In this document: positions 1 through 64,000 of the stretch, piece by piece | How the letters are laid out: every line of letters starts with the position of its first letter | Position numbering within the stretch: the stretch's first letter is position 1 | Sequence record: PQ898602.1 | Direction: 5' to 3' (one strand) | Length of the DNA stretch: 64,000 nt | The notes under the pieces: generated by a model | Databases searched by the model: none | Seen by the model: only the letters and a program-made list of their open reading frames with translations | What the model was told of the DNA's origin: nothing | Made by a program: the position numbers and the translations under genes

Positions 1-1539
1 AATAAACCCCAACTAGTCAACTCTGTGAACGAGAAGGAGTGTCTAGTTGAGGTTGAGTTTTCTATTGGATCTAGAGAATATAAAGTAATTCGTGGTATCA
101 GACCAAATATTTTTGAGATCTGGGTCGATGGTAAGGTTCAGGATCAAGATGCTGCAGCCGCAGATCAACAGAAAAAACTCGAAGAGAGTATCCTGAAACT
201 TAATTACAAGTCTTTTACTCAAACTGTCATTCTGGGCTCTGCAACGTTTGTTCCCTTCATGCAGTTGACATCTTCAAACCGCAGGGACATTGTTGAAGAT
301 CTGTTGGATATTAAGATCTTTTCCACCATGAGTTCTATCCTGAAAGACAGGATGCGTAGAACTAATGAACTCATTAGGGAGTTTTCGATCAAGAAAGATA
401 TGATCGAAGACAAGATTGAGATGCAAGAGAACTTTATCAAAGATATTGAGAAGAGTGGTAGAGAACGCATCCAGAAAAAAGAATCAAATATTGAATCTCT
501 TGATGGTGAAATTGTAACTATTACCAAAGAGAATGAGTCTCTTATGACTCGTATTGATACAGAACTCAAACCCAAGTTAGAGAATCTTAACAACTCTAAG
601 AAAACTCTTAAGAAACTGAACACAATTAAAGCGAAACTGGAACAGAAGATACAAAATTTAGTATCAGAACACCAGTTTTTCCAAGAGAATTCGGTTTGCC
701 CTACCTGTACCCAGTCTATTGAGGAGCAGTTTCGCCTAGATAAAATTGTAGACATCGAGAAGAACTCAAAAGAACTCAATGACGGATACAAAGAACTTGA
801 GGATGCGATCAATGTAGAACAAGAAAAGGACCAAAAGTTTTTAACTTATTCTACGGAGATAAACAGACTCAACAATGACATTTCTACAAACAATGTTAAG
901 GTCACTGGTCTTAATAGACAAATCAGAACTCTCAGAAATGAAGTTCAAGAAATTACCAACCAAATACAGAACAGAAATTCTGAAAAGTGTGTACTTGAAG
1001 GTTTAGTCAAAGATCTTAGCAAAACTGAAGAAAGTTCAGCACAAGAACGAGAACAATCTACTTATTATGAGTTCGCTCATTCACTCATGAAGGATGGTGG
1101 AGTAAAGTCTAAAATCATCAAAAAGTATCTGCCTGTTATGAACCAGCAGATAAACAAGTATCTACAGATGATGGACTTTTACATCAACTTCACGTTGGAT
1201 GAAGAGTTTAAGGAGGTTATCAAATCACCAGTCCATGAGGACTTTAGTTATGAATCGTTCAGTGAAGGTGAGAAGATGCGTATTGACCTGGCGCTACTAT
1301 TCACTTGGCGGGATATTGCCAAGATGCGAAATTCAGCCAGTACAAATCTTCTCATCCTGGACGAGATCTTCGATAGTTCACTAGACGATGCAGGAACTGA
1401 GTTCTTCACCAAGATTATCAGATATGTGATTCAAGATGCCCACGTATTCGTAATCTCACACAAGACTGACGGAATCATTGATCAGTTCGATAAAGTCATG
1501 AGGTTCGATAAAGTCAAAGGGTTTAGTAAACTACTATAG
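1..1539 (+). CDS. gp46: Recombination endonuclease subunit gp46 (SbcC/Rad50-like ATPase), 5'-truncated by window edge
   Basis: Frame open from base 1; coiled coil with CPTC zinc hook, FSEGEKMRIDL signature, LILDEIFD Walker B, FVISH. Confidence 0.95.
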   Translation, partial: NKPQLVNSVNEKECLVEVEFSIGSREYKVIRGIRPNIFEIWVDGKVQDQDAAAADQQKKLEESILKLNYKSFTQTVILGSATFVPFMQLTSSNRRDIVEDLLDIKIFSTMSSILKDRMRRTNELIREFSIKKDMIEDKIEMQENFIKDIEKSGRERIQKKESNIESLDGEIVTITKENESLMTRIDTELKPKLENLNNSKKTLKKLNTIKAKLEQKIQNLVSEHQFFQENSVCPTCTQSIEEQFRLDKIVDIEKNSKELNDGYKELEDAINVEQEKDQKFLTYSTEINRLNNDISTNNVKVTGLNRQIRTLRNEVQEITNQIQNRNSEKCVLEGLVKDLSKTEESSAQEREQSTYYEFAHSLMKDGGVKSKIIKKYLPVMNQQINKYLQMMDFYINFTLDEEFKEVIKSPVHEDFSYESFSEGEKMRIDLALLFTWRDIAKMRNSASTNLLILDEIFDSSLDDAGTEFFTKIIRYVIQDAHVFVISHKTDGIIDQFDKVMRFDKVKGFSKLL

Positions 1540-1596
1540 ACACCTCAAGAAGTGTCACATAACCTCTGGGAGACCAGGGGTTTTGTCGTATATTGG
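1538..1596 (+). promoter_or_regulatory. Cyanophage early/middle-type promoter: GACAC-N8-GTGTC palindrome, hairpin, then TATATT -10
   Basis: gacac ctcaagaa gtgtc; aacctctgg-gaga-ccaggggtt; gtatatt; similar element at 4472-4530. Confidence 0.55.
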
Positions 1597-1616
1597 ATTC
1601 ATACGAAAGGAAGTCC

Positions 1617-3785
1617 ATGCCCGTCAACAAAGAAATCAAAGGAAACCTTGCTCGTCTTCTTGCAACCGAAGATCTGGTTGTGGAACACAAGAACGTTGCA
1701 ACTGCATCCTTCAATGTTGACACTCGCGTCTTGATCCTCCCTCAGTGGGACAGGGCTTCCAATGAAGTCTATGACATGTTGGTGGGTCACGAAGTTGGTC
1801 ATGCACTCTACACTCCGAATCAAGATATTCCCAAATCCATTCCCCACCAGTTTGTGAACGTGGTTGAGGATGCTCGTATCGAGAAACTAATGAAACGTCG
1901 GTACGGAGGTTTGAACAAAACTTTCTTCCGTGGATACACCGAACTACATGAAGAAGATTTCTTCCAAGTAAAAGACGACGATATCTCTACTTTCAATCTT
2001 GCTGATCGTGCTAACTTGTACTACAAGATTGGTAGTCTCATGGATATCCCTTTCTTCAATGTTGAAGAGAGTGTCCTGATCAAACGTATGGGTGAGACTG
2101 AGACTTTTGAGGATGTTCTCGAAGTTGCACGGGATCTCTATGAATACTGCAAACAACCCGAGAAGGAACAGGAAAAGGTTGCAACTAAACAAAACACCGA
2201 GTCCAATGCAGGTGGTGGAGAAGAACCTGATGACAAACCTGTAGATGAGACTTTGGATGAGTCCAAACCACAACAATCCCCTGTGGACAGCCACTCCCCC
2301 TCTGACAATGATGAGAATATTGATGAGGATCTACCCAGTGATCTTGGTGGAGAGACTGATGGAGAGGAACCTGAGGTTCGCACAGCAGATAATCTTGAGG
2401 ATTCGATTCGTGATCTGATTCAATCCATGGATCAACAGGAGAATATGTATCTGGAGATTCCTGAGTTGAACATGAAGACTGTCATTGCAGACAACAAGGA
2501 AGTTCATGATTACATTGATAATTGGTGGGAAGTTACCGAACGACGTATCGAAGACTATACTCACGAACAAATCTTTGGTGAGGTTGATAATGAGTTTCGT
2601 AAGTTCAAACGGGACGCACAGAAAGAAGTCAACTACATGGTAAAAGAGTTTGAGTGTCGCAAGTCTGCCGATGCATATGCTCGTGCAACTAGTAGTAGTA
2701 CTGGTACTCTTGACTGCACTAAACTTCATACCTACAAGTACAACGAAGATCTCTTCAAAAAAGTCACTACGATTAACGATGGTAAGAACCACGGATTGAT
2801 TTTCATTCTTGACTGGTCTGGTTCTATGAGTCGTGTCATGAATGACACCATCAAACAACTCTATAATCTCATCTGGTTCTGCAAGAAAGTTGCGATCCCG
2901 TTTGATGTATATGCGTTCACGAATGAATGGCTTGCGAATGATTACAACGAGTATGGTCAGTTCATTACTCTTTCCAGTCATTACGAGAAGAAACATGGAC
3001 TCCTGAGTATTCCAGATAATTTTTCATTGATGAACCTGTTCACCAGTAAGACTAATGTCAAAGTTCTGGAACAACAGATGATCAACATCTGGCGGATCTC
3101 TAAGGAGTTTGGGTATAACTATCGTCAAATGCCCATGTATACCCATCCTTGTCGTCTCAGTCTCTCTGGCACTCCTCTGAACGAGACTCTGGTTGCATTG
3201 CATCAGATCATTCCCCAGTTCCAGAAACAAAACAAGGTGCAGAAGGTTCAGTGTGTTGTGTTGACCGATGGTGAAGCTTGCCCTCTGAAGTTCCACAAAG
3301 AGTTTGTTGGTCGTGCAAAGTTCAATCCAGAAGAGGTGTATATCGGACTGAACAACATTTACCCTGGTACCTGTCTACTTCGTGATCGTAAACTTGGTAT
3401 GACCTATAAGTTTGATTATGACTTCCATTCATTCACTGATGTTCTCATCCACCATCTCCGTGATAAGTTCCCTAGTGTGAACTTCATTGGTATGCGTGTT
3501 CTTGAATCCCGTGATGCAAACTCTTTCATGCGTCGTTACTATCAGTGGGACAAGGATCTTTCTAAGTTGCAAACTTCTTGGAAGAAGAACAAGTCTTTTG
3601 TGATTCTCAACTCTGGATATCATGCCTACTTTGCACTCTCTGGTACGGATCTTTCCAAGGATATTGAGTTTGAAGTGAAAGAAGATGCAACCAAGACTCA
3701 AATCAAGTCTGCATTTTTCAAGTCTCTCAAAGGTAAGAAGATGAATAAGAAGATTCTGGGTGAGTTCATTGAGTTGGTTGCCTGA
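1617..3785 (+). CDS. CobT-like protein: N-terminal HExxH metallopeptidase-like domain plus C-terminal VWA domain
   Basis: HEVGH, NVVEDARIE, acidic linker, MIDAS DWSGSM, GTPLNE, VLTDGE; ATG at 1617 after aaggaag RBS. Confidence 0.8.
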   Translation: MPVNKEIKGNLARLLATEDLVVEHKNVATASFNVDTRVLILPQWDRASNEVYDMLVGHEVGHALYTPNQDIPKSIPHQFVNVVEDARIEKLMKRRYGGLNKTFFRGYTELHEEDFFQVKDDDISTFNLADRANLYYKIGSLMDIPFFNVEESVLIKRMGETETFEDVLEVARDLYEYCKQPEKEQEKVATKQNTESNAGGGEEPDDKPVDETLDESKPQQSPVDSHSPSDNDENIDEDLPSDLGGETDGEEPEVRTADNLEDSIRDLIQSMDQQENMYLEIPELNMKTVIADNKEVHDYIDNWWEVTERRIEDYTHEQIFGEVDNEFRKFKRDAQKEVNYMVKEFECRKSADAYARATSSSTGTLDCTKLHTYKYNEDLFKKVTTINDGKNHGLIFILDWSGSMSRVMNDTIKQLYNLIWFCKKVAIPFDVYAFTNEWLANDYNEYGQFITLSSHYEKKHGLLSIPDNFSLMNLFTSKTNVKVLEQQMINIWRISKEFGYNYRQMPMYTHPCRLSLSGTPLNETLVALHQIIPQFQKQNKVQKVQCVVLTDGEACPLKFHKEFVGRAKFNPEEVYIGLNNIYPGTCLLRDRKLGMTYKFDYDFHSFTDVLIHHLRDKFPSVNFIGMRVLESRDANSFMRRYYQWDKDLSKLQTSWKKNKSFVILNSGYHAYFALSGTDLSKDIEFEVKEDATKTQIKSAFFKSLKGKKMNKKILGEFIELVA

Positions 3786-3814
3786 TAAATATTGAGTAGC
3801 CGTTAGAACTCACC

Positions 3815-4021
3815 ATGGGAAGACTTAAGGATCTATTGGGTGGTGGTGCGCCTGCTCCCGCTGCACCTACCCCTCCAGCACCAGTTGCTGCACCAACTCC
3901 AGAAGTAGAAGCTGTTGCACCTCCTGCACCAGAAGGTGTTGTAGACATCGAAGTACCTGCGACACCAGTACCTAAAATTGTCATGGATGCTGCAGGAAAC
4001 ATCACACTCGTAGAGGAATGA
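3815..4021 (+). CDS. Pro/Ala-rich small late protein
   Basis: ORF downstream of TAAATA (3786-3791). Confidence 0.65.
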   Translation: MGRLKDLLGGGAPAPAAPTPPAPVAAPTPEVEAVAPPAPEGVVDIEVPATPVPKIVMDAAGNITLVEE

Positions 4022-4022
4022 T

Positions 4023-4472
4023 TTGATGAACGAACAGGAAACTTACGAATATCTTGTTGATTATCTTGTAGAGAATGGTTTTGCAGATCGTGAAAACGCA
4101 GACAAAATCATTCTTCACATGAGTGAAGAGTGGTATTCTGAAATCATTGAAGCCTCATGTGGTTCCTCTCCAAAAAGATATAAGGGAGGAAGTGCAGCAA
4201 AACCAGGACCCGATAAAAATCGTGTCAAACCCATGGGTGAGGAGACTGAAGATTCTCTGAGAGATCGCCGCATGGAACGTGGTGGTGTTGGTGGTAACCA
4301 ACGTTATGATCGTGCTCCAAAGGCACCCAATACCAAGAAGTTTGGTACTGGTAAGACCATGGCTCAAAAAGAGATGGAAAAGAAATATGGTAAAGGCAAG
4401 TCTGCCATGGACATTGTGAGAGCAGATATCACTGCCAAGTATGGTAAAGGCGCCATCATGGATAAAAAATAG
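4023..4472 (+). CDS. Hypothetical late protein with YLxxxGFA...MSExW..EIIE leader; putative internal head protein
   Basis: Leader homologous to N-terminus of 52749 ORF; basic Gly/Lys-rich C-terminal part. Confidence 0.7.
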   Translation: MMNEQETYEYLVDYLVENGFADRENADKIILHMSEEWYSEIIEASCGSSPKRYKGGSAAKPGPDKNRVKPMGEETEDSLRDRRMERGGVGGNQRYDRAPKAPNTKKFGTGKTMAQKEMEKKYGKGKSAMDIVRADITAKYGKGAIMDKK

Positions 4473-4530
4473 GGACACTTCCCAAAGTTGCACAGGGGGT
4501 CCTCGGACCTCCTTTTTTTATGGTTATAAT
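4472..4530 (+). promoter_or_regulatory. Hairpin/T-tract plus extended -10 promoter with upstream GACACTT..AAGT motif
   Basis: ggacacttcccaaagttgcac; gggggtcc-tc-ggacctcc-ttttttt; tggttataat at 4521-4530. Confidence 0.6.
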
Positions 4531-4552
4531 AACTTCAGTTAAAACAAAACAC

Positions 4553-5656
4553 ATGTCCATGTCTCCTGAGTACATCATCACTTCTCTCCAGAACCTCTAT
4601 GGTAGTTCTGTGAGTTCTGGTGACATCCGTGCTTGGTGTGCGATGAACGATTGCAATTATCAAACTATCACCAACAAACTGAAAGATTGTAAAGTCGGTC
4701 GTGGGAAGTGGAATCTGGAAGTAACAAAAGAGACCGTTCAGGATCTCGAAATGACTTATACTGCCCCTGCGGCAATGCCTGCTATCCAACAAAACCTTAT
4801 TCCTCAAAAAGATGATACCTTCGTCAAGTTTGGTAATTTCTCAGATATTAAAAAAATTATTGAGTCCCGTCTTTTCTATCCAACGTTCGTTACGGGTCTC
4901 TCTGGTAACGGCAAAACGTTCTCTGTTGAACAGGCGTGTGCCCAACTCAAGAGGGAACTCATCCGTGTAAACATTACTATTGAAACCGATGAAGATGATC
5001 TTATTGGTGGTTTCCGCCTTGTTAATGGTGAAACCGTCTGGCACAATGGCCCAGTCATTGAAGCACTCCAACGAGGAGCTATTCTGCTCCTTGACGAGAT
5101 CGACCTTGCCTCTAATAAAATTCTCTGTCTCCAAAGTATCCTTGAAGGAAATGGAGTCTTTCTTAAGAAAATCGGGAAGTTTGTCCAACCGAGTGCAGGT
5201 TTCAACGTCATCGCAACCGCAAACACTAAGGGTAAAGGTTCAGACGATGGACGATTCATTGGAACTAACGTGCTCAATGAAGCCTTCCTTGAACGATTCC
5301 CTGTGACTTTTGAACAGGAATATCCTACTCCTGTTCAGGAAACCAAGATTGTTTCCAACGTTGCAATGTCTCTCGGTGTTGATGATGCAGACTTCTGCAA
5401 ACGACTTGTAGATTGGGCTGACATCATCCGCAAGACTTTCTATGATGGTGGTATTGAAGAAATTATCTCTACCCGTCGTCTGGTTCACATCATCCGTGCT
5501 TATTCCATCTTCGGTGACAAAGCTAAGTCTATTGGAGTTTGTGTGAATCGTTTCGATGATGAAACCAAACAATCCTTCCTGGAACTTTACGACAAAGTTG
5601 ATGCAGATTTCGAGATGCCTTCTGAGGATTCTGTTGACGTACAGACCTTCTCTTGA
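4553..5656 (+). CDS. cobS: CobS-like MoxR-family AAA+ ATPase
   Basis: Walker A GLSGNGKT, Walker B LLLDEID, ATANTKGKG, NEAFLERF. Confidence 0.88.
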   Translation: MSMSPEYIITSLQNLYGSSVSSGDIRAWCAMNDCNYQTITNKLKDCKVGRGKWNLEVTKETVQDLEMTYTAPAAMPAIQQNLIPQKDDTFVKFGNFSDIKKIIESRLFYPTFVTGLSGNGKTFSVEQACAQLKRELIRVNITIETDEDDLIGGFRLVNGETVWHNGPVIEALQRGAILLLDEIDLASNKILCLQSILEGNGVFLKKIGKFVQPSAGFNVIATANTKGKGSDDGRFIGTNVLNEAFLERFPVTFEQEYPTPVQETKIVSNVAMSLGVDDADFCKRLVDWADIIRKTFYDGGIEEIISTRRLVHIIRAYSIFGDKAKSIGVCVNRFDDETKQSFLELYDKVDADFEMPSEDSVDVQTFS

Positions 5657-5662
5657 TATAAT
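5634..5662 (+). promoter_or_regulatory. Sigma70-type promoter
   Basis: TTGACG-N17-TATAAT. Confidence 0.8.
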
Positions 5663-5676
5663 TTGAAGAGGTAAAC

Positions 5677-6021
5677 ATGACCTTTGTTATGGATAACACG
5701 TTTGACCTTAAACTCATGAACAACGATCCAAATCGATACAAGTATAGTGAGGATTCAATTCTCAAAGAACTAACCGATTATATTTCTGGTACATATAACC
5801 AACATTATTCTGCTGGAACTGATAAGATTCAAACACTTGATCTTATCGATGCCTGTGGTGATGCTGAAGCATTCTGCAGATCCAACATCCTCAAGTACGC
5901 CTCTCGTTATGATAAGAAAGGCACTGCACGTCGTGACATCATGAAGATTATGCACTATGCTGTTCTCCTGATGCATTTCAGCGACAAATCCACCACCCGT
6001 GAAGAGTATCCCAATCGATGA
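5677..6021 (+). CDS. DUF3310-like protein (T7 gp1.7 nucleotide kinase-related)
   Basis: QHY...QTLDLI...FCRSNILKYASRYDKKG...DIMKIMHY pattern. Confidence 0.7.
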   Translation: MTFVMDNTFDLKLMNNDPNRYKYSEDSILKELTDYISGTYNQHYSAGTDKIQTLDLIDACGDAEAFCRSNILKYASRYDKKGTARRDIMKIMHYAVLLMHFSDKSTTREEYPNR

Positions 6022-6698
6022 TTCAAAACATGCAACTCTCTGAAAAGACCATCTCCCTTCTGAAGAACTTCTCAGGTATCAATCAATCTATCCTGTTCAA
6101 AGAAGGTAACAAACTCCGCACCATCAGTGTGATGAAGAACATCCTTGCAGAAGTGCAAGTTGATGAAGAATTTGAACGTGACTTTGGTATCTACGATCTG
6201 AACCAGTTCCTGAACTCCATGTCTCTGTTCAAAGATCCTCAACTGGATTTCAAGAACGAGAGTTATGTCACCATCCGTGAGGGTAATACTCGTTCTAAGT
6301 ATTTCTTCGCAGATCCTGCGGTAATCGTGACTCCTCCCGATAAGTCCATCACTCTTCCCTCTGAGGATGTTTCTTTCTCCCTGAATACTCAACAACTGGA
6401 CAAACTCCTCAAGGCTGCTGCAGTCTATGGTGTTCCTGACCTGTCTGTTGTTGGTGAAGCTGGTGTGATCAAACTGGTTGTTCGCGACAAGAAGAACGAT
6501 ACCTCCAACGACTTCAACATTGTTGTTGGTGAGACTAATGACACCTTCACCCTGAACTTTAAAGTGGAGAACATCAAAGTTCTTCCTGGTGCCTATGACG
6601 TGGTGATCTCCCGTAAACTTCTGTCACGATTCCAGTCAGAAGACAAGAATCTGACCTATTATATTGCTTTGGAACCCGATTCAACATACGATGAATGA
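6018..6698 (+). CDS. gp45: Sliding clamp gp45
   Basis: MQLSEKTISLLKNFSGINQSI; FGIYDLNQFL; YYIALE. Confidence 0.95.
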   Translation: MIQNMQLSEKTISLLKNFSGINQSILFKEGNKLRTISVMKNILAEVQVDEEFERDFGIYDLNQFLNSMSLFKDPQLDFKNESYVTIREGNTRSKYFFADPAVIVTPPDKSITLPSEDVSFSLNTQQLDKLLKAAAVYGVPDLSVVGEAGVIKLVVRDKKNDTSNDFNIVVGETNDTFTLNFKVENIKVLPGAYDVVISRKLLSRFQSEDKNLTYYIALEPDSTYDE

Positions 6699-6907
6699 CA
6701 ACATTAACTAGGATGAGGATTGCAGGCAGCGTTGGCGTTATCGTTGCCTACTTCTTTATCCTTCACGTAAACGTCCTCTGGGGTGTTATAATCAACTTCA
6801 CCGCAGATCTAATTTCAATTCCTTATTTTGCAAAGACTAAGGCATGGGACGTGGTAATCATGCTATCGTTCCTACTTACGATTAGCATCAGTAAACTAAT
6901 TTCATGA
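6695..6907 (+). CDS. Small 3-TM membrane protein (paralog of next gene)
   Basis: Hydrophobic, RIAGS...P.F..TKAWDVV..SK. Confidence 0.7.
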   Translation: MTTLTRMRIAGSVGVIVAYFFILHVNVLWGVIINFTADLISIPYFAKTKAWDVVIMLSFLLTISISKLIS

Positions 6908-7122
6908 ATGCAAATAATCTAAGGATCGTAGGAAGTGCCAGTTTGTTGATTGGTTACTTCCTTCTTCTGTATCTGGATGTTAGAATTGGATGTACATTCA
7001 GATTGGTAGGGGGATGCTTCATGCTTCCCTTTGCAATTTCGATCAAAACCTGGGATGTGGTTGGTCTTCAAACCTTCTTCGCAGTAATTGATGCATCGAA
7101 AATTATCCAACTTTCATTATGA
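6904..7122 (+). CDS. Small 3-TM membrane protein (paralog of previous gene)
   Basis: RIVGS...LPF..IKTWDVV..SK; ATGA coupling on both sides. Confidence 0.7.
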   Translation: MNANNLRIVGSASLLIGYFLLLYLDVRIGCTFRLVGGCFMLPFAISIKTWDVVGLQTFFAVIDASKIIQLSL

Positions 7123-7643
7123 ACATCTTCGTAACTGACCCTGATCCTTTGAAGTCTGCTAAGGTTCTTCCTGACAAACATATCGTCAAGATGCCACTGG
7201 AGACTTGTCAGATGCTCGCTATCGTATGCTCTGACAAATGGGGTCATGGTTTTGGCACTCTTCCCAGGGCGGATGGTACTCCCTATGCCACTGAGAAGGG
7301 TGCCTTTCGCAATCATCCATGCACTATTTGGGCAAATGCTTTTGTGAGTAACTGGAGATGGTTGCTTGCTCATGGATTTGCATTGTGCAATGAATACTCA
7401 TTGCGGTATGGTAAACCACATACCTGTTTCAATACTCTTCAGGCCGCAAATGAGATTCTTCCCTGTGTAGACTCAGAAGGTAATGGTGGTGAACCAACAC
7501 CTTTTGTATTTGCAGGACCTGACGAATTCAAGTATGATGAGTCCGTTGACATATACACGAAGTACAAGATGTATATTTCATCCAAACCTTGGGTAAAGGA
7601 TAATTACCTCCGACTTCCACAACGTAAACCTAACTGGGTTTGA
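7119..7643 (+). CDS. Pyrimidine-dimer DNA glycosylase (DenV/endonuclease V-related) family protein
   Basis: MNIF...DKHIVKMPLETCQML, HPCTIW, EYSLRYGKPH. Confidence 0.7.
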   Translation: MNIFVTDPDPLKSAKVLPDKHIVKMPLETCQMLAIVCSDKWGHGFGTLPRADGTPYATEKGAFRNHPCTIWANAFVSNWRWLLAHGFALCNEYSLRYGKPHTCFNTLQAANEILPCVDSEGNGGEPTPFVFAGPDEFKYDESVDIYTKYKMYISSKPWVKDNYLRLPQRKPNWV

Positions 7644-7649
7644 TTTATT

Positions 7650-8600
7650 ATGAACAACACTGACTTTCTTTGGGTCGAGAAATATCGTCCTCAGACCATC
7701 GAAGATTGTATTCTTCCTGACAACGCTAAAAAGATGTTTCAGGAATTTTTGAACAAAAAAGAGATTCCCAACCTTCTTCTTTCTGGTCCTCCTGGGATCG
7801 GTAAGACGACAGTTGCGAAGGCTCTCTGTAACCAACTTGGAGTAGATTACTATGTCATCAACGGATCCGATGAAGGTCGATTCCTGGACACTGTTCGGAA
7901 TCAAGCCAAAAACTTTGCATCGACCGTCTCACTTTCTGCAACTGACGCAAAACACAAAGTCATCATCATTGATGAGGCTGATAACACAACCCATGATGTT
8001 CAACTCCTACTACGGGCGAACATTGAGGCGTTTTATAACAACTGCCGATTCATCTTCACCTGTAACTACAAAAACAAGATCATCGAACCCCTCCACAGCC
8101 GATGCGCCTGTGTTGATTTTTCCATCACTGGAAAACAAAAACCCGCAATCGCTGCCAAGTTCTTCGGTCGCCTCCAAGAAATCCTGGGTGCAGAAAGTGT
8201 TGAATTTGATAACAAGGTCCTGGTAGAACTCATCAACAAACACTTCCCTGACTGGCGTCGTGTTCTGAATGAGTGTCAACGTTATTCTGCGGGTGGTAAG
8301 ATCGACTCCGCAATTCTTGCTGAATTCTCTGATGTAAATGTCAATGCACTGGTTAAAAACCTTAAGGAAAAAGATTTCTCCGAAGTTCGACGTTGGGTCG
8401 TTAATAATCTGGATAATGATCCTGGTGTACTTCTTCGTCGCGTTTATGATGCTCTTTACGAAGCCCTTGTTCCTAGCTCTATTCCTGCTGCTGTCTTGGT
8501 TATTGCTAAGTACCAATACCAAATCGCTTTTGTCGCAGATCAGGAAATCAATCTCCTCGCGGCGTTGACCGAGATTATGGTGGAGTGTGATTTCAAATGA
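7650..8600 (+). CDS. gp44: Clamp loader large subunit gp44
   Basis: LWVEKYRP, GPPGIGKT, IIIDEAD, PLHSRC. Confidence 0.95.
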   Translation: MNNTDFLWVEKYRPQTIEDCILPDNAKKMFQEFLNKKEIPNLLLSGPPGIGKTTVAKALCNQLGVDYYVINGSDEGRFLDTVRNQAKNFASTVSLSATDAKHKVIIIDEADNTTHDVQLLLRANIEAFYNNCRFIFTCNYKNKIIEPLHSRCACVDFSITGKQKPAIAAKFFGRLQEILGAESVEFDNKVLVELINKHFPDWRRVLNECQRYSAGGKIDSAILAEFSDVNVNALVKNLKEKDFSEVRRWVVNNLDNDPGVLLRRVYDALYEALVPSSIPAAVLVIAKYQYQIAFVADQEINLLAALTEIMVECDFK

Positions 8601-8851
8601 ATTTTAAAGCAAAGGTCTATGTTCGTCTGAGAGCCGCAGTTGATGATTCTGCGGGTAATGCTGTTCGTGCAGCATGTGGTAAACTTTCCGATATGACTTT
8701 CAATAAGTTGCGATTGGGTAAGTTGATTGAGATTGATTTTGAGGCAGACAATGAAGAGTATGCCAATCAAGAAGTAGAGAAACTTTGTAAACGATTTCTT
8801 GCTAACGAAGTCATTGAAGACTTTGAGTTTAAAGTTTGGAGTGCAGAATGA
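8597..8851 (+). CDS. purS: Phosphoribosylformylglycinamidine synthase subunit PurS
   Basis: V.LR..V.D..G.AV, RLGKLIEI, LC...LAN.VIEDF. Confidence 0.85.
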   Translation: MNFKAKVYVRLRAAVDDSAGNAVRAACGKLSDMTFNKLRLGKLIEIDFEADNEEYANQEVEKLCKRFLANEVIEDFEFKVWSAE

Positions 8852-9411
8852 TTCCAACTACACATTGGATTCGATTTACTGAATATCATAAACTCGCAGA
8901 TCTTGTTGGTATGCGTGGTGCAGTCTACGGATTTGTTTGGAGTGATATGAAACCATCTTCAACTGATTCTCCTTCTGATTTGGCGGAATGTGTCTACATT
9001 GGAGAGTCTGGTGGATTTTATTATGACAAACAAAATGGTCACAAAGGAAAGTTGAGAAGTCACCTACATAAGAGGATGACAATGCATCACAAACCACTGA
9101 CCACTGGAGAGTGTCCTGAAAGGAAATATGAACTCTTCAAAGAGAAGTATGGTTTTGGTGATGATGTTCTCAATGGAACTTTGACTGGTACACCACTTTG
9201 GGTTGGATTTATTACTCCACCGAAAGAAGATCCAGACCATTGTCTAAAATCCTGGTTGATCTCTAGAGAACACTACGAGATTTATCAGTACCAACGCAAG
9301 TTTGGTCGTTCTCCCCTGATGAATATGCAGGTTGACGGAAGGGGTAAAGATCCCGATTCATATTCAAGTGAAATTATGCAAAATTATGGTGCATTGGAGG
9401 CATTTCTATGA
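8848..9411 (+). CDS. Hypothetical protein with GIY-YIG-like motif
   Basis: GAVYGF...VYIGES, R...H, E..YQ...P.MN. Confidence 0.5.
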   Translation: MIPTTHWIRFTEYHKLADLVGMRGAVYGFVWSDMKPSSTDSPSDLAECVYIGESGGFYYDKQNGHKGKLRSHLHKRMTMHHKPLTTGECPERKYELFKEKYGFGDDVLNGTLTGTPLWVGFITPPKEDPDHCLKSWLISREHYEIYQYQRKFGRSPLMNMQVDGRGKDPDSYSSEIMQNYGALEAFL

Positions 9412-9704
9412 TGGATGTAAAACTGCTACGAATTGTTACTGGCGAAGAAGTGGTCGCAGAAGTTCTTGAATGGACTGGTGGAATGTTGACAATCAAAAAT
9501 GGACTGGTTGTACTCCCTAGTGCAGATGGTCGGGTTGGATTCATGCCATGGGCGACAGTCATTGATCAGACTCAACCTGAGATTAATCTTGACATGAAAC
9601 ACATTGTGTATGTCGCAGAAGTTGATGAAGGTGTAAAAAAGAAGTATAATTCAATGTATGGGAGTAAGTTGGTTACTCCAGATGAAAAGAAACTGATTCT
9701 TTGA
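9408..9704 (+). CDS. Conserved T4-like hypothetical protein (Sm-like fold suspected)
   Basis: VKLLRIVTGEEVVAEV...MPW; related in style to ORFs 14650 and 15056. Confidence 0.7.
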   Translation: MMDVKLLRIVTGEEVVAEVLEWTGGMLTIKNGLVVLPSADGRVGFMPWATVIDQTQPEINLDMKHIVYVAEVDEGVKKKYNSMYGSKLVTPDEKKLIL

Positions 9705-9705
9705 T

Positions 9706-10827
9706 ATGCAATTAGAACTTGATGATGCAATTTACGCAGCTGACAAATTCATCGATTACTTCTCTAACATGGGACGTATTGATGAATATTTGCGTAATGT
9801 GAAACTTGATAGAATGAGTCAGATGCAAACGTCTCTTCTGGGTATGGGTCCAGAGGATGATATGTTTGACGCATTCGACATGCACCCCCAAGACATGGAT
9901 ATCCGAGTGTATCCTGCAGGTGTCAAGGGTGGTTTTAGTAACGAATACTTTAGTGAGAGACTGCAGATCACTACGTCTCACGCTATTGAAGACTCCATTC
10001 CTGGGAAGTCCCTGAAGTGGATTGTCAAAGAAATGAACACAAACAAGATCCTCGGATTCTGTCGTTTTGGTTCTCCTACGATCAACTCAAAACCTCGTAA
10101 CGATTGGTTGGGTAGTGTCCCCGAACTGAGTCGGTTCAATCGTCATGCGATCATGGGATTCATCATTGTTCCCACTCAACCCTTCGGTTTCAACTACCTG
10201 GGTGGTAAACTCCTGTCTCTCCTGTGTTGTTCTCATCAGGCCCGTGAGACATTAAATAGTAAGTATGATGCAGACATCTGTCTCTTTGAGACAACCTCCC
10301 TGTACGGGTCTACAAAGTCATCCTCTCAGTATGACGGACTCAAACCCTACATGAGGTATCGTGGACTCACACAGAGTGATTTCACACCCCTTCTGCATGA
10401 TGATATCTTTCAGGAGTTGAATAAATGGTTTATCGCACGGAACAACAACAAGTCTCTGGTGAAGGAGGACGCATCGAGTCGCAAGTTGAAGACTCAACAA
10501 AAGATGATCTCTCTAATCAAGAAAAGCTTGTCTTCTCAAAAGGCTGTGGAGTTCCAGACTGCGATTGCAAATGCAAAAAATCTGACTGAACAGAAGAGAT
10601 TTTACATGTCAGATTATGGTTTTGAGAATGCACGGGAAGTGATTCTCGGTGAACAGGATGTTTTGCGCCCTGGTCAAAACTACGAGAAGTTCTATACAGA
10701 GAACCTAATCAACTGGTGGAAGAAGAAAGCTTCTAACCGATTTGAGAAACTGAAGTCTGAAGGTAGACTTCGCACCAAGGTTGAGACTTGGAATTCAAAC
10801 CCTGATGAAATTGACATTATCCGATGA
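9706..10827 (+). CDS. DUF4338 (DruA-like) family protein
   Basis: LGFCRFGSP..NSKPRN.WLG, PTQPFGFNYLGGKLLSLLC, FETTSLYG..SSQYDGL. Confidence 0.7.
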   Translation: MQLELDDAIYAADKFIDYFSNMGRIDEYLRNVKLDRMSQMQTSLLGMGPEDDMFDAFDMHPQDMDIRVYPAGVKGGFSNEYFSERLQITTSHAIEDSIPGKSLKWIVKEMNTNKILGFCRFGSPTINSKPRNDWLGSVPELSRFNRHAIMGFIIVPTQPFGFNYLGGKLLSLLCCSHQARETLNSKYDADICLFETTSLYGSTKSSSQYDGLKPYMRYRGLTQSDFTPLLHDDIFQELNKWFIARNNNKSLVKEDASSRKLKTQQKMISLIKKSLSSQKAVEFQTAIANAKNLTEQKRFYMSDYGFENAREVILGEQDVLRPGQNYEKFYTENLINWWKKKASNRFEKLKSEGRLRTKVETWNSNPDEIDIIR

Positions 10828-11213
10828 GTTACGAACTGAAAGACTACCTGAACTCGATCAACTTCACTAAAGAGTATCTCATGAGTGAAGAGGATCCCAC
10901 CTGGGAAAAGAAATATCCTCCCTTCATTATCAATAAGTGCCTCTCTGGTTTTATTGACACGATTATGTATGCCAACGAGATGAATCTCCATCATAATCTC
11001 CCGTCAAAACTACAATATGACTTTTTACTAAATACCATCAGGAAACGGAAAAGATTTTCTCCGTGGCTTAAAAAAGAGAAAATTCAAGACCTTGATGCAG
11101 TAAAATCATACTATGGTTATAGTAATGAAAAGGCTCAACAAGCTATGAAGATTCTTACCAAAGATCAAATTAATCATATCAAAGCTAAACTTGATGTTGG
11201 AGGCAAAAGATGA
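10824..11213 (+). CDS. gp62: Clamp loader small subunit gp62
   Basis: YPPFIINKCLS, KRKRFSPWLKK, YYGYSNEKA. Confidence 0.93.
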   Translation: MSYELKDYLNSINFTKEYLMSEEDPTWEKKYPPFIINKCLSGFIDTIMYANEMNLHHNLPSKLQYDFLLNTIRKRKRFSPWLKKEKIQDLDAVKSYYGYSNEKAQQAMKILTKDQINHIKAKLDVGGKR

Positions 11214-11644
11214 GTACCTTCGTTGAACCTGAAGTCAGTTGGTCACAAGATCAGATGATTGAAGTGGTTCTTAATGAACCAGATGATTTCCTAAAAGTCC
11301 GTGAAACGCTCACCCGCATCGGTGTTGCCTCGCGTAAAGAAAAGAAAATTTATCAGTCCTGTCATATTCTACACAAACAGGGTAAGTATTATATCGTTCA
11401 TTTCAAAGAACTTTTTGCACTGGACGGCAAACACGCTAATCTTACAGTTAATGACGTTCAACGTCGTAATCGTATTATTAATCTTCTTTCTGACTGGGGA
11501 TTGATTTCTATCAATAGTCCAGAACTTGTTACTGATGTTGCACCTTTGAACCAAATCAAAGTTCTTTCTTACAGAGATAAGAACGATTGGGTTCTTGAGT
11601 CCAAGTATAATATTGGTAAGAAAAAGAAACCAGAAGCACAATAA
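11210..11644 (+). CDS. regA: Translational repressor RegA
   Basis: DDFLKVRETLTRIGVAS, QSCHILHKQGKYYIVHFKELF. Confidence 0.97.
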   Translation: MSTFVEPEVSWSQDQMIEVVLNEPDDFLKVRETLTRIGVASRKEKKIYQSCHILHKQGKYYIVHFKELFALDGKHANLTVNDVQRRNRIINLLSDWGLISINSPELVTDVAPLNQIKVLSYRDKNDWVLESKYNIGKKKKPEAQ

Positions 11645-11693
11645 ATAATGATGCGATCTTTCGTGCGGTCGCTTCAAAAGTCGGAAACCCTAG

Positions 11694-11722
11694 GAGGTGC
11701 GGTTATTACTGCACCTCTTTTT
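11694..11722 (+). terminator. Intrinsic terminator
   Basis: gaggtgcgg-ttatt-actgcacctc followed by T-tract. Confidence 0.7.
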
Positions 11723-11734
11723 CATGGTTTATGG

Positions 11735-11742
11735 TATAAATA
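11735..11742 (+). promoter_or_regulatory. T4-type late promoter upstream of hsp20
   Basis: TATAAATA. Confidence 0.75.
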
Positions 11743-11862
11743 TTTGTGGATATCTAAACCTTTAATATGGATTTGTCCTATTAAAGGTTTACGTGTTATC
11801 CTTTAATAACGGATGCCTTCGGGGTCCACAAAATCTAATCTCGCTTTTCAAGGAGAAGTACA

Positions 11863-12297
11863 ATGGTAAACATCCAGAAGTATCATGCTGCCGATTTGCC
11901 GCAGTTAATGGACAAGATTGTCAAGAATAGTATTGGAATGGACGATTACTTTGATCGTTTTTTCTTTCAACAGGAAACACAAAGTAACTACCCACCTTAC
12001 AATCTTGTGCAAGTCAGCAACGTGGAGTCTATACTAGAGATTGCACTCGCTGGATTCAAAAAAGAGGAAGTTAATGTCTACACCCAAGATGGTTCTCTGT
12101 TTGTTGAAGGACAGAAAGAGGCGAAAGAACCAAAAACTAACTACCTGCACAAAGGTTTGGCTCAACGGAGTTTTACACGTTCCTGGACCCTCAGTGACGA
12201 CACGGAAGTTCGATCAGTTACTTTTGAAGATGGGCTTTTGACAGTCAATCTCGGAAAAGTTGTTCCTGAACATCACCAGAGAAAGGACTATCTTTAA
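11863..12297 (+). CDS. hsp20: Small heat shock protein Hsp20
   Basis: NYPPYNL, EIALAGF, HKGLAQRSFTRSW, DGLL; aggag RBS. Confidence 0.95.
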   Translation: MVNIQKYHAADLPQLMDKIVKNSIGMDDYFDRFFFQQETQSNYPPYNLVQVSNVESILEIALAGFKKEEVNVYTQDGSLFVEGQKEAKEPKTNYLHKGLAQRSFTRSWTLSDDTEVRSVTFEDGLLTVNLGKVVPEHHQRKDYL

Positions 12298-12321
12298 ACC
12301 AAAACAAAGGAGTCTAGATCA

Positions 12322-12374
12322 GTAGTAACCGCTACAGAAATGTATCATGTTGATACATTATACTTCTATATAAT
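12322..12374 (+). promoter_or_regulatory. Putative NtcA-like site plus perfect palindromic operator and -10
   Basis: GTA-N8-TAC (12322-12335); AATGTATCA-tgt-TGATACATT (12339-12359); TATACT 12359, TATAAT 12369. Confidence 0.5.
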
Positions 12375-12396
12375 ATGTACCATTGGAGGACGACTT

Positions 12397-12480
12397 ATGA
12401 ACTTAACAGCCGCCACTCTTATCATCGGAACCATTTCGACTCTTTTTAGTTACGCAGTCCTTGCGCCTACACTACCCTAA
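12397..12480 (+). CDS. 27-aa hydrophobic peptide MNLTAATLIIGTISTLFSYAVLAPTLP
   Basis: Strong ggagg RBS and upstream promoter; below ORF-track cutoff. Confidence 0.6.
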   Translation: MNLTAATLIIGTISTLFSYAVLAPTLP

Positions 12481-12524
12481 TGGACCACCTATGGATAAAT
12501 AATGACACCCCTTGAGGTGGACTC

Positions 12525-12602
12525 ATGTTAATCGGTCTCATTATTGGTCTATTCGCGTTCATGGTCATCATCGCTTCAATTATTGCACCCAAAGAAGAAT
12601 AA
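12525..12602 (+). CDS. 25-aa single-TM peptide MLIGLIIGLFAFMVIIASIIAPKEE
   Basis: TAAATA at 12496-12501, gaggtgg RBS. Confidence 0.55.
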   Translation: MLIGLIIGLFAFMVIIASIIAPKEE

Positions 12603-12625
12603 ATACAACTGAATATCGTCGCCGC

Positions 12626-12667
12626 AGGGGTCAACTGGCAAAATCCAGTTGAAACCCCTCTTTTTTT
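12626..12667 (+). terminator. Long hairpin terminator
   Basis: aggggt-caactgg-caaaat-ccagttg-aa-acccct then T-tract. Confidence 0.7.
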
Positions 12668-12740
12668 ATGTCTATATAATTTGTTAGGACGCACTTACCC
12701 ATTTTATGGATGGGTAACTATATCCTCTACATTAAATGAA

Positions 12741-12971
12741 ATGACTAAACTATTCGTTCTTCCTCTAATGGTTGCTACTTTCGCATCTATCACTGGAGGT
12801 ACTGTTGCAGAAGCAAAACCTAGAATGTTCCATGGCAATCCTGGTCCTGGTGGTAATCCTGGAACCCTTCATCGTCCACGGAGACGTTGTACATTCAAAC
12901 GTCCATGTTCACGAATGCCTCAACTTCCTGATTTTGGTACTCCAATGCCTAGAGGTGGATTTCGCCGTTGA
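12741..12971 (+). CDS. Small exported basic protein (signal peptide, Pro/Gly/Arg-rich)
   Basis: MTKLFVLPLMVATFASITGGTVAEA-K signal peptide; terminator gagacc-ttcg-ggtctc-T7 follows. Confidence 0.55.
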   Translation: MTKLFVLPLMVATFASITGGTVAEAKPRMFHGNPGPGGNPGTLHRPRRRCTFKRPCSRMPQLPDFGTPMPRGGFRR

Positions 12972-13034
12972 TATACAGAGACCTTCGGGTCTCTTTTTTT
13001 GTGTTATAATATAGGTGACTTTTTTGCCCAAATC

Positions 13035-14585
13035 ATGCCTTGGTTGAGTCTTGCGATATTGTTTCCAATCGCTGCCGCACTTGGTATTCCTCTCCTACCC
13101 GATAAAGGTGATGGAAAAGTAGTTCGGTGGTATGGATTATCAATTACACTAATCACATTTCTGATTACGATTGCGGGGTATCTGAATGGATATGACCCTT
13201 CGATCAGTGATCTTCAGATGTCAGAAAGAATCAGTTGGGTTCCTCAACTTGGACTTACTTGGTCCGTAGGTGCAGATGGATTGTCTATGCCTTTGATTCT
13301 TTTGACTAGTTTCATTACTAGTCTTGCTGCACTTGCTGCATGGCCTCTTCGGTTCAAACCGAAACTCTTCTACTTCCTTCTTCTCCTGATGGATGGTGGA
13401 CAGATTGCAGTTTTTGCGGTTCAAGATCTTATTCTTTTCTTCCTTTCATGGGAACTGGAACTTGTTCCTGTGTATCTAATGTTGGCGATCTGGGGTGGTA
13501 AGAAACGTCAGTATGCTGCGACTAAGTTCATCATTTACACCGCAGGTAGTTCTTTATTCATTCTTATTGCAGGACTTGCAATGGGATTCTGGGCATCCAA
13601 TGGTGCTCCGAACTTTGAATACACTTACCTGATGAATCAGGGTTTCCCGAAGAACTTCCAACTCTGGTGTTATGCAGGATTCTTGATTGCATTCGGTGTC
13701 AAACTTCCAATCGTTCCTTTGCATACTTGGTTGCCTGATGCTCATGGTGAAGCAACTGCACCAGTTCACATGTTGCTTGCGGGTATTCTTTTGAAGATGG
13801 GTGGATATGCACTCCTGCGATTCAACTGCCAACTTCTTCCAGAAGCACATAAAGTATTCGCACCAATTTTGATTGTTCTTGGTGTTGTCAATATCATCTA
13901 TGCTGCATTGACATCATTTGCACAAAGGAATCTCAAACGGAAGATTGCATATAGTTCAATCAGTCACATGGGATTTGTACTCATCGGTATCGGAAGTTAT
14001 AGTGCTCTCGGAACCACTGGTGCAATGCTTCAGATGGTCAGTCATGGTTTGATTGGTGCATCTCTATTCTTCCTAGTGGGTGCAACATATGACCGAACCC
14101 ATACTCTTCAACTCGATGAGATGGGTGGAGTTGGTCAGAACATGAAAATCATGTTTGCACTTTGGGTTATGTGTTCCATGGCATCCTTGGCACTGCCAGG
14201 TATGAGTGGATTTGTGAGTGAACTAATGGTCTTTGCTGGATTTGCAACTGACTCGGTATACGATCTTTCTTTCAGAATTATTGTTTGTTTGACTGCTGCA
14301 ATCGGTGTTATCCTGACTCCGATTTATCTCTTGTCTATGTTGCGTGAGATCTTCTATGGAACTCCTAACAAAGAACTCGTCGATCACACTAACTTGGTAG
14401 ATGCAGAACCCAGAGAAGTTTATATCATCAGTGCTCTATTGGTTCCGATTATTGCAATCGGATTGTATCCAAAGATCATGACCGATACCTTCCAGTCATC
14501 GATTGATTCACTAGTAAATCGAGACAAAGCGGTGTTGGTTAGGGAATCCCCATTCACGATCAGGTACACGCCACCAACTGCATAA
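13035..14585 (+). CDS. ndhD: NAD(P)H-quinone oxidoreductase (NDH-1) subunit 4, NdhD1/D2 clade
   Basis: [58 protein letters not shown]. Confidence 0.95.
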
Positions 14586-14591
14586 ATTATC

Positions 14592-14628
14592 AGGGAGGTT
14601 TGACACCTCCCTTTTTTCATGGTATCCT
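14592..14628 (+). promoter_or_regulatory. Overlapping terminator and sigma70 promoter
   Basis: gggagg-tTTGACA-cctccc-T6; TTGACA-N17-TATCCT. Confidence 0.7.
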
Positions 14629-14649
14629 AGTGGGAGGTAAATTCTAATT

Positions 14650-15063
14650 ATGAGTAACGTTAAACTGATCGTTCTGAAGACTGGAGAACGAATCATTACT
14701 GAAGCAAAAGAATATGTTGATGATCAAGACCGAGTTCGTAGTGTCGTGTTTATCAAACCAATGCTTGTGGATTTTCTTACTCCAGAACTTCTCGTAGAAG
14801 ATCCTGATGACGATAGTGATGTTGTTGAACATCGAGTTGCGTTCATGCCATGGCAACCACTTTCTCAGGATGTTGAGTTTGCAATCAGTCCCGATCACAT
14901 TGCAACTATCTGTACTCCTATTGACTGGGTTGTGGAGTCTTATACTAATAAGATGAAGGGTGGTGATCCCACAAACTACGGAGAACCTGATGATACTCTT
15001 CGGATTGAAGATGATGAAACTCTTGATAGTATTGAAGTAACTGGAGAACTTTTAAATGAATGA
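14650..15063 (+). CDS. Conserved hypothetical protein upstream of gp43
   Basis: VKLIVLKTGERII...FMPWQPLS. Confidence 0.75.
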   Translation: MSNVKLIVLKTGERIITEAKEYVDDQDRVRSVVFIKPMLVDFLTPELLVEDPDDDSDVVEHRVAFMPWQPLSQDVEFAISPDHIATICTPIDWVVESYTNKMKGGDPTNYGEPDDTLRIEDDETLDSIEVTGELLNE

Positions 15064-15307
15064 GAATATTCAAGTAATCGTACTTGTTAATGGTGGTACG
15101 ATTATTAGTAGAATTGACCAAGTTATGTCTGAACTTGGTGAACCAGACTGCAAACTTACTAAACCACGTCTTGCAGAAGGGATGTTGCCCTGGATGGGAC
15201 ATTTGACTGATCAGACTGATGATATTATGATTTCATCGGATAAGATCCTCACAATGGTTGATCCGAAACAATCACTACTTGATGCATATTTGACCGCTAT
15301 TCAATGA
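15056..15307 (+). CDS. Conserved hypothetical protein
   Basis: ELGEPDCKL..P...PW...ISSDKILT. Confidence 0.75.
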   Translation: MNENIQVIVLVNGGTIISRIDQVMSELGEPDCKLTKPRLAEGMLPWMGHLTDQTDDIMISSDKILTMVDPKQSLLDAYLTAIQ

Positions 15308-17802
15308 AGTTCTATACAAGTGTTTTCCAACTAGGTAATGACATCCTCGTCCGAGGTTATGAAAATGGAAAACATTTCACGAAACGTGAACCTTTTCAAC
15401 CAAGATTTTTTGTTCCCTCCAAACGAGAAAGTAAATTCAAGACCCTTGATGGTCAAGATGTAGAACCCATTCATCCTGGTACTATCCGAGAATGTAAAGA
15501 ATTCTTGGAAAAGTATGACGGGGTGAATGGTTTCAAAGTCTATGGGAATGATCGATTCGTATACCAATACATTGCTCAGAACTACCCTGAGGAAGAGATC
15601 AAGTTCGATATTTCTAAAATCAAAGTTATCACCATTGACATTGAGGTTGCGGCGGAGAGTGGATTCCCCGATGTATTCAACTGCGCTGAAGAACTTCTAC
15701 TGATTACTGTTCAGGATTACAATACCAAACAGATCATCACCTTTGGTTCTCGACCTGCAAACATCACACAGAAGAACGTCAAGTTTATCCAGTGTGCGGA
15801 CGAGTATGACCTTATTGGTAGATTCATGGATTGGTGGACTGCAAACCCGCCAGAGGTCGTCACAGGGTGGAATAACGAGTTGTATGACATGCCATACCTT
15901 GTGGGTCGTATGTCCCGCCTGATGGGTGAGAAGTTCGCCAAACGACTCTCTCCGTGGAATGTGGTGCGTGTTGATGAAGTCACCATCATGGGTCGCAAAC
16001 AACTCAGTTGTCGCATCGCTGGTGTGTCTATCCTGGACTACCTGGATCTGTATAAGAAGTCTCCTGCAACTCCAAACCAAGAGAGTTATCGATTGGATCA
16101 TATTGCATTCATGGAGTTGGGTCAGAACAAACTGGATCACTCTGAGTTCGATACTTTCCGAGAGTTCTACACTAACGATTGGCAAAAGTTCGTCGAATAT
16201 AACATCGTTGACGTGGAACTGGTTGACCGACTGGAGGATAAACTCAAACTGATTGACCTTTGTTTCACCCGTGCGTTTGACGCCAAGGTGAACTTCAATG
16301 ATATTGCATACCAGGTTCGTACTTGGGATGCGATTATCTACAATTATCTTCTCAACAGAAACATTGTGATTCCGCAAAAGGAACGCAATAGTAAGAGTGA
16401 GAAGTATGCGGGTGCGTTCGTGAAAGAACCTATCCCAGGATCTTATGAGTGGGTTGTGAACTTTGACCTTAACTCTCTATATCCCCACCTGATCATGCAG
16501 TACAACATCTCTCCAGAGACGTTGTTGGAACAAAAACACCCTAGTGCAACTGTTGATAAGATTCTCAAGAAAGAACTGACTTTCGAGATGTACAAGGACA
16601 ACGCAGTTTGTGCCAATGGTGCAATGTATCGCAAGGATGTCCGTGGGTTCCTACCAGAACTCATGGAGAAGATGTACAACGAACGTGTTATCTTCAAGAA
16701 GAAGATGATCGAGGCGAAGAAAGCCTATGAGAAGACTCCTACTAAAGCTTTGGAAAGAGAGATCTCTCGTTGTGACAACATTCAGATGGCGAAGAAGATT
16801 GCACTGAACTCTGCTTATGGTGCCATTGGTAACGAGTATTTCCGATACTACAAACTTGCAAACGCAGAAGCGATCACCCTATCTGGTCAGGTTTCGATTC
16901 AATGGATCGAAGCGAAGATGAATGAATATCTAAACAAAGTCTTGAAATCTGATGGAGTTGATTATGTTATTGCTATCGATACTGATTCTATCTACCTTAA
17001 TATGGGTCCTTTTGTTGACGCTGTATTCAAAGGGAGAGAGGCGTCTACTGAGGAGATTGTCAATTTCCTTGATAAGGTCAGTCACATGGAACTTGAAAAG
17101 TATATTGAAAGTTCTTACGAAGAGTTGGCCGACTACCTCAACGCCTACGAAAACAAAATGGTAATGAAACGCGAGAACATCGCGGAACGTGGTATCTGGA
17201 CTGGTAAAAAACGTTATATCCTTCGTGTGTGGGATAGTGAGGGTGTTCGTTATGAGAAACCCAAACTTAAGATGATGGGTATTGAAGCTATCAAGACCTC
17301 AACTCCTGCACCTTGTCGGAAATACATTAAAGATGCACTCGACATCATCATGACAAAGGAAGAGGATGATGTGATTGACTTCATCGAGAATGCTCGTAAA
17401 GAGTTTAAGAATCTTCAACCTGAAGAGATTGCATTCCCTCGTAGTGTATCTGAGATTAACAAGTGGATGTCTCGTACAGACATGTATAACAAGGGATGTC
17501 CGATTCACGTCCGTGGTGCTATCCTATATAATCATTACACTAAAAAAGCTGGACTTGATAAAAAGTATGCACCCATTCAAAGTGGTGAGAAGATCAAGTT
17601 CCTGTATTTGAAAGTGCCCAATCCTATTCAGGAGAATGTTCTCTCCTTTATCCAAGATTTTCCCCGAGAACTTGGGTATGAGAAATATGTGGATTATGAT
17701 GCTCAGTTTAATAAATCTTTTATTGAACCTATGAAGATCATTCTCAATGCAATTGGTTGGTCCGTAGAACGGAAAGTTAGTTTGGAGTCTTTCTTCGCAT
17801 GA
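15304..17802 (+). CDS. gp43: DNA polymerase gp43 (family B)
   Basis: DIE exonuclease, DLNSLYPH, K..LNSAYG, DTDS; no intein or intron. Confidence 0.98.
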   Translation: MKFYTSVFQLGNDILVRGYENGKHFTKREPFQPRFFVPSKRESKFKTLDGQDVEPIHPGTIRECKEFLEKYDGVNGFKVYGNDRFVYQYIAQNYPEEEIKFDISKIKVITIDIEVAAESGFPDVFNCAEELLLITVQDYNTKQIITFGSRPANITQKNVKFIQCADEYDLIGRFMDWWTANPPEVVTGWNNELYDMPYLVGRMSRLMGEKFAKRLSPWNVVRVDEVTIMGRKQLSCRIAGVSILDYLDLYKKSPATPNQESYRLDHIAFMELGQNKLDHSEFDTFREFYTNDWQKFVEYNIVDVELVDRLEDKLKLIDLCFTRAFDAKVNFNDIAYQVRTWDAIIYNYLLNRNIVIPQKERNSKSEKYAGAFVKEPIPGSYEWVVNFDLNSLYPHLIMQYNISPETLLEQKHPSATVDKILKKELTFEMYKDNAVCANGAMYRKDVRGFLPELMEKMYNERVIFKKKMIEAKKAYEKTPTKALEREISRCDNIQMAKKIALNSAYGAIGNEYFRYYKLANAEAITLSGQVSIQWIEAKMNEYLNKVLKSDGVDYVIAIDTDSIYLNMGPFVDAVFKGREASTEEIVNFLDKVSHMELEKYIESSYEELADYLNAYENKMVMKRENIAERGIWTGKKRYILRVWDSEGVRYEKPKLKMMGIEAIKTSTPAPCRKYIKDALDIIMTKEEDDVIDFIENARKEFKNLQPEEIAFPRSVSEINKWMSRTDMYNKGCPIHVRGAILYNHYTKKAGLDKKYAPIQSGEKIKFLYLKVPNPIQENVLSFIQDFPRELGYEKYVDYDAQFNKSFIEPMKIILNAIGWSVERKVSLESFFA

Positions 17803-17963
17803 TGTATAAGTATGTTGTGTGTTGGTCTGTACCAGGAGAACTTTCTCCTCAACAACACCGAAGATATTTTCAAGACGAAGAGACTGCAAAATGGTTTGCA
17901 AATGAAATGAAAAACCTGTATAATTGGGTTATCTGTACCGAATCAAAAAATCTCGCGGAGTAA
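17799..17963 (+). CDS. 54-aa hypothetical protein
   Basis: ATGA coupling to gp43 stop; open frame MMYKYVVCWSVPG... Confidence 0.55.
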   Translation: MMYKYVVCWSVPGELSPQQHRRYFQDEETAKWFANEMKNLYNWVICTESKNLAE

Positions 17964-17964
17964 T

Positions 17965-18135
17965 ATGGAACTTCCTATCGACGACAAAGAACTCGCCACA
18001 ATCGTAAGTGCTCTGCGCCTGGGTGGTGATGCAGCTCTCTATCAGAAACTTAATCTGATGAAAGAGATCCGCGAACAATATCCTGGTAGTGCGTACAAGA
18101 AAATTGCTCGTGAACAATTTGGATTTGTTATCTAA
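17965..18135 (+). CDS. 56-aa hypothetical protein
   Basis: MELPIDDKELATIVSALRLGGD...; TAATG coupling to next gene. Confidence 0.65.
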   Translation: MELPIDDKELATIVSALRLGGDAALYQKLNLMKEIREQYPGSAYKKIAREQFGFVI

Positions 18136-18596
18136 TGTTTTTCAAAAAAATTAGTTTAGTTACGGGTGGGTTTGATCCCATCCATAGTGGACATGTATCC
18201 TATTTCAAGAGAGCTAAAGACTTCTCTGATTATCTTGTTGTAGGTCTGAACACTAATGAATGGTTGACCGCCAAGAAAGGTCAATACTTCTTATCCTGGG
18301 TTGAACGTGCAGAGATTGTACGTCACCTTAACATGGTTGATGCAGTGATCACTGTCCCAGATGACGAAGTTGGTTCTGCATGTGGTGCAATCGCAAAGTG
18401 TTTAGAGATCGCAGAGACTGTTGTATTTTGCAATGGTGGTGATCGTGGATCTGGTAATACTCCAGAACTCGATATGTATGGAGATAATCCCCGAGTCCAG
18501 TTTGAATTTGGAGTTGGTGGAGAAGATAAAATGAATAGTAGTTCTTGGATTCTACGAGGGTATTTTGAACGCCAACGTAAACTTCTAGGTATCTGA
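18135..18596 (+). CDS. Cytidylyltransferase (TagD/RfaE-II-like)
   Basis: TGGFDPIHSGH, VVGLN, NGGDR, NSSS. Confidence 0.85.
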   Translation: MFFKKISLVTGGFDPIHSGHVSYFKRAKDFSDYLVVGLNTNEWLTAKKGQYFLSWVERAEIVRHLNMVDAVITVPDDEVGSACGAIAKCLEIAETVVFCNGGDRGSGNTPELDMYGDNPRVQFEFGVGGEDKMNSSSWILRGYFERQRKLLGI

Positions 18597-18597
18597 A

Positions 18598-19107
18598 ATG
18601 AACATTGCAGTTTATGATGATGTTGTCCCTTACAAAAATCGAAGTGACATCTTTTACTCTTGTGTAGATTCAAAACTAAAATTGGGTTGGCAAGATCAGG
18701 ATCATCATGAACTTGCTGACATGAATCTTTTTGGTGATTGGGGTTCCGATAAACTGGTTGAGTCTGGATTATGGGAATCACTCAAAGAGTGTATTAAAAA
18801 AACTCCATGGTTCACCAACAAAGAAGTCTCCTCTTGCAAGTTAAATCTAATCCGACCGAATGATATTCATTTGATTCATAGTCATGGTGAAGAACAGGTC
18901 GCTTTGTATTATGTAAATACCGAGTGGAGAGATGGATGGTATGGTGAAACCCTGTTTTATAGTGAGAGTACTAAAGAAGTAGAGTTTACATCTCCATATG
19001 TTCCTGGTAGGATAATATTATTTGATGGGTGTATCCCACATGCAATCCGACCGCAGTCAGTCGCAGGTCCAAAATATAGACTGAGTATTTCTACATTTTT
19101 TGTTTAA
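18598..19107 (+). CDS. 2OG-Fe(II) oxygenase superfamily protein
   Basis: HSH..., LYYVN..W...GET, FDG..PH..R...R.S. Confidence 0.75.
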   Translation: MNIAVYDDVVPYKNRSDIFYSCVDSKLKLGWQDQDHHELADMNLFGDWGSDKLVESGLWESLKECIKKTPWFTNKEVSSCKLNLIRPNDIHLIHSHGEEQVALYYVNTEWRDGWYGETLFYSESTKEVEFTSPYVPGRIILFDGCIPHAIRPQSVAGPKYRLSISTFFV

Positions 19108-19110
19108 ACT

Positions 19111-20112
19111 ATGGATTTTCTAAAAGACATTGTAAAGGAGATTGGTGGTGAATACACACAACTCGCATCAGACATCAACGACGAAGAAACTTACGTGGAC
19201 ACAGGTTCGTACATTTTTAACGGACTTGTTTCAGGGTCTATATTTGGTGGTGTATCTGGGAATAAGATTACTGCCATTGCTGGTGAGTCTAGTACTGGAA
19301 AAACCTTCTTTTCGTTGGCTGTTGTTAAAAATTTCCTCGATACCAATCCTGATGGTTACTGCCTTTATTTTGATACAGAGGCCGCAATTACTAAGTCAAT
19401 GTTGGAAGAACGTGGAATTGATACTTCACGTCTCGTAGTTGTCAATGTTGTGACTATTGAAGACTTCCGTGGTAAGGCACTGAAGGCGGTAGACCTATAT
19501 CTTAAGAAACCATTAGAGGATCGCAAACCCTGTATGTTTGTGTTAGACTCTCTTGGTATGCTTTCCACCGAGAAAGAGATCACCGACGCACTCAACGACA
19601 AACAAGTTCGAGACATGACCAAATCTCAACTTGTCAAAGGTGCGTTCCGTATGATCACTCTCAAGTTGGGTCAAGCGAACATCCCCATGATCGTTACGAA
19701 TCACACCTATGATGTCATCGGAGCTTACGTACCAACTAAGGAAATGGGAGGAGGTAGTGGACTCAAATATGCTGCGTCTACAATCATTCATCTCAGCAAA
19801 AAGAAAGAAAAGGATGGAACGGAAATCGTCGGAAATCTTATCAAAGCGAAGACTGCAAAGTCTCGTTTGAGTAAGGAGAACAAGGATGTTACTGTTCGTC
19901 TTTATTACGATGAGCGTGGTCTCGATCGTTACTATGGTCTCCTTGAATTGGGAGAGATTGGTGGACTTTGGAAGAATGTGGCTGGACGTTATGAAATAGA
20001 TGGAAAGAAGGTTTATGCGAAAGCTATCCTGAAAGATCCCGAGTCATACTTCACTCCTGAAGTTATGGAAAAACTAGACGAGATTGCAAAAGAAGAATTC
20101 CGATATGGATAA
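19111..20112 (+). CDS. uvsX: RecA-like recombinase UvsX
   Basis: AGESSTGKT, FDTEAA, VLDSLGML, MGGGSGLKYAAS. Confidence 0.95.
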   Translation: MDFLKDIVKEIGGEYTQLASDINDEETYVDTGSYIFNGLVSGSIFGGVSGNKITAIAGESSTGKTFFSLAVVKNFLDTNPDGYCLYFDTEAAITKSMLEERGIDTSRLVVVNVVTIEDFRGKALKAVDLYLKKPLEDRKPCMFVLDSLGMLSTEKEITDALNDKQVRDMTKSQLVKGAFRMITLKLGQANIPMIVTNHTYDVIGAYVPTKEMGGGSGLKYAASTIIHLSKKKEKDGTEIVGNLIKAKTAKSRLSKENKDVTVRLYYDERGLDRYYGLLELGEIGGLWKNVAGRYEIDGKKVYAKAILKDPESYFTPEVMEKLDEIAKEEFRYG

Positions 20113-21136
20113 ATTCCAGATCATATTGCCTGGACCTGATAGTGTTGAAAGAACTTGGTTTGACTATGATAAGAATGAGAAATCGAGAAAGGACCTAGAA
20201 CTTCATCACTATGATACAGGTCTAGGTTCCAAACTATATTACTGGGCTTTTATTTTATATTTTTCCAGAAAATGTGTGGGTCCTACTGAACTTATTTTGA
20301 CCAAGTATCATTGGCCAGAATTTAATTTTATCAAGTTTCCTGATACTAAGGTTGTTGATATAAAAGGTCCTCAGGATCCTCTTTTGGATGATTATAAAAA
20401 ACTGACTATAAAGAGTGTCATAGGATTACTCTATGGTAAATTTTCACCAGAAGTAACTCAAACTTTTAGGGAAAAGATTTCTAAGTATAGATTGACTTTT
20501 TCTATGACAGACATGTGTGAAGATCCATATTATCAATATATCAATAAATTTGATTTGGATGTAAATAAAACATGTCTTGATGATCTAGAATTCATAAAAC
20601 CAGAAGCTAATGAGTTTTTGAAAGAAAACTTCTCTAACAAATTAGGATTGCATTTGCGTAGATCTCATGGTGTTATATCAACAAATGAATATGAGGAAGA
20701 GTGCTCCACATATCTTTCTAGAGAGAGATTAGATGAATGGTTTGAATGGAGTCGTCAAAACAAATATACAGAAGTGGATATGGAAAAGTTTGTTCACAAA
20801 CCAATCCTGAACAAAGACTATTTCCGTGTAGTGGATGCAATGTTTGATAAACATCCAGATAAACAAATGTATATCAGTTCTGATGTACCACTTGATTTTA
20901 TGAAACCATTCTTTGATAGGTATGGTTCTCGAATAAAGTCTAGACATGATTATCAAGATGAGTTTTTCTCCTTCTTTACAGAAGAACTAAAAGACAATCA
21001 TGAATACTTGTTTTATAATAAACAAGCATTAGAAGAGTGTTTTGATCTTTTTGCTTTTGCACATACTATAAATCCCATTCTCCGCAAAAATTCACGTTGG
21101 TCTGATTTTGCAAAGTTTTACCGAAGAAAACTATGA
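20105..21136 (+). CDS. Putative GT-B glycosyltransferase (fucosyltransferase GT11/NodZ-like motifs)
   Basis: GLGSKL, GLHLRR, YISSD, DLFAF, S.WS; AT-rich. Confidence 0.5.
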   Translation: MDKFQIILPGPDSVERTWFDYDKNEKSRKDLELHHYDTGLGSKLYYWAFILYFSRKCVGPTELILTKYHWPEFNFIKFPDTKVVDIKGPQDPLLDDYKKLTIKSVIGLLYGKFSPEVTQTFREKISKYRLTFSMTDMCEDPYYQYINKFDLDVNKTCLDDLEFIKPEANEFLKENFSNKLGLHLRRSHGVISTNEYEEECSTYLSRERLDEWFEWSRQNKYTEVDMEKFVHKPILNKDYFRVVDAMFDKHPDKQMYISSDVPLDFMKPFFDRYGSRIKSRHDYQDEFFSFFTEELKDNHEYLFYNKQALEECFDLFAFAHTINPILRKNSRWSDFAKFYRRKL

Positions 21137-21672
21137 ACGACTTCATCAAGGTCTACGAAAACACACTGACTCAAGAGACCTGTGAAACTTTGATGCGTTT
21201 ATTTGACGCAAGTAATTGTAAACAAATAGTGAAGAATCGTGGAACTCCCAACTTCACTCAACTAAATCTAAATCAAAAACACCCAGAGAATATTCGTAAT
21301 CTATCAAAGATTACACAAAGGGTTTTGAACCTTTACAAAAAGGATCTCAAGGAGTACACTAGGTGGTATCCAGATAGGTTGTTCCTTGAAGAGTTCCGAA
21401 TCAAAAAGTACCATTCAAGGAGTCACGACAGATTTGATGTTCACGTCGATGTTCAGGATCACGAAAGTGCAAGAAGGTATCTCGCTTTCTTGTTTTATTT
21501 GAATGATGATTTCACTGGTGGAGAAACCGAGTTTCCTCACTATGAAAAGAAGATTGTACCTAAGACAGGTTCAGTCATGGTCTTTCCTCCAACTTGGCAG
21601 TATCCTCATGCAGGATTGAAAGTCAAAACAGGAGTGAAGTATATTATGTCCACTTATTGCCACTACTATTGA
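21133..21672 (+). CDS. 2OG-Fe(II) oxygenase (prolyl-4-hydroxylase-like)
   Basis: HVD, FLFYLNDDFTGGET.F, FPP..YPH, KY. Confidence 0.85.
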   Translation: MNDFIKVYENTLTQETCETLMRLFDASNCKQIVKNRGTPNFTQLNLNQKHPENIRNLSKITQRVLNLYKKDLKEYTRWYPDRLFLEEFRIKKYHSRSHDRFDVHVDVQDHESARRYLAFLFYLNDDFTGGETEFPHYEKKIVPKTGSVMVFPPTWQYPHAGLKVKTGVKYIMSTYCHYY

Positions 21673-23054
21673 TGGAACGCATCGAAACTACTATTCTTAG
21701 AAGTCTTGCATATCATGACGAATACTCTAGGAAGGTTCTCCCCTTTATTCGTGTGGAGTATTTTACTGACTACACTGAGAAGGTAGTTTTTGAGGAGATC
21801 TGTAAGTTCATCTTTAAGTACAACAAACTTCCTAACGAAGAGATTCTTCGAGTTGAGGTTGATAATCGCACGGACTTGAATGAGTCTACATACAAAGAAG
21901 TAACCGATTATATTTCCAAACTTCCTGGTGAGGAACTAGATTTTCAGTGGTTGACTGATACTACAGAAAAGTGGTGTCGTGATAAAGCCATCTATCTCGC
22001 ATTGATGGAGTCTATCCAGATTGTAGATGGACAAGATGAGAAGAAGAACAAGGATGCAATTCCTTCTATTCTGTCTGATGCACTCGCAGTAAGTTTTGAT
22101 AGTAACGTCGGTCACGACTATCTACAGGACTATGCAGAACGATATTCTTTTTATCATCAGAAAGAAGAGAAGATTCCCTTCGATCTCGACTTCTTTAACA
22201 AGGTCACCAAGGGTGGGTTGCCAAACAAAACTCTTAACATCGCACTTGCAGGTACAGGCGTTGGTAAGTCTCTGTTCATGTGTCACGTCGCTGCATCTGT
22301 TCTTCTGCAAGGAAAGAATGTTCTCTACATTACTTGTGAAATGGCAGAGGAAAGGATCGCAGAACGTATTGACGCTAACCTGTTGAATGTCAATATTCAG
22401 GAGATCGAGAAACTCCCTCGGTCAATGTTTGAAAACAAAGTAACAAAGATTTCAGAAAAAACGCAGGGTTCTCTTATAATTAAAGAGTATCCCACCGCTA
22501 CTGCACATAGTGGACACTTTAAGTCACTTCTTAACGAACTTGCACTTAAGAAGTCATTTAGACCTGATATTATTTTCATTGATTACCTTAATATATGTGC
22601 TTCCTCACGATATCGCGGTAATCTTTCTGTCAATTCATATTCGTATATTAAGGCTATTGCAGAGGAACTTAGAGGGTTGGCTGTTGAAGCAAACGTCCCT
22701 ATCGTATCTGCCACGCAGACCACTCGTTCTGGTTATGGTAGCTCTGACGTTGACCTTACTGACACTTCTGAGTCCTTTGGTCTCCCTGCTACTGCTGATC
22801 TTATGTTTGCCCTTATTAGCACTGAGGAACTTGAACAACTTGGTCAGATAATGGTGAAACAATTGAAGAATCGTTATAACGATCCCACCACTAACAAACG
22901 ATTTGTTGTTGGTATTGATCGTGCAAAGATGCGACTCTACGATTGTGAACAATCTGCACAGAATGATATTCTAGATTCTGGTCAGGAAGAAGAGTATGTG
23001 CATCAGGAGAAGTCTTCTGGACCCAAGAAATCATTTGAAGGATTCAAGTTTTAA
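21672..23054 (+). CDS. gp41: Replicative helicase gp41
   Basis: AGTGVGKS, IIKEYPT, IFIDYLNI, SESFGLPATAD, LKNRY. Confidence 0.97.
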   Translation: MERIETTILRSLAYHDEYSRKVLPFIRVEYFTDYTEKVVFEEICKFIFKYNKLPNEEILRVEVDNRTDLNESTYKEVTDYISKLPGEELDFQWLTDTTEKWCRDKAIYLALMESIQIVDGQDEKKNKDAIPSILSDALAVSFDSNVGHDYLQDYAERYSFYHQKEEKIPFDLDFFNKVTKGGLPNKTLNIALAGTGVGKSLFMCHVAASVLLQGKNVLYITCEMAEERIAERIDANLLNVNIQEIEKLPRSMFENKVTKISEKTQGSLIIKEYPTATAHSGHFKSLLNELALKKSFRPDIIFIDYLNICASSRYRGNLSVNSYSYIKAIAEELRGLAVEANVPIVSATQTTRSGYGSSDVDLTDTSESFGLPATADLMFALISTEELEQLGQIMVKQLKNRYNDPTTNKRFVVGIDRAKMRLYDCEQSAQNDILDSGQEEEYVHQEKSSGPKKSFEGFKF

Positions 23055-23686
23055 TGTTTGAGTTAAATCCAAACCCAACCATTACCACCGAACCCTTTGA
23101 GGATACTACTATCTGGTATATTGATAATTTCTATCAGAACCCAGATGAAATCCTTGACTATTTCTTAGCAAATACACCAACGTATTTTAAGTCAAACGAA
23201 GCACCAGGTTACAATGGTGAGTTGTTTCAAGACATGCGTCATTTATTGTATGATGATGTTAGACATGTTTATGAATATCTTGCAAATATTTGTGGTGACC
23301 TCGCAAAGAATAGTGAAGTCTTAACTAATTGTTTTCGTTTTTTAGATTGTGAATTTAATGACTATCAAAACAATTACTGGTGGCCTCATTTGGATGAAGG
23401 TCATACTGGAATAGTATTCTTTAATCGTGATGAAGATAGTGGTACTAACATCTATAGATGTCTAGAACCAAGTGAAGACGATATGCGATATGATACTCCA
23501 GAACATGTCGCACCATGGAGACCTAAAGACAAATACGAGCTTTTAAAATCCATGAAACCAAGGTATAATAGATGCATATTGTTCAACGCCAAGAGATACC
23601 TCCATGGTCAGAACATTATTGATGATCGCTATACCGATCAATTCAGACTAAACCAAGTTTTGTTTCTAGATCCCAATGGACCCTGA
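23054..23686 (+). CDS. DUF6445-like 2OG-Fe(II) oxygenase-fold protein
   Basis: IDNFYQNPD, PHLD, YNRCILF...H...RLNQV. Confidence 0.65.
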   Translation: MFELNPNPTITTEPFEDTTIWYIDNFYQNPDEILDYFLANTPTYFKSNEAPGYNGELFQDMRHLLYDDVRHVYEYLANICGDLAKNSEVLTNCFRFLDCEFNDYQNNYWWPHLDEGHTGIVFFNRDEDSGTNIYRCLEPSEDDMRYDTPEHVAPWRPKDKYELLKSMKPRYNRCILFNAKRYLHGQNIIDDRYTDQFRLNQVLFLDPNGP

Positions 23687-23810
23687 ATTTGAACATGTCT
23701 ATGATTACGTAGACGGAATTGCCGATGCCTACGGCGAACACATTGATAACCTGATCGAACGGGTTGAAAAACTTGAAAAATTCATTAAAGAGAACTATGA
23801 GCAACGTTGA
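23676..23810 (+). CDS. 44-aa hypothetical protein
   Basis: Fills gap, overlaps both neighbours; C-terminal coiled coil LIERVEKLEKF. Confidence 0.5.
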   Translation: MDPEFEHVYDYVDGIADAYGEHIDNLIERVEKLEKFIKENYEQR

Positions 23811-24204
23811 CACCAAAAAGTATGTTGAATTCTGTGATGCGGTCACCTCGAAAGAAAGTCAAGACTACTCGCATTTCGCTGCCCGTCTCTACGAACTGGC
23901 GGAACAAGATTTTCCTACCCAGCGACTGCTTACTGCTGCTGTAGGTATGTGTGCGGAAGCAGGTGAGTTTACTGAGGTTGTGAAGAAGATTACCTTCCAA
24001 GGTAAACCTGTCAACGAAGAAAACCTGTTCCACCTGAAACGTGAACTAGGCGACATCATGTGGTATGTTGCACAAGCGTGTATCGGACTTGGTACTTCTC
24101 TGGATGAGATCATGGAAATGAACGTAGACAAACTCAAGGCACGTTATCCTGGTGGTGAATTTGATGTTCACTACTCCGAGAATCGTAAGGAAGGTGATCT
24201 GTGA
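23797..24204 (+). CDS. mazG: MazG-like nucleotide pyrophosphohydrolase
   Basis: GMCAEAGEFTEVVKK, ELGDIMWY, N..KL..RYP. Confidence 0.9.
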   Translation: MSNVDTKKYVEFCDAVTSKESQDYSHFAARLYELAEQDFPTQRLLTAAVGMCAEAGEFTEVVKKITFQGKPVNEENLFHLKRELGDIMWYVAQACIGLGTSLDEIMEMNVDKLKARYPGGEFDVHYSENRKEGDL

Positions 24205-24383
24205 TCAATCTTGAGATGAGTATGAATGACGCAGTTCTTTTGCGTCATACTCTTTTTATGTACACGAAAGATCATCCTGGTTTTTTCTCTGATGATGCTG
24301 TTCTAAAAATCAGAGAAATATCCAACCAACTAGATAAAGAAATCGAAAAAGAGTTCAACATCAAACAGGAGAATCATGAATGA
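24201..24383 (+). CDS. Hypothetical protein
   Basis: GTGA coupling; fills gap. Confidence 0.5.
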   Translation: MINLEMSMNDAVLLRHTLFMYTKDHPGFFSDDAVLKIREISNQLDKEIEKEFNIKQENHE

Positions 24384-24615
24384 CCTTAAGATCCCTTTTG
24401 CTATCGTATCTTTCCTGTTGGTTCAGGGTGCGGGTGCTGTCTGGTGGTCCTCACAAATAGATGGACGAGTCAGAACTCTCGAAGCAGAGAGTCTGAATAT
24501 CGCTAGAGAGAATCGCAGATATATTGAACAGGTTATTCAACCTTCCTATGGAATCAGTAGTTCTTGGAAAAATCAATACCACGATGAGTGGGTTTTGAAA
24601 GGAGGTTGGAAATAA
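24376..24615 (+). CDS. Small membrane-anchored hypothetical protein
   Basis: aggag RBS; N-terminal TM then short coiled coil. Confidence 0.7.
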   Translation: MNDLKIPFAIVSFLLVQGAGAVWWSSQIDGRVRTLEAESLNIARENRRYIEQVIQPSYGISSSWKNQYHDEWVLKGGWK

Positions 24616-24640
24616 ATAGCCCCCGTAAGGGGGTTTTTTT
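24613..24640 (+). promoter_or_regulatory. Late promoter immediately followed by GC hairpin and T-tract
   Basis: TAAATA gccccc-gtaa-ggggg ttttttt c ATG. Confidence 0.65.
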
Positions 24641-24641
24641 C

Positions 24642-25799
24642 ATGGCTTCACTATCAGGTAACTCTACTAATGGTACTCCAAATTGGACAAAGTATGTAAA
24701 AAATAATACTCAATATAACAACTTAGAGTATCTAATAGAAACTCCAGCTGGTTCGCCCACTTATCTTTTTGCTGGTGTATCTAATACCAAACCTGAACAA
24801 TTGCTCTTTGAATTACCTGCAGGTACAAAAATAAAAATACTATCAACATCAACTACTAAGATTACTGCCAATGCTCAAGCTTTAAAAGGTAAAGGTATTA
24901 ATGCATTTACTCAGAAAGAAGCTGCTAGGTGTAGAATAGGTGCTGGTATGATTGGATATGTTCTTATATCAAAAATTAAAAAACCAACTAAAGCTCCAGA
25001 TAGTGTTGAAAAGAGAACTATCTCAATGGCTCAAAGTAATTTGGATGAGTTAAAAAGAATTGCGAAAATTGGAACATCCCGTCAGAATGGAGTTGACATT
25101 GAGGTAGATGGTTTCGGATTGCTAAGGGATTGTTGTACTATCTCGAAAGTTCCAGATAGAGTTAATGGTAGAGAAGCTAAAGCGGATATTGTTATAAAAG
25201 ATTCTAAAAACAAAAATTTAATTTATATTTCCCATAAGGCCGGCGGTGGTGCAAAAGCATTCCAACAATATGGTGGAGTATCAGAAACGGCTGGAACTCA
25301 AGAGTTGCCTGGTATGATCTATCAACATCCAGAGGTGGAAAAATTTCTGATAGATCTTTATGATCTTTATAATCAGGCAATGACTGGAGACGCTCCACAA
25401 TCAAATCCTTTTGATAGGAATGGTAGATTGACAATTGGAAGATTATATCGACCAATAAGAAGTGCAGATCTTATCGGTAAATCTGTTTTTGGACCTGGAT
25501 ATGGTGGACCATCTGGGATTGATTGCGTTGATGTTATTGCACAAGGACCATTCAAATTCAAAGGTTTTATGACTTCTGAGGAAGATATAGCTTTTAGACT
25601 TACTTGGGACCATTTTGATTATCGTGGTGGAGATATTGATGATTTTAATGATGGTATGTATCAGGCACTATTAGTTTCCAGAAGTGCAAGTGATAGAAGA
25701 ACAAAAACTCCTAAAGGAGATATCCAAGGTCTTAGAACTGGTATTTTTAACAGATCGTATCTATCTGGAACATCTCTGAATATTGATGCACTTGTGTGA
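24642..25799 (+). CDS. Putative PD-(D/E)XK nuclease (restriction/homing endonuclease-like)
   Basis: EAKADIVI...IYISHK...FQQYGG; AT-rich atypical codon usage. Confidence 0.5.
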   Translation: MASLSGNSTNGTPNWTKYVKNNTQYNNLEYLIETPAGSPTYLFAGVSNTKPEQLLFELPAGTKIKILSTSTTKITANAQALKGKGINAFTQKEAARCRIGAGMIGYVLISKIKKPTKAPDSVEKRTISMAQSNLDELKRIAKIGTSRQNGVDIEVDGFGLLRDCCTISKVPDRVNGREAKADIVIKDSKNKNLIYISHKAGGGAKAFQQYGGVSETAGTQELPGMIYQHPEVEKFLIDLYDLYNQAMTGDAPQSNPFDRNGRLTIGRLYRPIRSADLIGKSVFGPGYGGPSGIDCVDVIAQGPFKFKGFMTSEEDIAFRLTWDHFDYRGGDIDDFNDGMYQALLVSRSASDRRTKTPKGDIQGLRTGIFNRSYLSGTSLNIDALV

Positions 25800-25843
25800 T
25801 ATAATAAATAACTAAAGGTTAAGGATCCCTGACTGAATAGGTA

Positions 25844-27136
25844 ATGAAAAGTTTCAGCAAGTTCTTCTCGGAAGCCAGAGAAACCAATGCGTCTGCAGAA
25901 GCCAAGAAACTTGGTTTAAAAGGTGATGGTCACGGAGGATGGTATAATAAACAGGGAGAGTTTGTCGCCAAAACAGAAGGCGGTGAACTCGTATTTTATG
26001 GAAAAGATAACAAACCAGGTGAGAAGGATGAACCTCATTCCTCTACACCTACTGGTCAAGCACAGGCTGCTGGAACAGAAGTAGGTGAGAGACCACAAGT
26101 AAATCCACAAGCATCCAGAGAAACTCCTGCACAGACAAGAGCGAAAGGAAATAAAGTAGTTGTCAATCCTGACGAAGAGGAAGAAGTAGTTGATGCACCA
26201 GAAGGTGAAGAGACTGAACTTGCACCTGGTGTTGTTGTAGTCTTCGGTAGATTCAATCCACCTACAATCGGTCACAAGAAACTTCTTGATAAGGCTGCTG
26301 CAGTTGCAAGAAAGAAAGGATTTGAACTGAGAATTTATCCTTCTCGTTCTCAGGATGCGAAGAAGAATCCTCTGACACCTGATATGAAGATCTCATACAT
26401 GCGTCAGATGTTCCCTGATTACATCGACAATATTATTGACGACAAGGGATCGAAGACTATCTTCAATGTACTAACTGGTGCAAACGAAGAGGGTCATACA
26501 AACATGACCATTATGGTTGGTGGTGACAGACTTAGTGAGTTCCAAGGTCTTGCACATAAGTACAACGGAGACCTTTATCAGTATGATGATCTTCAGGTAA
26601 TCTCTGCAGGTGATAGAGATCCTGATTCTGATGATGTTTCTGGAATGTCTGCATCGAAACTGCGTCTTGCTGCAGCAGAAGGAGATTTCAAAAAGTTTGC
26701 GAAGGGTGTACCCGACACTCTGAAGAACATGGAGAAGATGGAACTCTACAATGTTATTCGTAGATCGATGAACATTAGTGAAGAGACTGAAGTATGGGAA
26801 GTTGCACCTAAACTTGATGAAGAGGGAATGCGTGATGCATATCTAGTTGATGGTGTTTTTGCAGTTGGTGATATGGTAGAGAACGTTAATACTGGTCTGG
26901 TTGGTGAAGTAACTCGTAGAGGAACGAACTACATCATTGCAGTAACTGAAGCGGGTATGATGTTCAAGTCTTGGTTGAGAGATATCACAGAATTTAAGTA
27001 CTATGAAGTCGGTACTGATGCACAGAGAATTCATGCACAATCGATTACACCAGGTCAAGAAGTAAAAAGTTATACTGGTGTAAAGGTTCCTTCGATTTAC
27101 GACAGATTTAAGGCGGCTCTGAAAAAGAATAAATAA
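25844..27136 (+). CDS. HIGH-family nucleotidyltransferase (cytidylyltransferase/NMNAT-like) with capsid-targeting-like N-terminus
   Basis: MKSFSKFFSE leader; FGRFNPPTIGH, KNPL, VGGDR, SGMSASKLR; TAAATA at 25805. Confidence 0.75.
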   Translation: MKSFSKFFSEARETNASAEAKKLGLKGDGHGGWYNKQGEFVAKTEGGELVFYGKDNKPGEKDEPHSSTPTGQAQAAGTEVGERPQVNPQASRETPAQTRAKGNKVVVNPDEEEEVVDAPEGEETELAPGVVVVFGRFNPPTIGHKKLLDKAAAVARKKGFELRIYPSRSQDAKKNPLTPDMKISYMRQMFPDYIDNIIDDKGSKTIFNVLTGANEEGHTNMTIMVGGDRLSEFQGLAHKYNGDLYQYDDLQVISAGDRDPDSDDVSGMSASKLRLAAAEGDFKKFAKGVPDTLKNMEKMELYNVIRRSMNISEETEVWEVAPKLDEEGMRDAYLVDGVFAVGDMVENVNTGLVGEVTRRGTNYIIAVTEAGMMFKSWLRDITEFKYYEVGTDAQRIHAQSITPGQEVKSYTGVKVPSIYDRFKAALKKNK

Positions 27137-27164
27137 CTCTATCAGGTAGTTATTTTATAGTTAA

Positions 27165-29612
27165 ATGTCTAGTTGGGAAAAATTCTCGAGCGAAATTGTA
27201 GAGGGTAAGAAAAAGCCTGCGTTAGATCCTGTTGGAAAAGAGGATGCTGACATTAATAATGATGGCAAAGAGGATGAGACCGATTCGTATCTAAGAAATC
27301 GCAGAAAGATTAGATCCAGAATCATTAGGAAAGAAGACTATGAAAACATCGAAGAAAAAGCCGTCTCAAAAGCCCAACAAAGATTCTTCGGGATGGTTAG
27401 AGCGGCTCAAAAGGGGGAAATGGAAGACCCCTCGCCTGAGGTTTCCAAAGCTGCAGCCTCCATGTCCAAGTCCGACGTAAAGGACTTTGCGAAGACAAAA
27501 CACGATAAACTACCAGAGAAGAAAGAAACAAAGGAGGAAACTTCTCTGGTAGGTGATATTGTAGAAAATCTTAGAGCACAGAGACTTGCAAGACAGGCTC
27601 AGAGACAAATTGCCCAAGATAAACAGGCTAGAAGAAAAACTGCCCGTCAAGGTCAAGACATGATTAATGATTTGGTTAGAGGACCAAATCCATCTAGAGG
27701 TAAATCTAAGAGAGTTGAAGTAAAGGCACCTGCAAATGTAAAAGGTGGTGCTAAGAAATCTTCTGACGAACCAGATCTGGATACTGTATCAGGAAGAGCA
27801 GAAGAACGTCGTAGAGCCTCTAAAACATCTGCAGAACTGCGTAGACAGGAAGACAGAACTAAAAGATCTGGATTAGCTGCTCAACTCCGAGGAGAAAGAA
27901 CAAGAAAGAAAGAAGCAGAGACCGCTGCTGCAGAACGTCGTGCGGGTCGTGATGCTGCCGCTAGAGAGAATGAAGTAAAGAGAGCTAAAGAACTTAAGAG
28001 TGCTAAAATTGATGCTAAGTCTAAACAGGACTCTGCATTTATGGATACACTGAAGAAGGAGGTCGGTGATGGTCTTGATAGAGCTGGTTCTAGAGCTGCT
28101 GTCAAGAAAGATGATACTGGTGGACAGGCACTTAGGAATCTCGAAGTTGGTGGTGATTTAATTGGTGGTCTCGCAAAGGGTCTTGTTGGTGGTGCTATGG
28201 CCAAACGTAAGGCCAAAAAAGACAGATTGGATGATCTCAAGAAACGACGTGAGGTTGATAAGGCAGGTCGTGCTGCGGGCAAACGTTTTGATATGGGTAA
28301 AAAAGCTGAAGCGGATGCGAAAGCAGACATGGAAAAGGATAAGGATGATAACCTTAAAAAATTCCTAAACCAAAAACCACCCAAATCAGTCACTGATCCT
28401 TATAAGGATGGTAAAGGTCGTTCGGATGTTGTCAAAGCTGGTGGTATTGGTGCTCAAGGTTCTGTAAGATCCAAAGGTGGATCTATGGGTGCTGATGGCC
28501 CTAAGGGTACTGCAATTCCTGGAACTACACCTAAACCAGCATTAGCTCCATCTAAACCAAATACACCTCCTGTAAGTGGTGGCGCGAGAAACCTTCTTTC
28601 TCCTGCTCAAGCTATGTCCAAACCAAAGAAAAAATTCTCTTCTAGAGGAGAAGCACTCAGAAAGAATCCGAGTATGAGAGCTAAAGTAGCAAGAGAGTTG
28701 GGTATGGGTAGTGCTAAGAAAGAAAAACCAAAAGGTTTTAAAGAAGGATTCTCTAATTGGAGAGTTGAGCTCAACGAGGGTTTCTTCTTACAAGAGGTTG
28801 AGGATGTTGAGAACAATGGTCTCCACTCCAACATTAAAAAACTTGTTGACATCTCTAAGAAGAAAAACAAGATTGAGATCAATCCTGCACTAGGTGAAGG
28901 TGCGCTTCCTGTAAAACCCATCGTTGGTAGTTTTGCACAAGGTGAAGCGGGAAAAGGTGATTCCAACAGAACCATGGGTGATGTTGCGAAACGTAGAATC
29001 AGAAGAAAACTAGTTGACTGGGCATCCCAGAAAGCTGGTGAGAAAGCTGAGGATATCGTTAAGAACATCCTTGATAAAAAGAAGGAAGGTGAAGAAGTTA
29101 AAGAGGGGTGGTCGGACAAGTATAAAAAGTCTATTGATTGCGATAACCCCAAAGGGTTTAGTCAGAAAGCACATTGTGCAGGTAAGAAGAAAGAAGTCAA
29201 GGAAGCATTTAAAGATGGTGAGATGAAACCCCAACTCAAAAAGAAGAAGGGTAACATCCAAGTAGTTGATACTGGTAACACTTTAAAGAAGTCTGTTGAC
29301 AATCAGATCAATACCGATCCTGACCTAACCTTAATCAAGAAAAAGTTGAAAGAAGATTGGCAAAAAGTCAATCGCAAGGACAAGACAGATGGTCTGAGTC
29401 AGAAAGCAGTTGATGCGTATCGTAAAGAGAACCCAGGTTCAAAGTTACAAACTGCAGTAACTGAAAAGAAACCAACTGGTAAGAGAGCAGATCGTCGAAA
29501 GTCCTTCTGCCGTCGCATGAAGGGGATGAAAGCAAAACTGACATCCAAGAAAACTTCAAGAGATCCTGATTCCAGAATCAACAAAGCTCTTCGTCGTTGG
29601 AATTGCAACTGA
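27165..29612 (+). CDS. Large modular basic late protein; putative internal-head polyprotein
   Basis: TAAATA at 27130; modules bounded by [ILV]-x-E; includes Cys-containing C-terminal modules. Confidence 0.75.
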   Translation: MSSWEKFSSEIVEGKKKPALDPVGKEDADINNDGKEDETDSYLRNRRKIRSRIIRKEDYENIEEKAVSKAQQRFFGMVRAAQKGEMEDPSPEVSKAAASMSKSDVKDFAKTKHDKLPEKKETKEETSLVGDIVENLRAQRLARQAQRQIAQDKQARRKTARQGQDMINDLVRGPNPSRGKSKRVEVKAPANVKGGAKKSSDEPDLDTVSGRAEERRRASKTSAELRRQEDRTKRSGLAAQLRGERTRKKEAETAAAERRAGRDAAARENEVKRAKELKSAKIDAKSKQDSAFMDTLKKEVGDGLDRAGSRAAVKKDDTGGQALRNLEVGGDLIGGLAKGLVGGAMAKRKAKKDRLDDLKKRREVDKAGRAAGKRFDMGKKAEADAKADMEKDKDDNLKKFLNQKPPKSVTDPYKDGKGRSDVVKAGGIGAQGSVRSKGGSMGADGPKGTAIPGTTPKPALAPSKPNTPPVSGGARNLLSPAQAMSKPKKKFSSRGEALRKNPSMRAKVARELGMGSAKKEKPKGFKEGFSNWRVELNEGFFLQEVEDVENNGLHSNIKKLVDISKKKNKIEINPALGEGALPVKPIVGSFAQGEAGKGDSNRTMGDVAKRRIRRKLVDWASQKAGEKAEDIVKNILDKKKEGEEVKEGWSDKYKKSIDCDNPKGFSQKAHCAGKKKEVKEAFKDGEMKPQLKKKKGNIQVVDTGNTLKKSVDNQINTDPDLTLIKKKLKEDWQKVNRKDKTDGLSQKAVDAYRKENPGSKLQTAVTEKKPTGKRADRRKSFCRRMKGMKAKLTSKKTSRDPDSRINKALRRWNCN

Positions 29613-29642
29613 TAAATAGGTTGCTGTTTCATATCAATACCC

Positions 29643-30208
29643 ATGGACGACTTCGTAACCGTGGATAGTGAACCTAAAAAGAACTTTTTGGTGTTGCCCA
29701 TATTGGTGTCTTGGGTCACTTGATTAATAACAAGGCGATTAATTATCCAGTCATTCAGTTTCCGAGTGGTGACTATTCATCTTATGAAGTTGAGGGAAAT
29801 CGAGATGGATATAGTATTAAATACAGAGCAAACGATCCAACAATTCTTGAGTCTGATAGATCTTTGACTCTGGATAAACATAAGAAAGGATTGTTTGGAC
29901 CTACAACAGAAATGCGTCGTGAATTCCGTCGTGATCAATATACGATGGATGGTACCCGTAACATGGGAGGTGCAATTGATGCCGAGGGAAAGTCTCTTGC
30001 AAAAAGCGAAGAGTGCATTCGGGCGGACGCTGGCGCGAGGTCACAAGGTGCGATGGCGGGAACCGCAATTAGTACAGGTTTGATTGCACCTGCAGTTGCT
30101 AACATTCCTTATATTGGTTGGTTAGCTGCTGGTTGGTCTGCATTACTAGGTAATCAAATCGGATCTGAAATCGGAGCAGAAGTCGGATCTGCCTTCAATG
30201 ATTGTTGA
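29643..30208 (+). pseudogene. Membrane-associated hypothetical protein whose 5' end is out of frame (frameshift or deletion near 29675-29690)
   Basis: TAAATA 29613 then ATG 29643 frame stops at 29721-29723; -1 frame reads LFGVAHIGVLGHL... with no ATG. Confidence 0.5.
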
Positions 30209-30270
30209 ATGAACACATAAGGTCACCACAGGTTTCTTATTGAATCTAAATAAAATTTTACAATAGATAG

Positions 30271-30936
30271 ATGCTGTTAAACCTCGCGCATACTATTGCT
30301 GATTATACGATTTGTGGAGAAGGTAACGTATCAGAAAGAAAGACCGAGGATACATTTTTAATCAAGGCAAGTGGGACGAGTCTTCATACGTTATCAGACG
30401 AAGATTTGACACTCGTAGACAACTACGCTAACCAAATAAATCCAGACCAAAAGAAACCAAGTATTGAGGTTCTCTTCCATGCGTGGATCATGAGAACCTT
30501 TCCTGAGATCAATTATATTGCACATACACATCCACCAAAGACTACGCAGATTCTTTGTTCACCAGTGGTCAAAGAGTTTGCATTCAGTCGATGGTTCCCC
30601 GATCAGATTGTTCGGAACGGAGTTATTTCTTGTTTAGTTCCTTATGCACCTCCTGGTGCTCGTCTTCTAAAGAACGTTGAGGAACATGTAAGTAACTTTG
30701 TTGATGTTAATGGTTACTTCCCCAAGTTAATTCTTTTGGAGAACCACGGAATCATTACTGCATCACCTTACCAAAAAGATTGTGCATCTGCGACTCTTAT
30801 GTGTGAGAAGTCTGCTGATATTTTTATCGGTGCAAAACTTCTTGGTGGTTTGAATACTCTTCCAGAAGAAGAGATTGATCACCTAGAGAACTGCCCTGGT
30901 GAGAGGTATCGTAGACATATGTATTACGTTAAATAG
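30271..30936 (+). CDS. Class II aldolase/adducin family protein
   Basis: GNVS, IKASG, KPSIEVLFH, HTHP, LENHG. Confidence 0.85.
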   Translation: MLLNLAHTIADYTICGEGNVSERKTEDTFLIKASGTSLHTLSDEDLTLVDNYANQINPDQKKPSIEVLFHAWIMRTFPEINYIAHTHPPKTTQILCSPVVKEFAFSRWFPDQIVRNGVISCLVPYAPPGARLLKNVEEHVSNFVDVNGYFPKLILLENHGIITASPYQKDCASATLMCEKSADIFIGAKLLGGLNTLPEEEIDHLENCPGERYRRHMYYVK

Positions 30937-30962
30937 TAAGGTACTCTATCAACAGGTTCCTA

Positions 30963-31187
30963 ATGTATCGGGAACCACATCTCCAGAAAAAATCGGACGA
31001 ATGTGCCAAAATCTGGTATGAATGGTTTGATCAGGAGTATAAAATAAAAGATAAAGAAACTGCAAAGGAACTGAGAAAGAAGTGGTCTAAATGTTGTAGT
31101 GAATTTGGTGAGATGGTAAGTCATGAAGTTAAGACAAACCCTCGTTATAAAGGTTTATCTTTAGACCAACGGCGCCTAGATAATTAG
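30963..31187 (+). CDS. Hypothetical protein
   Basis: TAAATA at 30930; YREPHLQKKSDECA. Confidence 0.65.
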   Translation: MYREPHLQKKSDECAKIWYEWFDQEYKIKDKETAKELRKKWSKCCSEFGEMVSHEVKTNPRYKGLSLDQRRLDN

Positions 31188-31204
31188 GTATGCTTTTTAC
31201 GCAT

Positions 31205-31831
31205 ATGAAAAGGTTAAACACACTAGTTCTAAACATCACGGTTGCAATTATCGACTTCTTGTATCGTGGTAGGGATTTTCAAAGATTTTGGGTGCTTGAG
31301 GAGATCGCTCGAGCGCCCTATTTTGCGTTTTTAAGTGTCTTACACTTCAGGGAATCATTGGGTCTGCGAGGTCAGTGGCACTTACACTTGATGAAAGAAC
31401 ACTTCGAGCAGAGCGTCAATGAAACAGAACATCTGGAATATATGGAAAGCCGCGGCGGTGCTGATTATTGGATCGATCGTTTTGTGGCCCGACACCTCGT
31501 CCTTGTCTATTATTGGATCAATGTGGTTTATTATTGGTTGGCTCCTATGTCTGCTTACCATCTCTCCGAAGAAATAGAACTCCATGCCGCAGAGACATAT
31601 GCAGAATATCTAACTCGTTTTCCAAAGGATGTAAAGATCTGGGAAATCATGAACGACGAGATTCATCATTGGCAGGAACTTAGGGAAGCTGCAAGGATCA
31701 TTCATCCTGACAGATTAACTGTAAACGAAAAAGATGCTGAACCATTCCCACCAGATGTGAGTGACTTGGGGGTTACAACTCAAATTATTGGATATCAAGA
31801 ACATGAACTTATTTCTGAGACCACTAAGTGA
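31205..31831 (+). CDS. ptox: Plastoquinol terminal oxidase
   Basis: RFWVLEEIARAPYFAF, NETEHL, EIELHAAETY, DEIHH di-iron motifs. Confidence 0.93.
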   Translation: MKRLNTLVLNITVAIIDFLYRGRDFQRFWVLEEIARAPYFAFLSVLHFRESLGLRGQWHLHLMKEHFEQSVNETEHLEYMESRGGADYWIDRFVARHLVLVYYWINVVYYWLAPMSAYHLSEEIELHAAETYAEYLTRFPKDVKIWEIMNDEIHHWQELREAARIIHPDRLTVNEKDAEPFPPDVSDLGVTTQIIGYQEHELISETTK

Positions 31832-32012
31832 TCCTAATGGGGTTACATGGAGTATCATCTGGAGTCTGGTGATACTCCTCATAGGAGTAGCTTATTACAT
31901 ATATACCATTATGAAACTCGCCTACTCGGAGTTGGAAGAAGATGTCAGACCAAATCAACAAGAAGGACGCGGATCAGGATCAGATCTTAGCACTTCTGAC
32001 ACACAGGATTGA
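31803..32012 (+). CDS. Small single-TM hypothetical protein
   Basis: MNLFLRPL.D.N.VTWSII...TM. Confidence 0.6.
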   Translation: MNLFLRPLSDPNGVTWSIIWSLVILLIGVAYYIYTIMKLAYSELEEDVRPNQQEGRGSGSDLSTSDTQD

Positions 32013-32208
32013 AGACGCTGAGAACGAAACAAAGGAACTGAAAGAGAGAGTTCGGAACCTTGAGAAAAAAGTTTGGGGTGCAAGTGCGGTCATCGCTGCT
32101 CTTATAACTATTGCTGGTATTGCAGATGCATTAAATGCACAGGAGATGAATTATGGGAGCAATGACACCGCCCAGCAGGAAGTCGTGTTACAACTTCAGA
32201 GTAGTTGA
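31942..32208 (+). CDS. Coiled-coil plus TM small protein
   Basis: RIEDAENETKELKERVRNLEKKVW then hydrophobic stretch. Confidence 0.55.
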   Translation: MSDQINKKDADQDQILALLTHRIEDAENETKELKERVRNLEKKVWGASAVIAALITIAGIADALNAQEMNYGSNDTAQQEVVLQLQSS

Positions 32209-32614
32209 GATCAACAGAGTTGTTGATGGAGATACTATTGATGTGACTATTGACTTGGGTTTTGATCTCTATAAGAAAGAGAGAGTTCGTGTTGCAGGTG
32301 TTGATACACCAGAAAAACGTACAAGAAACCTAGAGGAGAAAGCCCTTGGAATCGACGCAACCAACTGGCTCAAAGAAAAACTGGAAGGGGCGGTGGCTGG
32401 TGATGATGATCTTGTTATCCGTACTGAACTTGTCGGTGGCGTTGGCAAGTACGGGCGTCTTCTTGGCTGGTTATATGTTGGGGACGGAGACATGTCCCTC
32501 AATGAACAAATGATTGCGGAAGGATATGCATGGTCATATGATGGTGGAACTAAACAGAAAAACTTTGAAGTGTTAAGAGGGATTCGTCGTTCATATGGAA
32601 CCCTTGCTGAGTGA
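32153..32614 (+). CDS. Thermonuclease (SNase-like) family protein
   Basis: RVVDGDTID, RVAGVDTPE, GKYGRLLG, GYAW.Y. Confidence 0.88.
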   Translation: MGAMTPPSRKSCYNFRVVEINRVVDGDTIDVTIDLGFDLYKKERVRVAGVDTPEKRTRNLEEKALGIDATNWLKEKLEGAVAGDDDLVIRTELVGGVGKYGRLLGWLYVGDGDMSLNEQMIAEGYAWSYDGGTKQKNFEVLRGIRRSYGTLAE

Positions 32615-33257
32615 TCATTTACTTCACAGACTTCATGATAACTATCTGAACAATTATGAGGAACTAGAAAGAACCTTCCCCTCAATGGAAGATCTTCTTC
32701 GTTCTGATCAAAAGTTGTGTCAATCAGTATCAGAAGGAAAGAATCCAATACATCTACGAGGTTCTCCATTTAAATCAAATTTAAATCTTTCTCCTGAATG
32801 GAGAACCTTAATTAATCATCATACAAGTAAAGAATATTTTGAAAAAACTTTTCTTTCATTCTCAGAACTTAGGAAGTATAGACCTAAGTTGTTTGATATG
32901 ATTGAAAGTGGAGTTTATTATTATGGTAAGGATATACAATATGAAGTCTTGTTTATTATAGATACCAAAAAATTCATTAGTGAGGGTCTTTCTATACATC
33001 TTGACAATAAGAATAAAGTATTCCAGTCAATGATTTACTTTAAAAATTCTCAAGATACGATGAATGATGTGAATGTTCATCTATCTAAAGAAGATGGAAC
33101 GGAAGACCTGCAAGTAGATTATATTCAAAACAGATGTTTGATTATGCCTTATACTCCACATAATTGGCATTATGTTACTCCAGGGAGTCCTAGGATTTAT
33201 CGCAGAAAAATGATAAATGTTATATTCACTCTTCGTGAAGAACTTCAAGAACTTTAA
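32595..33257 (+). CDS. Putative 2OG-Fe(II) oxygenase-fold protein
   Basis: IHLD, MIYF, NWHYV, R..IN; start uncertain; AT-rich. Confidence 0.5.
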   Translation: MEPLLSDHLLHRLHDNYLNNYEELERTFPSMEDLLRSDQKLCQSVSEGKNPIHLRGSPFKSNLNLSPEWRTLINHHTSKEYFEKTFLSFSELRKYRPKLFDMIESGVYYYGKDIQYEVLFIIDTKKFISEGLSIHLDNKNKVFQSMIYFKNSQDTMNDVNVHLSKEDGTEDLQVDYIQNRCLIMPYTPHNWHYVTPGSPRIYRRKMINVIFTLREELQEL

Positions 33258-33302
33258 ATTTTAATAAAAGTCTCTATATAGTATGACACACTGAGGTCTA
33301 TC

Positions 33303-33506
33303 ATGCTTGCATTTCTTCTTCCACTTGCATCAAAGATTGTTGATGCTGCTCTTGCTCAACTTCCCGACGATGAGGAACTTGGTGAGAAACTAGTTGAAAT
33401 CTGCCTTCATATTCTTAGAAAAGCAGTTTCTTTGACAAAAACTGATGTTGATGATCAACTACTTGCTGTAGTTGAGAAAGCTCTTCTAGCCAGAAACGAA
33501 GAGTGA
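33303..33506 (+). CDS. Conserved small hypothetical protein
   Basis: MLAFLLPLASKIV...TKTDVDD; followed by terminator ggaggcctc-N6-gaggtctcc-T. Confidence 0.7.
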   Translation: MLAFLLPLASKIVDAALAQLPDDEELGEKLVEICLHILRKAVSLTKTDVDDQLLAVVEKALLARNEE

Positions 33507-33584
33507 TCCTTGAGGAGGCCTCATATTAGAGGTCTCCATTTTTTATAAATATCTGTATACAATAGAAAATCATGGGGAATTAAC

Positions 33585-34076
33585 ATGTCTCTCTGGGGTA
33601 ACAAAGATACTGTCTATTCGACAGGCAATATCACCACTATCACTTCTGGTGGTGTAGTCACTGGATCTGGTACCACCTTCACCGACTCTACTCTTGTCGA
33701 AGCAGGACAAGTTATTGAGATGGGTGCATATGGTAGTGGTGTCATTAAGTCTGTAGATTCTAATACACAATTAACACTCGACAGCGCTGCTGGTCTGACC
33801 GCAGCTTCTGGTCTAACTCAGGCATTCAACATCAGTGAGTCTCCTAAGTATCTTGCTAAGGATTCTAACTGGGCAGGTAACGAGGTCTATGGATCTGACA
33901 CTGCTGAGGTTGGTGCAGCTGTAGGTACAATTTACGAACACACCCACGCAGGTTGGGTTGGTATTACCACCTACACCGATACACACGGAAACACCAGAAC
34001 CAAGACCGAAGTCTTCGTTGCTGGATCTTCGATTACTACTGACGCTGGAGACGATTCCGTACTGGCAGATAGCTGA
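33585..34076 (+). CDS. Late virion structural protein (Thr/Gly/Ser-rich)
   Basis: TATAAATA at 33544; MSLWG...HAGWVG...R.KTEVFVA. Confidence 0.65.
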   Translation: MSLWGNKDTVYSTGNITTITSGGVVTGSGTTFTDSTLVEAGQVIEMGAYGSGVIKSVDSNTQLTLDSAAGLTAASGLTQAFNISESPKYLAKDSNWAGNEVYGSDTAEVGAAVGTIYEHTHAGWVGITTYTDTHGNTRTKTEVFVAGSSITTDAGDDSVLADS

Positions 34077-34094
34077 TAAATGGTCTAAGTTTTT

Positions 34095-34466
34095 ATGAGA
34101 TTTGATGAGTTGAACGAAAACAATTATATAATGTTTGCTATAAAACATTATGACAATCCTCATGCAGTCACACAAGATGACTTCTATGAGGATATGAAAA
34201 GGTTTAAGTGGATCAAACGTCTACTTAAAAGATATAAGTCAACAGGTGTCCTCAAAACACACCTGTTGATAAATCACTTTATCATTTTGTATAATGTATT
34301 TGGTGAAGCTGCGACTCCTTTGTTGTTCTATAAGATCGACAAGGACTTGTGGCCTGTTATTAAAAGTTTTATAATCTACCTGGAAAGACTTCCAGAATAC
34401 CCAATCAGCAGTCTGCACACCATTCCTGTAGACGAAGAGTGTTTAGATACGATTAAACAAGTATGA
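34095..34466 (+). CDS. Conserved T4-like hypothetical protein
   Basis: FDELNENNYIMFAIKHYDNP...LLINHFIILYNVFG. Confidence 0.8.
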   Translation: MRFDELNENNYIMFAIKHYDNPHAVTQDDFYEDMKRFKWIKRLLKRYKSTGVLKTHLLINHFIILYNVFGEAATPLLFYKIDKDLWPVIKSFIIYLERLPEYPISSLHTIPVDEECLDTIKQV

Positions 34467-34681
34467 ATGACCCCAGACTTGAAAATTCGATTAGGTTGAT
34501 CCGCAACCTTATGGAGGATGCTCCCGTCAATTCTGTGGGTGGTGGTCACATTGCTGGATTGGGTGTAGGTGATCAGGGAGAACCACCTGGTATTCCTGCA
34601 AGTAAGAAGAAGAGAAAGAAGAAAAGATATATTTACCAGAAAGGGCTTCGTAAATGGTGGAACGCACTAATCGAGAAGTAA
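34463..34681 (+). CDS. Small basic hypothetical protein with LME-DAP.NS motif
   Basis: ATGA coupling; Lys-rich tail. Confidence 0.65.
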   Translation: MNDPRLENSIRLIRNLMEDAPVNSVGGGHIAGLGVGDQGEPPGIPASKKKRKKKRYIYQKGLRKWWNALIEK

Positions 34682-34682
34682 A

Positions 34683-35078
34683 ATGGCATTTGGACTGGGA
34701 AAACTTGCAGTTCTAGAATCAAAATTAGATATTTACGAAGACCTGTCCAAGGAAATGTTGGACAAGTTAGAACGTGCTGTATCTACAATTTCAGAGAATA
34801 ATAACAAAGTTGCGATCATCTTAGAACGACATGAGAATCGTATAGAGGAAGGTGAACGCACAAACGAAGCAATTATGAAACTCATTGAGAAAGTTGACGA
34901 GAAGGTTGACACTCTTGAGTATAAGATCAATCAGTTGCAGAAGTTTAGATGGATGACTGTGGGTGTTGCTATCGCCGCAGTGACAATCCTAAAAGCTCCT
35001 GACATTTTCGGAAATTTCTTGACGCCGCAACCTAATGTGGGTATGATAGAGGGAACGCATATTCACCGACTCGGATGA
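34683..35078 (+). CDS. Coiled-coil plus C-terminal TM protein upstream of primase
   Basis: LAVLESK...ILERHENR...LQKFRW-TM. Confidence 0.75.
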   Translation: MAFGLGKLAVLESKLDIYEDLSKEMLDKLERAVSTISENNNKVAIILERHENRIEEGERTNEAIMKLIEKVDEKVDTLEYKINQLQKFRWMTVGVAIAAVTILKAPDIFGNFLTPQPNVGMIEGTHIHRLG

Positions 35079-36082
35079 GCCTGATTGATTCCAAGTATAT
35101 TGGACTGATCTCTATCAAACTGCAGAAATTCTCTAAGAAGAAAGACGGACTCTATACGTTCCGTTGCCCTTATTGTGGTGACTCGCAGAAACATAAGAAC
35201 AAGACTCGGGGATATATTTACAAGTTAAAGAACGATCATAATTTTAAATGTCATAACTGTGGCGTCTCTAGATCCTTCACAAACTTCCTGAAGGATAATG
35301 ACCCTGCATTGCACGATCAGTACGTCTTTGAGAGGTATAAGGCGGGTGCCACGGGTCGTGGATCGAATACTCCTGCACCGAAAGTTTCTGTTCCAAAGAT
35401 GGAATTTAAGAAACCAGAATTCAAGAAAAAAGACTTCGATCTCAAAAAAATCTCAGAACTAAATACATCACACCCCGCTCGATTATTTTTAGAAAACCGA
35501 AGAATTCCCGATCACTATCTGGACGAACTTTACTTCGTCGAAAACTTCAAGGAGTGGACTAACACTCAAAAATATACGTTTAGTAATCTAGATAATGACG
35601 AACCAAGGATCATCATACCCCTAAAGAAGGACAAGAAAATATTTGGGTTTCAAGGTAGATCCCTCACACCACAATCGAAAGTAAAGTACATTACTATCAT
35701 TCTGGATGACGGACAACCAAAGATCTATGGACTTGATTCTGTAAATGACAAAAAACCAATCTACATCGTCGAAGGACCCTTTGACTCCACGTTCTTGGAA
35801 AACGCTGTTGCCATGTGTGGGGCTGACGTTGATGTTAGGTCGCTTGGTTGGAGCGATCATATTTGGGTTCTTGATAATGAACCACGCAACAGAGAAATCG
35901 TCAACCGAATTTCAAAACTCATCGATAGAGGACAGAAGGTAGTTATCTGGCCCGAATCTATAAAAGAAAAAGACATTAATGATATGATCTTAACTGGACT
36001 TAACGTTCAGGATGTGATAGACTCAAACGTCTATAGTGGACTACACGCTAAAACAAAACTTACTAGTTGGAAGAAAACATGA
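35075..36082 (+). CDS. gp61: DNA primase gp61
   Basis: RCPYCGD...FKCHNCG zinc finger; VEGPFDS; DNEPRN; KDINDM. Confidence 0.96.
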   Translation: MSLIDSKYIGLISIKLQKFSKKKDGLYTFRCPYCGDSQKHKNKTRGYIYKLKNDHNFKCHNCGVSRSFTNFLKDNDPALHDQYVFERYKAGATGRGSNTPAPKVSVPKMEFKKPEFKKKDFDLKKISELNTSHPARLFLENRRIPDHYLDELYFVENFKEWTNTQKYTFSNLDNDEPRIIIPLKKDKKIFGFQGRSLTPQSKVKYITIILDDGQPKIYGLDSVNDKKPIYIVEGPFDSTFLENAVAMCGADVDVRSLGWSDHIWVLDNEPRNREIVNRISKLIDRGQKVVIWPESIKEKDINDMILTGLNVQDVIDSNVYSGLHAKTKLTSWKKT

Positions 36083-38388
36083 GTAACGGGACCAAAGTTG
36101 TTAAAAGGAACGGAAATACTGAGAGCCTGAACCTAGACAAGATTCATAAGATGGTTGAAAGTGCCACTGAAGGTCTTGCTGGTGTGTCTGCATCTCAAGT
36201 TGAAATGCAATCTGGCATTCAGTTTTATGATGGTATTACCACTGGAGAGATTCAAGAGATTCTTGTACGCTCTGCATCCGATCTGGTAGACCTCGATAAC
36301 CCCAATTATCAATTCGTAGCTGCAAGACTTCTCTTGTTTGGTTTATACAAACAGGTTTTCGGTATCGAGTGGAAGAATGGATTCCCTCATATCCTAGAAC
36401 ACCTGAAGTCTGGTGCGACCAAAGGAATCTATGATTCTAAACTTTCGTCTCTCTACTCCCAAGAGGAGTGGGATAAGATCAATAGTTGGATCTATCATGA
36501 TCGTGACATGTTGTTCACATATGCAGGTCTACGTCAGGTTACTGACAAGTATCTGGTACAGGACAGAAGTAGTGGGGAACTCTATGAGACTCCTCAATAC
36601 ATGTATATGTTAATCTCTGCAACAATTTTCGCAGGGTATGATGTAAATACTAGAATGGATTACGTTCGTAGGTATTACAATGCAATCTCCAAACACAAAA
36701 TCAACATTCCCACACCTATCATGGCGGGAGTGCGAACTCCACTTCGACAATTTGCTAGCTGTGTTCTTGTTGATGTTGATGACTCCCTCGATTCTATCTT
36801 TAGCTCTGATATGGCTATTGGCAGATACGTTGCACAAAGGGCGGGAATCGGTATCAACGCAGGTAGAATCCGCGGCATCAACGCTAAAATCAGAGGCGGA
36901 GAGGTTCAACACACAGGTGTGGTCCCCTTCCTCAAAAAGTTTGAGTCAACTGTCCGATGCTGCACACAAAACGGGATCCGAGGTGGGTCAGCGACTGTCC
37001 ACTTTCCTATCTGGCATCAAGAAATCGAAGACATCATCGTTCTGAAGAACAACAAAGGAACTGAAGACAATCGTGTCCGTAAACTCGATTATTCGATTCA
37101 AATCTCTAGGATTTTCTATGAACGATTCATTCAAGACGGAGACATCAGTCTCTTCAGTCCGCACGACGTTCCTGGTCTGTATGATGCTTTTGGTACTCCT
37201 GGATTTGACGACTTGTATGTGGGTGCTGAACGAGATGAGTCTATTCCAAGAAAAGTTGTCAAAGCTCAAGAACTTATTCTGGATCTTCTAAAAGAACGTG
37301 CAGAGACTGGTCGTCTTTATATCATGAACATCGACCACTGCAATGAACACTCCTCTTTCATTGACAAGGTTAATATGTCTAACCTCTGTCAGGAAATTAC
37401 TCTTCCAACTGATCCTATTCAACACATCGACGATTCGTCGGGTGAGATTGCTCTGTGCATTCTCTCTGCAATCAATGTCGGTAAACTTCGTGACCTAAAT
37501 GATCTGGAAGATCTTTGTGATCTCGCTGTTCGTGGTCTTGAAGAACTGATTGACTATCAGGACTATCCTGTAGTTGCTGCAGAACTTGCAACCAAAGCAC
37601 GTCGTTCTTTGGGTGTGGGTTTCATTGGTCTTGCACACTTCCTTGCAAAACAGGGACTCAAGTATGATGATCAAGAGGCTTGGGTAAAGGTACATGAGTT
37701 GACCGAAGCCTTCCAATACTATCTTCTTAAGTCATCGAATGCCGTTGCTGCGGAGAAAGGTCCATGCACAGACTTCAACAGAACAAAATACTTCCAAGGT
37801 ATTCTTCCTATCGATACCTACAAGAGAGATGTGGACGAAATTGCAAACCCTGGACTGAATTATGATTGGGAAGGTCTTAGAGTATCTATCGCCAAACACG
37901 GACTTAGGCACTCAACATTGTCTGCTCAGATGCCATCAGAGAGCAGTTCCGTTGTGTCAAACGCAACAAATGGAATCGAACCACCTAGAGGGTATTTGTC
38001 CATTAAAAAGAGCAAGAAAGGACCACTTAAACAGATTGTCCCTGGTTACCAACATCTCAAGAATAATTACACTCTCCTCTGGGATATGCCTGACAATACT
38101 GGTTACATCAATGTTGTTGCCGTCATGCAGAAGTTCTTCGATCAAGCCATCAGTGGAAACTGGTCCTACAACCCTGAGAACTATCCAGACAACGAAGTTC
38201 CGACATCTGTAATGGCACAAGACTTCCTCCGAACTTACAAATATGGTTGGAAGACTTCTTATTATCAAAATACCTACGACAATAAGACAGATGAAATCAA
38301 GGAGGATACGAGTAACGAACAACTGAAAGTCCTAGAACAAATGTTAATGGAATCGCAAGAAGAAGATTGCGAAAGCTGCAAAATCTAG
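36079..38388 (+). CDS. nrdA: Class Ia ribonucleotide reductase alpha subunit
   Basis: ATP cone VVKRNG; PTPIMAG; SNLCQEI; MPSESSS; CESCKI. Confidence 0.97.
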   Translation: MSNGTKVVKRNGNTESLNLDKIHKMVESATEGLAGVSASQVEMQSGIQFYDGITTGEIQEILVRSASDLVDLDNPNYQFVAARLLLFGLYKQVFGIEWKNGFPHILEHLKSGATKGIYDSKLSSLYSQEEWDKINSWIYHDRDMLFTYAGLRQVTDKYLVQDRSSGELYETPQYMYMLISATIFAGYDVNTRMDYVRRYYNAISKHKINIPTPIMAGVRTPLRQFASCVLVDVDDSLDSIFSSDMAIGRYVAQRAGIGINAGRIRGINAKIRGGEVQHTGVVPFLKKFESTVRCCTQNGIRGGSATVHFPIWHQEIEDIIVLKNNKGTEDNRVRKLDYSIQISRIFYERFIQDGDISLFSPHDVPGLYDAFGTPGFDDLYVGAERDESIPRKVVKAQELILDLLKERAETGRLYIMNIDHCNEHSSFIDKVNMSNLCQEITLPTDPIQHIDDSSGEIALCILSAINVGKLRDLNDLEDLCDLAVRGLEELIDYQDYPVVAAELATKARRSLGVGFIGLAHFLAKQGLKYDDQEAWVKVHELTEAFQYYLLKSSNAVAAEKGPCTDFNRTKYFQGILPIDTYKRDVDEIANPGLNYDWEGLRVSIAKHGLRHSTLSAQMPSESSSVVSNATNGIEPPRGYLSIKKSKKGPLKQIVPGYQHLKNNYTLLWDMPDNTGYINVVAVMQKFFDQAISGNWSYNPENYPDNEVPTSVMAQDFLRTYKYGWKTSYYQNTYDNKTDEIKEDTSNEQLKVLEQMLMESQEEDCESCKI

Positions 38389-38415
38389 TAAACTATACCC
38401 ACAACGGAGAAACAA

Positions 38416-39561
38416 ATGATCGAAGGAATGACAGTATTCAACACCAGTACCGATGTTGATAGTCGTAAACAACCCATGTTTTTTGGACAACCACTGGGTT
38501 TGCAGCGTTATGATTCTTATAAGTACCCTATCTTTGATAAACTGACGCAACAACAACTTGGATATTTCTGGAGACCCGAAGAGGTCTCCCTTCAGAAAGA
38601 TCGTAGTGATTACCAACAACTTCGTCCCGAACAGAAACACATCTTTACTTCTAACCTTAAGTATCAGATCATGTTGGATTCTGTTCAGGGTCGTGGACCT
38701 GCAATGGCTTTCCAACCTTATTGTTCACTTCCTGAGTTGGAAGCGTGCATGGAAGTTTGGGGATTCATGGAGATGATTCACTCCCGTTCTTATACCTATA
38801 TTATTAAGAACGTGTATTCTGATCCTGGTGAAGTCTTCGATCATATTCTCGATGATGAGAAGATCGTTTCCCGTGCCGCATCTGTAACAGGTGCATATAA
38901 TGATTTCATTGCTGCTGCACAACAATATGGAAACACCAATGATTGGAAACATGCACAAGAAGAAGCTGGGTATTTCAGAGACGAACGTCGTGAATTAAAG
39001 CGTAAACTTTATCGAGCTGTTGCTAATGTCAACATTTTGGAAGGTATTAGGTTCTATGTCTCGTTCGCTTGCTCGTTTGCGTTTGGTGAACTCAAACTTA
39101 TGGAAGGATCAGCAAAGATTATCTCTCTTATCGCAAGAGACGAAAATCAGCATCTTGTCATTACTCAAAACATCCTCAACAAGTGGAGACAAGGAGATGA
39201 TCCAGAGATGCAAGAGATTGCAAAGGAAGAAGAACCTGTAATCACTGAAATGTTCCGCAAGTGTGTGGACGAAGAGAAGGCCTGGGCGAAGTATCTGTTC
39301 AAGGACGGATCGATGATTGGTTTGAATGACAAACTTCTCAACAACTATGTTGAGTGGATTGCAAATCGTCGTATGAAGGCGATTGGTTTGAAACCCATCT
39401 ATGACATCCCTGCAAAGAACAATCCACTTCCCTGGACTGAACACTGGATTTCTTCCAAGGGTCTTCAGGTTGCACCACAAGAAACTGAGGTTGAGTCATA
39501 TGTTGTTGGTGGTATCAAACAAGATGTGAAGAAGGATACCTTCGCTGGATTCCAACTCTAA
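38416..39561 (+). CDS. nrdB: Class Ia ribonucleotide reductase beta subunit
   Basis: FWRPEEV, EMIHSRSY, LEGIRFY, RDENQH, APQETE. Confidence 0.97.
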   Translation: MIEGMTVFNTSTDVDSRKQPMFFGQPLGLQRYDSYKYPIFDKLTQQQLGYFWRPEEVSLQKDRSDYQQLRPEQKHIFTSNLKYQIMLDSVQGRGPAMAFQPYCSLPELEACMEVWGFMEMIHSRSYTYIIKNVYSDPGEVFDHILDDEKIVSRAASVTGAYNDFIAAAQQYGNTNDWKHAQEEAGYFRDERRELKRKLYRAVANVNILEGIRFYVSFACSFAFGELKLMEGSAKIISLIARDENQHLVITQNILNKWRQGDDPEMQEIAKEEEPVITEMFRKCVDEEKAWAKYLFKDGSMIGLNDKLLNNYVEWIANRRMKAIGLKPIYDIPAKNNPLPWTEHWISSKGLQVAPQETEVESYVVGGIKQDVKKDTFAGFQL

Positions 39562-39593
39562 ATAAAAATACGAACTGATTTGAATTAAACTTC

Positions 39594-40160
39594 ATGGCTA
39601 CTAGAACTAGTATTCCACGGGTAGTTTCTGAACAACTACCCGCAAACCCTTTTGCTTTTGAAGTACTTGCACTTGCATCTAAACAAAGAAGTAATGCAAA
39701 GAAAGCAGAAGTCCTTAGAACTTACTCCGATCCATCCCTACAGACTCTTCTGATCTGGAACTTTGATGAAACTGTCATCTCTGTTCTACCAGAGGGTCTT
39801 GTCCCATATTCTAGTGTTGGACAACAAAACGTTACTCAGGGAACTCTGAGTTCCAATATTGAACGTGCAGTTGGAATGATGGATGAACTGGATTCCAATT
39901 CCATTGGATCTCAGGACATGGGTAGAACTTCTATCCGTAAAGAATATACCTACTTTTATAACTTCGTAAAAGGTGGTAATGATAGACTGACTCAGAGAAA
40001 GAGAGAGACAATGTTTATCAATATTCTGGAAGGTCTTCATCCACTGGAAGCCGAAATCCTAATGTTGGTGAAAGATAAGAAGCTTTCTGATAAGTATAAG
40101 ATCTCTCAGAAAAACGTTGCGGATGCATATCCAGAAATTAACTGGGGTAATAGATCCTAA
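39594..40160 (+). CDS. Conserved T4-like late hypothetical protein
   Basis: TAAATA 39559; LLIWNFD...LPEG; RETMFINILEGLHP.EAE. Confidence 0.75.
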   Translation: MATRTSIPRVVSEQLPANPFAFEVLALASKQRSNAKKAEVLRTYSDPSLQTLLIWNFDETVISVLPEGLVPYSSVGQQNVTQGTLSSNIERAVGMMDELDSNSIGSQDMGRTSIRKEYTYFYNFVKGGNDRLTQRKRETMFINILEGLHPLEAEILMLVKDKKLSDKYKISQKNVADAYPEINWGNRS

Positions 40161-40191
40161 ATATCTTTATAAAAGAAAGTAATTTACATCA

Positions 40192-40872
40192 ATGGCATAC
40201 CAAGGTATTAATACTGGATCGGTTCCTAATGATGGAACTGGTGACACTCTTCAGGCGGGTGCAGTAAAAATAAATGCAAACTTCACTGAAGTTTATGACA
40301 CCCTTGGTGATTCGGGTGTCATTGGAAACGCAGAACTGAGTCAAGTTTCATGCACTGGAATTATTACTGCATCTAGTTTTGTAGGAAACTTAAACGCAAA
40401 TAGTTTAAACCAAGGAACTATTCCTAATGGTAGATTCCCTGCAACAATTCCTGGTGACTTGAGTGGTAACGCTGCAACTGCAACTCAGTTCTTCGACTCA
40501 GTTCTTGTTGGTGGTGTTCCCTTTAATGGTGGTTCTAGTATTAACCTCCCTGGTGTAAACACAGAGGGTGATCAAGACACTACTGGTAACGCAGCTACTG
40601 CAACTCAGTTAGCAACCTCGGTTAATATTGGTGGAGTTTCTTTTGATGGTAGTGCATCAATTAATCTTCCTGGTGTAAACCAAGCAGGTGATCAAGACAC
40701 TACTGGTAACGCTGCAACTGCAACAGTTGCAACCAGGGTAAGTGATACTGCAGCCCCTGCTAGTGCTTCAGATACTGGTACTGCAGGAGAAGTTCGTTAC
40801 GATTCGAGTTTCATTTATGTTTGTGTTGCAACAGACACCTGGGTTCGCGCTGCACTTAGTACTTGGTCATAA
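40192..40872 (+). CDS. Short fibre-like structural protein with gp9/gp10-like N-terminal anchor
   Basis: INTGSVPNDGTGDTL..GAVKINANF; 40-aa internal repeat. Confidence 0.7.
   Translation: MAYQGINTGSVPNDGTGDTLQAGAVKINANFTEVYDTLGDSGVIGNAELSQVSCTGIITASSFVGNLNANSLNQGTIPNGRFPATIPGDLSGNAATATQFFDSVLVGGVPFNGGSSINLPGVNTEGDQDTTGNAATATQLATSVNIGGVSFDGSASINLPGVNQAGDQDTTGNAATATVATRVSDTAAPASASDTGTAGEVRYDSSFIYVCVATDTWVRAALSTWS
40465..40724 (+). repeat. 120-bp (40-aa) tandem repeat, about 2.2 copies
   Basis: ggtaacgc..c.actgcaac recurs at 40465, 40585, 40705. Confidence 0.9.
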
Positions 40873-40887
40873 TTTTCAACTTTTGTT

Positions 40888-41862
40888 ATGCAAAATTTCG
40901 TCAAACATTGTGTGAACAATGGTGGTGCAATTAAACCTCTCGTCATTCCATCAGGAGAAACCAATGGTACGGGTCTTTTCAACCCTACCATTTTTGTTGA
41001 TGGCGATAAGATTTATGTAAATATACGTCATTGTCAATATACTCTTTATCATTCAGAACTCAATCGGTTTGAACACCAATGGGGACCTCTGTTATATTTG
41101 AATCCAGAGAACGATATTACCCTTACAACTACTAACTTCTTTTGCACTTTAGATTCTGATTTAAATATCGATAGAATCCATCGTGTTGATACTTCTAGTT
41201 TCGATAGAAACCCTCTTTGGGAATTTGTTGGACTAGAAGATTGTCGTATCGTAAAATGGGATGATAAGTTTTACCTTTCAGGTGTCAGAAGGGATCTTGA
41301 CACTATTGGAACGGGTAGGATGGAACTATCTGAACTAGATATTTCATCAGATCGTGTAAAGGAAGTATCTAGATTTAGAATTCCTGCACCTGCACCAGAT
41401 ACTTCTTATTGTGAGAAGAACTGGATGCCTATCGTGGACAAACCATTCCACTATGTGAAGTGGAGTAATCCCACTGAAGTCGTTCATGTGGACACCTCTG
41501 AGGTAGTTACTACAACAACTCACCTAGGATCGGAAAGAGACCTCTCCCATGACCTTAGAGGCGGGTCTCAGGTTATTCCATTTAAGGATGGGTATCTTGC
41601 GATTCAACATGTCACCTATCTCTATAGGACAGAACAACAACGTAAGAACGCAACCTATCGACATCAATTTACATATTGGGATAAAGACTGGAATGTAATC
41701 AAACGTTCTGAGATCTTTGATTTTATGGATGCAAAGATTGAGTTCTCTTGTGGTATGTCTCAGTATGGTGATGACTATTTAATCACATTCGGATTCCAAG
41801 ATAACGCTGCATATGTTTTGAAAGTTCCTGGGAATGTACTGGAGGATTTTATAAATGATTGA
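40888..41862 (+). CDS. Putative beta-propeller glycosidase-like protein
   Basis: FNPTI, GLEDCRIV, CEKNWMP, LRGGSQ, IEFSCG. Confidence 0.55.
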   Translation: MQNFVKHCVNNGGAIKPLVIPSGETNGTGLFNPTIFVDGDKIYVNIRHCQYTLYHSELNRFEHQWGPLLYLNPENDITLTTTNFFCTLDSDLNIDRIHRVDTSSFDRNPLWEFVGLEDCRIVKWDDKFYLSGVRRDLDTIGTGRMELSELDISSDRVKEVSRFRIPAPAPDTSYCEKNWMPIVDKPFHYVKWSNPTEVVHVDTSEVVTTTTHLGSERDLSHDLRGGSQVIPFKDGYLAIQHVTYLYRTEQQRKNATYRHQFTYWDKDWNVIKRSEIFDFMDAKIEFSCGMSQYGDDYLITFGFQDNAAYVLKVPGNVLEDFIND

Positions 41863-43720
41863 CCAAAGATTACAAGAATATATTCAAGATCCTTCCAATC
41901 CAGATCTTAATTACAATCTTGCATTAGAATACAAGAAAGTAGGTCAGAGTGCCGCTGCAATCTCATACTTTCTACGTGCTGCAGAGAGAACTAAGAATTT
42001 AAACTTCTCTTATGAATGTCTGATTCATATTGGAGAGTGTTTTGATCTCCAGAAGAATCGTGCGAATGCGGTGACGGGTGCATACAAACATGCAATCGCA
42101 ACTCTCCCGCAAAGACCTGAAGCATACTATATGCTTGCAAACTATCAAAACTGGAATCAACAATATCAAGATGCGACATATCTTACAGAAATTGCTCTCA
42201 AAATGTGTGATTTCGATTCCGTACCTTTTAGGACTAAGTGTAGGTACCCTGGTCGTTGGGGACTTCTGTATGAAAGGACTATTTCCTATTGGTGGTGGGG
42301 TAAGTCTGCCGAATGTAGAGCAGGATTACAAGAACTTGTCGATAACCACTGGGACGAACTAGATGGTTACCATAAAGAAACTGTAGAAGATCGTCTCTGT
42401 AGACTTGGATGTGGTCCAGAGTCACAAGCATTTACTTACTATCACAAGAGTAGCCATCAATATCTAAGATACAAGTTCCCTGGATCCGAGAATATCGAAA
42501 GAAGTTATTCTCAGGTTTATCAGGATATGTTTATTCTTTCTGTTCTGGATGGAAAGAGAAATGGAACTTTCCTGGAGATCGGTGGTGCAACGCCGTATCA
42601 CGGAAACAATACTGCACTACTAGAACAAGACTTTGGATGGACTGGTGTATCCATTGAATATAAACAAGAATTCGTTGACCAATATAAACAAGCAAGACCT
42701 ACTACAATCTATTGTCTAGACGCACTAGACACAGATTATGACAAGTTTATTGCAGAAAATTTTGAGTCAGATACTATTGATTATCTGCAACTTGACATTG
42801 AACCTGCAAGGAATACATATTCTCTACTTCTCAAGATTCCATTCGAGAAGTATAAGTTCCGTGTGATTACATATGAACATGATCACTACGTTGATGTAAC
42901 CAAAGAATGTCGTAGAAAATCTAGAGAGTATCTACAATCTAAGGGATATGTTCTCGCAGTTAGTGATGTATCACCTGATGGAAAGAGTAACTTTGAAGAC
43001 TGGTGGGTGCATCCAGATCTGGTAGATCCAGAACTTCTGAAGAAGATGCAGAACACCAAGAACTATACAAAGAAAGCAGAGACACACATGTTGTCTCAGG
43101 ATATTCCCCCAGAACCAGAACCCGAAGATCAACCAGTGTCTTTCAGTGTTGCATCTAAGAATAGTGTATGGATTGTAGACAACTTCTATGATGATCCAGA
43201 TGCAATCAGAGAGTTTGCTCTGAGTCGTGAGTTTGATGAGGGTGGATTTGGTAGAGGATATATTGGGAGAAGAACTAAAAAACAATACTTGTTCCCTGGA
43301 CTTAAAGAAAGATTTGAGTCAATCATGGGTAAGAAGATCTCTGCATGGGAAGACCATGGTATGAATGGTAGATTCCAAACTGCATGGTCTGGTGAAGCAC
43401 TTGTATATCATTGTGACTCTCAACGATGGGGTGGTATGTTGTATCTGACTCCAGACGCACCATATCAATGTGGTACTACGATGTATGCAAATAAGAAAAC
43501 CAGAGCACGAACTTATTATGACAAGGGATGGGATGATGCATGGATCAACATTCCTGGAGATTGTCATTTAGATGGAACACCATTTGAACCAGTCGATGTA
43601 CTTGGAAATGTTTATAATCGATTAGTTATTTTCGATGCAAGTTGTATTCATAGTGCATCCGAATATTTCGGTACAGTTATGGAGAATTCTCGGTTGTGGC
43701 AAATGTTCTTCTTTGACTAA
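41855..43720 (+). CDS. Fusion: TPR + FkbM-like methyltransferase + DUF6445-like oxygenase domain
   Basis: TPR helices; FLEIGG..P..GNNT, IDYLQLDIEP, ITYEHD; WIVDNFYDDPD, HCD, YNRLVIF..H. Confidence 0.65.
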   Translation: MIDQRLQEYIQDPSNPDLNYNLALEYKKVGQSAAAISYFLRAAERTKNLNFSYECLIHIGECFDLQKNRANAVTGAYKHAIATLPQRPEAYYMLANYQNWNQQYQDATYLTEIALKMCDFDSVPFRTKCRYPGRWGLLYERTISYWWWGKSAECRAGLQELVDNHWDELDGYHKETVEDRLCRLGCGPESQAFTYYHKSSHQYLRYKFPGSENIERSYSQVYQDMFILSVLDGKRNGTFLEIGGATPYHGNNTALLEQDFGWTGVSIEYKQEFVDQYKQARPTTIYCLDALDTDYDKFIAENFESDTIDYLQLDIEPARNTYSLLLKIPFEKYKFRVITYEHDHYVDVTKECRRKSREYLQSKGYVLAVSDVSPDGKSNFEDWWVHPDLVDPELLKKMQNTKNYTKKAETHMLSQDIPPEPEPEDQPVSFSVASKNSVWIVDNFYDDPDAIREFALSREFDEGGFGRGYIGRRTKKQYLFPGLKERFESIMGKKISAWEDHGMNGRFQTAWSGEALVYHCDSQRWGGMLYLTPDAPYQCGTTMYANKKTRARTYYDKGWDDAWINIPGDCHLDGTPFEPVDVLGNVYNRLVIFDASCIHSASEYFGTVMENSRLWQMFFFD

Positions 43721-43744
43721 ATACTTCGCCTTGTTCTTTTACTA

Positions 43745-44056
43745 ATGCTTGGTAAACCCAAAGCTGCGGTAGAAGAGAAGGACCATGATGAAGATAAAAG
43801 TGAAGTTCTTGGTAATTTGGTGAAAGTTGTCGTACTTATTTGGTCCGCATCTCTTCTCACGTTTAGCTACGTAAGACTTCCAAATGGAAACAAAATCTTA
43901 GATTTTGATCCTACCTTCATTGCATCGGTTTTCTCTGGCTCGCTGGCTGCGTTCGGACTTTCTCCTGCTAAGGCGGGTGGAGGGAACGGAAACGGCAAAA
44001 CTACAGCGAAGAAGGAAGAACCCCCTGTCGTTTCTGCCGTTGAGCCCAAAAAGTAA
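43745..44056 (+). CDS. Two-TM hypothetical protein
   Basis: TAAATA 43718; LIWSASLL...FDPTFIASVFSGSLAAFG. Confidence 0.7.
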   Translation: MLGKPKAAVEEKDHDEDKSEVLGNLVKVVVLIWSASLLTFSYVRLPNGNKILDFDPTFIASVFSGSLAAFGLSPAKAGGGNGNGKTTAKKEEPPVVSAVEPKK

Positions 44057-44325
44057 TGCAAAAATTGATTAACGCACTCGCAGTTCTATCATTCTTAGGA
44101 ACTGCTTCTATCATTGGTGGTGGAGTTTATGTCTACCTCCAAAAGGATGCACTAATTGAAAGTGCTAAGGAAAAGATCACTAGTGCTGCAACAGAAGCAA
44201 TCGCTGGAGCACTTCCTGGAATGTTGGATGCAGCAATGCCCGAACTTCCTAATGCTACTGGTGGTATCGCTGTTCCTGCTGGTGAAGATAAGGGTGGTTC
44301 TGTTCCTGGAATGAGACTTCCCTGA
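44056..44325 (+). CDS. Membrane-anchored hypothetical protein
   Basis: MQKLINALAVLSF TM; LPGMLDAAMPELP. Confidence 0.7.
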   Translation: MQKLINALAVLSFLGTASIIGGGVYVYLQKDALIESAKEKITSAATEAIAGALPGMLDAAMPELPNATGGIAVPAGEDKGGSVPGMRLP

Positions 44326-44372
44326 GAATTTGATGAGAGGCGTTAAATAACTATGCCTCTCTGAGATTCATT

Positions 44373-44489
44373 ATGGCACAATCAGTTTACGAAAAACGTG
44401 CTAAGAAAGAAGCAACCCAAACTTTTGCTTGGTATGTATTCTTTCATTCTGTTTGGACCTCTGTATTTAAATTCTTCAGTGAAGATTAA
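44373..44489 (+). CDS. 38-aa peptide MAQSVYEKRAKKEATQTFAWYVFFHSVW...
   Basis: TAAATA 44344; TAATG coupling to next ORF. Confidence 0.55.
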   Translation: MAQSVYEKRAKKEATQTFAWYVFFHSVWTSVFKFFSED

Positions 44490-45262
44490 TGACTGAAATT
44501 CGTGATATTTCAATTCAATCTATCGAGATTCCAGAAACTCCTAGATTCTTGACGGAACCGCCTATGGCGCTTCCTCCGAGAGTTCCTGTTACCCAACAGA
44601 TAGGTGTTCCTATTATCGATATGCCAGGTTGTGTTGAAGCACACGAATTAGACAGAGGAAGAAACGATAACCTTAAAGGAGATGATCCTAAAGGTGCTAA
44701 AGTCTTTTGTGACGGACAAATACCATCGTTCAATCCAATTGACTACAATGAGGATGAGCTGGAGTTCAATTACGAACCTCCAGTTCCTCCAGTCAACCCA
44801 CCCAAAGCCCCAGAAATAAAGGCACCAGAAGTTCCTACGGACACAAAAGTTCCAGAGGTAGAGTGCCCATCAGAAGCATTAGGACTAAAAGAACCAATCG
44901 GATTCATCAAAGGTGACGAGAGAGTCACAGAATACCGATTGGTCGGAAAAGAATGTATTCAGATAAGAGAGAAGTTAGATATACCCACCCAAATTATTGA
45001 AAATATACCAAAAGCAGGTGCAGTAACTACTACTGCGGGTATTGCAGTTGTTGCAACTACCTCGGCACTGCTCGCAAAACCTCTTGCTGATCTTTTGTTA
45101 AGAGCGGTGAAACCTGTGACGAAGAAGGTACTGAAGAAGGTTGCTGCCTTACGGGGTAAGAAGCCCCCAGTCTTGTCTGTAGGGGCTCGCCGAGCTGAGC
45201 AGCGTCAGATGAATGATGCTGTGAAGACTCTTCGTTCTGTGTTCCCAAGACGGAAGAAGTAG
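44489..45262 (+). CDS. Pro-rich hypothetical protein with C-terminal hydrophobic and basic segment
   Basis: PIIDMPGCVE..CD...PSFNP; convergent overlap with minus ORF. Confidence 0.7.
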   Translation: MTEIRDISIQSIEIPETPRFLTEPPMALPPRVPVTQQIGVPIIDMPGCVEAHELDRGRNDNLKGDDPKGAKVFCDGQIPSFNPIDYNEDELEFNYEPPVPPVNPPKAPEIKAPEVPTDTKVPEVECPSEALGLKEPIGFIKGDERVTEYRLVGKECIQIREKLDIPTQIIENIPKAGAVTTTAGIAVVATTSALLAKPLADLLLRAVKPVTKKVLKKVAALRGKKPPVLSVGARRAEQRQMNDAVKTLRSVFPRRKK

Positions 45263-45926
45263 GTTTAGGAATACTATGTCTATGTTGCGGTACCGAGTTT
45301 ACATTTTGTACCACGACATCCGCACATACTGCCGCATATGGGCTACGAGGGTGGAAACGTATGCCCTGCTTTAACAATTCGCCACAATTTTTCAATCTCG
45401 CGATCTCAAAGTCAAGGCGTTTGTTTGCATGTTGTTGACGCATCAATGCAATGTTTGCTGCTGCAGCCTCTTTACATTGATCTTGTAATTTTTTATCTAA
45501 TGGTCTAGACCAAGTAGCACTAAAACCAAGGGATAGATTATAGTTATCTTTCTGACCTGTTCTGACTGGACGATAAAATTGCACCGAACCAGGATTATCT
45601 AAAATACCATCTCCAGTTGGATTCCCTTCAGCATCTGTTGTTCCAAAGTTATCACTCATATCATATACAGGATCCATATAGTAATCCTCATATGGTTTCA
45701 TTGCCGATACTGCACCAGTCACATATGGCGTAATGTTGAGAGTTGGCCCCTGACACTGGATCCCTCCGCCATAGGTATTCGTGATGTATGGACCCTGAAG
45801 AACCTGGATAGCTTGGTTGGTCACCGAGCCAGAACTATTAGCAACAGGAGCAGCAGTAGCGGATACACCGCCAATAGTTTCAGACAAAACCTGAGCAGGG
45901 GATAAGATTGACGCCGCACTTAAAAT
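45057..45926 (-). CDS. Exported hypothetical protein; start codon unresolved (ATT at 45926 or upstream in overlap)
   Basis: ETIGGVSATA.PVANSSGSVTNQAIQVLQG, CQGP, RLKNCG; ORF track extends to 46091. Confidence 0.65.
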   Translation of the reverse strand: MLSAASILSPAQVLSETIGGVSATAAPVANSSGSVTNQAIQVLQGPYITNTYGGGIQCQGPTLNITPYVTGAVSAMKPYEDYYMDPVYDMSDNFGTTDAEGNPTGDGILDNPGSVQFYRPVRTGQKDNYNLSLGFSATWSRPLDKKLQDQCKEAAAANIALMRQQHANKRLDFEIARLKNCGELLKQGIRFHPRSPYAAVCADVVVQNVNSVPQHRHSIPKPTSSVLGTQNEESSQHHSSDAAQLGEPLQTRLGASYPVRQQPSSVPSSSQVSPLLTKDQQEVLRAVPR

Positions 45927-46372
45927 TACTGCTGGAAGATACTTGTAGTATCGGTTACGCTTGTAACTGTCGTTTCTCTTTGAATAATTGTATGGTTGCT
46001 CAGTCCAGGCCCTGAGTAAGTTTCTGTGAACTGAAATGCTGCGCCTGGTGTTGTCTGTTTGAAATTGGGCGTGCTCGTCGCTCCTGTCCATGTCGAATTC
46101 ACTCCATTAATAGTTACATTAGATTGTCCAGTTGTAGGACTAATAGTTCCTCCAATTGGTTCCACACCACTACCTGATACTGAATATTGATATCCAGTAT
46201 TATAATCCATTGAATTAATAGTCTCGGTCACTTTGGATGTAGTTTCAGTGTGGCTCGTCATTGAGCCTTGTGTGAAATTCGGGACCACTGGCACTGAGTA
46301 CGCAGGTTGAAGTAGTCCGTGAATAACACCAAGAACCAATCCCAGACCGATTGCTTCTTGCAATCTAGTCAT
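45926..46372 (-). CDS. Exported Thr/Ser-rich hypothetical protein
   Basis: Signal peptide then VPVVPNFTQGSMTSHTET. Confidence 0.7.
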   Translation of the reverse strand: MTRLQEAIGLGLVLGVIHGLLQPAYSVPVVPNFTQGSMTSHTETTSKVTETINSMDYNTGYQYSVSGSGVEPIGGTISPTTGQSNVTINGVNSTWTGATSTPNFKQTTPGAAFQFTETYSGPGLSNHTIIQRETTVTSVTDTTSIFQQ

Positions 46373-46875
46373 CAGTCGATAATTGTGAGTTCAGTTACAA
46401 ATTGAGCTGTTACACTAGTACCAGCACCTTGACTTGTTCCTGTGATGGTGAGTGTGTGTTTGTTATCGATTGTACCAACAGAACCACCACTACTATAGTC
46501 ACCTGCACTACCTGCGGTATATGCAGTTGAGTTAGTTCCAGTTCCATTACTTGCATCACCTGCAGTAAAAGAATTGCTGAAACTAAAAGCATTACCAGAA
46601 GTTGATTGGGTCGCGGTTGGAATTGATCCTCCTGCTGCACCATTAGTTAGAGTTCCAAGACCACCAACATTTAAGTCTGCAGTGCCTGTTCCACCAACGT
46701 CAGTGACAACTCCACTACCAGACACGGAGTAAGAGTTACCAATTCTAGAAGTGGTTGTTCTTGCTGCGTCTACTGTGTGCTGAAGACTTGACTGGTGTCT
46801 TGTAACTAATCCGCCTGCATTGGCTGCACCTGCGGTCACAAATAACATACTAAATGCTAAGAGAGCTCTCTTCAT
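46372..46875 (-). CDS. Exported Gly/Thr/Ser-rich hypothetical protein
   Basis: MKRALLAFSMLFVTAGAANA signal peptide; minus TAAATA at 46902-46907. Confidence 0.7.
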   Translation of the reverse strand: MKRALLAFSMLFVTAGAANAGGLVTRHQSSLQHTVDAARTTTSRIGNSYSVSGSGVVTDVGGTGTADLNVGGLGTLTNGAAGGSIPTATQSTSGNAFSFSNSFTAGDASNGTGTNSTAYTAGSAGDYSSGGSVGTIDNKHTLTITGTSQGAGTSVTAQFVTELTIID

Positions 46876-46925
46876 TAGAATGCCGAAGTTGAATACAGCC
46901 CTATTTAGCAATAATCAAATTACAC

Positions 46926-47432
46926 TTATCGTACTATCAAACTACCATTCATGCTACCATGAATCGTACACTGGTATTCATAATTGTTTGGCGCATCATG
47001 TGGGATTGTAAACACCTGTGTACCACTTTGGGAACCACTAACATATGTTCCTACACCAATAGATGTTCCTGAAAATTGAATACGGAATGGATGAGTACCA
47101 CCAGTTGAGTTTTCAAAGATATATGAAAATCCTCTTTGAACCTGGATGACTGGATTATTAACAGTATTTAAAACTCCTGGACCTGCAAAACGATATGCAG
47201 AGGATCCATCAGCAGTAATATAATACTTAATTGCAAATGCTACATCAGATCCATCACCTACAGTTGAATTGGTTCTAAAACCAGTTGCAGTACAAACACC
47301 TGTGAGGGTAGTATTAGTTTGAATAGCAACGTGACCTGCAGTGATGTTCAGGTCACCATTACTTTCCAAAGTCGGAGTTCCAGTCGCTCCGACTAAGTTA
47401 ATATCCTTTACACCAAAAGATTTCTCTGCCAT
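46926..47432 (-). CDS. Fibre-associated protein with C-terminal cupredoxin-like domain
   Basis: HPFRI...YQCTIHGSMNG; minus TAAATA at 47451-47456. Confidence 0.65.
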   Translation of the reverse strand: MAEKSFGVKDINLVGATGTPTLESNGDLNITAGHVAIQTNTTLTGVCTATGFRTNSTVGDGSDVAFAIKYYITADGSSAYRFAGPGVLNTVNNPVIQVQRGFSYIFENSTGGTHPFRIQFSGTSIGVGTYVSGSQSGTQVFTIPHDAPNNYEYQCTIHGSMNGSLIVR

Positions 47433-47453
47433 TAGTTTATACTTTTTAGTTAT

Positions 47454-49718
47454 TTATCGGTCAGTGAACGTTATATTCAATCCATTAGTGAATGTAAGTC
47501 CATTTGGATTTTTAATCTGTAGGTTTGGTTTCTGTGGTTCAGATGGAGAACCCGTAGGTGCATCCCAAATGACTACGATATCTGTACCATAGCTATTTGT
47601 TCCATATGCATCTCTCCAGTTGTCATCAGTTGCAGACCAAGATGTTTGATCTCCGCCCATATAAAACTTCGCTGGATTCTGAGGACCACATTGATTTTTC
47701 AACCAAGTCTTAATATCACTCCACAACCATGCTCTATTGTATTGAAGTTTGGTAGTGATCCATCCTGCTGCAGTTGGACATGCAGAACTAGTACCACCAA
47801 AATCCACATCATATGCAGTAAGTGTTAGTCCAGTATATGTTTCTGGATGTTGATAAGTTAGAGCACTATTTCTTCCATCAGCTGTAAGGGTATCATCTGC
47901 TGCGGCATAACAATCAATACTAGAACCTCTATCAGAGTAATTAACAATTTTTTCTTTATAATCTGTTGGTCTGTCGCCAGAATTGCTGCCACCTGATCCA
48001 CTACTTTGAATTTGATCATCCAATGCGCCAATATTGATTGCAGGGTAAATGGTATTCGGACCTGTACCTGCTGCACCAATTGCTTGTGGCCAACCTCTTC
48101 TATTCAGTGTATTATAAGCAGTATAACCAAATTCTGTATGTGTACATTCTGTTAGTGCAACACCAGGAGTACCATTCCAGTAATTATTGTAATCAAGATC
48201 TCCTGGATTTACTTGAGTTTGGTTTGAATTGCCTGCAGCAACAACAAAAATAACACCTGCATCTACTGCTTCTTTTCCTGCAACAACATAAGAAGATTCT
48301 CTAGGGTGTTCACCCTTCATTCTTCCTGAGTCTCCATAATTACCCACATCAACGAAGAAGGCTGGTTCTGCTGTATAGCTTGTAGCACTAGTACCTCCAT
48401 CAATATCTGCTGGTCTGTACCAATAATAGTCACCTTCGCTAGAATGTGAACTGCTCCTGTATCCCCAGCTGTGACTTGATAAGGTAGGATTTCTATCTCC
48501 ATTTTGTTGTCTGCCGTTTGTTTCGGATACCCAACTATAATTTGGCTTATAAAGGTGGAATAATTTTAAGACATCAAAACCTGGACCTGCAATACCTGCA
48601 TCACTGCCGCCATACAGATTCATTACCCATTTGTTGCAGTTGTAAGCAACACCATAATTTTTTCCAAATACTTGACCTGCACATTGTGTTCCATGATTAG
48701 TTCCATTTGTTGCTTTCGCAGTATTAGAACCATTGGATGTAGCTCTTGTATATGCAGTACTAATTCCACTCACAGTACCAATAGTAGAGAATCCTACAGA
48801 TCTTTGTGATGAATCAGACCACCAAGATCTTGCTGCAGATTCTAGAGGAACTGTTGTTCCATCCCAACGAGTAGTTAGGAGTGATGGGTTTGCATTGAAG
48901 AAGTCTGGATCGATATAGTATGGACCATCGACAATAATATCCAAAACGCCACAACAATTTGCACCTTGAGTAGAAATACCTGCCCAAGTTAATGCGTTTC
49001 CAGTTTTCCAATTAGTAGGATTGGTATTGCCGCAATCAACAAACTCTGGGTGTGCAATCCAGAATCCATCATCGCAGACAACTGCATCGACTCCAGTACC
49101 ATCACCAAGTTGTTCTACATCTCTGACAAAGACATGGTGATCGGAATCACTTATTCCAGTATCTGTTGCATCCCAGGGATTTTCTCTCTGTGTGTGTCTA
49201 TAAATCTGATATCCAGTTCTATTATAATCAGTTGCTCCCGCACCAGTTTGTGGTGGTCGCGAGTCTGTGGGACCAGTATTCCAGGCACGATAATTAATTA
49301 CATTTTTTTCAAATCTTTTCTTATATTGAGGAGTTGCGTGTAGTTCACCTGGTTCTGGAGCATAAGTGCCAGGATAAGACTGATAATCAATGTGACAATA
49401 TTCTACTCTTGGATGATCTTTGAGTGCAGCTGCTTCCTCATCATCGAGGAGATAAGTTCCTCTCGTATCACTATGACTTTTTTCGTCTGCACACTCAATT
49501 GAAGATGGTGGGATATTATCTTCTAAAGTCCCATCTTGCATGAGAACTTCATGGACATGTTCCCAATCTTCTTTTGTATAACACCCAATGGTATATAATT
49601 TTTTCCCAGTTCCACCTGGGACAGAATCAAGACTGTCTCGGTCCAGTCTATTAGGTCCAGTCTCGTAAACTACCTGTTCTTCGGTAGGTTCAAGACCGGC
49701 TCTATCTGTCTCGATCAT
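47454..49718 (-). CDS. Subtilisin-like (S8) serine protease with propeptide
   Basis: VVCDDG (Asp), NHGTQCAG (His), VAAGNSN (oxyanion Asn), FGGTSSACP (Ser). Confidence 0.85.
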   Translation of the reverse strand: MIETDRAGLEPTEEQVVYETGPNRLDRDSLDSVPGGTGKKLYTIGCYTKEDWEHVHEVLMQDGTLEDNIPPSSIECADEKSHSDTRGTYLLDDEEAAALKDHPRVEYCHIDYQSYPGTYAPEPGELHATPQYKKRFEKNVINYRAWNTGPTDSRPPQTGAGATDYNRTGYQIYRHTQRENPWDATDTGISDSDHHVFVRDVEQLGDGTGVDAVVCDDGFWIAHPEFVDCGNTNPTNWKTGNALTWAGISTQGANCCGVLDIIVDGPYYIDPDFFNANPSLLTTRWDGTTVPLESAARSWWSDSSQRSVGFSTIGTVSGISTAYTRATSNGSNTAKATNGTNHGTQCAGQVFGKNYGVAYNCNKWVMNLYGGSDAGIAGPGFDVLKLFHLYKPNYSWVSETNGRQQNGDRNPTLSSHSWGYRSSSHSSEGDYYWYRPADIDGGTSATSYTAEPAFFVDVGNYGDSGRMKGEHPRESSYVVAGKEAVDAGVIFVVAAGNSNQTQVNPGDLDYNNYWNGTPGVALTECTHTEFGYTAYNTLNRRGWPQAIGAAGTGPNTIYPAINIGALDDQIQSSGSGGSNSGDRPTDYKEKIVNYSDRGSSIDCYAAADDTLTADGRNSALTYQHPETYTGLTLTAYDVDFGGTSSACPTAAGWITTKLQYNRAWLWSDIKTWLKNQCGPQNPAKFYMGGDQTSWSATDDNWRDAYGTNSYGTDIVVIWDAPTGSPSEPQKPNLQIKNPNGLTFTNGLNITFTDR

Positions 49719-52633
49719 CAGATTCCTCCTGTATAGTTAATGTTCCACTTAGATGTAATTACACCAGACTGACCCGATTCTGGGGTAAATCTGATATCAA
49801 CGTTACTTCCAACGACTGCTGCGTCGATAGACAAGATTTGATTTGGTGAGTACATAATTGCATACTCTTGGGAATATGCAGTGGTACCATCATGCATAAC
49901 GAGAAGTTTCTGAACTTGTCTTTGAGTTCCAAGTCCACAAGTGAAGGTATACTCTGCACTTGCATGGTCACTTAGTGCAAAACTATGTACGGTATATGCA
50001 ACACCTGCAGATGCAGTAGTTGTATTAACACCAGTTTGACCTTGTGCAGTGACTGTTACAACTCCTGCAGAAATGTCAGAACATGTGAGACCAATACCGA
50101 AGTTGATCGTTCCTGCAGTTCCTCTACTTACTCCACTATCAGAAACAGTTACACCTGCACCTGCTCCAGTAACACCAGTAAGTCCACCACCATCACCAGA
50201 GAATGAAGTCGCAGTTAGAACACCAGTGACAACTGCACCAGAAGTGTTTGCTTGGACTCTTACCGTATCTCCATCATCCTTAATACTTGTTCCTGCACCA
50301 ACACTGATTCCCGTAAGTGCGGAACCATCGATTGCAGGGAGAGCACCTGTTAAGTTTGCAGCAGGTAAACTTGTAAGGTTTGCGCCACTTCCATGGAAAG
50401 TACCAGAGAAGTTTGACGCATATAGGTAGTTAGTTCCTGGGTTGAATCTAAGTCCACCATTATCAACCATCAACTTGCTGTAGGAGTTACCTGCACCAGA
50501 GTTGTCCATCATGATGACATTGTAATTTACATTGTCATCAATAGATTCTTCAATTCTAATTCCACCATTGAAATTAGATGCAGTAACGATACCAGAACCA
50601 CCAACTTCAATACCACCTGCGGTCATGGTTACTCCGAACCCTGAACCATTTGCACCAACGTTAAGTTGACCTCTGAAGTTTGATGCGGTTCCGTTGCCGA
50701 ATACGTCAATACCATATTGGTAATAGACACCAGCTGTAGAAGTAAAGTAAACGAGGTTCTGATCGAAGTAAACGTATTGACCAGAAGGAGCTCTCAAGGA
50801 TAGAGTACCACTGGTACTCTCAACAACGTTTGTACTGAACTTGAGGTCCGCAACAGAAGCAACACCAGAAACTTGAATGTCACCTTCGACTGATAGATCT
50901 ACAGTTGGTCGGGTAGAACCAATACCAACTTTTCTTCCTGTGGTGAAGATACCTGCGAGTGCTCCATCAGAGACTGCCCAGGTTCCACCTGCACCAGGTA
51001 GAGATCCACTTGCACCTTGTAGACCCTGGAAACCTGCACCAGTTTCACCTTGAATACCTTGGAAACCATCTTGACCAAGAATGCCCTGTGTGCCTTGTAC
51101 GCCCTGCAGACCTTGTAGACCCTGAGTACCTTGTGCAGCAATATCAGATGCGTCTGCACCTTGAATACCTAAGATACCTTGAGTACCTTGCGCTGCTTGT
51201 GTACCTTGCAGACCCTGGAGGCCTTGGGTTCCTTGAACGCCCTGAAGTCCTTGCAAACCTTGAGTGCCTTGGACACCTTGGGTTCCTTGAACGCCTTGTG
51301 TTCCCTGAGCTCCCTGAATGCCCTGGAGTCCTTGTACGCCCTGAATGCCCTGGAGTCCTTGTACGCCCTGAATGCCCTGTGCTCCAGTTGTTCCCTGAAG
51401 ACCAGTTGCACCCTGTGGACCTTTGATCAGACCAACATCCGACCAAGTAGTTGCTCCAAATGTCCAGAGACGACCAGTGTCATCTGCGATAACACCATTA
51501 CCTGCAACAGGTGGATACCAAACGTAACCAGTATCGTCTGCGGTCAACGTTGTAGCACCAACACCTTGTGTATTGGATGGAATGTTACCGACAATGGTTA
51601 CCGAGGTTCCGTCTTCACCTTCAGTACCCTGTACGCCCTGAGGACCCTGTAGTCCCTGTACGCCTTGAACACCCTGAACGCCTTGGGTACCCTGGATACC
51701 TTGGGTTCCTTGCGCTGCCTGGGTGCCTTGGAGACCTTGTACGCCTTGAGTACCTTGGAATCCGTATGGTCCTTGAGTACCTTGGGATGCTTGTGTGCCC
51801 TGTAGACCTTGAACGCCTTGGAATCCGTATGGACCTTGAGTTCCATCTGTACCTTGAGAACCAGTTACAAGTTCTCCATTTGACCAGAACTGGGATGCAG
51901 TAATAATGCCAGTGGTATTAACGTAGGAATCAGTTGTAAGAGTCTTTGCTACATCTGCTAGGGAGGATACACCTGCGAGAGGAGTGTAGTATGCGAGTCT
52001 TGCTGCATCTACGATAGTTGTGATTCCAGTAACTGTTGCGATACCACCTGCAACTGTTACACCAAGATTTTCATTAAAGTCGATCTTGGAGAATTCACCG
52101 AGGATTACGTTATCATTTCTTAATTCGATACTTCCGATGCCAGCTGCGACTGTTCCACCGCCACTGACTACTGAAGTTGTTAGGGAAATAAGGACACGAC
52201 CTGCACCATCGGGATCACCTAATGTGAGTCCGTTACCGAAGTTGAGTTCTTTTGCAATACCTTTTCTAACCGAGTCGTCTAGAATCTCAACACCAGAGTT
52301 GGTTGCAACTACGTTTTCGAGTTGACTACCATCACCGAAGAATTGTGTTGCGGTAATGACACCTGTTGCGGTGATGTTCCTGACTTCGAGGTGTTCTGCG
52401 GTTGCTACTCCAGCAACGACTGCACCTGTTGTGTTGATAATCGGATTCCCAGTCAGGTTCTCTGCGACTGTTGAAATACCCGCACTATCTACATAACTTT
52501 CTAGATCATCTCCATCCCCAAAGGTATCGTAGAGTTCTTGAAAGTTACTATTAATTTTACCCATTGCAGAACGCAATGAATCACCAGTACCATCATTAGC
52601 GCTACTGCCTGTATTGATACCCAGTCTAGACAT
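49718..52633 (-). CDS. Tail-fibre-like protein with collagen-like G-X-Q repeats
   Basis: N-terminal NDGTGDSLR anchor; long QGxQG tracts; C-terminal LLVMHDGTTAY domain. Confidence 0.8.
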   Translation of the reverse strand: MSRLGINTGSSANDGTGDSLRSAMGKINSNFQELYDTFGDGDDLESYVDSAGISTVAENLTGNPIINTTGAVVAGVATAEHLEVRNITATGVITATQFFGDGSQLENVVATNSGVEILDDSVRKGIAKELNFGNGLTLGDPDGAGRVLISLTTSVVSGGGTVAAGIGSIELRNDNVILGEFSKIDFNENLGVTVAGGIATVTGITTIVDAARLAYYTPLAGVSSLADVAKTLTTDSYVNTTGIITASQFWSNGELVTGSQGTDGTQGPYGFQGVQGLQGTQASQGTQGPYGFQGTQGVQGLQGTQAAQGTQGIQGTQGVQGVQGVQGLQGPQGVQGTEGEDGTSVTIVGNIPSNTQGVGATTLTADDTGYVWYPPVAGNGVIADDTGRLWTFGATTWSDVGLIKGPQGATGLQGTTGAQGIQGVQGLQGIQGVQGLQGIQGAQGTQGVQGTQGVQGTQGLQGLQGVQGTQGLQGLQGTQAAQGTQGILGIQGADASDIAAQGTQGLQGLQGVQGTQGILGQDGFQGIQGETGAGFQGLQGASGSLPGAGGTWAVSDGALAGIFTTGRKVGIGSTRPTVDLSVEGDIQVSGVASVADLKFSTNVVESTSGTLSLRAPSGQYVYFDQNLVYFTSTAGVYYQYGIDVFGNGTASNFRGQLNVGANGSGFGVTMTAGGIEVGGSGIVTASNFNGGIRIEESIDDNVNYNVIMMDNSGAGNSYSKLMVDNGGLRFNPGTNYLYASNFSGTFHGSGANLTSLPAANLTGALPAIDGSALTGISVGAGTSIKDDGDTVRVQANTSGAVVTGVLTATSFSGDGGGLTGVTGAGAGVTVSDSGVSRGTAGTINFGIGLTCSDISAGVVTVTAQGQTGVNTTTASAGVAYTVHSFALSDHASAEYTFTCGLGTQRQVQKLLVMHDGTTAYSQEYAIMYSPNQILSIDAAVVGSNVDIRFTPESGQSGVITSKWNINYTGGI
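51020..51860 (-). repeat. Collagen-like 9-bp-period repeats incl. exact 27-bp tandem (51312-51379, about 2.5 copies)
   Basis: ccctgaatgccctggagtccttgtacg repeated. Confidence 0.9.
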
Positions 52634-52663
52634 TAAAATTTCCTCAGTGTATCCCTATTTTTA

Positions 52664-52721
52664 TATTTATCGTTTCCCAGAATCGGTTATTTATTATATC
52701 AGATGTTGGCAATAATAAATA
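52664..52721. promoter_or_regulatory. Divergent late promoters
   Basis: Minus TAAATA at 52664-52669 and 52688-52693; plus TAAATA at 52716-52721. Confidence 0.65.
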
Positions 52722-52748
52722 ACAGCATAAAAGTACTTTTTGCCACCG

Positions 52749-54341
52749 ATGGATAAGTTCGACATCATTAAATCCTATTTACTAGACGAAGGTTTCGCGG
52801 AAACTGAGGAAGCTGCCATCGGTATGATGGTATCTATGAGTGAGTCTTGGAAAGAAGAAATTCTTGAAGGTTATAAGGGTAAGCATGGTCAGTCTGACAA
52901 AGAATATGCAGACTCCCGTTCCCAGGGTGGTAAGATGGTGTCTGGTGACTCCAAGATGAGTGGTGCAGAATACACCCATGGTCGTAGAGTTAAGGCAGCA
53001 AACCCTGGTATGCAACCTGATGTAGGTGGTAAGACCAAGCCCAAGTCTCAGGGTAAGATGGATGCTGGAACTCGCAATGAGTTGATGTATCGTAAGGCAA
53101 ATCTGAAGAAAGAAGAACTTGAGTTAGACGAGAATCGTCGCGCAGCTCGTTCTGCTGGTGGTTATAAGGACGACTCCAAGAAACAGACTGATCCTTCTAA
53201 GGATGGATTTACTGGTATCTCTGGTAGTATTGCAGATATCATGCGTCAGAACAAAGAGATTGAAGCAAAAAATAAGAAGATGAAGAAGGAAGAGGTTGAA
53301 GTAGAAGAAGGATATAAGGAGATTGATCAAGCCAAGAAGAACAGAATGTTCCGTCGTGCTGGTAATCTTTCCCGTGATGCAATCAGTACTCCCATTCCTC
53401 CAGAGAAACGCCAGGAAGCACACAAAAAGTCTGGTAAGATTGTCAAACAACTGAACAAGTTGAACCAGGAAGAAGTAGTTCTTGAGAAGAAGGAAGAAGT
53501 AGATCCAGAGAAAGCCAAAAAGGAAAAGATTAAGAAAACAATTTCTCATATGGGTAAAGGAAACCCACACTATGATGCCAAGAGTGCTGGAATCTCTCGT
53601 GTAAAAGATTTTAAGTTTACTCCTGTTAAAGAAGAAGTAGTTACTGAGAAGAAGAAAGACGATACATATCTTGAAACAGATATGAAGAAACGTCAGGCAA
53701 ACAACGAAAAGGCTCGTAAGGAAATGGAAAAGATCCCTGGTCAGAAGAACCCACACTTTGAAGAAGTACAACAAGTTGATGAGGCACTACCTCTATTAGC
53801 AGCAGTTCCTGCAATGCTCGGTAAAGCCGCTGCAGTTGGTGCTAAAGTTGGTGCAGTTGGTGCAAAAGCAGGCGCTGCCGCTGCAAAGGTAGGTGCGAAG
53901 TCGGGTATGAAGGCTAAACTGAAACTCAAGATGAAGGATATGGCAAAAGATGCCATTAAGAACAAAGCGCAAGACATGGCATCCAACGTTAAAGATAATG
54001 CCGCAAGTACAGCTAGTGATCTGAATCCACTCGATTCTCTAAAGAATTCTCACGAACCACAAGGTGAACAGATCAATGAGATCTCCGCAGAAACTGCACT
54101 CTCGGCTTCCAAGGCAAGAGACAAACAGGCAATGATGCTCAGAGGTCCAGAGAACACTGAGAAGAGAGCCGAACTGAGAGCAAAGGCATCTCAGAACTAT
54201 GACAGAGCAGTTAAGAAGCGTAAGGCAGGTTACGTCAAGAACACTGCATCTGCACAAGGTCCTGTTAGAAAAATGACTGCTGAGAGTATTAGTGACATCG
54301 CTTCTCTTCGTGCAGAGATGCTAAACGAGGAAAAAGAGTGA
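52749..54341 (+). CDS. Modular late protein; putative protease-processed internal-head polyprotein
   Basis: Eight EE-x(0-3)-[ILV]-x-E type boundaries separating basic modules. Confidence 0.75.
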   Translation: MDKFDIIKSYLLDEGFAETEEAAIGMMVSMSESWKEEILEGYKGKHGQSDKEYADSRSQGGKMVSGDSKMSGAEYTHGRRVKAANPGMQPDVGGKTKPKSQGKMDAGTRNELMYRKANLKKEELELDENRRAARSAGGYKDDSKKQTDPSKDGFTGISGSIADIMRQNKEIEAKNKKMKKEEVEVEEGYKEIDQAKKNRMFRRAGNLSRDAISTPIPPEKRQEAHKKSGKIVKQLNKLNQEEVVLEKKEEVDPEKAKKEKIKKTISHMGKGNPHYDAKSAGISRVKDFKFTPVKEEVVTEKKKDDTYLETDMKKRQANNEKARKEMEKIPGQKNPHFEEVQQVDEALPLLAAVPAMLGKAAAVGAKVGAVGAKAGAAAAKVGAKSGMKAKLKLKMKDMAKDAIKNKAQDMASNVKDNAASTASDLNPLDSLKNSHEPQGEQINEISAETALSASKARDKQAMMLRGPENTEKRAELRAKASQNYDRAVKKRKAGYVKNTASAQGPVRKMTAESISDIASLRAEMLNEEKE

Positions 54342-54475
54342 AGACGTTCAAACACTTCTCTGAAGGAACCAAGGAAGAGAACAAACAAAAAAGTTTGTTC
54401 GCGAGATATAAAGATCTCCAAAATCCTAAAGATCCAAAAACTACAGAAAAACTTCTCAAAAAAGGATCCGCTTGA
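54338..54475 (+). CDS. 45-aa basic protein with T4 capsid-targeting-like N-terminus (MKTFKHFSE)
   Basis: GTGA coupling to upstream stop; terminator follows. Confidence 0.55.
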   Translation: MKTFKHFSEGTKEENKQKSLFARYKDLQNPKDPKTTEKLLKKGSA

Positions 54476-54500
54476 CGGGTCCTCTTTTTTTGACTAAAAT
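54463..54500 (+). promoter_or_regulatory. Overlapping terminator and sigma70 promoter
   Basis: aggatccg-cttga-cgggtcct-ctttttt; TTGACG-N17-TAAAAT. Confidence 0.65.
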
Positions 54501-54548
54501 TACTCTGTGGAGTTTCAGAAATAAATATAGCTACTTTTAGAGAGCTAT

Positions 54549-54992
54549 ATGATAGATTATGAGAACCCTTGGATCTACAAGGGTCGTGCATTTTTATCAG
54601 AAGATATTGGAAATAATTACGGATTCGTATATAAGATTACGAATATCTTGAATGGTAGAGAGTATATTGGAAGAAAGTATTTCGTTCAGAAAAGAAAACC
54701 AAAAGGTGGTAAACGCCGAGTCACTTCTGAGTCTGATTGGAAGAAGTATTATGGGTCTTGCCCTGAGTTAAAAGACGACATTAAAAAGTTCGGAAAACAT
54801 AACTTTACCCGTGAAATTCTCAGTATACATAGTACACTGGGAAAAGTGAATTACGAGGAGACCCGTCAGTTGTTCGTACAGGGAGTCCTGACCGAATCGC
54901 TTGACAACGGGGTTCCGAGGTTCTACAATTCTAATGTTCTCGGCCGTTACTACAGGAAGGACTACTTTCATGGAACAAGATCTGATGAATGA
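54549..54992 (+). CDS. GIY-YIG family protein
   Basis: YGFVYKITN...YIGRK, W..YYGS, F.REIL..., YEE. Confidence 0.75.
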   Translation: MIDYENPWIYKGRAFLSEDIGNNYGFVYKITNILNGREYIGRKYFVQKRKPKGGKRRVTSESDWKKYYGSCPELKDDIKKFGKHNFTREILSIHSTLGKVNYEETRQLFVQGVLTESLDNGVPRFYNSNVLGRYYRKDYFHGTRSDE

Positions 54993-55110
54993 GACAGACT
55001 ATCTCAAGGACCAAATCATTGATCGCATCCATGACCTAGTGGCTATGGGTGACTATCTGAATGCGACTGCTGTTTATGAGGAGTTCAAAGAAAACTTCCA
55101 AGAACAATAG
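54967..55110 (+). CDS. Small hypothetical protein
   Basis: Open frame; start 54967 or 54982. Confidence 0.5.
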   Translation, partial: FMEQDLMNETDYLKDQIIDRIHDLVAMGDYLNATAVYEEFKENFQEQ

Positions 55111-55140
55111 TCATATATACTCATAACTACTTCAAGAAGA

Positions 55141-55554
55141 ATGAAACTTCGTAACCTGATCAAAGTTGTTGAAAAAGTTATTGCACCAGAACCTCTTGAA
55201 GAAATCAAAGAGGAAGATATTGAATGTGCGATTGATGAACAAGTAGTTCCCTGTGAAGAGTTGCAGGAACCAGAACCCCCTTATACTGGTTATCCTGCTC
55301 CTGCTTATCTTGTGGATGATCCTTGGTTTGGACCTGCACCCACTCTGACTGAAAAACAGATGGATTATATGCAGATGGAAACTGAAGTCAAGATGCAAGA
55401 AGAGAAGGAACGTGAAGAATCTGGTAGTGAACCAGAGAATATTCACCAACTCATGTATGAAATGGCTACAAAAAATGCTCCAACTACTATTCAGTTGAAT
55501 CCGATTGGTGGTTCGGAAATGTTCCAAGGAGGATCAGAAAATGTCCACCGATGA
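55141..55554 (+). CDS. Acidic Pro-rich hypothetical protein
   Basis: DDPWFGPAP; IHQLMYEMAT. Confidence 0.65.
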   Translation: MKLRNLIKVVEKVIAPEPLEEIKEEDIECAIDEQVVPCEELQEPEPPYTGYPAPAYLVDDPWFGPAPTLTEKQMDYMQMETEVKMQEEKEREESGSEPENIHQLMYEMATKNAPTTIQLNPIGGSEMFQGGSENVHR

Positions 55555-55759
55555 TTGGCGTTATAGTGATGAACGTATGGATGTACGAACTCAAGGATTG
55601 AATATCCTTCTTAATAAGTTTGGACGTGAAATATGTTCAGATGGATCGCCAAGGTATTCCAATCAGAGTATTTACGAATGCGTTCATGATTGGGTTTCTC
55701 AGGGTAATATTAGAACTGATGGTATCGTTGCATACTACAAAGCATATTACGCTAACTAA
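55541..55759 (+). CDS. Conserved hypothetical protein
   Basis: MSTDDWRYSDERM...YECVHDWVSQG. Confidence 0.65.
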   Translation: MSTDDWRYSDERMDVRTQGLNILLNKFGREICSDGSPRYSNQSIYECVHDWVSQGNIRTDGIVAYYKAYYAN

Positions 55760-55768
55760 TTTATTCTA

Positions 55769-56353
55769 ATGATCAAACGAACTTTAACTGCTCTCGCACT
55801 AGTTTTTGGTAGTGTTGCATGTGCAGGTGATGGTGATGACATGATGCTTAAAGTGGAGGGAACTCCGCTGGAAGTAGTTCCTCATGTCCAAGCATCTTGG
55901 AAGTGTGAAGATTGCACTCCTGAAGAGAAATATGTTCTGGAACAACTTCAAGAACATACTCGAATTACTGATCGCAATGCTCTTGCAACGATCATGGGTA
56001 ACATCAAACAGGAATCTAAGTTCATTCCTGATATCTGTGAAGGTGGTGCTCGCGTAACGTATGACAACTGCCATATTGGTGGTTATGGTCTGATTCAATG
56101 GACCTCAGTAAATCGTTACGATAATCTTGGTAGGTTCTGTCAGAAGTATGGATGTGACCCTAGTACACTAGAAGGTCAGACTCGTTATATGATTAACGAA
56201 AACGTTTTCCAACGTTATCTTCCAGAGTTCGAGGGAAGTGGTAAGACCATCCATCAGTACATGGTTCCTGCATATTACTGGTTGGGTTGGGGTATCAAAG
56301 GTAATCGCGAAATCTACGCATACGTTTATGCCAACAAACTCAAGTTTGGGTGA
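55769..56353 (+). CDS. Phage tail lysozyme-like (lysozyme_2 family) muramidase with signal peptide
   Basis: ATIMGNIKQES, GYGLIQWT..R. Confidence 0.7.
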   Translation: MIKRTLTALALVFGSVACAGDGDDMMLKVEGTPLEVVPHVQASWKCEDCTPEEKYVLEQLQEHTRITDRNALATIMGNIKQESKFIPDICEGGARVTYDNCHIGGYGLIQWTSVNRYDNLGRFCQKYGCDPSTLEGQTRYMINENVFQRYLPEFEGSGKTIHQYMVPAYYWLGWGIKGNREIYAYVYANKLKFG

Positions 56354-56370
56354 TTATACACCAGGGGGTC

Positions 56371-56400
56371 TTGACGTGACCCCCACCAATATACTAAGAT
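56371..56400 (+). promoter_or_regulatory. Sigma70-type promoter in hairpin loop upstream of tRNA array
   Basis: ggggtc-TTGACG-t-gacccc; TAAGAT at 56395-56400 (N18). Confidence 0.5.
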
Positions 56401-56527
56401 TGATTAGTGAATTGGAAGGTTCTTACCAACTCCTCAAGTATATGGGGTTTTCTGAAGACCAAGAGACCATTGACAAACTCAAAAGTAAGTACTATACTAT
56501 GTACTTCAAGGAAAAGAAAAAGGTCGA

Positions 56528-56599
56528 GGGTCATTAGTTAAGTGGATATAACCTCCGCCTTCTAAGCGGATGTCCCAGGTTCGAGTCCTGGATGACCTG
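56528..56599 (+). tRNA. tRNA-Arg(TCT)
   Basis: GGGTCAT/ATGACCT acceptor, loop CTTCTAA, GGTTCGAGTCC. Confidence 0.93.
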
Positions 56600-56604
56600 C
56601 CTAA

Positions 56605-56676
56605 TCCTCTTTAGCTCAGCGGTAGAGCGAACGACTGTTAATCGTTTGGTCCCTGGTTCGATCCCAGGAAGGGGAG
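56605..56676 (+). tRNA. tRNA-Asn(GTT)
   Basis: TCCTCTT acceptor, loop CTGTTAA, GGTTCGATCC. Confidence 0.95.
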
Positions 56677-56796
56677 TAGCGGACTTGGCATACGTCCGTA
56701 CTCACGTCTCCGAGAGAAAAAAGAATCGGAAATCCAACCCATGTGAGTGAGAGGTGGGATCCCTCTTGGTGCTACCGTTGCTGACGAGTGGCGGTT
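56676..56796 (+). ncRNA. Unidentified structured RNA between tRNA-Asn and tRNA-Leu
   Basis: Five to six helices visible by eye in 120 nt with no ORF role. Confidence 0.55.
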
Positions 56797-56803
56797 ATTA
56801 TTA

Positions 56804-56885
56804 GTCGATGTGGCGGAATTGGTAGACGCGCTGGTTTTAGGTACCAGTTCTTTCGAGAGTGAAGGTTCAAGTCCTTTCATCGACA
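56804..56885 (+). tRNA. tRNA-Leu(TAG)
   Basis: GTCGATG acceptor, GGTAGAC D-loop, loop TTTAGGT, long variable arm. Confidence 0.93.
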
Positions 56886-56886
56886 C

Positions 56887-56915
56887 TTGACAATCATATT
56901 TTTCTCTGGTATGGT
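56887..56915 (+). promoter_or_regulatory. Sigma70-type promoter inside tRNA array
   Basis: TTGACA-N17-TATGGT. Confidence 0.6.
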
Positions 56916-56923
56916 TGTCTTAT

Positions 56924-56998
56924 GCGGGTTTAGTTCAGTGGTAGAACGTCAGCCTTCCAAGCTGAATGTCATCGGTTCAAATCCGATAATCCGCTCCA
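56924..56998 (+). tRNA. tRNA-Gly(TCC)
   Basis: GCGGGTT acceptor, loop CTTCCAA, encoded CCA. Confidence 0.93.
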
Positions 56999-57070
56999 GC
57001 TTGAATAGCTCAGCGGTAGAGCATCTCCTTTACACGGAGGCGGTCGGGGGTTCGATCCCCTCTTCAAGCA
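56999..57070 (+). tRNA. tRNA-Val(TAC)
   Basis: GCTTGAA/TTCAAGC acceptor, loop TTTACAC. Confidence 0.93.
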
Positions 57071-57103
57071 TATATAAAGTCCAAACAAAAAGAAGATTCA
57101 TTA

Positions 57104-57310
57104 ATGTGGAGAATCTGGTGTTATGCACTCGGACAAAAAGAAGGCAGATCCAAACGAGATGCGGACAATATTGCTATCATACGTACTATTATACTCCTTT
57201 CTTATTTGGTTACTAATTTTTTTATTACTGCAGGAGTAATCAGACATTGGAATGCAAATACTTGTAAGGAATATTTGAATGGACAAAATCCCATATCTCA
57301 GGAAAGATAA
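57104..57310 (+). CDS. Small membrane hypothetical protein
   Basis: MWRIWCYALG.K.G...AD.IA.IRT. Confidence 0.7.
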   Translation: MWRIWCYALGQKEGRSKRDADNIAIIRTIILLSYLVTNFFITAGVIRHWNANTCKEYLNGQNPISQER

Positions 57311-57869
57311 TTTTTATACAAACTCAGAACTCTCTCTGATTATGAGAGAACTGAACTATCTTACTTCGCATAATATTATTCTAAGTGATGATGCGGAAGA
57401 ATCTGGTGCTTTCAGTGCAGATATGACAAGTAAGAAAGCAATGTGGTTTAATGAAGTTTATAAACAACAAAGATTTTCTCCTACATGGAGATTGACAGAT
57501 AAAGTCCTACAGGGACCTACCCATGAGTTCTTTGAATTAAGTCCAATGAATAGAAATATTCTGGACACGAATGAGTATAGTCTTTTATTGTCTTACTATG
57601 AAAATGATGGATTTTATAGAAGACATTGTGATTCTTGTCATTACACTGGATTGATTTGGTTCTGCAATCAACCACAAAAATTTACTGGAGGTGACTTAAA
57701 ATTTCATGATTCTAATGAAATTGTTAAGTTTGACAACAACACATTAATTTTATTTCCTAGTTGGGCTGATCACGAAGTAATCCCCGTAAAACTAGATGCC
57801 CAGTATGAAAATAAACAAATGGGGAGATATTGTTTATCTATTTTCTTTAACATCGTACACCCAAATTAA
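57279..57869 (+). CDS. 2OG-Fe(II) oxygenase
   Basis: HCD, F.GGDL.F, FPSW..HEV, RY. Confidence 0.85.
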   Translation: MDKIPYLRKDNFYTNSELSLIMRELNYLTSHNIILSDDAEESGAFSADMTSKKAMWFNEVYKQQRFSPTWRLTDKVLQGPTHEFFELSPMNRNILDTNEYSLLLSYYENDGFYRRHCDSCHYTGLIWFCNQPQKFTGGDLKFHDSNEIVKFDNNTLILFPSWADHEVIPVKLDAQYENKQMGRYCLSIFFNIVHPN

Positions 57870-57961
57870 TAATTTTTTAATGAATGTTACGAGATGAACA
57901 TATTAGATTGACAACTAAGTGCTTGTAACTATTATATAGCCATGTACAACTCAATAATCAC

Positions 57962-58132
57962 ATGGACAAACACACCTATAATAATTGGGTGAAAGTTAAG
58001 GAAACCTTCGAGGCTTCTGGAAACACTAATAACATGTTTTATCAAAGGGCATGTGCCATAGTTGGAACTGGTAAAGATCCATTATCAAAATTTCTAGGAG
58101 ACAAGGAGGAACCCCATGATGAGTCCGTATGA
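57962..58132 (+). CDS. 56-aa conserved cyanophage hypothetical protein
   Basis: MDKHTYNNWVKVKETFEASGNT..MFY.RAC; TTGACA upstream near 57910. Confidence 0.7.
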   Translation: MDKHTYNNWVKVKETFEASGNTNNMFYQRACAIVGTGKDPLSKFLGDKEEPHDESV

Positions 58133-58319
58133 TGATGAGTCAGTTTCACGTACAGAAGTACAGGAGATGATTGATGCAGCAATTCGTCAACACAACCGCA
58201 ATGCTTCTATCATCAGTATGTGTGTCGGGTGGGTTGTTTTGGCTCTCTTCGCTGAGGGTCTTTTGAGGTTGATAGGTGTAATTCCGCCAATCTTCCCATG
58301 GCTGAACATTCACTTGTAG
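58116..58319 (+). CDS. Small single-TM hypothetical protein
   Basis: AIRQHNRNASIISM..GW..LALFAEGLLRL. Confidence 0.7.
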   Translation: MMSPYDDESVSRTEVQEMIDAAIRQHNRNASIISMCVGWVVLALFAEGLLRLIGVIPPIFPWLNIHL

Positions 58320-58483
58320 ACTGGATTTGGGTGGTTGTCATCGGATTATTCGGTGCAACCATGATTATTCAGGGGCATTTTATCTATCATGGTAAACATG
58401 GTTATTCCAGAAAAGACTATGATGACCAACAAAAAAAAGATCATGTTCGTAAACAAGTAGAAAGAGTTATCAAAGGTAAATGA
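58298..58483 (+). CDS. Small single-TM hypothetical protein
   Basis: TM then HGKHGY. Confidence 0.55.
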   Translation: MAEHSLVDWIWVVVIGLFGATMIIQGHFIYHGKHGYSRKDYDDQQKKDHVRKQVERVIKGK

Positions 58484-58629
58484 ACGAGGATCAAAAAAGA
58501 GAATTTTACAAATCACTCAGAGAAAGAGTTCATCAACTTAGAATGGGACATTTATTTGAAGAACCATGCCCACTCTATGAACCAGAGTGGGATTCAGATT
58601 GTCGTATGACTTACGATGATCATGAGTAA
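58480..58629 (+). CDS. 49-aa hypothetical protein
   Basis: ATGA-type coupling; HLFEEPCPLYEPEW. Confidence 0.6.
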   Translation: MNEDQKREFYKSLRERVHQLRMGHLFEEPCPLYEPEWDSDCRMTYDDHE

Positions 58630-58747
58630 TTCTGAAGCAATAGAACTGATTAATGCCATGGCTCAGATGCTATACATGATGGTTGCTTGGTTGTCTGGAA
58701 TATATCTTGGTTACATGATAGGTTTTAGAAACGGGAGTGGATCATGA
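58622..58747 (+). CDS. 41-aa single-TM peptide
   Basis: Chain of overlapping starts and stops. Confidence 0.5.
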   Translation: MSNSEAIELINAMAQMLYMMVAWLSGIYLGYMIGFRNGSGS

Positions 58748-58848
58748 AAGGAAACACAACTCTAGTATTGTATTCTGCGATAATTTTTGGTATAATTGCT
58801 TTGTTTGTTGTATGGGGCGTAACCCATGCATATTCACCACTATATTGA
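58744..58848 (+). CDS. 34-aa single-TM peptide
   Basis: ATGA coupling; FVVWGVTHAY. Confidence 0.55.
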   Translation: MKGNTTLVLYSAIIFGIIALFVVWGVTHAYSPLY

Positions 58849-58851
58849 ACA

Positions 58852-59496
58852 ATGAAGATCTTTATTGACACCGCACAGACCTCTGAAATCCATAGTGCAT
58901 TTCAGACTGGTCTAGTTGATGGTGTTACAACAAATCCATCTCTCATCATGAAGAGTGGTCGCGATCCTGAGGATGTGTATCAAGAACTGATTGAAGCAGG
59001 TATTCCTGATATCAGTATGGAGGTTGTCGGTACTGTTGGTGAGATGTATAATGAAGGTATCCGTCTAGCTGAAAAGTTTGGAGACCAAGCCACTATCAAG
59101 TTGCCTTGCACTCCTGATGGTTTGCAGGTTTGTCGTCATCTGACCGCAAAAGATATTCGTACTAATGTTACCCTTATCTTCTCTGCTTCTCAGGCTGTAC
59201 TTGCTGCAAAAGCTGGTGCAACTTACATTTCACCTTTTGTTGGTCGTCTTACCGATAATGGTTTTGATGGTCTTGAATTGATTCGTACTATCTACGAAAT
59301 CTATAAGAAGGACGGATGTCCTACCGAGATTCTTGCTGCATCTGTACGTAGTCCAGAAGTTGTTGCCCTTTGTTATCGTGAAGGTGCAGACATTTGTACT
59401 ATTCCCCCAGGTGTTTTCAACAAGATGTATGAAAGTGTCCTGACCCGTGAAGGACTTGCTATTTTCCAAAAAGACTGGGATTCTATCCAGAAGTGA
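58852..59496 (+). CDS. talC: Transaldolase (TalC family)
   Basis: MKIFIDTA, DGVTTNPSL, IKLP, NVTLIFS, SPFVGRL. Confidence 0.96.
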   Translation: MKIFIDTAQTSEIHSAFQTGLVDGVTTNPSLIMKSGRDPEDVYQELIEAGIPDISMEVVGTVGEMYNEGIRLAEKFGDQATIKLPCTPDGLQVCRHLTAKDIRTNVTLIFSASQAVLAAKAGATYISPFVGRLTDNGFDGLELIRTIYEIYKKDGCPTEILAASVRSPEVVALCYREGADICTIPPGVFNKMYESVLTREGLAIFQKDWDSIQK

Positions 59497-59505
59497 TGAC
59501 AACTT

Positions 59506-60183
59506 ATGAAAAAAACTATTCTTGCTATGATTGCAGCAGTTTCTCTGGGAACTCCTGTATTTGCTGATCCAATCACCAAAGATGAGTTCTTCACCCCTCA
59601 TGCTCAGGGGTGCATGTTGCTCCAAGAATGTACCGATCATGTTCAAGAACTTAAAACAGTTTCTGATCTCAACAAAAACGAGGAACTGGCTGATGTTGAT
59701 TACAGTATTGTTGCTGATGAGTTTAACTCTCTCGTCCGATCACTTAATAAGGTCGGAGCTAAAGTTTTTCTAGCAGATATGCGATACTTCCCAATCGGTC
59801 ATCGTGGTGTTTATCATACCGTAGGTAACAACTTCTTCTTGAATGTTGCCCATATGCATCGTCCTGGAGTGATGATGTCGGTAATGCGTCACGAAGGATG
59901 GCACGCTGCTCAAGATTGTATGGCAGGAACAATCAATAATAATTTCATTGCTATTATTCACAATCAAGAAGAAGTTCCTAAGATGTATCAAGCAATCGCA
60001 AAGAGTGCTTATGCATCGCAACCACACGCTATTCCCTGGGAGAAAGAGGCATACTGGGCAGGTCACACTGAGGGTATGACTCAGGCGGCACTTGAGTCAT
60101 GTGCTGCTGGTACCATGTGGACTGATTATGAACCAACACCTATGACACGCGAATGGCTTGAAGAAAACGGATACATTAAATAA
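59506..60183 (+). CDS. Exported protein with HExxH zinc-metallopeptidase-like motif
   Basis: Signal peptide; RHEGWHAAQDC; EKEA. Confidence 0.65.
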   Translation: MKKTILAMIAAVSLGTPVFADPITKDEFFTPHAQGCMLLQECTDHVQELKTVSDLNKNEELADVDYSIVADEFNSLVRSLNKVGAKVFLADMRYFPIGHRGVYHTVGNNFFLNVAHMHRPGVMMSVMRHEGWHAAQDCMAGTINNNFIAIIHNQEEVPKMYQAIAKSAYASQPHAIPWEKEAYWAGHTEGMTQAALESCAAGTMWTDYEPTPMTREWLEENGYIK

Positions 60184-60203
60184 GACAGACGAGGAAAGAA
60201 ACC

Positions 60204-60380
60204 ATGTCACAATTCTGCTTCACCGATCTCTCTGATGAACAACGCCGATTGTTAATCGACGCAGTATGGATGAGACAAAGATCCTATATTGCTGGAGATC
60301 GAATGTTCAGAGAGTATGGGAAGATGTTAGATGATTTGAGAATTGGTTTTGAAGATTACGTTCCATGTCAATACAGATGA
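60204..60380 (+). CDS. 58-aa hypothetical protein
   Basis: gagga RBS; ATGA coupling to zwf. Confidence 0.6.
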   Translation: MSQFCFTDLSDEQRRLLIDAVWMRQRSYIAGDRMFREYGKMLDDLRIGFEDYVPCQYR

Positions 60381-61714
60381 AAGCTATTGTAATTTTCGGT
60401 GCAACAGGAGATCTCTGTAAGAGAAAACTTATCCCTGCACTTCATGAATTGTTCCAAAGAAACCTACTTCCAGAAAACTTTCTAATTGTAGGATCTTCTC
60501 GGAGAGACCCAGGTACCAAGTCCTGGACTGATAGCCTCGGGGATTACCCCGAGGATTTTTTGCAAATGATGGACTATGTGTCCACTGATCTGGACAACCC
60601 AGAATCACTACATCATCTGGATTATCTAAAGGAGTACGATACAACTTACTTCCTTTCAGTTCCACCAGAGAGGTATGCAAATGCAATTGTCAACCTTAAA
60701 GCATCGGGTGCTCTCGATGATCCCGAAAGGTCCAGATTGGTTATCGAAAAACCCTTTGGGCACGATTATAAATCTGCTGATAATCTACAGTCAGTGGTGG
60801 GCAGACATTTACGCGAGAAACAAGTATATCGCATTGACCATTATCTTGGTAAAGATACTGTCAATAACATCCTTGCTACTCGTTTCAGTAATATTCTTCT
60901 TGAACCACTTTGGAATCGTCAGTACATAGAAGAAGTTCAAGTCTTTGCAACTGAAACTATCGGTTGTGAAGGTCGTGCTCAATACTACGAAACTTCTGGT
61001 GCAGTGAGGGACATGTTGCAGAATCATCTGCTTCAAGTCCTTGCGTTGATTGCAATGGAACCTCCTTGTAAGAACGATGCAAAGGAGATTCGCAGAGAGA
61101 AAACTAAAGTTCTTGCTGCGACCAGACTTGGTGATGAAATGGTCCTTGGTCAATATCAATCGTATAGAGACGAGGATGGTGTTGACGAGAATAGTACCAC
61201 TCCAACATTTGTTGCTGGTAATCTATTCATTGACAACTGGAGATGGGAGGGTGTTCCTTTCCACTTCATGACTGGTAAGAAAATGCCAGTATCTTGTGTT
61301 GAGGTTGTGGTTAAATTTAAGTCACCACCGCAAACACTATTTGAAGGTCATGAGTGTAATGACAGAATCGTAATGCGATTCCAACCTGATCCTCACTTGG
61401 ATATGAGAATCGATATCAAGTCTCCTGGACTTGACGATAGAGTTGAACCTGCAACACTGCAGTATCACTATCCAAAAGATAGAGCTGTAGATGGTTATGT
61501 TCGACTTCTGAATGATGCAATTACTGGTGATCAATCACACTTCGTTCATTCTGATGAAGTGTTAGAATCTTGGAGAATTGTTGATGATCTCCTTTGTACT
61601 GGAGATCAATGTCGTATCAGAACCAAACCTTATATCTATCATGATGGACTATGGGGACCTTGGTACAAACTAGACCAAATCACTAACTGGGACTTTCCAC
61701 TGAGGTTAAATTAG
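60377..61714 (+). CDS. zwf: Glucose-6-phosphate dehydrogenase
   Basis: IFGATGDL, IEKPFG, RIDHYLGK, RDMLQNHL. Confidence 0.97.
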   Translation: MKAIVIFGATGDLCKRKLIPALHELFQRNLLPENFLIVGSSRRDPGTKSWTDSLGDYPEDFLQMMDYVSTDLDNPESLHHLDYLKEYDTTYFLSVPPERYANAIVNLKASGALDDPERSRLVIEKPFGHDYKSADNLQSVVGRHLREKQVYRIDHYLGKDTVNNILATRFSNILLEPLWNRQYIEEVQVFATETIGCEGRAQYYETSGAVRDMLQNHLLQVLALIAMEPPCKNDAKEIRREKTKVLAATRLGDEMVLGQYQSYRDEDGVDENSTTPTFVAGNLFIDNWRWEGVPFHFMTGKKMPVSCVEVVVKFKSPPQTLFEGHECNDRIVMRFQPDPHLDMRIDIKSPGLDDRVEPATLQYHYPKDRAVDGYVRLLNDAITGDQSHFVHSDEVLESWRIVDDLLCTGDQCRIRTKPYIYHDGLWGPWYKLDQITNWDFPLRLN

Positions 61715-61717
61715 GAA

Positions 61718-61801
61718 ATGGAAACATTATTTGTATTTCTTTTCATTACCTTGCTAACTACTAGTATGCATCTAACATGGCCAGGTAGATACCGAGGGTA
61801 A
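61718..61801 (+). CDS. 27-aa TM peptide ending MHLTWPGRYRG
   Basis: agga RBS; fills gap. Confidence 0.55.
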   Translation: METLFVFLFITLLTTSMHLTWPGRYRG

Positions 61802-61802
61802 C

Positions 61803-62039
61803 ATGAAAAAACAATCCGAGGAAGAACGCAAAAAGAAAATAGAGGAGATTGCTAGACACATGCATCCGCATGATGACGAACCTGATCCTACTGCATATAT
61901 GGGGAACTATAACTTTCCTCAGATGCTTTTTGCTTTCTGCCTTGGATTTGTGACTATGTTTGTCTTATCAGTAAATGAGATAAACAATTTCAAAGGATGT
62001 CCTTTACCAGAATATTTTATCAACGAAGGAAAACAATGA
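61803..62039 (+). CDS. Small membrane hypothetical protein
   Basis: HPHDDEPDP..YMG.YNFPQMLFAFCLG. Confidence 0.7.
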   Translation: MKKQSEEERKKKIEEIARHMHPHDDEPDPTAYMGNYNFPQMLFAFCLGFVTMFVLSVNEINNFKGCPLPEYFINEGKQ

Positions 62040-63079
62040 AAGTAGGACTAATCGGACTCGGACGGATGGGCGAAGGAATGTCCCGTCGAATGATGGACCG
62101 AGGAAACATCGAAGTTTATGGTTACAGACGAAACTATGACAAGGCACAAGAAGCAGCAAAGAGTGGGTATATTACTGCAGCTGCAGATTCTCTGGAAAGC
62201 CTTGTTCAAGTAGTCAAAGACGGCGGATCTGCGGGTCAAGTACCTGGAATCTTCCAACTTGTTATCCCCGCAGAACTCGTACAGGAGACTATCAATGAGT
62301 TATTACCATTACTTAGTGATGGAGATATTGTTATTGATCATGGCAATTCCAATTTTAAGGACTCGCGCCGCAGAGCAGAGTCCCTGGAGAAATTGGGCAT
62401 CCAATATATTGATTGTGGTACTAGTGGTGGTGTCTACGGCTTGGAGCGTGGATACTGTCTTATGGTTGGAGGCAGAGATCAAGCAGTCGGCGTATGCCGC
62501 CCTCTATTCGACGCCCTCGCACCAGGCATCAGTGCTGCCCCACGAACAAGTGACAGAGACAACTTCACTTGGTACCCAGAAGAATTTGGATGGATTCATG
62601 CAGGCGCCCCAGGTGCAGGTCACTTCGTGAAGATGGTTCACAATGGAATCGAATACGGAATTATGCAAGCATACGCCGAAGGATTTAATATCCTGCATGA
62701 GGCTAATGCTGGGTCGAAGTACGTTAAAGAGGGTGATGCAGAAGTCGCTCCAATGGATTGCCCAGAAGACTATTGTTATGACATTAACGTTGCTAAAGTG
62801 GCTGAGTGTTGGCGCCGCGGTAGTGTTGTTGGTTCTTGGTTACTTGACCTTACTGCGGATGTATTACGCCGCGACCGAGAGCTTGATGCTTTCGCTGGGG
62901 GTGTCTCCGATTCTGGCGAGGGACGTTGGACTGTTCACGCTGCTGTGGACCTTGGGGTACCCTCTCCTGTCATCAGTAGTGCATTGTGGTCGCGTTTTGA
63001 GTCGCGCCGTCTTGGTGCTTTCGCAGCCAAGGTTCTAAATGGTATGCGTGCTATGTTTGGAGGACATGATGTCCGATAG
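62036..63079 (+). CDS. gnd: 6-phosphogluconate dehydrogenase (short Gnd family)
   Basis: GLIGLGRMG, IDHGNS, DCGTSGG, KMVHNGIEYG. Confidence 0.96.
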   Translation: MKVGLIGLGRMGEGMSRRMMDRGNIEVYGYRRNYDKAQEAAKSGYITAAADSLESLVQVVKDGGSAGQVPGIFQLVIPAELVQETINELLPLLSDGDIVIDHGNSNFKDSRRRAESLEKLGIQYIDCGTSGGVYGLERGYCLMVGGRDQAVGVCRPLFDALAPGISAAPRTSDRDNFTWYPEEFGWIHAGAPGAGHFVKMVHNGIEYGIMQAYAEGFNILHEANAGSKYVKEGDAEVAPMDCPEDYCYDINVAKVAECWRRGSVVGSWLLDLTADVLRRDRELDAFAGGVSDSGEGRWTVHAAVDLGVPSPVISSALWSRFESRRLGAFAAKVLNGMRAMFGGHDVR

Positions 63080-63158
63080 CACTCATTGGATCTGCACAAA
63101 GTGTGGAGGCAAAGGATGTGAACATTGTAATGAAACAGGATGGGAACCTAAAAAATGA
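63069..63158 (+). CDS. 29-aa CxxCxGxG zinc-ribbon micro-protein
   Basis: CTKCGGKGCEHCNETG; coupled to both neighbours. Confidence 0.55.
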   Translation: MSDSTHWICTKCGGKGCEHCNETGWEPKK

Positions 63159-63628
63159 GTATTTGCATTGGAATGAATACGTTGTTAGCAACTGCTGCAA
63201 CAATGATTGTTGGTGAAGTGACTCCCGAATCAGTTAGAACTTACGTTTCACTTAACGCTGATCCTTGGGACAATAATGCACAAATAGACTTTGAGGAACC
63301 AATGGGTTCTTTTGGTCTTGAATATGATATTCATACAAATGTCAGATTGTTTGCAGAGCATCTTTCGTCACCGATGCAATGTAATGATCACCCAGGAGTA
63401 AATCATGCTGGAGTTAAACTTCTCGCACCAATCAATGACTTTACTCTTTACTCTGGGATCAGCATTAACAATTCTGATTTTGATAGTAATGATCGGTTTG
63501 AAGGACCACTGGTATCGTTAGGTGTGGAATATGGTGATGATTTTAAAGTCTATGCCGAACATCTTGCCAGTGTAAAATCAATTGAAGATGGTAGAACATC
63601 TTTCGGATTCAAGGTATTTTTCAAATGA
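63155..63628 (+). CDS. Putative small outer-membrane beta-barrel protein
   Basis: Alternating beta pattern, internal repeat G.EY....V.L.AEHL.S, aromatic C-terminus GFKVFFK. Confidence 0.5.
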   Translation: MSICIGMNTLLATAATMIVGEVTPESVRTYVSLNADPWDNNAQIDFEEPMGSFGLEYDIHTNVRLFAEHLSSPMQCNDHPGVNHAGVKLLAPINDFTLYSGISINNSDFDSNDRFEGPLVSLGVEYGDDFKVYAEHLASVKSIEDGRTSFGFKVFFK

Positions 63629-63759
63629 TTCTAGCAAACGTTCTTTTATATGCATGTGTTCCATTTTGTCTAGTGACATTATTCTTTGGAACTAAAGGTG
63701 GTTACTATGATACTGATAAGTATGATGGTGATGGTACTGCACATAAGGTATTAAAATGA
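63625..63759 (+). CDS. ndhP: NDH-1L small subunit NdhP homolog (44 aa)
   Basis: Single TM then FFGTKGGYYDTDKYDGDGTAH, matching the NdhP tail FFG..GFYDTD.Y.G.G.AH. Confidence 0.85.
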   Translation: MILANVLLYACVPFCLVTLFFGTKGGYYDTDKYDGDGTAHKVLK

Positions 63760-63845
63760 ACCACGAACAAACACAACAGAATCACCCCGAATCGGAACAA
63801 CAACCACATCCAGAATCAGAACAACACGGGCACGAAGAGTCATGA
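63756..63845 (+). CDS. 29-aa His/Glu/Gln-rich peptide with HPESEQ repeat
   Basis: ATGA coupling at both ends. Confidence 0.4.
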   Translation: MNHEQTQQNHPESEQQPHPESEQHGHEES

Positions 63846-64000
63846 TTCACCACGTCCAATTGTTTGTTAGACATACTATGGAAAGTCCATGGGGGATAGG
63901 TATCCTGTCCCTCGCATTGGTAGTGGTTCCTATCATTGGGATGGATTTAGTTCATAAGTATGGTTGGGAACATTGGGAACCATTTAATAAACCATTTGAC
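63842..64000 (+). CDS. Small membrane protein, 3'-truncated by window edge
   Basis: MIHHVQLFVRHTM..PW..GILSL.LV.VPIIG..LVHKYGWEHW. Confidence 0.65.
   Translation, partial: MIHHVQLFVRHTMESPWGIGILSLALVVVPIIGMDLVHKYGWEHWEPFNKPFD

What the first reader, a model, noticed from the sequence alone, without database searches (positions are those of the whole stretch)
27165..29612. Second modular polyprotein with capsid-targeting-like leader and discrete folded modules
Seen: N-terminus MSSWEKFSSEIVE| and boundaries ENIEE|KAV, GDIVE|NLR, VELNE|GFF, ALGE|GAL, EEVKE|GWS, KEVKE|AFK, KKLKE|DWQ. Modules include KAVSKAQQRFFGMV...KHDKLPEKK, a small Cys pair module GWSDKYKKSIDCDNPKGFSQKAHC and a C-terminal basic module ending RKSFCRRM...ALRRWNC. 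Late promoter at 27130. Inference: same processing logic as the 52749 protein, so the phage may encode a family of multi-cargo precursors.
Basis: partly seen in the sequence, partly recalled or inferred. Interest (0 to 1): 0.75.

Follow-up and report, generated by a model that had tools for sequence, protein, structure and literature searches.

The report
Capsid-targeted modular precursor protein of a cyanophage
A 815-residue late gene of the T4-like cyanophage S-SCSM2R looks like a precursor that is carried into the phage head by a T4-type targeting leader and cut by the head protease into several small basic proteins, which would extend T4's internal-protein system to abundant ocean viruses; the cutting itself is inferred, not shown.

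Summary
The window is Synechococcus phage S-SCSM2R, a 244-kb T4-like cyanomyovirus, and the gene is annotated hypothetical.

The raw count of [ILV]xE motifs is not above chance (11 against 8.2). Their placement is:
- They are conserved at module junctions in 27 orthologues.
- They are nearly absent from the fast-evolving 400-residue basic core (2 seen, about 38 expected, over 12 orthologues).
- They are enriched just before seven unrelated small modules in other phages.

The modules (DUF3008, a two-Cys mini-module, DUF6321) occur alone, in other orders and as swappable cassettes. When alone they start exactly at the predicted junctions, or carry leaders nearly identical to the T4 internal-protein targeting sequence.

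The neighbouring cytidylyltransferase gene has the same leader, and its family is repeatedly found in cyanophage virions. In S-SM1, proteins sharing ORF176's first 48 residues or its DUF6321 end were also found in virions.

Most likely this is a capsid-targeted, protease-processed multi-module internal head protein precursor. Processing and the function of the modules are inferred only. One listed boundary (LNE|GFF) is weakly conserved. This phage's own shallow virion proteome does not name the protein.

The parts
27128..27135 (+). Late-promoter-like motif AATAAATA (NATAAATA type), 29 nt upstream of the ATG
   Evidence: consensus from PMC2984593
27165..29612 (+). ORF176 (SSCSM2R_176), 815 aa, 90 kDa, pI 10.0: the proposed capsid-targeted modular precursor
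27165..27203 (+). Residues 1-13: CTS-like leader (W4, F7, IVE at 11-13). Nearly invariant (one variable position) in 12 close orthologues; M[AS]SWE[EK]FS..[IV]xE in 15 distant ones
   Evidence: T4 CTS rules from PMC9026906
27204..27356 (+). Residues 14-64: acidic/neutral segment with an EF-hand/dockerin-like DxNxDG loop, ending in IEE|K. Residues 1-48 are shared with the S-SM1 virion protein SSM1_191
   Evidence: (Dockerin_1, E 0.022, below cut-off)
27357..27518 (+). Residues 65-118: DUF3008 module, predicted three-helix bundle. It is preceded by [ILV]xE|K in 33 of 36 distinct contexts
27519..27566 (+). Residues 119-134: linker 'TKEE.SLV..I.E', ending in a conserved [ILV]xE (one-residue shift in distant orthologues); predicted disordered
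27567..28778 (+). Residues 135-538: fast-evolving Lys/Arg/Ala-rich low-complexity core (net charge +47, pI 10.5). No [ILV]xE in residues 135-535 (the segment ends in LNE 536-538); the motif is avoided in all orthologues
28779..28898 (+). Residues 539-578: conserved small module between LNE|G / FLQE|V and LGE|G
28899..29105 (+). Residues 579-647: module nearly invariant in close orthologues, ending in EEVKE|G
29106..29204 (+). Residues 648-680: two-Cys mini-module (WSxKYKxSIxC...HC). Stand-alone copies start 'MGW' or follow a T4-like leader
29205..29354 (+). Residues 681-730: basic linker. Together with the two-Cys module it forms a cassette that is absent (P0005, P0008, P0013) or replaced (P0014-16) exactly between the two [VL]KE junctions
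29355..29609 (+). Residues 731-815: DUF6321 module (net +18, helical, two conserved Cys)
25844..27136 (+). Neighbour ORF175, an NMNAT/cytidylyltransferase-like enzyme with the same kind of leader (MKSFSKFFSE) and its own AATAAATA motif at 25803-25810. Its family (T4-GC190) has been detected in cyanophage virions

Best explanation
ORF176 is a late-expressed precursor of internal head proteins, built on the logic of the T4 internal proteins. Proposed steps: (1) The 13-residue N-terminal leader (aromatic residue at position 4, Phe at 7, then I-V-E) targets the 90-kDa precursor to the gp22 scaffolding core while the prohead assembles. (2) The gp21-type prohead protease (ORF127) cuts after Glu in [ILVM]-x-E at the leader and at the junctions between modules. 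(3) This releases a small acidic piece that leaves the head, and several basic products that stay with the DNA: DUF3008 (about 6-8 kDa), a 43-kDa segment with net charge +47, two to three small modules, the two-Cys mini-module and DUF6321 (10 kDa, +18). These products are probably ejected into the host with the DNA. Shown: the anatomy, the conservation and avoidance of the motif, the independence of the modules, and the virion location of relatives. Inferred: targeting, cleavage, retention and ejection. What the released modules do in the cell is unknown; charge neutralisation of DNA and/or host take-over or counter-defence is a guess by analogy with T4 IPI.
For: Leader. T4 ipII/ipIII begin MKTYQEFIAE|A and ipI begins MKTFKEF (read from NC_000866). 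In T4, positions 4 and 7 carry targeting, positions 8 and 10 carry processing, and the cleavage motif is L/I-x-E (PMC9026906). Stand-alone relatives of ORF176's modules carry leaders such as MKTFKEF..IEE|KAV-DUF3008, MKTFKQFQE|DW.., MKTFSQFITE|A and MKTFKSFVAE|A. 160 ORFs in the fetched loci start M..[FWY]..[FL], against about 29 expected.

Protease context. The phage has gp21, gp22 and gp23. Its scaffold gp22 is enriched in [ILV]xE (23 against 14.8, p = 0.009). Three of the four sites in gp23 lie in the first 53 residues.

Junctions. [ILV]xE ends within 8 residues before the start of seven unrelated module types in 48-100% of distinct contexts, against a 12% background (p from 7e-3 to 6e-27). 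In 15 distant orthologues the leader, pre-DUF3008, post-DUF3008, F[IL]xE|V and [LM]xE|G sites are each conserved 16/16.

Avoidance. The variable 400-residue core has 2 sites against 37.6 expected over 12 orthologues.

Cassettes. Residues 648-728 are deleted or replaced exactly between the two [VL]KE junctions. Module order differs between proteins.

Structure. AF2 gives folded helical DUF3008 and DUF6321 with low-confidence flanks.

Virion evidence in relatives. In S-SM1, all of the following were detected by MS in purified virions: SSM1_115 (T4-GC119, DUF6321 end 57% identical), SSM1_190 (cytidylyltransferase with leader MKKFSAFLNE|A), SSM1_191 (shares ORF176 residues 1-48) and SSM1_192 (MLSFKELQE|K) (PMC3037559). 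NMNAT-like proteins recur in virion proteomes (PMC9602691). An S-SCSM1 DUF6321 protein is named 'Virion protein'.

Timing. A late-promoter-like motif lies upstream.
Against: No cleavage product or neo-N-terminus has been observed for this protein or any relative. The overall motif count is at chance level. Some junction residues (KED before DUF6321, EK[AS][VL] before DUF3008) are conserved together with the module and could belong to it. [ILV]xE motifs also lie inside conserved modules (LPE 116-118, VTE 765-767). The P3 residue before DUF6321 is hydrophobic in only about 70% of contexts. DUF6321 also occurs as a roughly 90-residue stand-alone protein without a leader in podoviruses, a group that, from general knowledge and not checked here, lacks a gp21-type protease; so the domain's function does not depend on this pathway. 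The S-SCSM2R virion proteome (23 proteins) names neither ORF175 nor ORF176; at best ORF176 is the single unnamed protein of unknown function (PMC12801897). The virion-detected S-SM1 relatives SSM1_115 and SSM1_191 have no clear MK.F..F leader. Orthologues are not phylogenetically independent, so the p-values are upper-bound impressions.
Confidence: 0.55

Rival explanations
1. The protein is packaged into the head through the leader, but only the leader (and perhaps the acidic N-terminal piece) is removed. The internal [ILVM]xE motifs would be relics of the leaders of formerly separate genes that became fused, or hinge or capping residues of the modules. The mature product would be one long basic internal protein.
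For: Adjacent small leader-bearing genes and fused versions both exist; for example L003 has a 51-aa leader plus two-Cys ORF directly upstream of a DUF6321 ORF. KED and EK[AS][VL] travel with their modules. T4 internal proteins and Alt are trimmed only at their ends (PMC9026906).
Against: Only the [ILVM]xE part of the leaders is kept at internal junctions; the F..F part is not. The motif is conserved 16/16 at five junctions where the flanks diverge. It is strongly avoided in the long core, which is hard to explain unless internal sites are exposed to a protease.
Confidence: 0.2
2. The protein is not a virion component. It would be a late, intrinsically disordered basic protein that acts in the infected cell (for example DNA condensation, a packaging aid, or a nucleoid or RNA binder). 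The N-terminal motif would serve another purpose.
For: Composition: pI 10, a 400-residue Lys/Arg/Ala-rich core. The gene sits among replication and metabolic genes. It is not named in the S-SCSM2R virion proteome. DUF6321 occurs in phages without gp21.
Against: Relatives sharing its N-terminal segment or its C-terminal domain, and the leader-bearing neighbour family, are found in purified virions of other cyanophages. The leader matches the experimentally defined T4 CTS. In a T7-like cyanophage DUF6321 lies between the capsid and tail-tube genes.
Confidence: 0.12
3. It is a virion protein located outside the head interior (neck, tail, baseplate or surface). Its Cys-pair mini-modules would be disulfide-stabilised extracellular domains.
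For: Paired Cys in the mini-module and in DUF6321. Paralogous mosaic proteins (T4-GC119, ORF117) lie between gp15/gp16 and gp17, next to neck and tail genes. Virion MS does not give a location.
Against: The CTS-like leader and the protease-motif logic point to the prohead core. Extreme positive charge and disorder fit DNA contact better than a surface structure. There is no similarity to known tail or fibre folds.
Confidence: 0.08

Closest known systems
Phage T4 internal proteins IPI, IPII, IPIII (and Alt) with the capsid targeting sequence, processed by gp21
   Same: T4-like phage with gp21, gp22 and gp23. A short N-terminal leader with an aromatic residue at position 4 and Phe/Leu at 7, ending in [ILV]xE; relatives carry MKTF.[EQ]F leaders nearly identical to T4's. 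Basic products. Gene outside the head-gene cluster, with a late promoter. Hypervariable, non-homologous cargo behind a common leader.
   Different: T4 internal proteins are single small proteins (8-20 kDa) cut once. Here a 90-kDa precursor strings up to eight segments joined by putative sites, with cassette gain, loss and swapping at those sites. There is no sequence similarity beyond the leader. Targeting and cleavage are untested.
Inner-body / ejection proteins of giant phages phiKZ, 201phi2-1 and SPN3US, processed by gp21-like proteases
   Same: Many head-internal proteins cut after Glu in a three-residue motif, with redundant sites. Products are associated with DNA and ejected (PMC9026906).
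   Different: The motif there is S/A-x-E rather than [ILVM]-x-E. Those proteins lose propeptides rather than being arrays of exchangeable mini-modules. No homology was found.
Cyanophage virion protein families T4-GC119 and T4-GC190 (Sullivan et al. 2010) and the virion-associated NMNAT of S-SCSM1
   Same: T4-GC119 (S-SM1 gp115) is a mosaic protein ending in DUF6321, like ORF176. T4-GC190 is the leader-bearing cytidylyltransferase encoded next to ORF176. Both were detected in virions.
   Different: The two papers read here list them only as 'structural' or 'virion-associated' proteins of unknown role, and a phrase search found no cyanophage paper mentioning a capsid targeting sequence. ORF176 shares only the terminal domain with GC119 and has a different N-terminus.
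Pfam DUF6321 and DUF3008
   Same: ORF176 contains one copy of each, above the Pfam thresholds.
   Different: They are names without a function. There is no solved structure or fold relative.

Membership tests
T4-type CTS-bearing internal head proteins | Encoded by a phage with a gp21-type prohead protease and a gp22 scaffolding core | tested here: met
   ORF127 matches phrog_207 (head maturation protease, E 9e-83). gp22 and gp23 are annotated next to it.
T4-type CTS-bearing internal head proteins | N-terminal leader of 10-19 residues with targeting determinants at positions 4 and 7 | tested here: met
   ORF176 has W4 and F7. T4 ipII/III have Y4 and F7; ipI has F4 and F7. The rule is from PMC9026906. 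The leader is nearly invariant (one variable position) in 12 close orthologues and conserved in 15 distant ones. This is similarity only, not a functional test.
T4-type CTS-bearing internal head proteins | Leader ends in the gp21 motif L/I-x-E | tested here: met
   I11-V12-E13, conserved as [IV]xE in 16/16 and 12/12 orthologues.
T4-type CTS-bearing internal head proteins | Late expression together with head assembly | tested here: inconclusive
   A NATAAATA-type motif lies 29 nt upstream. No transcript data were examined.
T4-type CTS-bearing internal head proteins | Physically inside the head, with the leader removed by the protease | not testable with these tools
   Indirect only: relatives were detected in S-SM1 and S-SCSM1 virions. 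The protein is not named in the S-SCSM2R proteome.
T4-type CTS-bearing internal head proteins | Small single mature protein (8-20 kDa) | tested here: not met
   The precursor is 90 kDa with up to eight segments. This is the main departure from the family.
Pfam DUF6321 (PF19846) | HMM score above the gathering cut-off of 28.5 bits | tested here: met
   56.2 bits in the whole protein, 63 bits for the excised domain.
Pfam DUF3008 (PF11450) | HMM score above the gathering cut-off of 24 bits | tested here: met
   22.5 bits in the whole protein (below the cut-off), but 29.6 bits for residues 66-135 alone.
Cyanophage T4-GC119 virion protein cluster | Mosaic protein ending in DUF6321, detected in virions | tested here: inconclusive
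   The C-terminal 84 residues are 57% identical to S-SM1 gp115. The rest is unrelated. Cluster membership as defined in the paper was not recomputed.
phiKZ-type inner body proteins | S/A-x-E cleavage motif and homology to inner-body protein families | tested here: not met
   The junction motif is [ILVM]xE. There were no PHROG, Pfam or fold matches to such proteins.

The most novel reading that the evidence does not exclude
T4-like cyanophages (and related marine phages) keep a combinatorial library of small capsid-delivered proteins. The modules would be exchanged as cassettes by recombination at short protease-site junctions, expressed either singly behind a T4-type leader or as multi-cargo polyproteins. 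The head protease would release them and they would be injected with the DNA to act on the host: counter-defence, metabolic take-over (as with the co-packaged NMNAT-like enzyme) or DNA protection. This would be a phage counterpart of polymorphic effector systems.
Probability: 0.3. Interest if true: 0.85.

Novelty: new variant of a known kind. Interest (0 to 1): 0.68.

Why it matters
If the leader and the junction motifs work as in T4, four things follow. (1) Capsid targeting by a roughly 10-residue leader is conserved from coliphage T4 to marine cyanophages. (2) This explains why an NMNAT/cytidylyltransferase-like enzyme and several 'hypothetical' proteins keep turning up in cyanophage virion proteomes. 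(3) A simple sequence rule (leader plus [ILVM]xE junctions) would predict the injected protein repertoire of some of the most abundant viruses in the sea. (4) It gives a handle for packaging foreign proteins into cyanophage heads. The multi-cargo precursor with cassette exchange at protease sites would be a new way for a phage to diversify what it injects.

Tried and rejected
- Simple motif counting does not support the finding: 11 [ILV]xE against 8.2 expected, p = 0.19.
- Sequence search of the PDB found nothing.
- Foldseek of the DUF6321 and DUF3008 models against the PDB gave nothing below E = 7. BFVD returned only other DUF6321 proteins.
- NCBIfam had no family for ORF176, ORF205 or ORF117. 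Pfam on ORF117, ORF205 and the middle segments found nothing.
- A literature search for DUF6321 or DUF3008 found 0 papers. A search for 'capsid targeting sequence' together with 'cyanophage' found only a T4 review.
- The S-SCSM2R paper holds no supplement as text, so the identity of its one unknown virion protein could not be read.
- A search meant to locate the S-SCSM1 'Virion protein' gene did not return that phage.
- The P-SCSP1u cryo-EM paper says nothing about the DUF6321 gene.
- A genome-wide scan of S-SCSM2R for the strict leader found only ORF175 and ORF176, so in this phage the leader family is small.
- The weak Dockerin/EF-hand match (E 0.022) is below threshold and is not used as evidence.
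- The idea that the ORF is a fusion or assembly artefact was rejected: full-length orthologues of 54-95% identity exist on many independent contigs.
Full report
IDENTITY AND OBSERVATION

The window is part of Synechococcus phage S-SCSM2R (PQ898602.1, 244 kb, host WH7803). Window position plus 124000 gives the record position. The finding is gene SSCSM2R_176, annotated 'hypothetical protein'.

The ORF 27165-29612 (+) encodes 815 residues (90 kDa, pI 10.0). It starts at the first start codon after an in-frame stop.

Pfam finds DUF6321 at residues 738-812. It finds DUF3008 at 66-120, above its cut-off once the segment is scored alone. Twelve PHROG families of very different lengths (91 to 928 residues) match one or other end of the protein. 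That already suggested a mosaic build.

IS THE MOTIF MORE THAN CHANCE?

By count it is not: 11 [ILV]xE motifs against 8.2 +/- 2.6 in shuffles (p = 0.19). By position it is. Four independent lines show this.

First, conservation in distant orthologues. I aligned 15 orthologues from IMG/VR (770-1110 residues, 36-48% identical, all beginning M-A-S-W-E-E-F-S-R-I-V-A-E). Five sites are each kept in 16 of 16 sequences, although the flanks and even the spacing change by hundreds of residues:
- the leader site;
- the site before DUF3008;
- the site after DUF3008 (shifted by one residue);
- F[IL]xE|V (ORF176 542-544);
- [LM]xE|G (576-578).

Second, avoidance in closer orthologues. In 12 orthologues from metagenomes (63-91% identical overall) the terminal modules are almost invariant. 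The central 400 residues have diverged into at least three versions with many indels. Yet that region carries 2 [ILV]xE motifs in total where composition predicts 37.6. Avoidance of a three-residue motif in a fast-evolving segment, together with its retention at junctions, is what a protease recognition site would produce.

Third, cassette behaviour. In the same alignment, residues 648-728 (the two-Cys module plus its linker) are missing in three orthologues. They are replaced by an unrelated sequence in three others. In each case the change lies exactly between EEVKE| and [LV]KE|DWQ.

Fourth, enrichment before unrelated modules. I defined seven module types by short conserved motifs and collected them from 144 distinct proteins. 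An [ILV]xE ends within the eight residues before the module in 48-100% of distinct upstream contexts. The background is 12% (binomial p from 7e-3 to 6e-27).

The sequences are related to each other, so these p-values overstate independence. The direction is consistent in all four tests.

MODULES ARE INDEPENDENT UNITS

It is not met.
- The two-Cys module occurs as the very N-terminus of other proteins ('M-G-W-S-E-K-Y-K-K...'). No alternative upstream start exists there.
- The same module also occurs behind short leaders (MKTFKQFQE|DW..., MRAYEFINE|EW...).
- DUF3008 occurs alone as 'MSAKSKAQQRFF...', or behind MKTFKEFINYGRIEE|KAV.
- DUF6321 occurs alone behind MKINEIVKE|DWQKVN, MKTFSQFITE|A or MKTFKSFVAE|A. 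It can be internal, and it can precede the two-Cys module instead of following it.

AlphaFold2 with family alignments gives compact helical folds for DUF3008 (pLDDT 85-88 over residues 69-110) and DUF6321 (pLDDT 82-91). The flanks and the linker have low confidence. The middle 400 residues are a low-complexity basic segment (net +47), not a folded module.

THE LEADER

I read the T4 internal-protein genes from the T4 record. ipII and ipIII begin MKTYQEFIAE|A, and ipI begins MKTFKEF....

In T4 the first 10 residues suffice for packaging. Positions 4 and 7 matter for targeting, positions 8 and 10 for processing, and gp21 cuts after L/I-x-E (PMC9026906).

ORF176 has W4, F7 and I11-V12-E13, and all three are invariant in its orthologues. 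The adjacent gene ORF175 (25844-27136, NMNAT/cytidylyltransferase-like) begins MKSFSKFFSE. Its orthologues begin MKKFTDFLTE|A, MKSFFQFLSE|A and MKKFSAFLNE|A.

In the fetched marine loci, 160 distinct ORFs start M..[FWY]..[FL], against about 29 expected. Most have [ILVF]xE ending at residue 9, 10 or 13. In S-SCSM2R itself only ORF175 and ORF176 fit the strict pattern.

THE PROTEASE CONTEXT

S-SCSM2R encodes the portal, a gp21-type protease (phrog_207, E 9e-83), the gp22 scaffold and gp23.
- Its gp22 is enriched in [ILV]xE (23 against 14.8, p = 0.009).
- So is gp21 itself (11 against 5.5).
- Three of the four sites in gp23 fall in the first 53 residues, with FLGE|AAP the likely maturation site.

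This fits a T4-like specificity in this phage.

TIMING

AATAAATA at 27128-27135 matches the cyanomyovirus late-promoter consensus NATAAATA (PMC2984593). Six of the 12 plus-strand ATAAATA sites in the window lie 28-40 nt before a long ORF start: 24642, 25844, 27165, 33585, 52749 and 54549 (P about 1e-8).

VIRION EVIDENCE FROM RELATIVES

In the S-SM1 virion proteome (Sullivan et al. 2010, PMC3037559, Table S8) these proteins were detected:

| Cluster | Description | Peptide counts |
|---|---|---|
| T4-GC190 | cytidylyltransferase | 25 |
| T4-GC119 | hypothetical, 276-2985 bp in different phages | 13 |
| GC1454 | - | 10 |
| GC1455 | - | 7 |

I fetched these genes and checked each one.
- SSM1_115 (GC119) is a mosaic protein. 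Its Cys-containing modules each follow an [ILV]xE, and it ends in DUF6321 (79.6 bits; 57% identical to ORF176 732-814).
- SSM1_190 begins MKKFSAFLNE|A.
- SSM1_191 (GC1454), directly downstream of the cytidylyltransferase as ORF176 is, shares ORF176 residues 1-48 (52% identity). It also shares a module of the 52749 protein (49% identity, E 3e-12).
- SSM1_192 begins MLSFKELQE|K.

The S-SCSM1 paper reports NMNAT in the virion and notes its recurrence in other cyanophage proteomes (PMC9602691). A DUF6321 protein of that phage is named 'Virion protein'.

Against this, the S-SCSM2R proteome lists only 23 proteins. It names neither ORF175 nor ORF176; one detected protein of unknown function is not identified (PMC12801897).

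WHAT REMAINS INFERRED

Nobody has shown cleavage of any of these proteins. Several points weaken the case.
- Parts of the junctions (KED before DUF6321, EK[AS][VL] before DUF3008) are conserved with the modules and might belong to them.
- [ILV]xE also lies inside DUF3008 (LPE) and DUF6321 (VTE).
- DUF6321 also exists as a roughly 90-residue leaderless protein in podoviruses. In the T7-like P-SCSP1q it lies between the capsid and tail-tube genes. The domain's activity therefore does not depend on a gp21 pathway.
- No fold or sequence relative with known function was found for any module.

MECHANISM PROPOSED

1. Late transcription produces the precursor.
2. The leader mediates co-assembly with the gp22 core.
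3. gp21 cuts at the leader and at the junctions.
4. The leader and the acidic piece leave the head.
5. The basic products stay with the DNA and enter the host at infection.

I put 0.55 on this. I put 0.2 on packaging with trimming of the leader only, about 0.12 on a non-virion cytoplasmic role, and 0.08 on a location outside the head.

COMPARISON WITH KNOWN SYSTEMS AND NOVELTY

It works like the T4 CTS/internal-protein system and meets the testable sequence criteria of that family. It fails the 'small single protein' criterion, and it is untested for the defining physical properties.

The two cyanophage virion-proteome papers I read list these families only as structural or virion-associated proteins of unknown role. 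A phrase search found no cyanophage paper mentioning a capsid targeting sequence. I did not find the leader, the protease-site junctions, the motif avoidance or the cassette exchange described in the searchable literature. Absence from this library is not proof of novelty.

I rate it a new variant of a known kind.

Noticed in passing
window 25844-27136 (ORF175): An NMNAT/cytidylyltransferase-like enzyme carries a T4-CTS-like leader (MKSFSKFFSE) and its own AATAAATA motif at 25803-25810. Its family (T4-GC190) is repeatedly found in cyanophage virion proteomes. The leader offers an explanation for why an enzyme is packaged.
   Followed up: partly
It shares a 'GYKEID..RRAGNLSR' module (49% identity, E 3e-12) with the S-SM1 virion protein SSM1_191, which also shares ORF176's N-terminal 48 residues.
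   Followed up: partly
PQ898602.1 105478-107652 (ORF117, outside the window; L185:5478-7652): A third mosaic protein (724 aa) lies between the terminase genes gp16 and gp17. It is made of Cys-rich mini-modules (CWKGYE, DACYHKVK, SLRDWF and YYC types), each preceded by [ILV]xE. It is the positional counterpart of the virion protein family T4-GC119.
   Followed up: partly
window 28755-28778 (residues 531-538) and relatives: A junction motif S-N-W-R-[EQV]-[ED]-L-x-E recurs immediately before different modules in different proteins (SNWRVELNE here; SNWREELKED before DUF6321; SNWRQDLDE before CWKGYE in ORF117). It may be an extended recognition or linker element.
   Followed up: no
window 27243-27284 (residues 27-40): There is an EF-hand/dockerin-like loop D-x-N-x-D-G-x-x-D-x-x-D followed by YL.NRRK. 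It is duplicated in the distant orthologues and present in the S-SM1 virion protein SSM1_191. The Pfam Dockerin_1 match is only at E 0.022, and calcium binding is unproven.
   Followed up: no
window 29106-29348 versus metagenomic orthologues P0005, P0008, P0013, P0014-16: There is a presence/absence/replacement polymorphism of an 81-residue cassette (648-728), bounded by the repeated [VL]KE junctions, among otherwise 63-91% identical proteins.
   Followed up: yes
L192 (Prochlorococcus phage P-SCSP1q) 4959-5213; L191 (Pelagibacter phage HTVC010P) 4947-5228: DUF6321 exists as a small leaderless basic protein in podoviruses. In the T7-like cyanophage it lies between the major capsid protein and tail tubular protein genes.
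   Followed up: partly
window 24612, 33545, 54521 (+) and 52664-52670 (-): Further NATAAATA-type motifs lie 28-40 nt upstream of ORF starts: 24642, 33585 and 54549, and on the minus strand the 971-aa FhaB-like gene that starts at 52633. These mark a set of late genes scattered through a replication/metabolism region.
   Followed up: partly
L042, L004, L036, L037, L007 (about 25-35 nt upstream of the 'MGW' starts): A conserved TTCTAAATAATAA element precedes the stand-alone two-Cys/DUF6321 genes in IMG/VR contigs. It is probably a variant late promoter (CTAAATA).
   Followed up: no

What the first reader, a model, noticed from the sequence alone, without database searches (positions are those of the whole stretch)
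52749..54341. Candidate prohead-protease-processed cargo polyprotein: basic modules separated by EE-x-x-[ILV]-x-E sites
Seen: the protein reads as a leader plus about 7 unrelated basic modules, each ending in an acidic spacer: KEEILE|GYK, KEELELDE|NRR, KEEVEVEE|GYK, QEEVVLE|KKE, KEEVVTE|KKK, FEEVQQVDE|ALP, GEQINE|ISA, EMLNE|EKE. It sits behind a late promoter (TAAATA 52716). Established: T4 prohead protease gp21 cleaves internal head proteins after (I/L)-x-E, and internal proteins are injected with the DNA. Inference: this is a polyprotein chopped during head maturation into a cocktail of small basic peptides (DNA-condensing or injected anti-host/anti-defence effectors), with modules exchanged as cassettes. 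One module (ALPLLAAVPAMLGKAAAVGAKVGAVGAKAGAAAAKVGAK) looks like a cationic amphipathic membrane-active peptide.
Basis: partly seen in the sequence, partly recalled or inferred. Interest (0 to 1): 0.85.

Follow-up and report, generated by a model that had tools for sequence, protein, structure and literature searches.

The report
Cassette-built candidate internal head polyprotein
A late gene of a marine cyanophage encodes a chain of short lysine-rich modules joined by acidic linkers that each end in the cutting motif of the phage's head-maturation protease. Wild relatives swap these modules exactly at the linkers, so it looks like a precursor of several small packaged head proteins, but no cutting has been observed.

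Summary
The window is Synechococcus phage S-SCSM2R, and the ORF at 52749-54341 is SSCSM2R_205, annotated as hypothetical. Six acidic linkers of the form EE-[ILV]-...-E recur far more often than in shuffles, and each ends in [ILV]-x-E.

- Among 22 alleles with the same leader there are about 15 module architectures.
- Two orthologous metagenomic loci are 89-95% identical in the flanks and lose collinearity only inside the gene, at linker DNA.
- Across 139 distinct contexts upstream of module M1, P1 is Glu in 138 and P3 is I/L/V/M in 126. This matches the T4 gp21 rule L/I-x-E.

The phage encodes a gp21 homologue. Its gp23 has an L-x-E|A site. The target carries the same late-promoter motif at the same spacing as portal and gp21.

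Relatives that share modules are virion proteins by mass spectrometry in S-SM1. Neighbouring proteins carry T4-like capsid-targeting N-termini.

Cleavage, head location and injection are all untested. The target itself is not reported in the S-SCSM2R virion proteome text. No known family matches, and the AlphaFold model is mostly disordered.

Verdict: a new variant of protease-processed internal head proteins, at about 50% confidence. The membrane-active peptide idea stays open.

The parts
52714..52721 (+). Late-promoter-like motif AATAAATA, 35 nt upstream of the start codon
   Evidence: the same NATAAATA motif lies -29 to -58 before portal, gp21, gp22, neck, baseplate and tailspike genes. It also precedes ORF174-176. 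It is absent before the replication genes. There are 12 copies on the + strand in 64 kb.
52749..54341 (+). Whole ORF SSCSM2R_205: 530 aa, 58.5 kDa, pI 9.4. Candidate multi-module precursor.
   Evidence: No Pfam, NCBIfam or PDB match. Only unknown-function PHROGs match, piecewise.
52749..52868 (+). Acidic leader, aa 1-40, ending in I-L-E. An earlier L-x-E ends at residue 14.
   Evidence: This is the only part with a usable model: pLDDT 75-78, three short helices. It is invariant in 14 alleles. It has an aromatic at position 4 and a hydrophobic at position 7, as in the T4 CTS description (PMC9026906). The same kind of helical module occurs internally in other family members, and alone in a 52-aa ORF after gp23.
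52869..53132 (+). Module M1, aa 41-128, 9.6 kDa, pI 9.5. Linker aa 121-128 ends in L-D-E.
   Evidence: It is a discrete unit in 244 representative clusters, found at any position in proteins of 81-987 aa. Upstream junction logo: P1=E in 138/139 contexts and P3 in ILVM in 126/139. Matches phrog_1418.
53133..53309 (+). Module M2, aa 129-187, pI 9.0. Linker aa 180-187 ends in V-E-E.
   Evidence: In 31 distinct upstream contexts, all have hydrophobic-x-E before the module. It is invariant in close alleles.
53310..53486 (+). Module M3, aa 188-246, pI 10.0. Linker aa 240-246 ends in V-L-E.
   Evidence: It is 49% identical to the C-terminal module of S-SM1 SSM1_191, a virion protein by MS. It is near-identical in Syn9 gp185. 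Matches the tail of phrog_764.
53487..53648 (+). Module M4, aa 247-300, pI 9.4. Linker aa 294-300 ends in V-T-E.
   Evidence: It is absent from allele P0001. The deletion endpoints fall in a 29-nt repeat of linker-coding DNA.
53649..53783 (+). Module M5, aa 301-345, pI 6.8. Linker aa 337-345 ends in V-D-E.
   Evidence: It is found in other orders and in other proteins, including Syn9 gp186. Most upstream contexts have hydrophobic-x-E. Matches phrog_3326.
53784..54080 (+). Module M6, aa 346-444, pI 9.7. It has a hydrophobic start, then an Ala/Gly/Lys heptad repeat, and ends in I-N-E.
   Evidence: Lys lies at 359, 366, 373 and 380. The best 19-mer hydropathy is 1.59. Repeat number varies between alleles. 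pLDDT is 31-36. No PHROG match.
54081..54338 (+). Module M7, aa 445-530, pI 10.1, helical. A possible last site L-N-E lies three residues from the end.
   Evidence: It is nearly invariant in same-leader alleles. No match outside S-SCSM2R-like phages. No PHROG match.
54338..54475 (+). 45-aa ORF SSCSM2R_206 with a GTG start overlapping the target's stop. Candidate small internal protein.
   Evidence: Its first nine residues are nearly the same as the N-terminus of T4 IPI fetched from NC_000866. It is also called in locus L010.
25844..27136 (+). NMNAT/cytidylyltransferase ORF175 (context): a virion enzyme family with a T4-type capsid-targeting-like N-terminus.
   Evidence: Searches show the pattern M-K-x-F-x-x-F-hydrophobic-x-E then A in five cyanophages. 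Orthologues were detected in virions (PMC3037559 Table S8; PMC9146016; PMC9602691).
27165..29612 (+). ORF176 (context): a second basic mosaic protein of the same superfamily, at the canonical locus downstream of the cytidylyltransferase.
   Evidence: One search shows a CTS-like start followed by I-V-E, shared modules, and further hydrophobic-x-E junctions. It matches 12 unknown-function PHROGs piecewise. It has a late-promoter motif at -37.

Best explanation
SSCSM2R_205 is a late-expressed precursor that enters the prohead core. The phage's gp21-type prohead protease then cuts it after the Glu of each hydrophobic-x-E junction. This releases a set of 5-10 kDa, mostly lysine-rich peptides in equal amounts, which play the role that the separate internal proteins IPI-III play in T4.

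The linkers do two jobs. At the protein level they are the cutting sites. At the DNA level their similar coding sequence lets recombination add, drop and swap modules, so wild populations carry many module combinations.

Shown: the anatomy, the junction logo, the cassette exchange, the late promoter motif, the gp21 homologue, and virion presence of relatives.
Inferred: entry into the head, cleavage, retention of fragments, and what they do (DNA charge neutralisation and/or delivery into the host).
For: 1. Six compound linkers occur, against fewer than 1 expected.
2. Junction logo over 139 distinct contexts: P1=E in 138 and P3 in ILVM in 126, against a background of 2.5% per residue. The other modules behave alike. 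The P3-P1 triplets vary widely, which points to selection on the peptide pattern rather than on one DNA repeat.
3. The motif is absent inside module bodies: 1 in 169 M1 bodies against about 48 expected.
4. There are about 15 architectures among 22 same-leader alleles. The orthologous loci L009 and L010 break collinearity only at linker DNA.
5. The rule equals T4 gp21's L/I-x-E (PMC9026906). The phage's gp21 matches T4 gp21 structure 5JBL at E=3.5e-26. gp23 of this phage and of S-SZBM1 keeps L-x-E before a conserved Ala-Ala-Pro. gp22 carries the same EE-V-x-x-E runs.
6. Late-promoter motif at -35, as for portal and gp21.
7. S-SM1 proteins T4-GC1454 and T4-GC1455 and the cytidylyltransferase T4-GC190 are virion proteins by MS. 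T4-GC1454 shares M3 with the target. S-SZBM1_139 and _140 are likewise detected.
8. T4-like capsid-targeting N-termini occur in ORF175, ORF176 and ORF206. In P0182 such an N-terminus is fused directly to a single M1 module.
9. The protein is Lys-rich (82 K against 25 R). In T4, Lys of internal proteins contacts DNA (PMC3012670).
Against: No cleavage product has been seen for any family member.

The S-SCSM2R virion study names 23 proteins. It does not name ORF205 in the text, and its tables are not held.

S-PM2 and Syn9 gel-based proteomes did not report the family.

In T4, multiply cut proteins are core proteins that leave the head, whereas cargo loses only an N-terminal propeptide.

The target's own N-terminus fits the T4 CTS description only loosely. 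Most family leaders are of other types.

One module type (LDPVG) lacks the hydrophobic P3 at its junction.

The contexts in the logo are related by descent, so the counts overstate independence.

The model predicts helices running through several linkers, at low confidence.
Confidence: 0.5

Rival explanations
1. It is a sacrificial prohead-core accessory protein. It co-assembles with the scaffold, is cut at many sites by gp21 like T4 gp22, gp67 and gp68, and the pieces mostly leave the head before DNA packaging. On this reading it is assembly material, not cargo.
For: The T4 precedent is that many cuts go with core proteins that are removed. The linkers resemble the acidic EE-V-x-x-E runs of this phage's gp22. 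gp22 remnants are also picked up in virion MS (22 counts in S-SM1), so MS detection of relatives does not separate the two readings.
Against: T4 core proteins are acidic, whereas these module bodies are basic at pI 9-10, like the T4 IPs at pI 8.9-9.5. The gene lies outside the head gene cluster. Rapid cassette turnover is unusual for assembly scaffolds and typical of T-even internal proteins (PMC3012670).
Confidence: 0.17
2. It is an uncut, intrinsically disordered virion or late protein. Its alternating basic blocks and acidic linkers act as a blocky polyampholyte, for example in DNA or protein condensation. The linkers persist as short amphipathic segments and as recombination joints, not as protease sites.
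For: The model is mostly disordered, with low-confidence helices that span the linkers. The hydrophobic positions at P6, P3 and P1' before M1 could also be read as a helical stripe. L3 and L4 share a long identical coding stretch that mediated a deletion.
Against: Only P3 and P1 are common to all junction types; the other hydrophobic positions shift. P1 is Glu in 99% of contexts and never Asp, which a charge or helix role would not require. Linkers are missing when a module is C-terminal. The motif is avoided inside modules.
Confidence: 0.2
3. It is a late non-virion protein. It acts in the infected cell, and its motif resemblance to gp21 sites is coincidental.
For: There is no direct MS evidence for ORF205. 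The gene sits among non-structural genes, a homing endonuclease and tRNAs.
Against: Relatives that share modules are detected in purified virions of two phages. The gene has a late-promoter motif like the structural genes. The superfamily carries CTS-like leaders.
Confidence: 0.08

Closest known systems
[quoted passage not shown]
   Same: They are small basic head-internal proteins made late. They are processed by gp21 after L/I-x-E and are highly variable between related phages behind a conserved leader (PMC9026906, PMC3012670). The predicted fragments here have similar size and pI. T4-like leaders occur on neighbouring genes.
   Different: There is no sequence homology. Here several cargo units are fused in one ORF with an internal site between each, instead of one gene and one leader per protein. 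The target's own leader is a 40-residue helical module, not the 10-residue T4 type. Packaging and ejection are untested.
T4 prohead core proteins gp22, gp67 and gp68
   Same: They are cut by gp21 at many sites, and some small fragments stay in the head (Table 1 of PMC9026906). The acidic EE-V-x-x-E runs in this phage's gp22 look like the target's linkers.
   Different: Those proteins are acidic, conserved, essential and encoded in the head cluster. The target is basic between its linkers, hypervariable, and encoded elsewhere.
Inner-body and ejection proteins of phiKZ, 201phi2-1 and SPN3US
   Same: They are many head-internal proteins processed by a gp21-like protease after Glu at a three-residue motif. 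Some have several sites (PMC9026906).
   Different: The motif there is S/A-x-E. The proteins are large and not built from exchangeable short cassettes. There is no homology.
Cyanomyovirus virion proteins next to the cytidylyltransferase (S-SM1 T4-GC1454 and T4-GC1455, Syn9 gp185 and gp186, S-SZBM1_139)
   Same: They belong to the same mosaic superfamily. They share M3, M5 and Ala/Lys-rich segments, hydrophobic-x-E junctions and recurrent N-terminal leaders. They were detected in virions by MS.
   Different: They are annotated only as hypothetical or structural, and no processing or modular logic has been described for them. The target sits at another locus and has its own leader and its own M6-M7 end.

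Membership tests
T4-type internal head proteins (IP/CTS system) | N-terminal capsid targeting sequence of about 10-19 residues, with targeting residues at positions 4 and 7 | tested here: inconclusive
   The target has Phe4 and Ile7, but its first L-x-E ends at residue 14 and the first 40 residues model as one helical unit. Clear T4-like N-termini are on ORF175, ORF176 and ORF206, not on the target.
T4-type internal head proteins (IP/CTS system) | gp21 processing site L/I-x-E, with cleavage after Glu | tested here: met
   The motif is present at all six junctions and conserved across the family. Actual cleavage is not testable with these tools.
T4-type internal head proteins (IP/CTS system) | A gp21-family prohead protease in the same phage | tested here: met
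   L005 41594-42244 matches T4 gp21 structure 5JBL at E=3.5e-26.
T4-type internal head proteins (IP/CTS system) | Mature products are small and basic | tested here: met
   Predicted fragments are 5.4-9.9 kDa. Six of seven module fragments have pI 9.0-10.1. T4 IPs have pI 8.9-9.5.
T4-type internal head proteins (IP/CTS system) | Present inside the mature head and ejected with the DNA | not testable with these tools
   There is only indirect evidence: relatives are in whole-virion MS. ORF205 is not named in the S-SCSM2R virion text.
T4-type internal head proteins (IP/CTS system) | Sequence homology to IPI, IPII or IPIII | tested here: not met
   BLASTP against the three T4 proteins gave a best E of 0.62. 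No PHROG, Pfam or PDB link.
Prohead core/scaffold proteins (gp22, gp67, gp68 type) | Acidic protein encoded in the head gene cluster and conserved among relatives | tested here: not met
   The whole protein has pI 9.4. The gene lies about 58 kb from the head cluster. There are about 15 architectures in 22 alleles.
Prohead core/scaffold proteins (gp22, gp67, gp68 type) | Multiple gp21 sites along the chain | tested here: met
   There are six to nine candidate sites.
Cyanomyovirus mosaic virion-protein superfamily (Syn9 gp185 / S-SM1 T4-GC1454 type) | Shares conserved short modules joined by hydrophobic-x-E junctions | tested here: met
   M3 is 49% identical to the module in SSM1_191. M3 and M5 are in Syn9 gp185 and gp186. 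There are 2163 hits with patchy coverage.

The most novel reading that the evidence does not exclude
Marine cyanomyoviruses carry a combinatorial effector polyprotein. Each cassette is a distinct small peptide that is packaged in the head. All are released in equal amounts by the prohead protease and delivered with the DNA, for example against host defences. The protease-site linkers double as recombination joints, so populations keep reshuffling the delivered set. This would be a diversity-generating layout for injected phage proteins that has not been described.
Probability: 0.2. Interest if true: 0.85.

Novelty: new variant of a known kind. Interest (0 to 1): 0.66.

Why it matters
Internal head proteins are known in detail only for T4 and a few giant phages. 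In T-even phages they are a fast-evolving set of counter-defence proteins. For marine cyanomyoviruses, which are among the most abundant viruses in the ocean, no internal-protein repertoire has been defined. These mosaic proteins are annotated as hypothetical.

If the reading holds, it would do three things:
- It would identify that repertoire and explain several 'unknown' virion proteins seen by mass spectrometry.
- It would show a new layout: many cargo units in one precursor, with protease sites that also act as cassette joints.
- It would give a concrete hypervariable locus for studying phage-host arms races in picocyanobacteria.

It is directly testable with data of a kind that several groups already hold, namely virion LC-MS/MS runs.

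Tried and rejected
- Pfam, NCBIfam, PDB sequence search and PHROGs gave no informative family.
- I first suspected membership of T4-GC15, a core cyanophage virion protein of similar length. I rejected it because T4-GC15 lies near gp5/gp26, while the S-SM2 match lies next to the cytidylyltransferase.
- The 'virion protein' and 'cytidyltransferase' labels on hits H3 and H7 are annotation transfer or fusion, not evidence.
- The AlphaFold2 model was too weak (mean pLDDT 48, pTM 0.18) for a fold search, so I ran none.
- The S-SCSM2R and S-SCSM1 papers do not give the MS-detected ORF list in held text.
- Hambly 2001 and Doron 2016 are not held. I therefore could not cite an experimentally determined cyanophage gp23 N-terminus or a transcript class for the Syn9 relatives.
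- The plain [ILV]-x-E count is not significant on its own.
- A scan for CTS-like starts over 164 kb of the genome found only ORF175 and ORF176 at true ATG gene starts, plus ORF206 with GTG.

I used neither in any query. The comparison reported here rests only on the T4 record NC_000866, whose accession is shown in PMC2993671 and which I fetched.
Full report
Identity of the region. The window is bases 124001-188000 of Synechococcus phage S-SCSM2R (PQ898602.1), a 244-kb T4-like cyanomyovirus. The finding is its gene SSCSM2R_205, annotated as hypothetical. The ORF runs from the ATG at 52749 to the stop ending at 54341 (530 aa, 58.5 kDa, pI 9.4). It lies between a divergently transcribed collagen-like fibre gene and a 45-aa ORF, a SegE homing endonuclease and a lysozyme gene.

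The observation. EE[ILV] occurs 7 times against 0.72 expected from composition-preserving shuffles. The compound form EE-x-x-[ILV]-x-E occurs 5 times against 0.04-0.22 expected, and no shuffle out of 5000 reached it. The bare tripeptide [ILV]-x-E is not enriched (10 against 7.4, P=0.18). What is unusual is the compound linker and its placement. Six linkers end in hydrophobic-x-Glu, after residues 40, 128, 187, 246, 300 and 345. Two further sites, after 444 and 527, fit the tripeptide only. The promoter remark is also right. AATAAATA lies at 52714-52721, 35 nt before the start. The same motif stands 36 nt before the portal and gp21 genes, before gp22, neck, baseplate and tailspike genes, and before ORF174-176. 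It stands before none of the replication genes checked.

The modules are real, exchangeable units. A protein search returned 2163 relatives with patchy coverage of the query. When close relatives are split at the linkers, whole modules are seen to be present, absent, replaced or reordered, always with the break at a linker. Among 22 proteins that share the target's leader I count about 15 different module orders; the leader, M2 and the M6-M7 end stay constant. Two of these alleles sit in metagenomic contigs at the same locus, with the same neighbours on both sides. Their DNA is 89-95% identical to the window across 13 kb and is collinear except inside this gene. In one of them, module M4 is missing between two copies of a 29-nt stretch of linker-coding DNA. 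Module M1 alone defines 244 representative clusters. It occurs at any position in proteins of 81 to 987 residues, and the match always begins at the second residue after the junction.

The junction logo. Taking every distinct 10-residue context upstream of M1 in 261 family proteins gives 139 contexts. The residue before the junction is Glu in 138 of them. The residue two before it is Ile, Leu, Val or Met in 126, while the position between them and the first residue of the module vary. The background frequency of that tripeptide in the same proteins is 2.5% per residue. Junctions before M2, M3, M5 and M6 behave the same way, including contexts with no acidic run at all. One module type (LDPVG) is an exception: it keeps a Glu but not the hydrophobic residue. 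Inside 169 distinct M1 bodies the tripeptide occurs once, against about 48 expected from shuffles. Linkers are absent where a module ends a protein. These counts are not phylogenetically independent. Even so, the variety of triplets and of upstream neighbours argues for selection on a peptide pattern rather than on one DNA repeat.

Link to the prohead protease. The pattern is the published cleavage rule of T4 gp21: cleavage after Glu in L/I-x-E, with very few other determinants (PMC9026906). S-SCSM2R has the usual head cluster, and its gp21 matches the T4 gp21 structure 5JBL at E=3.5e-26. Its gp23 has L-G-E followed by Ala-Ala-Pro near residue 53, and S-SZBM1 gp23 has L-T-E before the same Ala-Ala-Pro. 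Its gp22 carries runs of EE-V-x-x-E like the target's linkers. I could not find an experimentally determined cyanophage cleavage site in the held literature.

Link to the virion. In most cyanomyoviruses, proteins of this mosaic kind lie just downstream of a cytidylyltransferase/NMNAT-like gene. In S-SM1 that enzyme (T4-GC190, 25 peptide counts) and the next two genes (T4-GC1454 with 10 counts, T4-GC1455 with 7) were detected in purified virions (PMC3037559 Table S8). T4-GC1454 (SSM1_191) ends in a module 49% identical to the target's M3 and has an Ala/Lys-rich segment like M6. Syn9 gp185 and gp186 carry M3 and M5. In S-SZBM1, the enzyme and the adjacent 457-aa protein were also detected (PMC9146016). 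NMNAT-like proteins recur in cyanophage virion proteomes (PMC9602691). For S-SCSM2R itself, 23 virion proteins are reported and ORF205 is not named. One detected protein of unknown function is left unnamed, and the tables are not held.

Targeting signals. I fetched the T4 internal-protein genes from NC_000866. The cyanophage cytidylyltransferases of five phages start with the same layout as T4 IPII and IPIII: Met-Lys, an aromatic at position 4, Phe at 7, a hydrophobic at 8, Glu at 10, then Ala. These are the positions the T4 literature assigns to targeting (4, 7) and processing (8, 10). The 45-aa ORF206, which overlaps the target's stop codon, starts almost exactly like T4 IPI. ORF176 and several family proteins have related starts, and in P0182 such a start is followed directly by a single M1 module. 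At least 35 of 261 family proteins share another recurrent 20-25-residue N-terminal leader that also ends in hydrophobic-x-Glu. The target's own N-terminus has Phe4 and Ile7, but its first L-x-E ends at residue 14. Its first 40 residues form the only confidently modelled part of the protein, a small three-helix unit. The same kind of unit occurs internally in other members, and it occurs alone in a 52-aa ORF just after gp23.

Structure and families. There is no Pfam, NCBIfam or PDB match. PHROG matches are piecewise and of unknown function. The AlphaFold2 model has mean pLDDT 48 and pTM 0.18, so beyond the leader the chain is best described as disordered or as isolated helices. I therefore ran no fold search.

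Most likely mechanism. The gene is expressed late. The precursor joins the prohead core, and gp21 cuts after each junction Glu. Seven fragments of 5-10 kDa result, six of them with pI 9-10, each keeping a short acidic tail. They would resemble T4 IPs in size and charge. T4 work shows Lys of internal proteins contacting DNA, and shows IPs as a diverse counter-defence set behind a conserved leader (PMC3012670). The linker coding sequence provides the homology for cassette exchange. The anatomy, logo, cassette exchange, promoter motif, protease homologue and virion presence of relatives are shown. Entry into the head, cleavage, retention and function are inferred. I put this at about 0.5.

Rivals.
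- A discarded core protein. In T4, proteins cut many times are core components that leave the head. However, those are acidic, conserved and encoded in the head cluster.
- An uncut blocky polyampholyte whose linkers are structural and recombinogenic. The near-absolute Glu at P1, the absence of linkers at protein ends and the avoidance of the motif inside modules speak against this.
- A non-virion late protein, which is the least likely given the MS data on relatives.

The M6 segment has Lys at exact heptad spacing (359, 366, 373, 380) in an Ala/Gly/Val background, borderline hydropathy and a variable repeat number. It could be membrane-active or simply an Ala/Lys-rich DNA-binding stretch, and nothing here decides between these.

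Novelty and verdict. The kind of system is known: protease-processed internal head proteins with conserved processing signals and hypervariable cargo. Stringing many cargo units into one ORF, with a site at each joint and cassette turnover at those joints, is not described in the literature I could search. I rate it a new variant of a known kind, interest 0.66. It is directly testable by a semi-specific re-search of virion MS data.

Declaration. Before any tool had shown it, I wrote from memory, in my private reasoning, the first ten residues of the T4 IPII/IPIII propeptide, and later its first four letters again. I used them in no query. The T4 comparison rests only on the record fetched.

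Noticed in passing
window 54338-54475 (+): A 45-aa ORF (SSCSM2R_206) with a GTG start overlapping the target's stop codon. Its first nine residues are almost identical to the N-terminus of T4 internal protein I. It may be a stand-alone small internal protein that is translationally coupled to the target.
   Followed up: partly
window 25844-27136 (+): The NMNAT/cytidylyltransferase ORF175 begins with a T4 IPII/IPIII-type capsid-targeting pattern followed by Ala. The pattern is conserved in S-SM1, Syn9, S-SM2, RN05-S and (one residue shorter) S-SZBM1. The enzyme is a recurrent virion protein by MS, so it is probably packaged in the head through a CTS-like propeptide.
   Followed up: partly
window 27165-29612 (+): ORF176 is a second basic mosaic protein (815 aa). 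It has a CTS-like start, an Asp-rich LDPVG...DxDxDG-like module also seen in many family members, and further hydrophobic-x-E junctions. It matches 12 different unknown-function PHROGs piecewise.
   Followed up: partly
L005 44957-45115 (record 118957-119115, outside the window): The 52-aa ORF directly after gp23 consists of little more than the same helical module type as the target's leader, and it ends in I-S-E.
   Followed up: no
window 54549-54992 (+): A SegE-type GIY-YIG homing endonuclease gene lies right beside the hypervariable gene and carries its own late-promoter-like motif. Endonuclease-induced breaks could add to recombination at this locus.
   Followed up: no
window 47454-52633 (-): A 971-aa protein with long collagen-like G-x-Q/G-x-y repeats (annotated FhaB) is followed by an S8 peptidase-domain protein. 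Both are transcribed divergently from the target. The repeat region shows internal DNA repeats in comparisons with related loci.
   Followed up: no
window 53784-53950 (+), within the target: The Ala/Gly/Lys segment is a true heptad repeat with Lys every seventh residue. Its copy number differs between alleles, from about one to six units.
   Followed up: partly
family proteins P0022-P0256: A recurrent 20-25-residue N-terminal leader, different from the T4-type CTS and ending in hydrophobic-x-Glu, heads at least 35 of 261 family proteins. It is a candidate cyanophage-specific targeting propeptide.
   Followed up: partly

Follow-up and report, generated by a model that had tools for sequence, protein, structure and literature searches.

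The stretch of DNA analysed here, referred to below as the window, comprises 64,000 nucleotides of the 244 kb genome of Synechococcus phage S-SCSM2R (PQ898602.1). An element of 127 nt fills the whole gap between two of its tRNA genes, tRNA-Asn and tRNA-Leu, and corresponds with 100% identity to positions 180677–180803 of the phage genome. The neighbouring tRNA genes were called by both ARAGORN and Rfam, and the locus is organised as follows.

56470–56498, + strand: promoter-like sequence TTGACA-17-TATACT, with 11 of 12 consensus matches, about 30 nt upstream of tRNA-Arg
56528–56601, + strand: tRNA-Arg
56605–56676, + strand: tRNA-Asn(GTT), with no CCA encoded; its 3′ end sets the 5′ end of the element
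56677–56803, + strand: the element
56804–56886, + strand: tRNA-Leu(TAG)
56924–56998, + strand: tRNA-Gly
56999–57070, + strand: tRNA-Val

Judged by its match to the consensus, the promoter-like sequence is likely the promoter of a unit made up of tRNA-Arg, tRNA-Asn, the element and tRNA-Leu. The element had been predicted to adjoin the 3′ end of tRNA-Asn and to lie 7 nt before tRNA-Leu, and this placement holds, as tRNA-Asn ends at 56676 and the gap to tRNA-Leu (56804) is 7–8 nt. The 5′ end of tRNA-Leu would set the 3′ end of the primary excised fragment.

ARAGORN and the Rfam model RF00005 call the five flanking tRNAs and not the element. A search of the whole window against Rfam 15 at the gathering score returned those five tRNAs only, and at E ≤ 10 nothing in the region 56400–57200 fell on 56677–56803. 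Families without a match include manA, wcaG, glnA, PhotoRC, Cyano-1/2, Yfr, C4, 6S, SRP and the ribozymes. The suggestion in the original prediction that the sequence is neither manA nor wcaG is thus borne out by the Rfam models. Its description of manA as a resident of tRNA arrays has to be corrected, since manA has been described as a 5′-UTR motif of metabolic genes. In the S-SCSM2R genome paper, the RNAs listed are limited to tRNAs and two cis-regulatory RNAs from Rfam, and the diagnostic motifs of the element do not occur in those alignments of Weinberg 2010 that are given as text. No description of the element was found in the literature searched; an unnamed prior listing is possible among the 10,006 viral candidates of PMC10690425. 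In the sources checked, the family is neither named nor annotated.

Relatives of the element were sought by BLAST in 50,697 phage records. It occurs in 17 of these, once per record, representing 11 distinct Synechococcus myoviruses (S-SCSM2R, Sf-CH11, Sf-CH1a, Sf-CH1b, Sf-FR1, S-8S53, Bellamy, S-CAM3, S-CREM2, S-SCSM1, and S-H34), and none of the 17 GenBank records carries an annotation of it. A covariance model matches the window once, at 56676–56775 (101.7 bits, E = 1e-20), and gives one match per genome in five isolates (104–117 bits). Searches for divergent copies in the tRNA arrays of six cyanophages that BLAST had not matched (S-RIM44, S-H9-2, S-RIM32, S-WAM1, S-BM3 and Sf-CH5) yielded only a weak match in Sf-CH5. 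Among the uncultivated viral contigs of IMG/VR, two DNA patterns located at least 146 loci. The element invariably lies within a tRNA array or at its head, and its neighbours differ. With the element written as X, the isolates show the orders Asn-X-Leu, Asn-X-Val, Ala-X-Asn, Gly-X-Asn and Asn-X-Thr. Across loci the upstream tRNA is Asn, Thr, Arg, Ala, Gly or Leu, and the downstream tRNA is one of at least seven types, including Asn, Thr, Pro, Val, Ala and Leu. Despite these differing tRNAs, the distance from the element to the tRNA ends is constant. Only T4-like cyanophages of marine Synechococcus have this family, a movable module of their tRNA arrays.

Every complementary segment pair named in the original prediction is present in the sequence at the place given for it. 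The minimum free energy fold of the single sequence reproduces five helices (P1, P2, P2a, P3, and P4), and its energy does not differ significantly from that of shuffled sequences (z = −1.26 on the + strand and −0.98 on the other strand). Since the fold is no better than that of shuffles, nothing was concluded from one sequence, and relatives were needed. An alignment of distinct homologues, comprising 89 full-length elements and 100 core sequences, supports the following structure.

56677–56679, + strand: 5′ leader UAG (family consensus UAA), which begins immediately past the upstream tRNA's discriminator base
56680–56698, + strand: P1 hairpin, CGGAC (56680–84) with GUCCG (56694–98), loop L1 UUGGCAUAC (56685–93)
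56700–56748, + strand: P2, ACUCACGU (56700–07) with AUGUGAGU (56741–48), enclosing P2a and the joining strand J
56708–56731, + strand: P2a hairpin, UCCGA (56709–13) with UCGGA (56726–30), with a near-invariant 12-nt A-rich loop GAGAAAAAAGAA (56714–25)
56731–56740, + strand: joining strand J, AAUCCAACCC, with an invariant CCC (56738–40) that is the proposed PK2 partner of the P3 loop
56749–56767, + strand: P3 hairpin, GAGAGG (56749–54) with CCUCUU (56762–67), 7-nt loop UGGGAUC (56755–61) including GGG (56756–58)
56768–56775, + strand: 3′ tail GGUGCUAC, in which GCU(A) (56771–74) is the proposed partner of (U)GGC (56686–89) in L1 (PK1)
56774–56795, + strand: P4, the 3′ hairpin, ACCGUUGC (56774–81) with GUGGCGGU (56788–95), loop UGACGA
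56796–56803, + strand: 3′ trailer UAUUAUUA, reaching the RNase P site of tRNA-Leu

The five helices are 83–100% paired across homologues and show compensatory changes. The covariation scores of 0.24 and 0.18 compare with 0.03–0.07 when the partner strands are slid, and none of 500 shuffles reached the observed score. In P1, where some rows are misaligned, 83–84% of cells are paired, with covariation at 5:22 (CG, GU, GC) and 8:19 (AU, GC). P2 is 99.8–99.9% paired, with two-sided changes from A-U to G-C at 28:70 and 30:68. P3 (99.4–99.5% paired) has two-sided changes at four of its six pairs, and P4 (85% of cells) at all seven. P2a had been fixed in the first search pattern; a second pattern that left it free yielded compensated variants, in which CCGA/UCGG becomes CCAG/CUGG (two compensatory pairs in seven unique sequences), and the helix is 100% paired. 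In the window C56708 and A56731 form a wobble-type closing pair of P2a, and a mutual-information scan found the corresponding columns 32:56 to be C.A in 91 sequences and U.G in nine. The same scan identified the flanking pair 24:74 at the base of P2, which is G.A in 95 sequences and A-U in four, a switch that explains the 8-bp P2 of the window. Both switches at helix ends are isosteric.

One helix of the original prediction did not survive this comparison. The stem gtagc (56676–80)/gctac (56771–75), which takes in the last base of tRNA-Asn and was thought to close the junction, is paired in only 10% of cells across homologues and was rejected. The conserved helices also indicate the strand. 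G.U pairs are common (U26.G72 in 20 sequences, G75.U93 in 79) and fit only the + strand, which is the strand of the tRNAs. The short ORFs that cross the element overlap the tRNAs, and their frames are broken by 1-nt indels; one-base indels in J and in the A-run exclude a coding reading. The element is a real, conserved, structured RNA gene family of cyanophage tRNA arrays. That it might instead be no functional RNA, but a conserved spacer, a target of recombination or homing, or a selfish DNA repeat travelling with tRNA genes, could be suggested by its patchy distribution among isolates, its placement next to differing tRNAs, the HNH-type endonuclease genes near some loci, and the existence of incomplete copies (loci L047 and L109). 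We regard this as extremely improbable in view of the strand-specific compensatory changes and G.U pairs in five helices, the single copy per genome, and the dedicated consensus promoter found at a fixed distance from some copies (see below).

Two contacts between loops and single strands may tie this fold together. The pseudoknot originally proposed between gtggg and cccat shrinks to the invariant CCC (56738–40) and GGG (56756–58), and its two outer pairs compete with P2 and P3. This contact, PK2, is plausible and has an analogue in the second family described below. The CCC of J is invariant in 99–100 of 100 cores, and since both CCC and GGG are invariant, covariation neither supports nor refutes the pairing. 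In IMG/VR, a scan aimed at variants of the last C was negative, and an earlier, looser pattern gave chance matches only. The S-H34 copy has a correlated double change (CCC to CCA, and loop A to G) that permits a shifted 3-bp pairing, and loci L048 and L082 have in common A-to-G and U-to-C changes compatible with another register; either case offers too few events to decide on PK2.

The second pseudoknot, PK1, is a new proposal in which the loop of P1 pairs with the 3′ tail. The P1 loop is always U-G-G-N, and the tail after P3 is N′-C-C(-A). Rare variants of the loop are compensated in the tail (A11:U in two of two, A12:U in one of one, and U13:A in six of seven), and 31 of 2000 permutations reach the observed value. 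Mismatches also occur, A13.G in 46 of 108 sequences (the commonest P1 type) and C13.A in two, the pairing is only 2–4 bp long, and targeted scans for further P1-loop variants found none. The evidence for PK1 is suggestive. A T-box-like role, in which the fourth base of UGGN would track the discriminator base of the neighbouring tRNA, was considered and discarded, as no such tracking was apparent by eye.

The weak model match in Sf-CH5 (11 bits, E = 0.5), directly after a tRNA-Asn, led to a second family, here called family B. It is a conserved, unannotated and shorter RNA in the tRNA arrays of Sf-CH5, Sf-CH8 and S-SKS1 and in marine metagenomes, where 94 loci were found abutting tRNAs. The upstream tRNA is Asn in 47 loci, Met in 29, Thr in five, Arg in three and Ile in one, and the downstream tRNAs are mainly Val, Leu and Thr. 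Like the element, family B directly adjoins a tRNA 3′ end; a long hairpin and then a tRNA come after it. Its core is a row of three hairpins. Hairpin 1 carries a loop (GAGC, GAGU, or GGGC) that pairs with the tail beyond hairpin 3 (GCUC, ACUC, or GCCC); this pairing is intact in all 44 unique sequences and covaries at two positions. In addition, the AACCA loop of hairpin 2 and the 7-nt loop of hairpin 3 (UGGUU) are complementary. The P3 sequences of the two families resemble each other (GAGAG/CUCUC in family B), whereas family B has other P1 and P2 sequences and lacks both the P2a hairpin and the A-rich loop. Family B shares the architecture of the element, a likeness of wiring that comes with a model score of only 11 bits. 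By analogy, the same wiring supports both PK1 and PK2.

The 5′ end of the element is sharply defined. Among the matches listed, a tRNA 3′ end abuts the conserved 5′ UAAC/UAAG in 110 of the 146 IMG/VR loci; in a first scan, the tRNA end had been placed 29–35 nt before P2a. In a further 26 loci among the matches listed, no tRNA lies upstream, and the consensus TTGACA-N17-TATAAT is found in its place, with the −10 box ending 7–8 nt before the conserved UAAC/UAAG. These promoter loci have several unrelated upstream sequences. That two independent routes, the tRNA end and the promoter, lead to one and the same 5′ end speaks most strongly for a discrete RNA. Together with the strong covariation and the negative results from Rfam and from annotation, this defined end upholds the original view of a possibly undescribed structured non-coding RNA embedded in the tRNA array, from which tRNA processing would set it free.

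The placement of the 5′ end could also be read as the signature of a new class of self-cleaving ribozyme, which would cut at its own 5′ edge and so make the 3′ end of the upstream tRNA, as has been proposed for theta ribozymes. In about 75% of loci among the matches listed, 0–3 nt separate the tRNA 3′ end from the conserved 5′ end, the same placement criterion that was used for tRNA-associated theta ribozymes (PMC10879173). The core is moreover compact (about 100 nt), contains two probable pseudoknots, and has numerous unpaired bases that are invariant. Against this, no Rfam ribozyme family matches at E ≤ 10, and the topology is unlike that of HDV, the 5′ end being a local hairpin. In the 26 loci noted above, among the matches listed, a promoter rather than a tRNA lies upstream. 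Host RNase Z already accounts for the cut, and a metatranscriptome contig spans the junction between tRNA and element. We therefore consider it very unlikely that the double-pseudoknotted core is a new small self-cleaving ribozyme, or an otherwise catalytic or ligand-binding RNA, that cuts tRNA 3′ trailers. If this were true, the principle of the theta ribozymes would extend to ocean viruses by way of an unrelated fold, and family B would represent another, smaller form of this device.

The 3′ side of the element is less uniform. In most loci the downstream tRNA begins 5–10 nt after the 3′ hairpin. P4 itself is a swappable module, with at least six unrelated types of hairpin at its position. 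The S-H34 copy has no P4; its core, with ...GCCACCA as its last bases, immediately adjoins the 5′ end of tRNA-Val. Of 109 unique sequences, 73 have a UAUU-like motif after P4, and a consensus scan flagged P4 as terminator-like; the U-tract, UAUUAUUA in the window, is poor in a large number of copies. In loci without a following tRNA, what comes next varies (HNH-like genes, oxygenase-like genes, or none adjacent), which argues against a gene-specific cis-regulator.

P4 and its U-rich trailer look like a weak terminator, which would suit a role in cis. The core could, for example, sense a signal and set the read-through of P4 into the downstream tRNAs, or act as a leader for processing or stability of the tRNA operon. 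Such a role would agree with the UAUU(U) that follows the terminator-like P4, with a core that always precedes P4 and usually precedes a tRNA, and with the first position after the promoter in 26 loci among the matches listed. A conserved pseudoknotted core followed by a variable hairpin also resembles the layout of an aptamer with its expression platform. However, the core and P4 show no obvious alternative pairing of the anti-terminator kind, unrelated hairpins take the place of P4, which is absent in S-H34, and the U-tract is often poor. The element also occurs in the middle of arrays, directly after another tRNA. What lies downstream varies from at least seven tRNA types to HNH-like and oxygenase-like genes, or to nothing adjacent, and a riboswitch was rejected for want of a consistent, functionally related set of downstream genes. 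A cis-acting element of the tRNA operon is accordingly an improbable reading.

A somewhat better, but still unlikely, alternative is that the element mimics a tRNA. P3 would correspond to the T-arm, the CCC:GGG contact to the elbow between D-loop and T-loop, and the pairing of P1 loop and tail to the acceptor stem. Such a mimic might be recognised by RNase P, RNase Z or the CCA-adding enzyme, or might serve as a decoy for a host defence nuclease that targets tRNAs. The element occurs nowhere but in tRNA arrays, with tRNA processing sites at its borders, and P3, whose 6-bp stem carries a 7-nt loop with U as its first and A as its fifth base, is T-loop-like. The ...GCCACCA of S-H34 lies exactly at the 5′ end of tRNA-Val. 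The best, insignificant, matches of the model outside the family also fall on tRNAs, such as the T4 tRNA-Ser (8.8 bits), in which P1, P2 and P3 align to the anticodon, variable and T arms, and a canonical T-arm sequence occurs in the T4 RNAC. On the other hand, ARAGORN and the Rfam models for tRNA, tmRNA and tRNA-like structures gave no match, and there is no anticodon-like 7-nt loop with U33. PK1 has 2–4 bp as against the 7 bp of an acceptor stem. The NCC after the tail is, in most copies, the G+C-rich start of P4, and it is missing from type B hairpins. Positions 1 and 5 of the T-loop are not constant, a few copies having UGGGGUC or CGGGAUC, and the fourth base of the P1 loop is, by eye, independent of the discriminator of the neighbouring tRNA.

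Parts of the element are present in eight RNA-library runs. In assembled metatranscriptome contigs of relatives (four runs from three studies), mapped on 56450–57150, the element is covered to about the depth of the neighbouring tRNAs, a depth that sums relatives, in libraries that can contain DNA. The same contigs show zero coverage of the flanking coding sequence. Some contigs bridge tRNA-Asn and the element, and could represent unprocessed precursor or DNA. This contig coverage gives a weak indication that the element is expressed.

Taken together, these data make it likely that the element is co-transcribed with the tRNAs from an early promoter, excised by tRNA-processing enzymes, and active in trans through its pseudoknotted fold. 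It would be the gene for a discrete, compact small non-coding RNA, with a core of about 100 nt followed by a variable 3′ hairpin. Transcription with the phage tRNAs would start from a host-type sigma-70 (early) promoter. An RNase Z-type enzyme would create the 5′ end of the element as it trims the 3′ end of the upstream tRNA, while at the head of an array the transcription start itself would be the 5′ end. Cleavage by RNase P at the 5′ end of the next tRNA would produce the 3′ side, and the P4 hairpin could subsequently protect the 3′ end. The released RNA would fold into P1, P2/P2a and P3, tied together by the proposed contacts of the P1 loop with the 3′ tail and of the CCC strand with the GGG of the P3 loop, and would display the near-invariant A-rich loop. 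In this form it may act on a protein or RNA partner in the infected cell. The window shows no enrichment for the complement of the A-rich loop, which would be a possible antisense target.

A large fraction of marine Synechococcus is killed by T4-like cyanophages, whose tRNA arrays tend to be considered from the standpoint of codon supply alone. The present findings show that at least one conserved, intricately folded RNA other than a tRNA, and probably a second, is carried in these arrays as well. Such RNAs are passed between arrays as modules, a consensus early promoter of their own is present in some, and they are frequent in uncultivated marine viral contigs. Natural variants number well over 100, the helices are clear and there are candidates for tertiary contacts; what these RNAs do can be tested in cultured phage-host pairs. 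An alignment and a model are ready for use in defining a new RNA family, and corrections to the annotation can be made in at least 11 published genomes.

Several known RNAs invite comparison with the element. Like it, manA (RF01745) and wcaG (RF01761) are structured RNAs of T4-like cyanophages and marine metagenomes. Both were found by comparative genomics, are located in 5′ UTRs of metabolic genes, and presumably act in cis. The element, in contrast, lies between tRNAs, has no consistent downstream gene, and matches neither model. Theta ribozymes, described from gut phages of Bacteroidota and Bacillota, resemble it as structured, pseudoknotted phage RNAs whose 5′ edge lies at a tRNA 3′ end (PMC10879173). 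They are HDV-like, whereas P1 of the element is a local hairpin, and the element lacks the nested double pseudoknot that begins at the 5′ end.

The closest parallel is found in phage T4, where two RNAs, RNAC (139 nt) and RNAD (119 nt), also known as species 1 and species 2 RNAs, lie directly after tRNA-Arg, with rnaD starting 1 nt past it. Both are expressed, have no known function (PMC9697503, PMC3014915), and are not in Rfam. The element is likewise a non-tRNA RNA of similar size in the tRNA cluster of a T4-like phage, on the strand of the tRNAs, and like RNAC/RNAD it starts within a few nucleotides of a tRNA 3′ end. When model R1 was run on the T4 tRNA region with filters off, the best matches had E ≥ 0.2 and fell mostly on tRNAs; tRNA-Ser scored highest (8.8 bits), and rnaC reached 5.0 bits (E = 1.5). 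Homology to rnaC or rnaD was therefore rejected, since model R1 finds no similarity in sequence or structure, and the comparison is one of analogy only. The systems also differ in that RNAC carries a canonical T-arm, which the element does not, and in that RNAC and RNAD are classed as late RNAs (PMC9697503), while the element has sigma-70-type promoters. The element is a positional analogue of RNAC and RNAD, and probably a functional one too, and the sixty-year-old puzzle posed by these T4 RNAs gains a second, independent and far better sampled system.

Two homologous loci (L047 and L109) carry copies of the element that are truncated within the P3 hairpin, with the loop sequence UGGAAUC, and a talC-like gene lies directly 3′ of the truncated element in both. 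These copies look like decayed or recombined forms of the element. In metatranscriptome run X6, one contig fuses tRNA-Asn to tRNA-Leu, with 126 nt omitted and CT in between when compared with window positions 56677-56804, and close relatives without the element are therefore present in the sea.

Two further features of the window lie downstream of the element:

56887-56915, promoter-like TTGACA-17-TATGGT with an extended -10 TG, in the 37-nt tRNA-Leu/tRNA-Gly spacer
58852-59496, talC transaldolase gene of the phage

The former may serve tRNA-Gly and tRNA-Val as an internal promoter. The closest talC matches in prokaryote genome contigs, among those listed, came from Caulobacterales, Fusobacteria, Firmicutes, and archaea (42-55% identity), and none of the 80 matches listed from this search was cyanobacterial.

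A second RNA without annotation, family B (~70-80 nt), adjoins tRNA 3′ ends in cyanophage arrays, and in phage Sf-CH5 it is followed by a further element:

PV340852.1 122406-122477 (L371:2749-2820), family B RNA of Sf-CH5; also in S-SKS1 (L372) and loci L373-L491
L371:2818-2890, ~72-nt element of Sf-CH5 with the closing stem CAUUACA...UGUAAUG

Family B was counted in 94 metagenome loci and folds into three hairpins. The pairing between its hairpin-1 loop and its tail is intact in all 44 unique sequences. In addition, two of its loops, AACCA and UGGUU, are mutually complementary. The ~72-nt element is also found on its own, at 76-93% identity, in other cyanophages (S-T4, S-TIM5/54/61/66, Syn1, S-RIM44, S-SM2, S-PRM1, S-CAM9, and S-8S55), where it is either not annotated or hidden beneath “hypothetical protein” calls. 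Neither family B nor the ~72-nt element matched Rfam.

Additional sequences were observed beside the element in its homologous loci:

L018, L030, L031, L075, L106, and L006 (S-CREM2), ~45-nt module with a GGAC-UUYG-GUCC hairpin, 3′ of the element
L020, L026, L039, L062, L113, L120, L123, and S-CREM2 (L006:1-364), Cys-rich, HNH-like endonuclease ORFs

The extra module, present in ~12 loci, separates the element from the tRNA-Asn that follows it. The endonuclease ORFs directly adjoin either the element or the tRNA array. These ORFs may explain the movement of the element module, and their position is reminiscent of phage T4, in which segB is located within the tRNA cluster.

Follow-up and report, generated by a model that had tools for sequence, protein, structure and literature searches.

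Genes at the ndhP and ndhD loci

The stretch of DNA analysed here (the window; 64,000 nucleotides) belongs, with 100% identity, to the 244 kb genome of Synechococcus phage S-SCSM2R (PQ898602.1), whose host is WH7803; window coordinates were obtained by subtracting 124000 from those of the record. The following features, all on the plus strand, are relevant to the analysis:

11863-12297, plus strand: small heat-shock protein (sHsp) gene, bounding on the left the sHsp-DNA polymerase slot in which ndhD lies
13035-14585, plus strand: ndhD, complete, encoding 516 aa (GenBank SSCSM2R_157)
15304-17802, plus strand: T4-type DNA polymerase gene, the right edge of the ndhD slot
60377-61714, plus strand: zwf, glucose-6-phosphate dehydrogenase (GenBank SSCSM2R_222), in the same plus-strand pentose-phosphate cluster as gnd
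62093-63079, plus strand: gnd, 6-phosphogluconate dehydrogenase, the gene that usually precedes ndhP in phages
63155-63628, plus strand: 157-aa open reading frame (ORF), the stop of which overlaps the ndhP start (ATGA)
63625-63759, plus strand: ndhP, 44 codons with an ATG start and a TGA stop (GenBank SSCSM2R_226)

A preliminary description of the window had noted a 44-aa ORF with an NdhP-like tail and a complete ndhD. Both lie exactly where it placed them: the ORF at 63625-63759 on the plus strand matches NdhP chains, and the full-length ndhD ORF scores above the cutoff of the NF002713 family model. The accompanying statement that ndhP is unannotated is true of the ORF track from which that description was made, whereas GenBank names SSCSM2R_226 'NdhP protein'. 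The genome paper of 2025 also lists ndhP and ndhD among 12 photosynthesis genes of S-SCSM2R (PMC12801897). Both genes are already annotated and published, and they are ordinary for a cyanomyovirus.

The 157-aa ORF upstream of ndhP has no family annotation. It has 131 metagenomic relatives and also stands beside ndhP in S-TIM5, where ndhP, annotated as 'hypothetical', occupies the same position after it. An AlphaFold2 model (pLDDT 82.6) displays an N-terminal signal or anchor helix and an 8-stranded beta-barrel, and its Foldseek matches, with E values from 2e-5 to 1e-3, were OmpA-TM and designed 8-strand barrels; the product is thus predicted to combine a signal/anchor helix with an OmpA-TM-like beta-barrel. 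A small Cys-rich ORF (63039-63158, plus strand) lies between gnd and the 157-aa ORF. In a metagenomic relative (protein P0001), ndhP directly follows the first 11 residues of this Cys-rich ORF, and the same in-frame lead-in to ndhP is found in syn9 and S-RSM4; accordingly, the Cys-rich and beta-barrel ORFs of S-SCSM2R seem to have been inserted between gnd and ndhP.

Downstream, the chain of ATGA overlaps runs from the 157-aa ORF through ndhP and a 29-aa plus-strand ORF (63756-63845) to an ORF beginning at 63842; GenBank has instead a minus-strand 30-aa ORF (SSCSM2R_227, 63751-63843). In a close relative (L005), the homologue of the ORF from 63842 begins right after ndhP, and the stretch of ~86 bp that follows ndhP in the window appears to be missing. 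A scan of positions 58000-64000 for sigma-70 promoters and terminators yielded counts no higher than in shuffled sequence and was uninformative with respect to the transcription unit. Beyond the window end (L001:6998-7277; record 188097-188376), a coding sequence annotated as 'VapB46 antitoxin' and a tRNA-Pro gene overlap on one strand; probably only one of these annotations is genuine.

Identity and sequence types of phage NdhP

In a search against solved structures, the 44-aa ORF matched the NdhP chains of Thermosynechococcus NDH-1L (6khi_P, E 3.7e-9; 6hum_P, E 3.3e-8), with the alignment spanning ORF residues 7-40 and thus including the entire conserved tail. The plant proteins PnsB4/NDF6 gave weak matches that ranked below the NdhP chains. 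The profile search for NdhP proposed in the preliminary description gave a mixed outcome. Pfam and NCBIfam scans returned no usable match, which we do not count against the assignment because neither library apparently contains an NdhP model. The phage family phrog_2173, annotated as 'unknown function', matched the ORF from end to end (E 1.2e-18). The protein collection contained 82 homologues of 39-74 aa.

The ORF product has a simple architecture, with a single N-terminal hydrophobic helix followed by a conserved Gly/Tyr/Asp-rich tail closing with Ala-His. Residues 1-22 are strongly hydrophobic, the mean Kyte-Doolittle value being 2.2 over residues 1-19 and below 0 in the tail. An alignment of 17 phage and host sequences contains 11 invariant columns (F14, G26, Y27, Y28, D31, Y33, D34, G35, G37, A39, and H40), 10 of which fall in the tail. 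Judged by its sequence, the product of 63625-63759 is NdhP.

Phage NdhP proteins come in several types. The S-SCSM2R copy belongs to type A, which differs from host NdhP in two ways: the G-x-G turn has Asp where hosts have Asn, and four additional C-terminal residues, KVLK, follow the His at which the host proteins end. This extension is conserved in phage type A and absent from 66 of the 70 host NdhP sequences. Type B, the commonest among isolates, carries a two-residue insertion, lacks the C-terminal extension, and is encoded between gnd and zwf, whereas a third type ends with ...CAHDVKR, as in P-SSM2. A Cys-for-Thr replacement three residues before the C-terminal His was considered as a marker linked to ndhD and rejected, being present also in ndhD-less loci of the third type.

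The four host exceptions that do carry the extension are found on the chromosome of Synechococcus MIT S9503 (L151:3001-3132) and in three single-cell genomes (L152-L154). All four copies are phage-type, with both the Asp and the four-residue extension, which suggests either phage-to-host transfer or a second paralogue. One of the single-cell loci (L154) also contains repeated short ORFs starting MSEEQLKAFLEKVK.

Distribution of ndhP in cyanophages

The first reports of phage ndhP and ndhD were probably those of Nowaczyk and of Sharon in 2011, as cited in reviews (PMC10452541, PMC6596454). A tblastn search of the phage collection with the 44-aa protein recovered only the gene itself or N-terminal fragments, a misleading outcome explained by the low-complexity filter, which masks the conserved NdhP tail. 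The survey was therefore based on DNA blastn, degenerate DNA patterns, and an alignment-built HMM run on six-frame translations.

At least 477 ndhP stretches were found in IMG/VR. By blastn, type B ndhP DNA matches at least 174 phage records, and in the records listed it lies at gnd/zwf or beside gnd. The T4-type polymerase is common to ~462 Synechococcus, Cyanophage, and Prochlorococcus records. The proportion of T4-like cyanophage records with ndhP-like sequence is ~40%, an approximate figure given the redundancy of the records, the limited sensitivity of blastn, and the fact that an intact ORF was checked in 6 of the 174 matches; nearly all of these records are without ndhD. Intact NdhP ORFs of 42-43 aa were recovered with the HMM from syn9, S-SM1, S-RIM2, S-RSM4, S-8S56, and S-SCSM1, and intact ndhP ORFs are also present in P-SSM2, P-TIM68, and S-WAM1. 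Type A or type C genes are found in metaG-MbCM1, P-TIM68 (where the gene is annotated), S-WAM1, P-SSM2, and P-SSM5; those of metaG-MbCM1, S-WAM1, and P-SSM2 are either unannotated or labelled 'hypothetical'.

The order gnd-ndhP-zwf recurs in S-TIM5, S-8S53, syn9, S-SM1, S-RSM4, S-SCSM1, and one metagenomic contig (L103), and a plastoquinol oxidase (PTOX) gene is often located near phage ndhP and the pentose-phosphate genes. Intact and unannotated ndhP genes sit between gnd and zwf in S-8S53 (L271:35053-35196, minus strand), S-8S56, S-RSM4, and S-SCSM1. In syn9 and S-SM1, over-long zwf calls beginning immediately behind gnd cover the gene, and in S-RIM2 it is found downstream of gnd amid hypothetical ORFs.

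According to a review, NdhP homologues occur 'in some cyanophages' (PMC6596454), and the genome paper states that ndhP had previously been seen only in P-TIM68 (PMC12801897). The latter is an under-count: ndhP is not rare in cyanophages, including many classic isolates, and in most cases stands unannotated between gnd and zwf.

Identity, conservation, and distribution of NdhD

The ndhD product exceeds the NF002713 cutoff of 827 bits with a score of 951.8 and matches PF00361 with E 1.6e-64. It is far closer to the NdhD1 chain 6hum_D (758 bits) than to the NdhD3 chain 6tjv_D (293 bits), which places it with the NDH-1L (NdhD1) type rather than with the NdhD3/4 type of CO2 uptake. On these scores, 13035-14585 encodes a complete NdhD1-type, antiporter-like NDH-1 subunit.

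The functional core of the protein is preserved. In 64 phage-type and 57 host sequences alike, the proton-channel residues E140, K223, K254, and E396 do not vary, and H230 is kept in 63 of the 64 phage-type sequences; from what is known of complex I, these positions would belong to TM5, 7, 8, and 12. The loop lysines K156 and K164 are likewise present without exception in the phage (64) and host (57) proteins, and 44 of the 64 phage sequences also have Lys at the adjacent position 157; Lys166 of Synechocystis NdhD1 can be placed only approximately, within the K156-K164 loop. In a neighbour-joining tree, the phage sequences group in a single clade that excludes the host sequences. The copies in this clade are 503-520 aa long and 83-100% identical to the window protein. 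Fixed differences between phage and host NdhD are confined to five positions, all of them conservative, and hence nothing points to a remodelled interface.

In addition to S-SCSM2R, ndhD was found in two other isolates, S-8S53 and S-8S56, and at 67 IMG/VR loci, most of which have it in the sHsp-DNA polymerase slot, as in S-SCSM2R. In four other IMG/VR loci (L028, L029, L030, and L033), an ndhP of the third type comes directly after the small heat-shock gene. In L028 and L029, with the DNA polymerase gene following, it occupies the slot taken by ndhD in S-SCSM2R. The genome paper presents the S-SCSM2R gene as the 'first ndhD in a cyanophage' (PMC12801897). Given the S-8S53 and S-8S56 genes, the IMG/VR loci, and metagenomic phage ndhD reported already in 2011, as noted in a review (PMC10452541), this too is an under-count, and S-SCSM2R is not the first sighting of the gene.

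Phages retain both genes under strong purifying selection. Comparison of 45 distinct phage copies of ndhD with the window copy gave dN/dS values of 0.02-0.10. For 36 distinct type A ndhP genes, the overall pN/pS is 0.23, and the helix and the tail taken separately give 0.39 and 0.055, respectively.

Proposed role of the phage-encoded subunits

NDH-1L passes ferredoxin- or NADPH-derived electrons to plastoquinone, for both cyclic and respiratory flow. The role assigned to NdhP in the preliminary description, at the NdhD1/NdhF1 end of this complex, is well founded (PMC4131877, PMC6992706, PMC11794437). NdhP is exclusive to NDH-1L and required for the stability of that complex; its place is in the distal NdhD1/NdhF1 region, and its C-terminus faces the cytoplasm (PMC4131877). 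Cryo-EM has further shown NdhD sandwiched by NdhP and NdhQ, both of which also touch NdhF (PMC6992706), and the two small subunits stabilise the NdhD1-NdhB junction, along with an NdhF1-NdhD1 salt bridge (PMC11794437).

The explanation that we consider reasonably probable is that this T4-like cyanophage carries both genes as auxiliary metabolic genes of host origin, which have separate histories and feed one host complex. ndhP would be of long standing among cyanomyoviruses and widespread in them, with its usual place between gnd and zwf, and ndhD a rarer gene, restricted to a single phage clade and usually found between the small heat-shock and DNA polymerase genes. During infection, phage NdhP and NdhD would enter the thylakoid membrane of the host and be assembled onto its NDH-1M core alongside host-encoded NdhF1 and NdhQ, so that the NDH-1L pool is kept or enlarged; the resulting ATP would be available alongside reductant from the phage pentose-phosphate enzymes (zwf, gnd, and talC). 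A bias of host NDH-1 toward cyclic or respiratory flow, as put forward in the preliminary description, is a plausible hypothesis. The measurements reported in the genome paper are of photosystem II parameters (fluorescence) only (PMC12801897).

The preliminary description went further and treated the two genes as a matched pair making up a distal module of NDH-1L. In its full form, this explanation holds that phage NdhD and NdhP are co-adapted, work only together, and replace the distal unit of the host, drawing NDH-1M cores from the CO2-uptake form NDH-1MS to NDH-1L. We regard it as unlikely, although several observations are in its favour. NdhP touches NdhD1 directly (PMC6992706, PMC11794437), and the co-occurrence survey suggested in the preliminary description showed that every assessable ndhD-bearing genome has ndhP: S-SCSM2R, S-8S53, S-8S56, two uncultivated viral genomes (UViGs) of 239 and 250 kb (L139 with L013 and L098 with L258), and contigs L102-L104. 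These represent three lineages and both of the main NdhP types, ndhD being paired with type A in S-SCSM2R and the UViGs and with type B in S-8S53, S-8S56, and L102-L104. In L102-L104, where the gene order is regA-sHsp-ndhD-(216-aa ORF)-...-gnd-ndhP-zwf, ndhD and ndhP share a strand and are separated by 2.2 kb, the only case of physical linkage between the two genes.

However, with a base rate of ~0.4 for ndhP and about three independent lineages, the universal co-occurrence is not significant (chance p ~0.06). ndhP is widespread without ndhD, and in S-SCSM2R the two genes are 50.6 kb apart in separate gene clusters. Antiporter-like sequence was found at one place only in PQ898602.1, with no second such gene, which implies that the phage has no ndhF. 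The distal module is therefore incomplete and relies on host NdhF1, and also on host NdhQ unless there is an undetected phage copy. Nor do the proteins bear marks of co-adaptation: NdhD displays only the five conservative fixed changes, it is accompanied by two divergent types of NdhP, and the Cys variant of NdhP is present in ndhD-less loci too. On the favoured explanation, the phage would provide two NDH-1L subunits that touch each other rather than a module that is co-adapted or works by itself.

A variant to which we give slightly less credence still is that phage NdhD needs phage NdhP to dock on the host NDH-1M core. Such a docking dependence would explain the absence, among those assessed, of any ndhD-bearing genome without ndhP. 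If true, the recurrent PTOX-gnd-ndhP-zwf arrangement, to which ndhD was added in one lineage, would mark a phage-encoded route by which pentose-phosphate reductant is burnt through a phage/host hybrid NDH-1L for ATP.

Interference with the host complex appears very unlikely. Here, one or both phage subunits would poison NDH-1 assembly through the short termini of NdhD or the extended C-terminus of NdhP. Phage NdhD does lack the terminal extensions of the host protein, and the type A extension, conserved in phages and missing from nearly all host sequences, is located at the cytoplasmic, complex-facing end of NdhP (PMC4131877). Yet the catalytic residues and those of the salt-bridge region are all invariant, dN/dS is as low as in a working enzyme subunit, type B phage NdhP has no extension, and NdhP with a C-terminal GFP fusion was still assembled into NDH-1L (PMC4131877). 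The notion that the two genes are neutral passengers, recently captured from hosts and without a role in infection, is effectively refuted by the monophyly of phage NdhD (83-100% identity within the clade and at most 80% to hosts) and by the wide, syntenic distribution of both genes across many phage contigs under purifying selection.

Together, the two under-counts in the literature shift the question from a matched pair in one phage to why many cyanomyoviruses link NdhP to pentose-phosphate genes. The photosynthetic and respiratory subunits of which phages carry copies reveal the host complexes that set limits to phage production in the main primary producers of the ocean.

Comparison with host and phage homologues

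S-SCSM2R NdhP resembles the NdhP of Thermosynechococcus and Synechocystis (sml0013) in length, in its one N-terminal transmembrane helix, and in the conserved tail, and it has its type A ending in common with S-WAM1. The arrangement of its locus departs from the gnd-ndhP-zwf order of other phages in that two ORFs separate gnd from ndhP and zwf lies upstream. The phage NdhD is 77-80% identical to NdhD1 of marine Synechococcus and Prochlorococcus and keeps all of the channel residues. At 516 aa, it is 15-48 residues shorter than marine host NdhD1 proteins of 531-564 aa (the closest host proteins listed span 527-564 aa), and it is without both the N- and the C-terminal extension of marine host NdhD1. 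The proteins of S-8S53, S-8S56, and the 67 IMG/VR loci belong to the same phage clade as the window protein, although ndhD of S-8S53, unlike that of S-SCSM2R, is situated near thyX and psbD, outside the sHsp-DNA polymerase slot.
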